DNA of 32,000 nucleotides from Dickeya solani IPO 2222 (GTDB taxonomy: Bacteria > Pseudomonadota > Gammaproteobacteria > Enterobacterales > Enterobacteriaceae). The notes under the pieces are model-generated. The model was given only the letters and a program-made list of their open reading frames with translations. It ran no database searches and was not told the origin of the DNA. The position numbers and the translations under genes were made by a program. The DNA lies in the NCBI RefSeq assembly GCF_001644705.1, contig NZ_CP015137.1, positions 3,270,001 through 3,302,000 of the forward strand. The letters run 5' to 3'. Below are positions 1 to 32,000 of this stretch, one piece after another. The stretch's first letter is position 1. Each line of letters starts with the position of its first letter.

Positions 1-52
1 AAAGTACTATCCAGATAGCCGATGCTTTTTAACCAATTACTATTTTTCATTT

Positions 53-721
53 TTATTGCTCACGCCTTGCCAGATAAAATTGAGTCAGATAGTTAATAGC
101 CAGTTGTGCATCATTTTTTTTAGGATGCAACGTATCATCACCAAATAGTGTTCTTAATTCACCGTCTTTGACCTGTGGTGAAAAAGAGCGGATTATTTCT
201 ACTACCTGGTCAATATAACGCTCATACCAACTGATAGACCGAACCTTCGCCAATATGAGTCGGGCGGTCAGCGAAGAGAATCGCTTTTGCATGACGAGAT
301 GACGCGTAATATGGTCTATATGCACCCATGAGAGCGTTATCTCTTCATAACTCCCGGAATGATAGCGTAATGCTACATCTGCATCAGAGTGGTAATAACC
401 CATAATGTAGCCATGAAAAATCTGGCCCACACCTACCATCCCTGCATTATAACAATCGGCAGCGCGTAGTGCTCCCATACTGGAACAGCCCAGTAATAGT
501 CCCCCGGCCTGAATGAATTCCAGGCACTCCACCACGGTTACAGACATTTTAGTGCCAAACAAGCCATCAGCGATTAATACCGGGCGACCGCTACCCGTTA
601 ATGTTGCCAGTTCCCCACCCTGAATCGGTGGGCGATACTCAATAATAGCGTCACGTTGTTTAATCGCTGACACTGACGGACCACCAAATACGATCGGTTT
701 ACGTTTAGGCGAAAAAAGCAT
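53..721 (-). CDS. TfuA-like protein (accessory partner of YcaO in peptide backbone thioamidation)
   Basis: 222-aa ORF with the family-typical stretches 'PIVFGGPS', 'VLIADGLFG' and 'GCSSMGALRAADCYNAGMVGVGQIF'. The ATG at 721 lies 3 nt after the ycaO stop (725-727), so the two genes are probably translationally coupled. Confidence 0.85.
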   Translation of the reverse strand: MLFSPKRKPIVFGGPSVSAIKQRDAIIEYRPPIQGGELATLTGSGRPVLIADGLFGTKMSVTVVECLEFIQAGGLLLGCSSMGALRAADCYNAGMVGVGQIFHGYIMGYYHSDADVALRYHSGSYEEITLSWVHIDHITRHLVMQKRFSSLTARLILAKVRSISWYERYIDQVVEIIRSFSPQVKDGELRTLFGDDTLHPKKNDAQLAINYLTQFYLARREQ

Positions 722-724
722 AAT

Positions 725-1906
725 TTACCCCACCCGGCCCGGATTAACATGCCAGTCATACAGACCAGGAATAACTGCTTTAACCGTATGAAAAGGTAGA
801 TCGCTCAGCGATAAGTCCACAATATAAACATCCTCGATCTCTTGTTTTTCGAGAATCGTCGCAAGAAATTGCGTTGCTGCTGCCAGGGTTACGGGAGGTT
901 GTTCTGAGATAGATGGTTCTGAGGGAGATGGTTCTGATGACGGCATCGCCACGTTGGCATAATGCTTGTGGAATAACGCCTTCAACTTGCTAAATTTAGA
1001 CGTATCAAAGAAGGATTGTGAGCGGTACTTTTTCTCCTGCCGGTTTAAATCTTCCCGGGAGGCTTGCAGACTCACTACCAGCCCCTGAATCGCTTCCATC
1101 ATTGCGGCATCCAAAGCGTCAGATTCTGTAAAACCTGATGCAGAACCTGCAATCATAAACTTCGGCCCCATACTGACGGGATCATACAAAGCAACATAGT
1201 AAGTGGGTAAGGGGCCGTGTATACGCAACGCGAAACTTTCGTACCCTTTATCGTTAAGATGTTCCCACAATGTCATGGTCGACGCGCGGGAAATGGTCGA
1301 GAGATCAACAAAATCAGCGCAGATTTTGGACAGACAGTTCTTGTAGAACAGGGATGTCGTATTACGTTCAATCGACTCCATGATCGCAAAACAGGTCGCT
1401 TCTTCCAGACTGCCCCCGCAAGCCAGTCCGGAAGTATGCGCTTGTATATTAGCGTTATGTCTGTCGGCACCATGATATGGAAATTGCACTTCAATCGCAG
1501 GGATTCGCCGTTCGCGACCCGTATGCCACTCATATCCGTTTATCCATTGCTGAATATTACATTCCGGAGTGAAACCTAATCGTTGCAGTGTCTTTTTATC
1601 GTCCCTGGTTGCCTGATGATGAAAAATAGCCGGCTCGCACCAGCAAGCGCAATGTCGTTCATACGCTTCCATCAGCGCGCTGCAGGTGGCAGCGGTTAAA
1701 CTACGGCCTTTACCCTGTGTGGATGATATCTGGCCTTTTTTTATCTCCGTTCTCACTGCATTGACGATGGATATTCCAGGAAGATTAATAAACTCACCTA
1801 CTGAGGTGAGCCTTGAAATACCTAAACGCTTACGCAGCGGTAGCGCAAGAGCCAATACTTCTTTCTCGGTATAACGCCTTAAGCCGGGATCAGCTGCTGT
1901 TTTCAA
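725..1906 (-). CDS. YcaO-family ATP-dependent peptide amide-activating enzyme
   Basis: 393 aa. Carries the hallmark YcaO motifs 'GKGRSLTAATCSALMEAYERH' and 'TSGLACGGSLEEATCFAIMESIERN'. The TTG start at 1906 follows a GGGAGGA Shine-Dalgarno (SD) sequence by 8 nt and overlaps the upstream stop (TTGA). Confidence 0.9.
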   Translation of the reverse strand: MKTAADPGLRRYTEKEVLALALPLRKRLGISRLTSVGEFINLPGISIVNAVRTEIKKGQISSTQGKGRSLTAATCSALMEAYERHCACWCEPAIFHHQATRDDKKTLQRLGFTPECNIQQWINGYEWHTGRERRIPAIEVQFPYHGADRHNANIQAHTSGLACGGSLEEATCFAIMESIERNTTSLFYKNCLSKICADFVDLSTISRASTMTLWEHLNDKGYESFALRIHGPLPTYYVALYDPVSMGPKFMIAGSASGFTESDALDAAMMEAIQGLVVSLQASREDLNRQEKKYRSQSFFDTSKFSKLKALFHKHYANVAMPSSEPSPSEPSISEQPPVTLAAATQFLATILEKQEIEDVYIVDLSLSDLPFHTVKAVIPGLYDWHVNPGRVG

Positions 1907-4900
1907 CGATCGTTCCTCCCGGCCGAAAAATCATGGGCAAGGGTCAGGCATTTCAACTGAATGTATTTATTTATCTGTTTTCTGACCGTTAACGGAAGTG
2001 TCGCATAGGTTTTCTGCGCATCAGCCAGACAATGGAGCCTGATCAGTTCTGTTAGTGAATGATAAAGTTGTGCGCTGATTAACTGCGACGTTCCCTGATA
2101 GTCATGAGTAAGCCAGTACCTTATTTCATTTTTTTCCAGTGCGCTGTGCAGCTTGCAGCCGGGGCTAAGGCGTAACAATCCTGGCAGGTTTTTTTCATCT
2201 AACGCCCACTCACGAAGTTCAACGATGTAGTCACCAAATACCACTGCATCGATATGCGTTGAAAGTAGCATTTCTATTGCCTGCTGTGGTTCTTCGACGA
2301 TTGGTTGTCCGCGTACATTGAATGAGGTATTCAGTAAAACAGGAAACCCAGAGAGTTTGCCAAAGGCATTCAACAACGCGTGGATCTCGGCATTGTCATG
2401 CGCCGAGACCGTTTGTACCCGCGCAGTACCATCAACATGGGTGATTGCCGCGAGTTTGTCCCGGCATTCTTTTTTAACCGGCAGAACTTCGAGCATGTAT
2501 TTATGTTCACCATCCCCGTCAAAGTAATGGCTAAGATGTTCGGCGGCGACCATGGGGGCAAAAGGGCGGAAGTCTTCGCGGAATTTCACCCACTTGTTGA
2601 TGAATTTCCAGGTATCCATTGAACATGGGCTTGCCAGTAATGAGCGAGCGCCTAATGCGCGTGGACCAAATTCAGAACCTTTATTGCAGGAAAAATACCC
2701 GATGACCTGTCCGGCATTTAATCGCCCCGCCAGCGCGGCAGTGTCAATGGGGGTGATCGTTATTCTGTCAGCAAAGCGGTTGGTGGCAAAAGCGATGTCG
2801 CGGTAATGATAAACTTTGCCCAGATAATCATGACTAAAGGCATCATTCAGGGTTTTTCCATGCCTTTTGTAATAGGCGGCACTGGCCGCTCCAATCGAAA
2901 TTCCAGCGTCATGTTGTGCGGGGAAGAGATAGAAGTCTTTTAATTTAAGGTGGTTACGAACCTTAAAATTGACGACGGAATTTAACGCCACTCCGCCGGT
3001 CATGACCAGAGGGGTATTATTCGTAATCTGGTAACGTTCGAGGCGGGAAAATATTCCTTTTTCTAATACTGCCTGCACCGAAGCTGCCAGGTTAGCGTAA
3101 TCCATGGGATTGGATTTCTTTTCAGTGAACCGTTGCTTCCACGAATAGCCATACGATATGCCTGACGGTGTTTCAACAGCGATTTCATCAGCATACTCAG
3201 GTGTGCCGTACGGCGCTAATCCCATCAATTTACCGGAGGCTTGCCAGGAATCAAATACGAACTGGCTCACGGAAGCATAGGCTTCTCCAAGGGAAACACT
3301 GCCATTTCTTATATTAAAAGACGGGCTGTATTCCCTGTTTACTAGCCGATAACCCTGCTGATCAAAAGAATAATGCGACACGACATGCAACTGCGGCTTA
3401 ATTCCGTTTAGACCTGCATTCAGGTAGGCGGCAAATTCTTCGCCACTGCATAAAAGATCTTCCCGGCCCACGACGGTTCCGCCCGAACCGTCAACGACCA
3501 GAACATTACCCTGGTTAAATTTTGAACCAGACCAGGCAGCAAAAGCATGGCATAGATGGTGACTGGCAAAGACGGCTTTGGCAGAGAACGGATCAAACAG
3601 GGTAAAATCTGCGGCATGGATCGGCTGATTGAGGCCGATATACTCCGGTGTGGCCGCCTGAATATTATATGCAAAGCAGTTCACATCATGGTAAGTAAGA
3701 CCCGCGGCTGAAAGGCAGTAATCCACCGCCAGGGTACTATCGAGAATATTCCGGCCATCATGTTTAATCCGCGTAAGGCGTTCCAGTTGAATGCCATAAC
3801 GAATTTTACCGTTGACCATAAGGCATGCTGACGCATCATGGCTGGCGGAAATGCCAACAATGACATCGTCATCAGGTTTAATTAGCGGGAGTGAAGACGT
3901 TATATTGGTGTCTATGGTCACCTGAGATGCGAGGGTGATCCGATCGAACAGCCCTTCGGCTTGCAACCATATAGTCTGTTCACCGGTATGGCTTAGCCCC
4001 TCGGTAGAGATAAGTAGCGTGCCATTTTCCCCGATGATTTTCTGACCATCGACTATTGCCGTCAATCGGGTTGTGCGTGCGATGCTTCCCTGAAAACCAG
4101 CGACCAGACCGATTTTTAACCCGGTGTCTGTTGAGGGCAACGTGAGTGTGGTTTCTATCTGCGTCGATCTCTCGACATTGAGATCCCAGCACTGTGGCAT
4201 GTGTGGTGGAAGCGGCTTATTTTCAAATAAGTACAATCCCTGATAAGCCTCACTCAGGCAGATCATACCGGCGTGTAGCGCCAGACGATCGTGGGGATTG
4301 CCCGATTTGATAAGAAAGTCGCGTAGGTTGGCTGCCAGCCCCGCAAGGTAAACAACGGCTGCAGACGTACCTTTTATGGAGTCAGGCTCACCAGCATTAT
4401 TACGTGTTGGGTAGTCAAACTCTCTGACGATAAATTCTATATTGCCATTACCTGCCGGCGTTTTTCCTGGAATGGTATTATTTGTTAATAATAGAGCAAT
4501 ACCGATTGCTTCCGCCGAAGAGCCAGGGAAACGCTGGCGTCCGAAATCGTGACCTACTGATGCCAGTATGTAAGGTATGTCAGTTGCGTCGGAAAAGTTA
4601 GATAAAGCCGCATGCAGCGAATGAGAGAATTCATTTTCAGCAGAAGAATACGCATGAGCTTCGATATGACAGTTTCCAAATTGTTGGACAACACGTTTTC
4701 TCACGCTGTCATAGCCTTGGGAAAAGGCATCAAGGTAGCTGGCGGAAACAACGCGGGAAAAGTCCTCTCCTGAGTAAGAAAAAAGATCGCTGGTCAGTAA
4801 ACCGGAAATTTTAACGGTATGTGGATTTACTCTCTCTCCATTTGATATTTCCGCCAGCCGTACGATTTCGTTTTTTCTTGCACTATCAAATAGAAGGATA

Positions 4901-4920
4901 TTGGTGTTGTTCGTGTCCAT
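1903..4920 (-). CDS. Large fusion protein: C-terminal NodU/CmcH/TobZ-type carbamoyltransferase with an N-terminal ~350-aa extension (possible subtilase-like domain)
   Basis: I place the start at ATG 4920, with TAAGG 6 nt upstream; the track start at 4935 is a TTG. From about residue 355 the sequence matches the carbamoyltransferase family ('VIVGISASHDASACLMVNGKI', 'HHLCHAFAAW', 'MTGGVALNSVVN', 'LLNTSFNVRGQPIV'). In the N-terminal part, 'KGTSAAVVYLAGLAANL' resembles the subtilase serine motif GTSxAxPxVAG. That N-terminal assignment is by eye only. Confidence 0.8.
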   Translation of the reverse strand: MDTNNTNILLFDSARKNEIVRLAEISNGERVNPHTVKISGLLTSDLFSYSGEDFSRVVSASYLDAFSQGYDSVRKRVVQQFGNCHIEAHAYSSAENEFSHSLHAALSNFSDATDIPYILASVGHDFGRQRFPGSSAEAIGIALLLTNNTIPGKTPAGNGNIEFIVREFDYPTRNNAGEPDSIKGTSAAVVYLAGLAANLRDFLIKSGNPHDRLALHAGMICLSEAYQGLYLFENKPLPPHMPQCWDLNVERSTQIETTLTLPSTDTGLKIGLVAGFQGSIARTTRLTAIVDGQKIIGENGTLLISTEGLSHTGEQTIWLQAEGLFDRITLASQVTIDTNITSSLPLIKPDDDVIVGISASHDASACLMVNGKIRYGIQLERLTRIKHDGRNILDSTLAVDYCLSAAGLTYHDVNCFAYNIQAATPEYIGLNQPIHAADFTLFDPFSAKAVFASHHLCHAFAAWSGSKFNQGNVLVVDGSGGTVVGREDLLCSGEEFAAYLNAGLNGIKPQLHVVSHYSFDQQGYRLVNREYSPSFNIRNGSVSLGEAYASVSQFVFDSWQASGKLMGLAPYGTPEYADEIAVETPSGISYGYSWKQRFTEKKSNPMDYANLAASVQAVLEKGIFSRLERYQITNNTPLVMTGGVALNSVVNFKVRNHLKLKDFYLFPAQHDAGISIGAASAAYYKRHGKTLNDAFSHDYLGKVYHYRDIAFATNRFADRITITPIDTAALAGRLNAGQVIGYFSCNKGSEFGPRALGARSLLASPCSMDTWKFINKWVKFREDFRPFAPMVAAEHLSHYFDGDGEHKYMLEVLPVKKECRDKLAAITHVDGTARVQTVSAHDNAEIHALLNAFGKLSGFPVLLNTSFNVRGQPIVEEPQQAIEMLLSTHIDAVVFGDYIVELREWALDEKNLPGLLRLSPGCKLHSALEKNEIRYWLTHDYQGTSQLISAQLYHSLTELIRLHCLADAQKTYATLPLTVRKQINKYIQLKCLTLAHDFSAGRNDR

Positions 4921-4964
4921 ACATCGCCTTATCAACCAGTATTATTATATTTTTTATTTTAAAG

Positions 4965-5798
4965 TCAGAATGAAGGAGTGAAATTCATCCTTTGACAGGA
5001 GTTTTCTATATTTGCCAAATCTGTCACGATCACTTCAGATGAAATACCTACCCCTAATTCATAGGTAACGGCTTTAAGGTTAGTGCATTGCGTAACGGCT
5101 TGCTCTAGCAAAGGAAAAACCTCAGCCACAATTTTTTCTGAGTGAGTGTCACGATATCGCCAATGATGTTTAGGATGAACACTACCGCCTGCAATATGAA
5201 TTTCATTGACCGCTGAGAGTGGCAGACTATTCAAGACATCTTCCGGTTTCAGGCCATAATAGATCGCATAAGAAAATACATGGCTGATATCCAACACCAC
5301 ACCGCATTGCGTCGCGTCAACCAGACGATGAAAAAACTCACCCAGCGTCATGTCGCCCGCGGCAATACTGAACGAGGGAATTTCGGCACAAAATGGAATG
5401 CTGGAAACTTGCTGAATACGTTTCACACCCTCGATTGTCATTGCAAGGACTGACTCGCAGAGCACCGGTGCTGCGAAATAGGGCAGATTATAAGGGCCAA
5501 CATTCCAGATGCCGATATCTTCCAGACACCATGCCGCTTGCAACGCATTACTGATGTTGCTTTGATTTTCCAGTACATCAGGTCGTAATCCATCAATTCC
5601 CGCAGGTTCCATACCTGAAAAATGGTGTATGAGCGGATAGTCAATAAAGTTCTGACGAAATGCCTTGGCTACAGCGAGATCTGGAATAGCGACGACTGAC
5701 AGATGGCTAATTCCATGTTGGGATAATTTCAATAGGTCACTTAATTTATGGCCATAACTGTGAGTATAATCAATCCCTAATCCTACATATGAGCTCAT
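4965..5798 (-). CDS. DUF692 / MNIO family enzyme (MbnB/TglH/BufB-like multinuclear non-heme iron oxidase)
   Basis: 277 aa. Has TIM-barrel-type metal-ligand stretches typical of DUF692: 'GLGIDYTH', 'LEDIG', 'VLDISHVFSY', 'NEIHIAGG', 'YRDTHSE', 'VTYELG'. The ATG at 5798 has an AAGGAG SD 6 nt upstream and overlaps the stop of the preceding gene (ATGA). Confidence 0.8.
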   Translation of the reverse strand: MSSYVGLGIDYTHSYGHKLSDLLKLSQHGISHLSVVAIPDLAVAKAFRQNFIDYPLIHHFSGMEPAGIDGLRPDVLENQSNISNALQAAWCLEDIGIWNVGPYNLPYFAAPVLCESVLAMTIEGVKRIQQVSSIPFCAEIPSFSIAAGDMTLGEFFHRLVDATQCGVVLDISHVFSYAIYYGLKPEDVLNSLPLSAVNEIHIAGGSVHPKHHWRYRDTHSEKIVAEVFPLLEQAVTQCTNLKAVTYELGVGISSEVIVTDLANIENSCQRMNFTPSF

Positions 5799-6379
5799 GC
5801 TGTCTCCTTAAGTGAAATCGCTACTTTCCCATTTTCATTGTGTAAGCGTAAACATGCCGATTTATTCTCGAATGCGACATCGGAGAGATGGCCCGCTTTG
5901 TTCAATAATGATAATGAGAAATACCTGTCGAGAGTAATCTCTTCGGTTGTCGACTTTTCGTCAACATGGCTTATTTTCGATTTCCACGGTGAGTTTTCAG
6001 AGCTTGTTGAAATGCCAGAGTAAATGCCGTCAATCAGAAATATGGTTTTCTCTTCTTCAGTCAGGTTGGATTTTTCGACAACAAATAAGCAAAAACTTTC
6101 AATCAGTGTCCTGCTGTTCCAGTTCCAGAAACTGTCTGACTCGCAATATGCTATTACCAGGGTAAGAAACTGCTCTTTGCTAAAAAAACGTGGGGAAAAG
6201 TGCATGTCTGAATAAAGAACGGTACGCAAATTTCGCTGTCTGGCTGAGCGTTCAACGATCAGTCTTTCGCTGTCCATGGTTCGGGCAAGGTACTGATACT
6301 CTGTCTCTGCATCCGTTATCCGATAGTTGTCGCTATATAGCATCGACACATAGGCTTTCTGTAACTTTTTCGCGTCCAA
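5795..6379 (-). CDS. Hypothetical 194-aa protein; by position a candidate MNIO partner or substrate-recognition subunit (MbnC/TglI/BufC role)
   Basis: The ORF is 4-nt coupled to the DUF692 gene. A TTG start at 6379 lies 6 nt after a GGAGG that is formed by the Gly-Gly codons of the upstream ThiS-like gene; an alternative ATG sits at codon 13. I recognise no family from the sequence, so the functional call rests on context only. Confidence 0.5.
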   Translation of the reverse strand: MDAKKLQKAYVSMLYSDNYRITDAETEYQYLARTMDSERLIVERSARQRNLRTVLYSDMHFSPRFFSKEQFLTLVIAYCESDSFWNWNSRTLIESFCLFVVEKSNLTEEEKTIFLIDGIYSGISTSSENSPWKSKISHVDEKSTTEEITLDRYFSLSLLNKAGHLSDVAFENKSACLRLHNENGKVAISLKETA

Positions 6380-6381
6380 GA

Positions 6382-6642
6382 TTAACCTCCCGAAATAGCT
6401 ACTTCAAATGTCAAATGATCACCATCGGTTAGGATTGGATTGCTATCAACTGACATCGTATTGTTAATAAAAAGGGTAATGAAAGGCTTTAACTTGCAGC
6501 TTTCATTTTTTTCGACGGCTATTAATTTAAATGCCTCAGGATGCATACTCCTGATTTCAAGTAAGATAGCGTCAAGGCTTTTAGCGTCTGTTATTATCTT
6601 ACCAGCGCTTCTTATTGATTCTGGCAGCGATATCTCAATCAT
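6382..6642 (-). CDS. ThiS/MoaD-like small sulfur-carrier protein (C-terminal Gly-Gly)
   Basis: 86 aa, ending '...DGDHLTFEVAISGG' followed directly by the stop. This matches the MoaD/ThiS beta-grasp C-terminus. The gene lies 15 nt downstream of the E1-like gene. Confidence 0.75.
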   Translation of the reverse strand: MIEISLPESIRSAGKIITDAKSLDAILLEIRSMHPEAFKLIAVEKNESCKLKPFITLFINNTMSVDSNPILTDGDHLTFEVAISGG

Positions 6643-6657
6643 CGTTATACAGTTCCA

Positions 6658-7743
6658 TTAATTATTATGGCATTGACATCCAGGACGTTTTTTAGTGGTT
6701 AGTAGCTGATGTTGATTGTTGAGCATGTCTATTTTTAATAGTTTCCCGTTTAAACAGTCGCCAATCCCAAGAATAATCTTTAGTACTTCGTTTGCCTGAT
6801 ATATTCCGAGCATTCCGGGGATCACGCCAACAACGCCATTTTCTGTGCAGGATGGAGCCAATTCTGCTGGAGGGGCTTCCGGGTAGACACAACGATAACA
6901 AGGTGCCTGATTATTCGAACGTGTCATGACTTGCCCGGAAAAACGGAATACAGCCGCGGAGACTACGGGTTTTCCCGCCGCGACAGCTGAATCATTAATA
7001 ATGTACCGGGCTTTAAAATTGTCGGTACAATCTACGATAACGTCGTATCCGTCTATTAATGCATCAATATTTTCTGGCGTTACCCGCTCATCGATAGTAT
7101 TAATCGTGATTTCAGAATTTAGTGCCCGTAATGTATGCAATGCAGAATCAACTTTTTTCTTTTTCAGCATTTTTTCGTTATGAATGACCTGCCGTTGCAA
7201 ATTGCTCAGATCAACAATGTCATGATCGACGATTGTAATTTCACCAACGCCGGCTGCTGCGAGATACAGTAGACAGGATGAGCCGAGTCCTCCGGCACCG
7301 ACAACCAGCACTTTCGCTTGCATAATTTTTAACTGACCATCGGAACCGATGTCTTGTAGAGACAGGTGTCTTGCATAACGTTTTTTATCATTTTCGCTAA
7401 GGCTCAGAGGGTATTCAATTTGATTCCCCTGAGCTTTCCATGCTTCAAATCCCCCCTGAAGGGAGTAGATATTCGAATAGTTAAGTAGCACTAAGTTTAA
7501 TGCAGCGTATCTGGAGCGTAAGCCACTTGCACAAAAGAGTACGATAGGTTTATCTAATTCTATTTTTCTTTTCTTTAGCTCTATTTCTAGAAAGCCACGC
7601 CCGATAGTCAGTGCTTTGGGAATAGTACCGTCAAGATATTCATGGCTCTCTCTTACATCAATCAAAAGAAAATCGTCGCTGTCTTTCAATTCATCTATCG
7701 AGATTGAGCGGATACTGTCAATTCCATCGACTATGTTACTCAT
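6658..7743 (-). CDS. Rhodanese-ThiF/MoeB fusion (E1-like adenylyltransferase/sulfurtransferase)
   Basis: 361 aa. The N-terminal rhodanese domain has the active-site loop 'CASGLRS'. The ThiF/MoeB Rossmann region follows ('VLVVGAGGLGSSCLLYLAAAGVGEITIVDHDIVDLSNLQRQ'), then the paired Cys motifs 'CYRC' and 'CQC'. Confidence 0.9.
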   Translation of the reverse strand: MSNIVDGIDSIRSISIDELKDSDDFLLIDVRESHEYLDGTIPKALTIGRGFLEIELKKRKIELDKPIVLFCASGLRSRYAALNLVLLNYSNIYSLQGGFEAWKAQGNQIEYPLSLSENDKKRYARHLSLQDIGSDGQLKIMQAKVLVVGAGGLGSSCLLYLAAAGVGEITIVDHDIVDLSNLQRQVIHNEKMLKKKKVDSALHTLRALNSEITINTIDERVTPENIDALIDGYDVIVDCTDNFKARYIINDSAVAAGKPVVSAAVFRFSGQVMTRSNNQAPCYRCVYPEAPPAELAPSCTENGVVGVIPGMLGIYQANEVLKIILGIGDCLNGKLLKIDMLNNQHQLLTTKKRPGCQCHNN

Positions 7744-7819
7744 AAATAAATACCTTTCGATTACTGAAAAGTAAAGTATGGTTTTGATATCTTATTTAAG
7801 GTGAGGCGATTAAGGAAGG

Positions 7820-7838
7820 GTGGCCGCATAGCGGCCAC
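7820..7838 (-). terminator. GC-rich stem-loop between the small leading ORF and the enzyme genes (possible attenuator or RNA-stabilising hairpin)
   Basis: Perfect 8-bp stem GTGGCCGC-ATA-GCGGCCAC. On the minus strand it starts 7 nt after the small-ORF stop and is followed by CCUUCCUUAA. The clean T-tract (TTTTTCTT) lies on the plus-strand side. Confidence 0.4.
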
Positions 7839-7844
7839 TTTTTC

Positions 7845-16068: not shown

Positions 16069-17832
16069 ATGCACGATAATTTGAATGAGACGGCTGGCAA
16101 GATAGCCGATATCGTAAAATCCTATCTGGTTCAGGCGCAGGATGATCGTTTTGAGCCGGAAGGGCGTATATTTCTGGAAAAACAAATCAGCGCCTTCCTG
16201 CACGCTTCTGAACCCGTCAGGTTTGTCCTGCCCGGTTTCCCTTGCAAATCCCCCAATATTGTCGACAAATCGTTCGGCATTTTGCCGGATTATGGCGATG
16301 TGATTTCCATCAATCGTCTGGAATCGTTGGCGAAAGCGATTCAGGCGTTATATGAACCCGGCAGTCAGGTGACCATTCTGAGTGATGGTATAACCTTTAA
16401 TGATATTGTCGAGGTTCCGGATGCAATCCGCAAAGAATATAACCAGCAGCTACGCGCGCTGATTCAGTCACCTTATATTGAATGGAAAGAACTCCGGGAT
16501 TTTCTCCCTGAAACGCGTTCGGATGATGAAACCCGTAAAGCGCTGATCAAATCGGCCGGATTACCGTACAAGGGCATCGCTGATTTTATCAAGCGCGTCG
16601 GGAATCACGACGAACTGGCGGCGACGCACGATAAAATCTGCAGTTATTTGTATAACGATGTGCGGCTGAACCGGCAACCTCAGCAGTCTAATGAAGACTA
16701 CCTGAACAGTGTGGCGGAAAAAGCCTATCAGATGATGTACCGCGGTCAGGCCTTGAGCGCGCTGGTGGAGCGAGCCTTCCCTGACGCTATTCGCCTGTCG
16801 GTTCATCAGTATGACAACGACGGCCCGAAATTTACCTTTGGTTTTGCCGACGGCCTTGCCACCGTGCGTCAACCGTGGCACAGCGTGCCGGTTCTGTCGG
16901 CGTCGGGGAATGTATCCCTACAGGGCCATGCCAGCGTTGATAAAGACCGCCATGTGCTGGTGACCTATCAGGGGCGCCCCTGGGTGTATGTGGAAGCTGG
17001 GGACGCCAGCGCCGGGAAGTTCGATTACGAATTACTCAAACAACCGCTGTTCGGCCTGAAGATTGACGATCCGCAGGGGCTGGGGGTTGAGGCGCTGCCG
17101 CCGGCGTTTCTGGCGTTCCTGTCCGCTCAGTTCGGTTTCGTGTGTATCAAGGGCGTGCAGTTTGAGCGCAGCGAGCAGCTGGAAACGTTTTGCCAGCCGT
17201 TCGGCGAGATTTTCCAGTGGCAGTTCGGCGCGGTGCATGTGGTGAAACCGGAGGAAAAACCGAGCGGATTCGTACATTCGCTGGAGAAAACGCCGATACA
17301 CTGGGACCTGAGCATGATCCGGCTGGATCACGAACAGGTTGGCGGTAATCCCTGGTTTACCGCAGAGCGCTTCATGCTGTATTGCAAGACCCCGCCGAAG
17401 AAAGGTGAGGGCAGCACCACGGTGGTGGATGGCCGCATCGTAATGGATATGGTCGGCCCGGACGTGGTGAAAAAATGGGAAGACGTTCACATCACCTATA
17501 ACACCCCGATGACCTATTTCGGCGGCAAACCACGCACTTATCCGCTGGTGTACGCGCACCCGAAAACCGGCAAAAAGGCGTTTCGCTATCAGGAAGGCAG
17601 CGACTCCGACTTGCAGAAGTTTACCGTTGAGGTGGAAGGCGTTTCTGGGCAGGAGAGCCAGGCCTTCATCGGGGAGCTTGACCGGCTGGTGTACGATGAG
17701 CGCTGCATGATTGCCCATGACTGGGATCAGGGCGACCTGCTGATCATCGATAACTGGCAGACGCTGCACGGCCGGCTGCCGATGACCGAAGCATCACGCG
17801 GTCGTGAGCTGTGGCGGGTGCAGGTGTTTTAA
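16069..17832 (+). CDS. Fused isocyanide synthase (IsnA/PvcA-like) and Fe(II)/2-oxoglutarate dioxygenase (IsnB/PvcB, TauD/TfdA-like)
   Basis: 587 aa. The N-terminal half has 'LPGFPCKSPNIVDKSFGILPDYGD', 'ILSDGITFND', 'RLSVHQY' and 'QPWHS'. The C-terminal half has an HxD motif ('IHWDLS') and the distal 'DNWQTLHGR', as in TauD/TfdA enzymes. GGAG SD 7 nt upstream of the ATG. Confidence 0.85.
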   Translation: MHDNLNETAGKIADIVKSYLVQAQDDRFEPEGRIFLEKQISAFLHASEPVRFVLPGFPCKSPNIVDKSFGILPDYGDVISINRLESLAKAIQALYEPGSQVTILSDGITFNDIVEVPDAIRKEYNQQLRALIQSPYIEWKELRDFLPETRSDDETRKALIKSAGLPYKGIADFIKRVGNHDELAATHDKICSYLYNDVRLNRQPQQSNEDYLNSVAEKAYQMMYRGQALSALVERAFPDAIRLSVHQYDNDGPKFTFGFADGLATVRQPWHSVPVLSASGNVSLQGHASVDKDRHVLVTYQGRPWVYVEAGDASAGKFDYELLKQPLFGLKIDDPQGLGVEALPPAFLAFLSAQFGFVCIKGVQFERSEQLETFCQPFGEIFQWQFGAVHVVKPEEKPSGFVHSLEKTPIHWDLSMIRLDHEQVGGNPWFTAERFMLYCKTPPKKGEGSTTVVDGRIVMDMVGPDVVKKWEDVHITYNTPMTYFGGKPRTYPLVYAHPKTGKKAFRYQEGSDSDLQKFTVEVEGVSGQESQAFIGELDRLVYDERCMIAHDWDQGDLLIIDNWQTLHGRLPMTEASRGRELWRVQVF

Positions 17833-17853
17833 TCGTCAGGGTACGGCGCGCAA

Positions 17854-17881
17854 GATAACGGGGCGAATCCGCCCCGTTATC
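17854..17881. terminator. Strong stem-loop between convergent genes
   Basis: 12-bp stem GATAACGGGGCG-AATC-CGCCCCGTTATC, located between the stop at 17832 (+) and the stop at 17896 (-). No obvious U-tract. Confidence 0.5.
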
Positions 17882-17895
17882 CATGCCGAAAAGTC

Positions 17896-19116
17896 CTACG
17901 TGTTTTCTCCCGCCTCCAGCGTCTGGCGTTGGGTCAGCGTCGGGAAGTATTTCATCCACAATGCCACCACCAGCAGGGTGCCGACGCCCCCCAGTACGAT
18001 GGCCGGCACGACCCCCAGCCAGGCGGCGGTCACGCCGGATTCAAATTCCCCCAGTTGATTGGAGGTGCCGATGAAGATGGAGTTGGCGGCACTGACCCGG
18101 CCGCGCATGTCATCCGGCGTTTCCAGTTGCACCAGCGTTGAGCGGATCACTACGCTGACCATGTCGGACGCGCCCAGAAACAGCAACGCAAACAACGACA
18201 GAAACAGATTGGTGGACAGGCCAAACGCGATGGTGGCCGCGCCGAACATCGCGACCGCCGAGAACATGATTTTACCGACGCTACGGGTGAGCGGGCGCCG
18301 GCTCAGGTAGACAGACATCAGTACCGCGCCGAGCGCGGGCGCGCAGCGCAGCAGCCCCAGTCCCCACGGGCCGGTGTGCAGGATACCTTTGGCGACGATG
18401 GGCAACAGTGCGGTGGCGCCGCCGAGCAGCACGGCGAACATATCCAATGAGATGGACCCCAGAATCACCGGATTGCGGCGGATGAAGTTCATGCCGCCAA
18501 ACAGACTTTCCAGGCTCACCGGCGTGCGGGCCAGCGCCTTGTATTCATAGCGCAGGTTGAGCAACACCAGAAACGACATCAGAAAGCAGGCTACGCTGGT
18601 GGCGTAAAGCGTGGTGGCGCCGATCAGGTAAATCAGGCCGCCGAGCGCCGGGCCGACGATGACCGTGGCTTCGCGGGCGGAGGCCATCAGCGCCACGGCG
18701 CGGGACAGCAGAGCGGGCGCGATCAGGTTCGGCAGCAGCGCCTGCGTGGCCGGCATTTCAAATGCCCGCGTCGCGCCCAGCAACGCCGAGCAGGCGTAAA
18801 TCATGGTGGCGCTGATGGTATGGGTGACGTTGCCCAGCACTAACACCAGTATGGTGGCGGCCATCAGCAGGCGGCAGCACAGGATAATCACGCGGCGGTT
18901 GTACTGATCCACGGTGTGACCGGCAACCAGCGTCAGCGCCAGCTGCGGCAGAAACTGTGCCAATCCGACCAGGCCCAGATTCAGGGCGCTGTTGGTCAGG
19001 TCATACATCTGCCAGCCAATCCCAACCACCAGCATCTGAAATGCAAAGGAGGAGGCGATTTGTCCGAGCCAGAAACACAGAAAAGTGGGGTTTTTAAGTG
19101 GGGAAGCGGTTTCCAC
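17896..19116 (-). CDS. MFS transporter (EntS/DUF894-like efflux type)
   Basis: 406 aa with multiple hydrophobic segments. The N-terminus 'FLCFWLGQIASSFAFQM' is typical of this MFS subgroup. The start at 19116 is a GTG with a weak SD, so the start is uncertain. Confidence 0.8.
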   Translation of the reverse strand: METASPLKNPTFLCFWLGQIASSFAFQMLVVGIGWQMYDLTNSALNLGLVGLAQFLPQLALTLVAGHTVDQYNRRVIILCCRLLMAATILVLVLGNVTHTISATMIYACSALLGATRAFEMPATQALLPNLIAPALLSRAVALMASAREATVIVGPALGGLIYLIGATTLYATSVACFLMSFLVLLNLRYEYKALARTPVSLESLFGGMNFIRRNPVILGSISLDMFAVLLGGATALLPIVAKGILHTGPWGLGLLRCAPALGAVLMSVYLSRRPLTRSVGKIMFSAVAMFGAATIAFGLSTNLFLSLFALLFLGASDMVSVVIRSTLVQLETPDDMRGRVSAANSIFIGTSNQLGEFESGVTAAWLGVVPAIVLGGVGTLLVVALWMKYFPTLTQRQTLEAGENT

Positions 19117-19465
19117 AGGTTGTTATCCACGACGGCGGTTGTAATGAAAAGTGTTCAGTGTACCCAAGCTGTTGTTTTATTAAACTGAAGTTTTCTCCAC
19201 AGATGTAAGTAAAAAATAACGAATGATGCGGGCTGGTGCGTATTGAAAACCTATGGCCCGGGGTAGCCGTTCAGCCAGCGCGGTGACGAAAAGAAAAGTG
19301 AATGAATTGAGGGGCTTTGATGGCTAAGGATTAGGAATGTTGATTTGTCTGGCTCTTTTTGCTGTCGGCGTGCGGGGAAAGGCGATAAAATAATAAATAC
19401 AGGGTTTTTTATCTATTGATATCTCTAAATTTTATTTAACTTATTTGGTTTTAACGAGGATTTGT

Positions 19466-19807
19466 ATGCAACAGTTGCCCGCTTGCCCGAAATGCCAGTC
19501 TGAATACACCTGGCAGGATGATGCCATGCTTAACTGCCCGGAATGCGGGCACGTGTGGTCGATGCAGGGCGACAGCGGTACGCAGGAAGACGGGCTGGTG
19601 GTGCGCGACGCCAACGGCAACCTGCTGGCGGACGGCGATACCGTTACCGTCGTCAAGGATCTGAAAGTCAAAGGCAGTTCGTCGACGCTGAAAATCGGCA
19701 CCCGCGTGAAGGGGATTCGTCTGGTGGAAGGCGATCACAATATCGATTGCAAGATCGACGGTTTTGGCGCGATGAAGCTGAAATCTGAATTTGTGAAGAA
19801 ACGCTGA
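19466..19807 (+). CDS. yjdM: YjdM/PhnA zinc-ribbon protein
   Basis: Starts at ATG 19466 (GAGGA SD). '[25 protein letters not shown]' and '[50 protein letters not shown]' are near-identical to my recollection of E. coli YjdM. Confidence 0.9.
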
Positions 19808-19865
19808 CCTGAGCAACGGCTGACCTGAACAACAGCTGGTCTGAACAACAGCAATTAACATATCG

Positions 19866-19900
19866 CGCTGCCCGGATTGCTCTGGGCAGCGTTGTCTTTT
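19866..19900. terminator. Rho-independent terminator shared by convergent yjdM and the GGDEF gene
   Basis: Stem CGCTGCCC / GGGCAGCG (8 bp, 10-nt loop) followed by TTGTCTTTT on the plus strand. Confidence 0.6.
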
Positions 19901-20624
19901 AGCTGACTGCGTCGATCGGTATGTATTCCACCCGATTGCGGCCCTGATGCTTGGCCCGGTACAGCGCGGTGTCGGCTGTACTGTACAGGGTGTCGAATCC
20001 GGTGCGCGGCGGCGCCCAACTGACGCCGAAGCTGGCGGTCACCTTCTGCTGAGGCAGCGCCTCCAGCGCGGCGTGATTCAGACTGGCGTGGATATGCTCG
20101 GCGACATCGACTGCCGCCATCAACGTATAACCATCCAGCAGGATGGTGAATTCCTCGCCGCCGACGCGGCCAATGCTGCCTTTTCCCTGCAAGACGTCGC
20201 GGATACGGGCGATCAGCGAGCAGATCACCGCATCGCCGGTCGGATGACCGTAAGCGTCGTTGACCTGTTTGAAGTGGTCGATATCCAGCACGATTAGCGC
20301 CGCCTGATCCTGCTCCAGCGCATGGTCGACCAGATCGATGATCGCGCTGCGGTTGAATACATCGGTCAGCGGGTCGTGGGTGGCTTTGTACTCCAGCTCT
20401 ACCGCCAACTGGTGCAACTGGGTATTGAGGCGGGTCAGCTCTCGCTCCGCGCGGTCGCTGCGGGTAATCAACCGGTGGGTTTCCCGCACCAGCCGCTGAT
20501 AGTGTTCCGCCAGCATAATCAGGCTTTCCCGGTACACCTCCGCCGGCATATCGGCCTGCGCGGCGATGTTACGGGCTGACAGCAGGATGTCATATTCGGG
20601 GGTGAACAGTTCGTAGCTACTCAT
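19899..20624 (-). CDS. GGDEF diguanylate cyclase, SiaD-like
   Basis: I start at ATG 20624, 4 nt after the upstream stop; the 93-codon extension in the track is unlikely. A coiled-coil N-terminus precedes 'THDPLTDVFNR', 'GHPTGD' and the active site 'RVGGEEF'. Confidence 0.85.
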   Translation of the reverse strand: MSSYELFTPEYDILLSARNIAAQADMPAEVYRESLIMLAEHYQRLVRETHRLITRSDRAERELTRLNTQLHQLAVELEYKATHDPLTDVFNRSAIIDLVDHALEQDQAALIVLDIDHFKQVNDAYGHPTGDAVICSLIARIRDVLQGKGSIGRVGGEEFTILLDGYTLMAAVDVAEHIHASLNHAALEALPQQKVTASFGVSWAPPRTGFDTLYSTADTALYRAKHQGRNRVEYIPIDAVS

Positions 20625-20628
20625 GCCG

Positions 20629-21048
20629 TTACTCCAGAATATGAGGATGGAATTCGAGCGCCGAAAAATCGATATGCAGCTCCTGCCCGAACTCCTCGGC
20701 GATGTCGTCTTCCTGGTCGTAATACCAGTGCAACGCGATGGGAAGCTGCTGCTGCGCGGCCTGATCGAGAAGATTAAACAGGCTGAACAGCATTTTGGTG
20801 CTGGAGCTGTTGAAGTAGGGCAGCGACACATGCACATCGATGCGTGCCGGCTGCGTTGCCATGATGGTGAGGCGGGCCTGTAGATAGCGCTGAATCCGCT
20901 CAATCAGGGGGCCGTAAAATGCCGCCGCGTTTTCCGGGTAGGACTCTCCGGACAACGAAAGCTGATGTGCATCAAAGCGAAAATCTACCGTCGGCGTACT
21001 GGCTGTGCCGACGATATGGAGATTGTCCGTTGTTATTATGTCTGTCAT
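20629..21048 (-). CDS. DUF1987 / SiaC-like partner-switch protein
   Basis: 139 aa. 'PTVDFRFDAHQLSLSGESYPENAAAFYGPL' is typical of DUF1987. The gene sits between a SiaB-like and a SiaD-like gene, starting 2 nt after the upstream stop. Confidence 0.7.
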   Translation of the reverse strand: MTDIITTDNLHIVGTASTPTVDFRFDAHQLSLSGESYPENAAAFYGPLIERIQRYLQARLTIMATQPARIDVHVSLPYFNSSSTKMLFSLFNLLDQAAQQQLPIALHWYYDQEDDIAEEFGQELHIDFSALEFHPHILE

Positions 21049-21050
21049 GG

Positions 21051-21602
21051 TTAAATCACCGCCTTCAGATAAAACGTGGAGAGCCCGGTGGTGGCATCGC
21101 TACGAAAGGTGAATTGCAGTGGCTCGCTGGCGTCGCGGGCCACGGTCAACAGGCCGATATCCGCGCCTTTGCTGGAAGCCGGAACGTCTTCACGCAGCGA
21201 GGCCTTATAGGCAAGCCTGATTTCATCAAGCGTCATCGCGCACAGCGGCTCCAGCCGCTGACGCAGCTTCTCCGCATCTGCCGGGTAGACCCGGTTAGCG
21301 CTCAACAAAAAGTATTTTCCCGCCTCAAAACCGATACACACCGAGCCGTGACGGATTTCACTTTCCTGTTCTTCCGACGTGAGCGCCGAGGCAGAGTAAT
21401 GGATGATGTTTTGCACCATTTCCACAAAGCTGGAAAACAGTTTGCGGCGCACATTGGGCGGCACCCGGCTTTTTTCCAGCTGTAGCCGCACCGTTTCCGC
21501 CAGCGAGCAGATGATGTTTTGCGAAAAGTACCCCACGTAGTACAGCGCGATATTTTGCTGTTGGGTGAGATCAATGAATTCAGCGTACTTCGTTTCGGAC
21601 AT
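21051..21602 (-). CDS. SiaB-like small protein kinase (anti-sigma-factor-like fold)
   Basis: 183 aa. Its size and operon position match SiaB, and 'FVEMVQNIIHYS' and 'GADIGLLTVAR' are consistent with an HATPase-like fold. The family call rests on context plus weak motifs. Confidence 0.65.
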   Translation of the reverse strand: MSETKYAEFIDLTQQQNIALYYVGYFSQNIICSLAETVRLQLEKSRVPPNVRRKLFSSFVEMVQNIIHYSASALTSEEQESEIRHGSVCIGFEAGKYFLLSANRVYPADAEKLRQRLEPLCAMTLDEIRLAYKASLREDVPASSKGADIGLLTVARDASEPLQFTFRSDATTGLSTFYLKAVI

Positions 21603-21629
21603 GTTCCGGTTTTACCTGGTTGATAATGT

Positions 21630-22865
21630 TCACGGGTGCCTGAAGCCCCAAAATGTAAGATCGTCCCGTCTTTCCTGCGATCCCTGCCAGGTGTGATGGT
21701 GTTGTAATAGTTGGTTTGCCAGCGCGCTCATGGGTAACTCCCTGACGCGTTGCAGCAGGTTTTGCAGGCGGCGTTTGCCGAATTTGATCTGCCGTTCGCC
21801 GCCAATCTGATCGAGCAGGCCATCGGTGGTGGAAAAGAACAGGTCTTGCGGCGACAGCGGGCGCTGAAAGGCCGGCCAGCTGTAATCGTATGGCGTGTTG
21901 GTATAGCCCACGCCCATGCGGTCGCTGTCGAGCGTCAGCAGTTCACCGCTTGGCGCGTCGAGCAGAAACGCCGTCATGCGGGCGCTGGCCCAGTTGAGGG
22001 TCTGCTCGGCGGTATTGACGTACACCACCAGCGCGTCGCAGCCGTCGTCGGAGGCCGTGGTTTGCCCCGGATAGCCGCTCTTTTGGCCCAGCGTGTCCTT
22101 GATATAGCGATTGATGCTGCTGAGCAATCGTCCCGGCTGGTCCGGGCTGTGTTGCGCCAGCGCCTGTTCCAGCGCCGAGTTGAAAATCAACGTCATGAAG
22201 GCGCCGGGCACGCCATGACCGGTGCAGTCGGCGAGCACCGCCAGCCAGCCGTGTTCATAGCGTCTGAAGGCATAGCAGTCGCCCCCGACGCAGTCGCGCG
22301 GTTCCCAGACCAGACACCAGTCTTTCAGCGTGTCGGCCAGCGTTTGCCGGAACGGCGTGAGCATCGCCCCCTGAATCACGCTGGCATATTCTATACTTTG
22401 TACAATGTGCTGATGCTGGCGTACATGGGTGTCCGACACGATGCGGAACAGATCGATACCCAGGCCGATACCGAGGTAACGGCCGTTTTCGGTAATAATG
22501 AAACCATCAGCCAGAAAGCGGTCGCCGCTGATGACCGCCTTGTCCGCTACGTCGCTCAACGAGGCGGCGGCTTCGACGATCAGCGGGGTTTTATCCATGA
22601 AGGCGATACAGCTTTTTCGGTCATACAGTTCGCGGTAGTAAGGGCGGGCCATCTGCGACAGAAAACTGTGGCGGTTGATCAGGCCGAACGGCCGTCCCTC
22701 TTCCACCACCGGCAGGCTAACCAGATCCTTGTGGCGGCTGAACAGGTGCAATACGGTGGCGTTATCAGTGGTGGGAGACACATCCGGCGTGGTGATACAC
22801 AAGTCGCGTGCACTTGGGAAGGAGACGAAGCGTAACCGATGTTCCTGTGGCGGTAAGGCACTCAT
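21630..22865 (-). CDS. CBS-domain / PP2C (SpoIIE-type) serine phosphatase, functional analogue of SiaA
   Basis: 411 aa. The N-terminal half resembles a CBS pair ('LVSLPVVEEGRPFGLINRHSFL', 'GFIITENGRYLGIG'). The C-terminal half has the PP2C/SpoIIE motifs 'GGDCYAF', 'ADCTGHGVPGA', 'TTDGLLDQ' and 'RDDLTFWGF'. I see no transmembrane segment. Confidence 0.8.
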   Translation of the reverse strand: MSALPPQEHRLRFVSFPSARDLCITTPDVSPTTDNATVLHLFSRHKDLVSLPVVEEGRPFGLINRHSFLSQMARPYYRELYDRKSCIAFMDKTPLIVEAAASLSDVADKAVISGDRFLADGFIITENGRYLGIGLGIDLFRIVSDTHVRQHQHIVQSIEYASVIQGAMLTPFRQTLADTLKDWCLVWEPRDCVGGDCYAFRRYEHGWLAVLADCTGHGVPGAFMTLIFNSALEQALAQHSPDQPGRLLSSINRYIKDTLGQKSGYPGQTTASDDGCDALVVYVNTAEQTLNWASARMTAFLLDAPSGELLTLDSDRMGVGYTNTPYDYSWPAFQRPLSPQDLFFSTTDGLLDQIGGERQIKFGKRRLQNLLQRVRELPMSALANQLLQHHHTWQGSQERRDDLTFWGFRHP

Positions 22866-23307
22866 TGTCTTGTCTTTCTGGGAAAATAAGCTATCGCCAC
22901 GGTAACAGTGGTAGATGACGAAAACATGACAGGCCGCTGAAATGATAAGGAATTGTCAGGTTAATCTTTACAGTCATGACCAAATATTGCTGACATGGTC
23001 GTTTCATGAGCGTTTTTATGCTTTTTTCGTATTAATAAAAAAATAAATTGGCCGATATATTTTAGAGGTAGGTCTGTCTTTTCTATTCCGTGAATGCGGT
23101 GCGAAAAATGAGACTGCGCTGTGTGGTTCGTCAACCACTCTTCTATTTCCTGATAGCTTTGGATGGCATGAGTTTGTTAAGCCGTCCTGCTCGATACTCG
23201 CTTCGGCGGGTATGCTGTTTTTCTTCCGGTGTGCAGGTGTTGGTGCGTCGTAATAAATCAGTGCCCTTAGAGGCATGCAATCGTTAAAAATAAAAAGGAG
23301 TGACATC

Positions 23308-23901
23308 GTGGTCATATCAGGTATTCAGAGTCAAAACATTACATCTTCTTATTCTCAGTCGACTAATGTCACAAATAGCGGTCTTGGTCTTGGGGATAAC
23401 GCCAGCATCGATGCTGGCGGAACAAATAAATCCGGTTCCCTTAAAACCGGAAAAATGAATGATTCGCTAAATAATCAATTTGCAGATAACAATTCCGGCG
23501 ATTCCATTGATGTGGGCGATCGCACCAAATCGCTGGATGAGCGGCTGACTAAAGAGAAACTTCAGAAACAGCAAAGCGAACCTTCCGTTGAGCGTTCGCT
23601 GCGTATGACCGGTATCCCGCTGTATGGCGGCGTGCTGGTTTCCGTGGTGAAATATTCGGATGGTCAAAGCGAAAGTTATAACGTATTTACCGGTAAACGT
23701 ATTACGTCCGCTGATGCGAGCCTGATTGGCTCCCGTGCGCAAACCAGTAATGCCGAGTTTGGTTATTATAGCCAGGGCTTATATAGCGGTATGTCGGCAG
23801 CTGAAGTTTACGAGAAAATACAGCAGATGATGGGCGTGAATTCCGGCGAGGCTTCCTGGACGCTGCCGGGTCGCGGAAGTGAATTGCCGCAATCAAATTG
23901 A
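23308..23901 (+). CDS. Hypothetical Ser/Asn/Gly-rich protein
   Basis: I prefer the GTG at 23308 because AAGGAG lies 7 nt upstream; the track ATG at 23275 has no SD. The N-terminal half is low-complexity, with no recognisable family and no obvious signal peptide. The gene sits in an AT-rich patch. Confidence 0.5.
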   Translation: MVISGIQSQNITSSYSQSTNVTNSGLGLGDNASIDAGGTNKSGSLKTGKMNDSLNNQFADNNSGDSIDVGDRTKSLDERLTKEKLQKQQSEPSVERSLRMTGIPLYGGVLVSVVKYSDGQSESYNVFTGKRITSADASLIGSRAQTSNAEFGYYSQGLYSGMSAAEVYEKIQQMMGVNSGEASWTLPGRGSELPQSN

Positions 23902-23997
23902 TACGCAAAAAATGATCGGCGTTATTTTTGTTATTTCAAAAAATATATCAACGGCCTGATAAATTATCAGGTAGTTAACTGTTTTTATGCTTTTCTT

Positions 23998-24879
23998 TTA
24001 TGTTTTCCCTTTTTTCAGCCTTTCCAGCACCAGGCGCAGCGCCTTATTCAGTGGTTTATCCTGTCGCATAACAATAGCCAGTGTTCGGTTCAGCGTCGGA
24101 CTCAGCGGCCGGATGTGAAACGCTGACGCCAGCACGTCAGAGCCCACCGACAGTTTAGGTACGATGCTGCATCCCAGCCCGGCCAACACCATTTCTTTCA
24201 GTGCTTCGATACTACCCAGCTCCATTACCGGCTGCGGCTGTGTGCCTGCGTCGTTGAACCAGCGGTCGATCAACGTGCGCGTGCTGCTACCGCGCTCGAA
24301 TAGAATAAGCGGTCGGGTGTGCAGAAACGCCGGCGAGATGCTTTCGGGGAATGTGGGATCGTTGCTGATGGCAACCAGTTCGTCTTCCATCACCGGTGTA
24401 ACCGCGACGTTGGCGCTGGGGATGGGTAGGGTCACCAGCCCAACATCGATACGGTTGTCGATCACCGCCTGAATGATGTCGCGGGTGTTGCCGGTGCGCA
24501 CGCCCACCGTTAGCCGGGGATAGTCCTGTCGCAACTGGCGCAGTAACGGCGGCATCAGGTGAATACAGGCCGTGGCGCCGGTGCCCAGAATCACATGCCC
24601 CATGACATCTTCGGTATATTCGGCGATGGCCTGACGGGTTTCGCCCACCAGTTGGCGAATCTGTTCCGCTTTGATTAACAACGTATCGCCCGCCGGCGTT
24701 GGCCGCAGGTTTTTACCACTGCGCTCGGCCAGCCGCGCACCAAAATAGTGCTCCAACTGGCGGAATTGCTGGCTGACCGCAGGCTGACTCAGATTGAGCC
24801 GGTTGGCCGCCGCGGAAAAGCTGCCCTCCCGCATCACCGTGATAAAGGTTTCCAGCAGTTCCAGATTCAACCTGGCCAT
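23998..24879 (-). CDS. LysR-family transcriptional regulator
   Basis: 293 aa with the helix-turn-helix 'FSAAANRLNLSQPAVSQQFRQLE'. Divergent from the GNAT gene. Confidence 0.9.
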   Translation of the reverse strand: MARLNLELLETFITVMREGSFSAAANRLNLSQPAVSQQFRQLEHYFGARLAERSGKNLRPTPAGDTLLIKAEQIRQLVGETRQAIAEYTEDVMGHVILGTGATACIHLMPPLLRQLRQDYPRLTVGVRTGNTRDIIQAVIDNRIDVGLVTLPIPSANVAVTPVMEDELVAISNDPTFPESISPAFLHTRPLILFERGSSTRTLIDRWFNDAGTQPQPVMELGSIEALKEMVLAGLGCSIVPKLSVGSDVLASAFHIRPLSPTLNRTLAIVMRQDKPLNKALRLVLERLKKGKT

Positions 24880-25036
24880 ATCAAACTTTCCTTTATGACG
24901 AGCATAAGTGTTTATGTCTGTTGCCGATATCGGGTGTTGGTTAAGCTAGCTGGTGTCCCGTTCCCGCACTCGTTGGTTTGTGCGGTAACGAGGCGCAGCC
25001 TAATCGCTAACCCGCTGTTCTGACAAGGATACACCA

Positions 25037-32000: not shown

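Follow-up and report, generated by a model that had tools for sequence, protein, structure and literature searches.

A subtilase–carbamoyltransferase fusion of Dickeya solani as a probable orthologue of the bifunctional RiPP maturation enzyme StdF

The stretch of 32,000 nucleotides of Dickeya solani IPO 2222 analysed here (NZ_CP015137.1, positions 3,270,001 to 3,302,000; "the window") encodes a 1005-residue protein. It is very probably the Dickeya orthologue of StdF, a bifunctional enzyme of RiPP maturation encoded by the std genes of Streptomyces thermodiastaticus JCM 4840 (PMC13174530; Hebron et al., bioRxiv May 2026); this degree of confidence extends to the whole pathway proposed below. 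In vitro, StdF carbamoylates a lysine of a ribosomal peptide to homocitrulline and removes the C-terminal EWQE (+43.11 Da for carbamoylation, and -529.10 Da for carbamoylation plus loss of EWQE; MS/MS assigns the modification to Lys14). The final std product was characterised by NMR, and homocitrulline was identified in it (PMC13174530).

The initial annotation of this DNA, made from the sequence alone, had proposed a protease–carbamoyltransferase fusion with a double function. This reading is correct, and the double function is supported by the in vitro results on StdF (+43 Da on Lys, EWQE lost), but it is no longer new: the architecture, which had been thought undescribed in RiPP pathways, is now described for StdF, and Dickeya clusters whose precursor is near-identical and ends in ...DVTCMVSNKEWQE already appear in Table S2 of PMC13174530. 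The peptidase had been regarded as a leader peptidase, which is not borne out, since StdF removes a C-terminal follower (PMC13174530).

Domain organisation of the fusion protein

The open reading frame is uninterrupted and starts with ATG (Table 1). Its initial delineation was right, the minus strand is added here, and every quoted string is found in the translation (ILLFDSA, residues 8-14; VGHDFG, 122-127; KGTSAAVVYLAGLAANL, 183-199). An in-frame TTG at 4935, upstream of the ATG, would add 5 residues. The AlphaFold2 model of the full-length protein (pLDDT 85, pTM 0.86) shows no disordered or flexible linker.

Table 1. Features of the locus, with positions in the window
Feature	Position	Strand	Evidence
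StdF-like subtilase–carbamoyltransferase fusion, 1005 aa	1903..4920	minus	ORF and translation, Pfam
Compact subtilase (S8-like) core, residues 1-235	4216..4920	minus	profile vs PDB, PF00082 in relatives, Foldseek, invariant columns
All-beta sandwich, residues 243-345, between protease and carbamoyltransferase	3886..4194	minus	model secondary structure, Foldseek
Kae1-like carbamoyl-transfer domain, residues ~350-690	2851..3873	minus	alignments to GdmN and TobZ
YrdC-like domain, residues ~700-901	2218..2823	minus	Pfam Carbam_trans_C 1.7e-60, TobZ alignment
C-terminal auxiliary domain, residues 902-1005	1906..2217	minus	GdmN alignment, model
Precursor peptide, 40 aa, MDKAQELELAVAELNAENTEAENEILLDVTCMVSNKEWQE	7845..7967	minus	ORF list, DNA, gene call in GCA_013339845.1
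GC-rich hairpin, 8-bp stem GUGGCCGC/GCGGCCAC, loop UAU	7820..7838	minus	RNA fold; directly past precursor stop
Rhodanese-ThiF/MoeB-type adenylyltransferase/sulfurtransferase, 361 aa	6658..7743	minus	Pfam Rhodanese and ThiF
ThiS/MoaD-like sulfur-carrier protein, 86 aa, ends ...AISGG	6382..6642	minus	translation, orthologue profile
MNIO partner protein, StdD-like, 194 aa	5795..6379	minus	BLASTP to StdD 39%/87 aa, E 3e-11
MNIO / DUF692 enzyme, StdE-like, 277 aa	4965..5798	minus	Pfam MbnB_TglH_ChrH 6.6e-25; StdE 42%/272 aa, E 2e-76
YcaO, StdG-like, 393 aa	725..1906	minus	Pfam YcaO 8.9e-39; BLASTP StdG 28.5%/389 aa, E 6e-38
TfuA, StdH-like, 222 aa	53..721	minus	Pfam TfuA 1.6e-23; BLASTP StdH 34%/210 aa, E 8e-32
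MFS permease gene start, StdI-like, cut by window edge	1..50	minus	gene calls in the same locus, extended (L001)

Residues 1-350 have no Pfam match of their own, even at E<=10, and are therefore additional to the carbamoyltransferase. A profile of the N-domains of the family, searched against the PDB, matches the cyanobactin protease 4h6w (6.7e-9) and the AK.1 protease 1dbi (9e-5). PF00082 (Peptidase_S8) is matched by 7 of the 17 family N-domains (best 1.7e-14); remote members of the family score 37-54 bits against a cut-off of 21.8 bits. The subtilase-like fold that had been suspected in this region is found in its AlphaFold2 model (pLDDT 87, pTM 0.90), for which Foldseek returns subtilases only (171 matches at E<=1e-3, among them Tk-SP at 2e-9, Kex2, furin and subtilisin BPN'). 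Because the family profile, the relatives that pass the Pfam cut-off and AlphaFold2/Foldseek agree, we read residues 1-350 as a divergent subtilase, and a core followed by a beta-sandwich is supported. Alignments with the top Foldseek matches (3afg Tk-SP, Kex2, furin) extend over 400-450 columns, which exceeds the catalytic core alone; in the model, the sandwich resembles the jelly-roll or P-domain that Tk-SP, kexin and furin carry behind their catalytic domain.

The predicted catalytic triad of the core is D12/H34/S186. The initial assignment of the Asp (ILLFDSA, D12) and Ser (S186) regions stands, but that of the His does not: in the alignment, H124 of VGHDFG falls at the oxyanion-hole Asn of 'AAGN', and the counterpart of the first His in the HGTHVAG motif of subtilases is H34 ('NPHTVKISG'). 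The model places D12 at the end of strand 8-12, and H34 and S186 at the beginning of helices 33-43 and 185-205, respectively, as is the case in subtilisin. Neither H34 nor S186 varies, every aligned family member whose N-terminus is complete has D12, and the three residues are shared by Dickeya, Streptomyces StdF and the triple fusions. In the whole family, an invariant His (H124) takes the place of the oxyanion-hole Asn, within a family-specific 'GHDxxxxRFP' motif, so that normal subtilase catalysis is not guaranteed.

Residues ~350-1005 are predicted from alignments to form a complete TobZ/GdmN-type carbamoyltransferase, in which all the catalytic residues checked are conserved. The earlier placement of residues ~355-1005 in the NodU/CmcH/TobZ family, with Kae1-like and YrdC-like parts, is confirmed by Pfam (Carbam_trans_N, best stretch 448-679, 94.5 bits, cut-off 24; Carbam_trans_C, 732-901, 203.9 bits, cut-off 27) and by the PDB sequence search, in which the alignments with GdmN (3e-57) and TobZ (1e-53) begin at residue ~350. 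In the Kae1-like domain, the predicted general base is H361, which aligns with GdmN H27 (whose role is described in PMC9633730), and the predicted metal ligands are H454, H458, D477 and D671; the alignment with TobZ covers H14, H114, H118, D137 and D338. The carbamoyl-phosphate/ATP residues checked in the C-terminal part are also present: K779, M809 and S866 of the YrdC-like domain correspond to TobZ K443, M473 and S530 (the TobZ variants were taken from PDB entry titles). The counterparts of GdmN H27 and of all these TobZ residues are invariant in 22 sequences.

The GdmN alignment reaches residue 993; residues 902-1005 align with the dimerisation domain of GdmN (D574-L674, PMC9633730), which is absent from TobZ, and the model of residues 915-1003 consists of confident strands and helices. 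Compared to the PDB, the model of the whole protein is matched by GdmN (2e-44, TMt 0.73) and TobZ (TMt 0.78); about half of the model is the most that any PDB chain covers (TMq <= 0.51).

Precursor peptide and operon

The operon encodes, in this order, the precursor, the rhodanese-ThiF protein, the ThiS-like protein, the MNIO partner, the MNIO, the fusion, YcaO and TfuA. The precursor gene is preceded by a Shine-Dalgarno sequence (AAGGAAAG), and its product ends with SNKEWQE (core SNK, follower EWQE), the same C-terminal motif as in StdA and in the Dickeya precursors of Table S2 of PMC13174530; the Ser, Lys and Trp of this motif are 100% conserved in 97 precursors (PMC13174530). Orthologues of the precursor occur in two of the compared loci (L002 and L004). 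The RNA fold of 7735-7850 is unusually stable (-28.9 kcal/mol, z = -4.4; 0 of 200 shuffles as stable), and the hairpin that follows the precursor gene is possibly a partial terminator or a stabiliser.

The rhodanese-ThiF protein scores 511 bits against NCBIfam PRK08762 (cut-off 449), and its gene is conserved at the same position in loci L002-L006. A profile of 6 ThiS-like orthologues matches ThiS/MoaD 4n6e (1.3e-3), CysO 3dwg and MoaD 3rpf; PF02597 is found in 3 of the 6, and the GG terminus in all. The MNIO partner has no Pfam match, and its gene overlaps that of the MNIO by 4 nt. ycaO begins with a TTG that overlaps the fusion gene's stop codon, with GGAGG 8 nt upstream. In L001, the same locus extended (its position 14918 is window position 1), the MFS permease has 445 aa (14869-16206) and is followed, outside the window, by a GNAT acetyltransferase gene (Acetyltransf_3, 16229-16789).

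The 8-gene operon recurs in Dickeya undicola, Xenorhabdus ehlersii and Photorhabdus kayaii; Burkholderia and Pseudomonas have related operons. In BLASTP, five enzymes match StdD/E/F/G/H (sequences from the preprint supplement) in collinear order, with E values of 3e-11 to 2e-163; the fusion aligns with StdF over the carbamoyltransferase (47%/601 aa, E 2e-163) and the N-domain (31%/180 aa, E 1e-7).

Proposed maturation pathway

YcaO and TfuA would thioamidate the Asn in the C-terminal SNKEWQE of the 40-residue precursor. The sulfur donor would probably be the ThiS-COSH that the operon itself provides through its rhodanese-ThiF protein; ThiS homologues with the TfuA hydrolase are the known sulfur route in non-sulfidic organisms (PMC13063428). 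The YrdC-like domain would then convert carbamoyl phosphate and ATP into carbamoyl-AMP, and the Kae1-like domain (H454/H458/D477/D671, H361) would move the carbamoyl onto the Lys epsilon-amine, which turns the residue into homocitrulline. The subtilase domain (D12/H34/S186) would cut after homocitrulline, releasing the follower EWQE, before the MNIO, together with its partner, hydroxylates the beta and gamma carbons of the C-terminal homocitrulline and the MFS permease exports the product.

The chemistry of these steps before export was established in vitro for the StdF system (PMC13174530), and our computations show the folds of the domains, the conservation of the catalytic residues, the std orthology and synteny and the precursor motif. 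By analogy, the Dickeya orthologue would perform the same chemistry as StdF; the S8 domain is presumably the part that cleaves, and carbamoylation probably precedes cleavage.

Alternative interpretations

It could be argued that the fusion is an artefact, that the extra G in the window is wrong, and that the true locus codes for a 308-residue subtilase-like protein and a separate carbamoyltransferase. GenBank assembly GCA_013339845.1, from this strain, contains the locus but differs from the window by one base in each of five homopolymers; at one of these, window position 3997, it has G3 where the window has G4, which stops the fusion frame after residue 308 and leads to two called genes, of 308 aa and 638 aa. 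TTG and GTG codons between residues 319 and 336 are possible starts for a separate carbamoyltransferase. On the contrary, all five differences are shortenings in GCA_013339845.1, and the two others that fall in coding sequence interrupt proteins found at full length in every orthologue. The window version at all three coding sites regains full-length alignment with the orthologues (ThiF-rhodanese 361 aa, TfuA 222 aa, fusion 1005 aa). Moreover, the 638-aa call begins at M368, so that it lacks H361, the general base, which is essential. The orthologues found number more than 25, from at least nine genera (in Dickeya, Photorhabdus, Xenorhabdus, Erwiniaceae, Burkholderia, Paraburkholderia, Caballeronia, Pseudomonas and Pseudorhodoferax), each as one fused polypeptide of 1004-1044 aa. 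Since these are all unbroken and the window version restores full-length alignments, the sequence comparisons indicate that the fusion is genuine, in agreement with the recurrence of the operon in other genera and with the full-length model, and an artefact is extremely improbable.

Accepting a genuine fusion, it may be that the N-domain is a dead subtilase fold, serving as a peptide-binding or scaffold module, and that EWQE is removed by another protease; a degenerate fold reused for peptide binding was the fallback of the initial annotation. His124 replaces the oxyanion-hole Asn in all members, the N-domain of the window protein is too divergent for Pfam, and the preprint, which contains no S8 active-site mutants, assigns cleavage to the S8 domain of StdF only 'presumably' (PMC13174530). 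However, D12, H34 and S186 match the Asp/His/Ser of solved subtilases, and their conservation across the family, from Dickeya to StdF, disfavours a binding-only fold; purified StdF alone gave the EWQE-less product (PMC13174530), and the operon is without any other protease gene. A dead subtilase is thus unlikely. That the fusion is instead an O-carbamoyltransferase of the TobZ/NodU kind with a hydroxyl as its target (that of the Ser in SNK, or of a small molecule), alongside a conventional leader peptidase such as was initially assumed, would fit the fact that all the solved relatives (TobZ, GdmN, NovN, VtdB) are O-carbamoyltransferases. We consider it very unlikely, given the +43 Da located on Lys14 of the StdF substrate by MS/MS, the homocitrulline seen by NMR and the C-terminal position of the fragment lost (PMC13174530), as well as the conserved Ser/Lys/Trp, found in the same motif in the window precursor.

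Comparison with known systems

TobZ, GdmN, NovN and VtdB (PDB 3ven, 7vyj, 9s2t, 7xb6) are class III ATP-dependent carbamoyltransferases with the same Kae1-like and YrdC-like core and conserved metal ligands, general-base His and carbamoyl-phosphate/ATP residues, and the dimerisation domain of GdmN resembles the C-terminal auxiliary domain of the fusion; unlike the StdF family, which N-carbamoylates a peptide lysine, they act on small molecules, by O-carbamoylation, and lack a protease domain. According to PMC13174530, the only earlier carbamoyltransferase associated with a RiPP pathway is that of crocagin.

Regarding the protease, Tk-SP (3afg), kexin and furin and the RiPP subtilases PatA/PatG/PagA (4h6w, 4aks) share with the fusion the Asp-His-Ser order and the GTSxA serine motif, and the former also the alpha/beta core followed by a beta-sandwich. 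Like PatA and PatG, the fusion protease is cytoplasmic and without pro-domain, and like PatG it would remove a C-terminal follower. It differs from all of these by its very compact core (~235 residues), by the invariant His and 'GHDxxxxRFP' motif described above, and by its position upstream of a tailoring enzyme in the same polypeptide.

StdF itself has the same domain order, an S8/S53-like peptidase followed by a NodU-like carbamoyltransferase, and is slightly longer (~1061 aa vs 1005 aa). The std cluster likewise has the partner and MNIO upstream, YcaO, TfuA and MFS downstream, and the SNKEWQE precursor tail. However, the rhodanese-ThiF and ThiS-like genes between precursor and partner occur only in the proteobacterial operon (std Table S1), as does the GNAT gene after the MFS gene, which is absent from the std gene list; the Dickeya leader is also much shorter, the precursor having 40 aa vs 61 aa.

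Relation of the fusion to StdF

The 1005-residue fusion is, as judged by sequence comparison, an orthologue of StdF, an enzyme of the std cluster of Streptomyces thermodiastaticus. One directly relevant paper was found in a full-text search, the preprint by Hebron, Shriver, Ziarek and Rosenzweig (bioRxiv, 5 May 2026; PMC13174530), in which StdA is the precursor, with a conserved SNKEWQE, StdD and StdE are a partner protein and an MNIO, StdG and StdH a YcaO and a TfuA protein, and StdI an MFS permease. In vitro, StdGH thioamidates the Asn; when supplied with ATP and carbamoyl phosphate, StdF makes the Lys 43 Da heavier (homocitrulline, by NMR) and takes off EWQE, and StdDE then hydroxylates the homocitrulline twice (PMC13174530). 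The cleavage of EWQE is credited to the S8 domain "presumably", no mutants being reported (PMC13174530). This cluster type goes unmentioned in a paper on the MNIO landscape (PMC12452194).

Like StdF, the protein in the window is a single polypeptide in which an N-terminal S8/S53-like domain precedes a NodU-like carbamoyltransferase. As in std, the genes of the MNIO partner and the MNIO lie upstream of the fusion and those of YcaO and TfuA downstream (the gene order is that of Table S1 of the preprint), and the precursor ends in the conserved SNKEWQE. Compared with the Std sequences of the preprint supplement (an OCR copy in the case of StdF), the carbamoyltransferase part of the fusion is 47% identical to StdF over 601 aa (BLASTP, 2e-163) and its N-domain 31% over 180 aa (BLASTP, 1e-7), while the MNIO matches StdE (42%, 2e-76), the partner StdD (39% over 87 aa, 3e-11), YcaO StdG (28.5%, 6e-38) and TfuA StdH (34%, 8e-32). 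In Table S2 of the preprint, precursors are given for many strains of Dickeya, Photorhabdus, Burkholderia and Pseudomonas, and those from Dickeya include ones ending ...DVTCMVSNKEWQE, as in the window (PMC13174530). The initial annotation knew of no such architecture among the RiPP pathways described; it is now described for StdF, and proteobacterial members of the cluster type are already catalogued. A StdF-type enzyme (a follower peptidase and peptide-lysine carbamoyltransferase making homocitrulline) is thus confirmed in a genus of plant pathogens, in a system that is not new in kind. The residue assignments that go beyond the preprint are D12/H34/S186, the unusual His124, H361, H454, H458, D477, D671, K779 and S866.

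The fusion gene and its public annotation

The reading frame is unbroken on the minus strand, from an ATG at 4920 to 1903. An in-frame TTG at 4935 is an unlikely start, considering that the Dickeya orthologues are also 1005 aa long and begin with MDTNN. All the strings quoted in the initial annotation were found, and both the carbamoyltransferase and the extra N-terminal region were recovered, the strand being added here.

With the full-length protein as query, more than 25 unbroken fused orthologues (1004–1044 aa) were obtained, in Dickeya (87–93% identity), in Photorhabdus, Xenorhabdus and an Erwiniaceae bacterium (57–66%), and in Burkholderia, Paraburkholderia, Caballeronia, Pseudomonas and Pseudorhodoferax (36–44%). 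The same eight genes, with the fusion ORF unbroken, are present in Dickeya undicola, Xenorhabdus ehlersii and Photorhabdus kayaii; a scan with the single protein gave three species-representative loci. The N-terminal 350 residues used as query returned a single protein of 308 aa, an exact prefix identical to the window, because of the word pre-filter of the search and of a frameshift in a public assembly. From this match the domain seemed at first to be an orphan, or the gene to be split, until the full-length query and an exhaustive HMMER search recovered the family.

The contig that encodes the 308-aa protein (GCA_013339845.1, JABAOP010000001.1) represents this same locus. Across 14.9 kb it differs from the window by no substitution and by five one-base differences, at window positions 114, 3997, 7451, 7996 and 8144, and at each of them the homopolymer is one base shorter in the public assembly. 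At 3997, G3 replaces G4 and the frame ends after residue 308, so that the gene is called as two, of 308 and 638 aa, the latter a carbamoyltransferase that begins at M368; in the same annotation the rhodanese-ThiF is split into 112 and 221 aa, TfuA has 211 instead of 222 aa, and the ThiS-like gene is not called. These separate calls are what speaks for two genes in place of a fusion, a reading to which we give practically no credence: the orthologues are unbroken, the window versions of the rhodanese-ThiF and of TfuA, the other two coding difference sites, agree with the full-length family model and with all orthologues, and the 638-aa product would lack the essential general-base His (H361). 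In the full-length AlphaFold2 model (pLDDT 85, pTM 0.86), residue 345 is connected to the start of the carbamoyltransferase (~353) without a disordered linker. The fusion is therefore genuine; its splitting in the public annotation of this strain results from homopolymer errors, which is worth flagging.

The N-terminal subtilase domain

Residues 1–350 have no match in Pfam even at E ≤ 10, and hence fail the gathering threshold of PF00082 (21.8 bits), while relatives linked by phmmer or exhaustive HMMER reach 37–54 bits against the same cut-off. Since only relatives pass Pfam, membership of the subtilases (MEROPS S8) rests on transitive homology and on the fold. Of the 17 N-domains that we aligned, seven match PF00082 individually, the best at 1.7e-14. 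The profile of this alignment, searched against the PDB, matches the N-terminal protease of cyanobactin biosynthesis 4h6w (6.7e-9) and AK.1 protease 1dbi (9e-5) and, more weakly, savinase and others. The AlphaFold2 model of residues 1–350 (pLDDT 87, pTM 0.90) was compared with the PDB using Foldseek: the best 50 of 171 matches at E ≤ 1e-3 are all subtilases, with TMt up to 0.61, and the best ones, Tk-SP, Kex2 and furin, give alignments that also span residues 243–345, an all-beta sandwich in the model. By profile and predicted structure, residues 1–350 thus comprise a divergent subtilase of compact size and, after it, a beta-sandwich domain, and the subtilase-like character that the initial annotation had seen in this region is borne out.

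The invariant columns of the alignment are H34, G123, H124, R130, P132, G184, S186, A188 and V189, and D12 is present in all members whose N-terminus is complete. Aligned with 1dbi, D12 falls on the Asp of 'IAVIDTG', H34 on the first His of 'HGTHVAG' and S186 on the Ser of 'GTSMA', so that the triad is conserved in the order Asp, His, Ser (DxG / HxxH / GTSxA) of AK.1 protease. In the model, D12 closes strand 8–12, H34 opens helix 33–43 and S186 opens the long helix 185–205, which is the arrangement of subtilisin. The Asp of 'ILLFDSA' and the Ser had been correctly picked out from the sequence; the catalytic His had been misplaced in 'VGHDFG', whose H124 is ruled out for this role by its alignment with the oxyanion-hole Asn of 'AAGNNG' in 1dbi. 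This Asn, N155 in subtilisin, is replaced by His throughout the family, 'GHD' standing in place of 'GN' in a motif GHDxxxxRFP that spans residues 122–132 and is also found in StdF and in the related proteins P0058–P0069. The replacement is seen even in members scoring above the S8 cut-off of Pfam.

The carbamoyltransferase domain

Within residues ~350–901, the two Pfam domains of TobZ/NodU/CmcH class III carbamoyltransferases are matched, Carbam_trans_N with 94.5 bits (cut-off 24) and Carbam_trans_C with 203.9 bits (cut-off 27), and GdmN (3e-57) and TobZ (1e-53) are found by sequence in the PDB. Structure comparison of the full-length model gives 2e-44 for GdmN and a TMt of 0.78 for TobZ, and residues 902–1005 align with the C-terminal dimerisation domain of GdmN.

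The general base of GdmN (H27) and TobZ (H14) aligns with H361, and TobZ H114, H118, D137, D338, K443, M473 and S530 (variant names confirmed from PDB titles) align with H454, H458, D477, D671, K779, M809 and S866. These eight residues are invariant in an alignment of 22 sequences, as are the motifs EFGPRALGxRS, KxREDFRPFAP and LNTSFN. The Kae1-like metal site (His, His, Asp, Asp) is therefore present together with the general-base His; TobZ H114, H118, D137 and D338 are reportedly metal ligands. K779, M809 and S866 provide the YrdC-like residues for carbamoyl phosphate and ATP, whose loss would have spoken against the carbamoyltransferase assignment. The H27N variant of GdmN is inactive (PMC9633730). 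From its residues, the domain looks competent.

The protein is not NodU itself: it scores 123.8 bits with the NodU equivalog NF041651 (NCBIfam), far under the 1000-bit cut-off. A stand-alone Streptomyces carbamoyltransferase with 46% identity (P0032) was set aside, its neighbourhood being an unrelated small-molecule cluster.

The operon and its probable sulfur supply

The genes of the cluster are all on the minus strand and tightly spaced or overlapping; the start codon of YcaO, with GGAGG 8 nt upstream, overlaps the stop codon of the fusion.

Features of the Dickeya solani cluster (window positions) and of loci L005–L008 from related clusters
Feature	Locus	Position	Strand
40-aa precursor ending SNKEWQE	window	7845-7967	-
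GC hairpin directly 3' of the precursor stop codon	window	7820-7838	-
Rhodanese-ThiF	window	6658-7743	-
86-aa ThiS-like protein ending AISGG	window	6382-6642	-
194-aa protein (StdD-like partner), without family match	window	5795-6379	-
MNIO/DUF692	window	4965-5798	-
Fusion	window	1903-4920	-
Motif GHDxxxxRFP of the fusion	window	~4525-4557	-
YcaO	window	725-1906	-
TfuA	window	53-721	-
MFS permease, gene start only, cut by the window edge	window	from ~50 leftwards	-
Precursor, core SNKEWQE	Burkholderia, L005	3251-3376	
Precursor, core SDKEWQE	Pseudomonas, L006	3355-3483	
Precursor, core SCKEWQE	Pseudorhodoferax, L007	5254-5442	
Domain shuffling (see also P0065, P0066)	Piscinibacter gummiphilus, L008	4161-4334 and 7001-10339	

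The hairpin (fold z-score -4.4) could serve for read-through attenuation or stabilise the precursor transcript. We claim no promoter for the sigma-70-like TTGACA-17-TAATAT at 8064-8036 (-), ~70 nt 5' of the precursor, because such sites are no commoner than in shuffled sequences (3 versus 4.3).

Unlike the std gene list, the proteobacterial operons encode a rhodanese-ThiF and a small ThiS-like protein. The two genes (6382-7743, -) are kept in the clusters of Dickeya, Xenorhabdus, Photorhabdus, Burkholderia and Pseudomonas; neither the std list nor the Pseudorhodoferax locus has them. The profile of the ThiS-like family matches ThiS/MoaD 4n6e (1.3e-3), as well as CysO and MoaD, and the orthologues always end in GG. 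For thioamide-forming YcaO outside sulfidic habitats, the accepted sulfur route consists of thiocarboxylated ThiS homologues and the TfuA hydrolase (PMC13063428). Given this route, the natural reading, by analogy, is that the operon holds a self-contained relay dedicated to the YcaO/TfuA pair; the proteobacterial version of the pathway thus appears to bring its own ThiS/ThiF-rhodanese sulfur supply.

Proposed function

We argue that the activities of StdF very probably carry over to the window orthologue, which would then carbamoylate the Lys of the precursor and remove EWQE. We infer that cleavage falls to the S8 domain, and likewise infer the order of carbamoylation and cleavage and the source of the sulfur. 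The initial annotation had proposed a combined leader peptidase and tailoring enzyme; the dual function holds in vitro for StdF, but what is removed is a C-terminal follower, not a leader. O-carbamoylation together with leader cleavage is very improbable, as it conflicts with what MS/MS and NMR showed for StdF. It may also be that the N-domain is a dead protease fold that serves only for binding, as the missing oxyanion Asn would suggest; this is unlikely, considering that the D12/H34/S186 triad is conserved and that purified StdF cleaves.

Beyond the transfer of the StdF mechanism, a joint reading that combines proteolysis conditional on carbamoylation with, separately, an antimetabolite-like product and acetylation-based self-immunity is speculative and, in our opinion, rather doubtful. 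Proteolysis could be made to depend on carbamoylation by the invariant His that sits at the oxyanion position within GHDxxxxRFP, together with the rigid packing of protease against carbamoyltransferase in the model, in which case the subtilase would accept only homocitrulline at P1; we know of no built-in checkpoint of this type described for any subtilase. As for the product, the ThiS/ThiF-rhodanese relay and the GNAT gene of proteobacterial operons could indicate that it is different, possibly small and antimetabolite-like, with self-immunity by acetylation.

Variants of the family and genomic setting

The family includes triple fusions of S8 domain, carbamoyltransferase and YcaO (1434–1461 aa). 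In Piscinibacter gummiphilus, on a plasmid-size contig, a carbamoyltransferase-YcaO fusion has no S8 domain, and the 57-aa ORF beside it ends in GLSNKARQKPW rather than EWQE; a C39-ABC transporter also adjoins. This one case agrees with a joint occurrence of S8 domain and EWQE follower. The SDK and SCK cores imply that the thioamidated position is not always Asn. A DUF6445 gene is added in the Burkholderia and Pseudomonas clusters, and a GNAT gene in that of Burkholderia as well.

The locus lies on the chromosome; no match was obtained when the ORF was compared with plasmids by megablast. The G+C content of the cluster (1-8100) is 44.8%, versus 57% in the flanks (8700-32000); this mosaic composition suggests horizontal acquisition of the RiPP cluster, though it is common to, and syntenic with, Dickeya undicola, the whole window being syntenic at ~86% nucleotide identity.

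Apart from the cluster, a second patch of low G+C (37%) lies at 13001-14000. An isonitrile-synthase-type set of genes, flanked by MFS transporter genes, occupies 13956-17832 (+); its products are one PvcA/DIT1-like protein of 383 aa, one HAD hydrolase of 228 aa and one PvcA-TauD/PvcB fusion of 587 aa.

Follow-up and report, generated by a model that had tools for sequence, protein, structure and literature searches.

The cluster found in Dickeya solani, a plant pathogen, is the Dickeya version (orthologue) of the "std" RiPP pathway (PMC13174530), and two of its genes probably constitute a sulfur relay that is dedicated to this type of cluster and donates sulfur for thioamidation. One of them encodes an E1-like protein that has a rhodanese domain as a fusion partner, and the other a small carrier ending in Gly-Gly. 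Both were located in a window of 32,000 nucleotides, which is the whole stretch of DNA analysed here. An earlier note, made on the same DNA, had read the pair as an E1/sulfur-carrier module dedicated to a YcaO/TfuA cluster, and this was sustained by the conserved position of the pair, by the restriction of the carrier family to such clusters and by the convergence displayed by another lineage (L047, see below). As far as sequences and models indicate, domains and catalytic residues were intact, conservation of the pair was specific to the cluster and the cluster fell within the std family. The E1 and the carrier belong to known families, and neither a new enzyme architecture nor a new chemistry is revealed by the finding. 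No earlier description of the pair was encountered in literature searches on Dickeya and TfuA-related clusters and on YcaO with sulfur carriers.

The type of modified peptide made by these clusters was only recently described. YcaO/TfuA (StdGH) thioamidate the Asn of SNKEWQE, a carbamoyltransferase gives rise to homocitrulline and an MNIO hydroxylates the homocitrulline (PMC13174530). The std cluster of Streptomyces thermodiastaticus comprises StdA and StdD to StdI (Hebron et al., bioRxiv 2026, PMC13174530), and Dickeya orthologues appear in Table S2 of the same paper, whose main text does not mention ThiF, MoeB or rhodanese. The earlier note had correctly recognised a YcaO/TfuA cluster and had overlooked its orthology to this pathway. 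A precursor with the SNKEWQE motif, partner-MNIO, a NodU-type carbamoyltransferase fusion and YcaO-TfuA, i.e. the features that define a std-type cluster, were all present and formed a tight operon in the order precursor-E1-carrier-partner-MNIO-StdF-YcaO-TfuA (Table 1). The E1 and carrier genes adjoined the genes of the precursor and the partner and were separated by about 5 kb from ycaO-tfuA, a distance which counts against a relay. The gene of the MFS exporter, as found in relatives, lay outside the window, past its left end. The 194-aa MNIO partner protein had no Pfam match, and Pfam did not detect an S8 peptidase domain in the N-terminal 400 aa of the StdF-like protein.

The cluster lay within a low-GC island (45% vs 57%). 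PLSDB plasmids searched by megablast contained no match to the cluster, and protein identities indicated a chromosomal Dickeya locus. An Rfam scan of the window found nothing. The stem-loop located just 3' of the precursor stop has a GC-rich core of 8 bp (7820-7838) without a U-tract and probably serves to stabilise or attenuate the transcript, which would set the ratio of precursor to enzymes. Promoter and terminator scans gave match counts in the region that were not above shuffled expectation.

Table 1. Features of the std-type cluster of Dickeya solani, in coordinates of the window
Feature	Position	Strand	Supporting observation
TfuA, StdH orthologue	53..721	-	PF07812 1.6e-23; NF033432 1.5e-31
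YcaO, thioamide-forming type, StdG orthologue	725..1906	-	PF02624 8.9e-39; best NCBIfam match, McrA-glycine thioamidation YcaO
StdF-like protein, 1010 aa, N-terminal domain + NodU-type carbamoyltransferase	1903..4935	-	Carbam_trans_N, Carbam_trans_C
MNIO (MbnB/TglH/ChrH family), StdE orthologue	4965..5798	-	PF05114 6.6e-25; 42-43% identity to Streptomyces StdE region
MNIO partner protein, 194 aa, StdD orthologue	5795..6379	-	tblastn matches the gene at the StdD position in Streptomyces loci
Sulfur-carrier protein, 86 aa, predicted beta-grasp, CysO/MoaD/ThiS superfamily	6382..6642	-	Gly-Gly directly before stop
E1-like adenylyltransferase/sulfurtransferase, 361 aa	6658..7743	-	N-terminal rhodanese + C-terminal ThiF/MoeB domain
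ThiF/MoeB adenylation domain, residues 123-357	6673..7377	-	GAGGLG, R122/R125, R184, K197, D241, C282xxC285, C299, C356xC358
Rhodanese domain, residues 18-104, six-residue sulfurtransferase loop C71-ASGLR-S	7432..7692	-	Pfam; C71, G74, R76 invariant (std + generic homologues)
Stem-loop just 3' of precursor stop	7808..7850	-	-19.1 kcal/mol, z = -4.5
Precursor peptide, 40 aa, StdA orthologue	7845..7967	-	SNKEWQE identical to conserved StdA motif (PMC13174530)
Precursor core + follower S34-N-K-E-W-Q-E40	7848-7868	-	
Sigma-70-like promoter match TTGACA-17-TAATAT	8036..8064	-	~70 nt upstream of precursor ATG; consensus match only

The reading frame of the 361-aa protein, with its N-terminal rhodanese (CASGLRS loop) and C-terminal ThiF/MoeB domain (GAGGLG), was confirmed as it had been described before. 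Pfam assigned ThiF (PF00899, 1.4e-80) and Rhodanese (PF00581, 2.6e-18) to it, and GlpE- and PspE-type models matched the rhodanese region as well. The G149-G154 nucleotide loop, R122, R125, R184, K197, D241 and the crossover-loop C299 were invariant. Only one of the two "CxxC pairs" reported previously is indeed CxxC (C282-YR-C285); the other is CxC (C356-Q-C358), and four cysteines are available in these zinc-type motifs. The second pair, one residue shorter, was common to all E1s of std clusters, in contrast to CPxC in generic homologues. The best PDB matches were Uba4, MoeB and ThiF (1e-47 to 1e-50). The E1 would presumably adenylate the C-terminal glycine of its cognate carrier, to which adjacency and co-conservation link it.

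A rhodanese placed N-terminal to the E1 domain had been thought unusual. The order was on the contrary common, being found in 124 of the 125 homologues examined and in all of the best 120 database homologues. The E1 is a full-length member of the curated group NF006444/PRK08762, scoring 511.4 bits for a cutoff of 449, with residues 5-360 aligned to profile positions 8-369 of 387 (a generic member, P0100, scored 547.7 bits). Housekeeping homologues commonly display the same order: two sampled generic members were encoded in NifU-E1-ThiS-cysteine synthase-JAB operons, which belong to primary sulfur metabolism (CysO-type cysteine synthesis). The MoeZ model NF005902 gave 300 bits for a cutoff of 647, only the E1 part being collinear. 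The Dickeya E1 was 97% identical to a D. fangzhongdai protein annotated MoeB. Its identity to generic homologues was 48-50%, and these have the catalytic residues in common with it. The E1s of std clusters formed one clade in 46 of 50 bootstraps of an NJ tree, a distance-based method on which their monophyly depends; raw identity alone did not give this monophyly, since Burkholderiaceae E1s were as close to generic E1s as to the Dickeya E1 (~48% in either case).

The 86-aa protein was confirmed as an open reading frame that ends in ISGG-stop, and its presumed beta-grasp-type nature agreed with a predicted CysO/MoaD/Urm1-type fold. Its C-terminus reads VAISGG-stop, with a free Gly-Gly for which no trimming is needed. 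The gene sits 15 nt past the E1 stop, and its last codons contain a GGAGG Shine-Dalgarno that precedes the following gene, which starts with TTG. An AlphaFold2 model (pLDDT 85.7, pTM 0.78) retrieved with Foldseek CysO (4n6e_B, TM 0.76), MoaD, M. tuberculosis CysO, Urm1 and SAMP1, all with TM of 0.6-0.78 and probability of 1.00, which is consistent with a beta-grasp fold. A profile of the carrier orthologues compared with the PDB also gave an end-to-end alignment with CysO-type chains (4n6e_B, E = 0.015). Residues A82, I83, G85 and G86 were invariant across nine orthologues from two orders.

The carrier itself had no Pfam or NCBIfam match. The Pfam ThiS model (PF02597) did not match the Dickeya carrier up to E = 10 and reached Burkholderiaceae orthologues at E ~0.01, under the gathering score; this lack of a significant ThiS match counts against a relay. 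The carrier represents a divergent subfamily, recognised by predicted fold and not by a sequence model. In UniRef, a D. solani protein that is 100% identical to it is named 'MoaD/ThiS family protein'; another database source labels it 'ubiquitin family protein'.

The E1/carrier pair occupied the same position in every readable std cluster of Enterobacterales and Burkholderiaceae, and the same order was encountered in D. undicola, Xenorhabdus, Burkholderia, Paraburkholderia, Caballeronia and metagenomic relatives. A DNA-pattern scan for SNKEWQE had given 34 matches in fixed 8-kb blocks. Blocks ending at the precursor, i.e. those of Pseudomonas fluorescens (L004), Polyangiaceae (L011 and L032) and Photorhabdus kayaii (L016), were left out of the E1/carrier comparison. 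About half of the 34 matches (Saccharibacteria, Firmicutes, Bacteroidales) were taken as unrelated, std genes not being seen there. A search of 5.8 billion proteins gave only 26 carrier clusters; each context examined was a std cluster, and none of another kind was encountered. Both genes were under purifying selection, with dN/dS of 0.03-0.04 for the E1 and 0.21 for the carrier. They have, in addition, been kept together in two orders of bacteria, and the observation is not due to chance.

A third, unrelated lineage, represented by locus L047, displayed YcaO-IscS-TfuA-ThiF-ThiS in one operon. Its ThiF is plain and its ThiS bona fide, the latter being unrelated to the Dickeya carrier apart from the C-terminal tail. 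The location of these sulfur genes within a ycaO-tfuA operon is in favour of a sulfur donor dedicated to thioamidation. Std-type clusters have gained sulfur relays at least twice and differently, as a rhodanese-E1 with a CysO-like carrier or as IscS with ThiF and ThiS. The E1/carrier pair was absent from Streptomyces std clusters and from at least two other lineages (L048 and L050). As these clusters lack the pair and Na2S alone suffices for StdGH in vitro, the pair is not chemically required.

The accompanying genes varied among relatives. Enterobacterales displayed genes for a GNAT and a PF05118 hydroxylase, added after the MFS gene, and in Burkholderiaceae DUF6445 was inserted between the E1 and carrier genes. 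DUF6445 and GNAT were also present in the E1-less clusters L048 and L050. The extra tailoring genes of Pseudomonadota (GNAT, PF05118 hydroxylase, DUF6445) could go with another sulfur-dependent step, which counts against a relay.

In the proposed relay, the ThiF/MoeB domain of the E1 would adenylate the C-terminal Gly-Gly of the carrier. Cys71, in the rhodanese fused at the N-terminus, would then attack the acyl-adenylate as a persulfide that might be loaded from a housekeeping cysteine desulfurase or from thiosulfate, and crossover-loop Cys299 may assist in resolving the intermediate. The expected product is carrier-Gly-Gly-COSH. TfuA, presumably the user of this thiocarboxylate, would accept it and free an equivalent of sulfide in the active site of YcaO, so that the carrier would be a substrate of both the E1 and the TfuA of the cluster. 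Lys36 would next be carbamoylated, EWQE cut off and hydroxylation carried out by the MNIO, as published for Streptomyces. Enterobacterales and Burkholderiaceae would need such a module because their housekeeping MoeB and ThiF are, presumably, without rhodanese and tied to committed pathways.

Among the alternatives, the carrier thiocarboxylate could be made as proposed and its sulfur directed to a second, Pseudomonadota-specific modification, not (only) to the Asn thioamide. Such a modification could be a C-terminal peptide thiocarboxylate formed after removal of EWQE, or another thio-substitution. The pair indeed co-occurs with the above tailoring genes, foreign to the Streptomyces cluster, thioamidation in vitro needs no carrier, and the thiocarboxylate siderophores PDTC and quinolobactin are fed by carrier thiocarboxylates (PMC1779556). 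This explanation nevertheless appears unlikely: the cluster is devoid of a Pdt/Qbs-type carboxylate-AMP ligase or CoA-transferase, no encoded protein other than TfuA has a documented activity on carrier-COSH, L047 interleaves its sulfur-relay genes with ycaO and tfuA, and DUF6445 and GNAT are found even in clusters that lack an E1 (L048 and L050). There is likewise a slim chance that carrier-COSH also delivers, with the Pseudomonadota-specific tailoring genes, a second sulfur absent from the Streptomyces product, e.g. as a peptidyl thiocarboxylate at the C-terminus exposed by removal of EWQE. The products of Dickeya, Xenorhabdus and Burkholderia would in that case be chemically distinct, doubly sulfurated peptides.

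It is very unlikely that the pair consists of MoeB/MoaD or CysO-pathway genes of the housekeeping type which happen to adjoin RiPP genes and serve molybdopterin or cysteine synthesis. Such a role is suggested by the public annotation of the E1 as 'molybdopterin-synthase adenylyltransferase MoeB', by its score above the NF006444 cutoff and by the cysteine-synthesis-type operons of its nearest generic relatives. However, moaE, cysM/PALP and JAB genes were not adjacent, the pair is part of the operon, flanked there by the genes of the precursor and the partner, and it moves with the cluster across orders, within an island of low GC. The carrier family was moreover not found in other contexts and the E1s of std clusters form their own clade.

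The earlier note had also considered an MccB/PaaA-like E1 that acts on the peptide C-terminus to make a peptidyl thiocarboxylate. Such an enzyme, working on the precursor, could likewise form a peptidyl adenylate or imide, and the small protein would then be an accessory. MccB and PaaA are ThiF-fold enzymes of RiPP clusters that were among the PDB matches, and a new peptide C-terminus does arise from StdF proteolysis. The similarity was however confined to the Rossmann core (~1e-14, residues 118-266 only), whereas MoeB, ThiF and Uba4 matched over the whole domain. The N-terminus of the E1 is a rhodanese and not a peptide-clamp/RRE domain, every E1 was accompanied by an invariant, co-evolving beta-grasp partner ending in Gly-Gly, and L047 carries a plain ThiF with a bona fide ThiS, all of which makes this proposal highly improbable. 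Just as improbable is a ubiquitin-like conjugation of the carrier to a target lysine or a Cap2/Bil-type anti-phage module, for which a ubiquitin-like fold, the 'ubiquitin family protein' label and partial matches of PADLOC Cap2 'E1-E2' models to the E1 (~5e-20) could be invoked, since those matches were limited to the Rossmann core, the carrier had no PADLOC match, E2 or JAB domains and defence neighbours were missing, and a fused catalytic rhodanese within a RiPP operon indicates sulfur transfer.

A dedicated sulfur relay bears on the physiological sulfur donor, the least settled step of bacterial YcaO/TfuA thioamidation. Reconstitutions of YcaO/TfuA, std included, run on millimolar sulfide, Na2S being the sulfur source for the Streptomyces std enzymes (PMC13174530), and sulfur delivery in Pseudomonadota is still being investigated by the Mitchell laboratory (PMC13063428). 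A RiPP cluster with its own E1 and carrier provides a self-contained and genetically tractable system in which transfer from carrier-COSH to TfuA and to YcaO can be tested with cognate partners. The acquisition of relays at least twice by std clusters suggests that sulfur supply is host-dependent and can be limiting, which is of practical relevance when thioamidated peptides are to be produced heterologously in hosts like E. coli.

Compared with the Streptomyces std cluster, that of Dickeya shares the SNKEWQE end of the precursor and orthologous partner, MNIO, NodU-type carbamoyltransferase fusion, YcaO and TfuA in the same order. The Streptomyces cluster proceeds from stdA straight to stdD (consecutive gene IDs) without E1 or carrier, whereas both are inserted after the precursor in the Dickeya type. 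The E1 resembles NF006444/PRK08762 ('molybdopterin-synthase adenylyltransferase MoeB') in its full-length collinear architecture and catalytic residues, and the best matches of the carrier are CysO-type; unlike generic members, E1s of std clusters form a separate clade, display CxC for CPxC and have no C-terminal tail. In contrast to CysO-type operons, the RiPP operon around the pair encodes neither a cysteine synthase nor a JAB protease, and the Gly-Gly of the carrier is free. Both catalytic modules, the six-residue rhodanese loop and the presumed chemistry (adenylation followed by persulfide thiocarboxylation) are shared with MoeZ/MoeZR, MoeBR, MOCS3 and Uba4. The order of the modules is reversed in MoeZ, MoeBR, MOCS3 and Uba4; in Uba4 the rhodanese region, aligned at residues 334-370, follows the E1 domain.

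PdtF/PdtH/PdtG (PDTC) and QbsC/QbsE/QbsD (thioquinolobactin) likewise include their own rhodanese-fused E1 and ThiS/MoaD-like carrier (PMC1779556). The Pdt and Qbs systems differ in having a C-terminal rhodanese, a JAB protease that trims the carrier and an AMP-ligase that activates a small-molecule carboxylate, whereas the Dickeya cluster has neither JAB nor ligase and its acceptor route presumably runs through TfuA/YcaO to the peptide backbone. That TfuA hydrolyses ThiS thiocarboxylate to feed YcaO, as had been stated in the earlier note, agrees with the discussion by the Mitchell laboratory in PMC13063428. According to that discussion, YcaOs that form thioamides rely, outside high-sulfide habitats, on a ThiS homologue in thiocarboxylated form together with TfuA, and thioamidation of McrA by ThiS-COSH, TfuA and YcaO is attributed to Liu et al. 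(Nat Chem Biol 2021, as cited in PMC13063428). Neighbours of archaeal ycaO-tfuA include thiF, moeB, moaD and rhodanese genes (PMC5589413). The Dickeya cluster shares with the McrA and archaeal systems a TfuA-YcaO pair and, probably, an E1-made proteinaceous thiocarboxylate donor. It departs from them in that its putative donor is a cluster-specific CysO/MoaD-like carrier and not ThiS proper, in that the E1 has a fused rhodanese, and in that E1 and carrier are encoded within a bacterial RiPP operon instead of being borrowed from primary metabolism.

The eight minus-strand genes at the left of the window formed a tight operon, which continued past the window's left end. The C-terminus of the precursor, SNKEWQE, was the conserved StdA motif of std, a thioamide RiPP pathway that a preprint of 2026 (PMC13174530) described from Streptomyces thermodiastaticus; the 97 orthologous loci of its Table S2 include those of Dickeya solani and D. 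fangzhongdai, and the host std cluster was already described in 2026. In S. thermodiastaticus, StdG and StdH (YcaO and TfuA) thioamidate an Asn, StdF converts a Lys to homocitrulline by carbamoylation and removes EWQE, and the homocitrulline is hydroxylated twice by StdD and StdE (partner and MNIO), Na2S (5-20 mM) having been used for reconstituted thioamidation (PMC13174530). In contrast to the Dickeya operon, the S. thermodiastaticus cluster (stdA, D, E, F, G, H and I, with consecutive gene numbers) contained neither the rhodanese-ThiF protein, here called E1, nor the 86-aa carrier, and the terms ThiF, MoeB and rhodanese were absent from the main text of PMC13174530. The E1/carrier pair is therefore an accessory of Pseudomonadota std versions, undiscussed in the std paper.

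Genes of the std operon and of a neighbouring gene set in the window
Feature	Coordinates	Strand	Gene set
40-aa precursor peptide, MDKAQELELAVAELNAENTEAENEILLDVTCMVSNKEWQE	7845-7967	-	std
361-aa E1	6658-7743	-	std
86-aa protein (carrier), end VAISGG-stop	6382-6642	-	std
194-aa protein	5795-6379	-	std
MNIO	4965-5798	-	std
1010-aa carbamoyltransferase fusion	1903-4935	-	std
YcaO	725-1906	-	std
TfuA	53-721	-	std
DIT1_PvcA homologue	13956-15107		isonitrile-type
HAD phosphatase	15111-15797		isonitrile-type
DIT1_PvcA-TauD fusion	16069-17832		isonitrile-type
MFS_3 exporter	17896-19116	-	isonitrile-type

A GC-rich, 8-bp stem-loop without U-tract lay directly 3' of the precursor stop (7808-7850, minus strand, z = -4.5) and a promoter-like TTGACA-17-TAATAT (8036-8064, minus strand) preceded the precursor ATG by about 70 nt; together they could set the ratio of precursor to enzyme transcripts. 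Peptidase_S8 (Pfam) was not found in the N-terminal 400 aa of the StdF-like protein (3736-4935, minus strand), where the GTSAA motif was kept; the same region of the StdF homologue in the std-like locus L047 matched this domain (3.9e-12).

G+C content was 45 % in the std cluster against 57 % in the rest of the window, and base composition was mosaic across positions 1-32000 (61-64 % at 8.7-12 kb, 37 % at 13-14 kb). Because relatives of the cluster had, in addition, Mu/IS21 transposase remnants or an integrase at their borders, horizontal acquisition is suggested. The adjoining high-G+C module (8687-13061) encoded an ornithine cyclodeaminase/mu-crystallin homologue, a D-serine-dehydratase-like PLP enzyme, a LysR regulator and an MFS transporter; the ORF of the first, listed with 416 aa, probably has its start further downstream. 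The isonitrile-type genes (13956-19116) were separate from the std cluster, and the first of their PvcA-like proteins had repeated STQI(N/S)N units at its C-terminus.

Pfam domains of E1 were Rhodanese (residues 18-104) and ThiF (residues 123-357). The motifs C71-ASGLRS, G149-AGGLG and C282-YRC and the crossover-loop C299 were found, and all residues expected for adenylation and persulfide transfer were intact and invariant in an alignment of homologues. E1 was 97 % identical to the D. fangzhongdai protein and under purifying selection (dN/dS 0.03-0.04). The rhodanese loop, the GAGGLG and one CxxC of the earlier note were recovered, but its second CxxC was a CxC (C356-Q-C358). That note had also considered the domain order unusual, an impression due to published biochemistry centring on E1s with a C-terminal rhodanese fusion, and this view has to be abandoned. 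NCBIfam NF006444 (PRK08762, named MoeB) matched residues 5-360 at 511 bits, above its curated cutoff (449), and the MoeZ model scored only 300 against a required 647. Each of the best 120 database homologues gave one local alignment with 91-100 % query coverage; in a domain-wise phmmer check, 124 of 125 sequences displayed an N-terminal rhodanese, the sole exception being a MoeZ added as outgroup. Generic members on long contigs (n = 2) sat in NifU-(cysteine desulfurase)-E1-ThiS-PALP-JAB operons, which are of the CysO/CysM/Mec type of cysteine synthesis (gene neighbourhood in Iyer et al. 2006, PMC1779556). In sequence space, the N-terminal order is that of a populous, curated family of primary metabolism. 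No PDB chain collinear with E1 was found by profile comparison; in Uba4 the two domains are reversed, and the hits for the E1 rhodanese were to separate PDB proteins.

The carrier had no Pfam or NCBIfam match and was 100 % identical to a database Dickeya solani protein; together with the identity of E1 to the D. fangzhongdai protein, this assigns the window to D. solani or a very close relative. Its AlphaFold2 model, with 12 orthologues as input, was confident (pLDDT 85.7, pTM 0.78) and displayed as top Foldseek matches CysO of the BexX/CysO complex (4n6e_B, TM 0.76), followed by MoaD, M. tuberculosis CysO, Urm1 and SAMP1. A nine-orthologue profile aligned end to end with CysO chains at marginal E-values (0.015 and 0.24). 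The A-I-x-G-G terminus was invariant from Dickeya to Burkholderia, and dN/dS (0.21) indicated purifying selection. The Gly-Gly-ended beta-grasp-type protein first noticed beside E1 was in this way confirmed by its ORF, predicted CysO-like fold and selection.

Std loci were gathered by a degenerate DNA-pattern scan for SNKEWQE-stop in one genome per species, and the window proteins were compared with them by tblastn. D. undicola and Xenorhabdus ehlersii displayed the order precursor-E1-carrier-partner-MNIO, and Burkholderia sp. TSV86 and Paraburkholderia sp. GAS199 precursor-E1-DUF6445-carrier-partner-MNIO; in the Streptomyces loci (n = 6) the partner directly followed the precursor, E1 and carrier being absent. 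The closest non-Dickeya E1 homologues (n = 7, 65-73 % identity) had Photorhabdus and Xenorhabdus as named sources, and both fetched contexts (L037, L039) were complete std clusters ordered precursor, E1, carrier, partner, MNIO, StdF, YcaO, TfuA, MFS, GNAT, PF05118 hydroxylase. The carrier family was tiny (26 clusters at 90 % identity in 5.8 billion proteins searched), its named sources being Dickeya, Erwinia, Xenorhabdus, Photorhabdus, Burkholderia, Paraburkholderia and Caballeronia; the two most distant carriers checked were both in std clusters, adjoining a rhodanese-ThiF E1. When the std-associated E1s (n = 13) were placed with 111 generic homologues in a neighbour-joining tree, they were monophyletic in 46 of 50 bootstraps; they also had the CxC signature in common. 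Given these std-only contexts, the monophyly and the shared CxC, the module was recruited once and then kept with the std cluster.

The genes past TfuA in L037 (17660-20386) and L039 (8827-11524), which encode an MFS transporter, a GNAT acetyltransferase and a PF05118 protein of the Asp/Asn beta-hydroxylase family, would be expected just beyond the window's left end; the GNAT and PF05118 genes suggest further tailoring absent from the Streptomyces pathway. The DUF6445 protein (about 209 aa; seen at L008 1471-2166 and L024 4685-5314 and in L040, L041, L047, L048 and L050), located between E1 and carrier genes in Burkholderiaceae, was placed after StdF or after TfuA in other std-like clusters and was absent from Dickeya/Xenorhabdus-type clusters. 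Six Saccharibacteria/Microsaccharimonas loci (L002, L014, L020, L022, L033, L034) matched the 24-nt degenerate SNKEWQE pattern, but tblastn found no std genes in them; this excess above chance for one clade probably reflects a conserved segment of an unrelated protein.

L047 (35 % G+C) came from scanning metagenomes with a profile for MNIO. One strand carried precursor, partner, MNIO, StdF, DUF6445 and GNAT genes, and the opposite strand (6923-12281) a divergent operon for M42 peptidase, YcaO, an IscS-subfamily cysteine desulfurase, TfuA, ThiF (269 aa, without rhodanese domain) and ThiS (72 aa, above the TIGR01683 cutoff), the latter unrelated to the Dickeya carrier except for the last 20 residues. 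L047 is an independent route to a sulfur relay within the same RiPP family. Its genes for sulfur mobilisation are intermingled with ycaO and tfuA, which is the most direct comparative evidence that E1/carrier-type modules serve the thioamidation step. E1 was found neither in the sequence at hand of std-like L048 nor in L050 (11 kb, whole cluster). L050 displayed two precursor genes (1300-1701), the second ending in SCKEWQE, with Cys replacing the thioamidated Asn of StdA; these were followed by a GNAT gene and by a partner protein of 405 aa, much longer than usual for this family of clusters. The locus of Streptomyces barringtoniae (L031 5851-7407) contained a canonical MoeZ, ThiF then C-terminal rhodanese (NF005902, 758 bits), whose end was separated by 192 bp from the stdA-like precursor downstream of it on that strand; this could be coincidental adjacency to a housekeeping moeZ. 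In other Streptomyces std loci, tblastn revealed no E1. Actinomycetes possess a promiscuous MoeZ serving several carriers, whereas in enterobacteria neither MoeB nor ThiF has a rhodanese domain and both are tied to IscS/TusA/ThiI in committed pathways, a difference which may account for the module's presence in some lineages only.

The most economical reading of these sequences is a relay in which E1 would adenylate the carrier and convert the adenylate to a thiocarboxylate via a Cys71 persulfide, whereupon TfuA would hydrolyse the thiocarboxylate and pass sulfide to YcaO for thioamidation of Asn35. The carrier C-terminus is a free Gly-Gly, so a JAB protease is unnecessary. The action of TfuA on ThiS-COSH, as invoked in the earlier note, is an established step (Liu et al. 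2021, in the summary given by the same laboratory in PMC13063428). It is rather improbable that the pair instead feeds a second sulfur-dependent modification in Pseudomonadota products, even though extra tailoring genes co-occur with it and thioamidation chemistry works in vitro without it. The formerly proposed alternative of E1 acting directly on the precursor peptide, like MccB or PaaA, is disfavoured by its similarity profile in the PDB comparison, by an N-terminus without peptide-binding domain and by the Gly-Gly partner that always accompanies it. Housekeeping genes adjoining RiPP genes by chance are contradicted by the restriction of the pair to std clusters. A defence or ubiquitin-like conjugation module finds no support, Cap2 matches being partial (Rossmann part only) and E2 and JAB absent.

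All parts of the E1-carrier-TfuA-YcaO module came from known families, and the idea that TfuA/YcaO are fed by a carrier thiocarboxylate which an E1 produces is already published. Genes for thiF, moeB, moaD and rhodanese near archaeal ycaO-tfuA were noted in 2017 (PMC5589413), and a 2021 survey names a 'MoeB' gene in the figure legend for one TfuA cluster. The new element is a modest one: within a thioamide RiPP operon, rhodanese-E1 and CysO-like carrier form a conserved pair specific to the cluster, and a second lineage, L047, reaches the same function by other means. Cluster-encoded E1/carrier modules as such had precedents in the pathways for PDTC and quinolobactin (PMC1779556).
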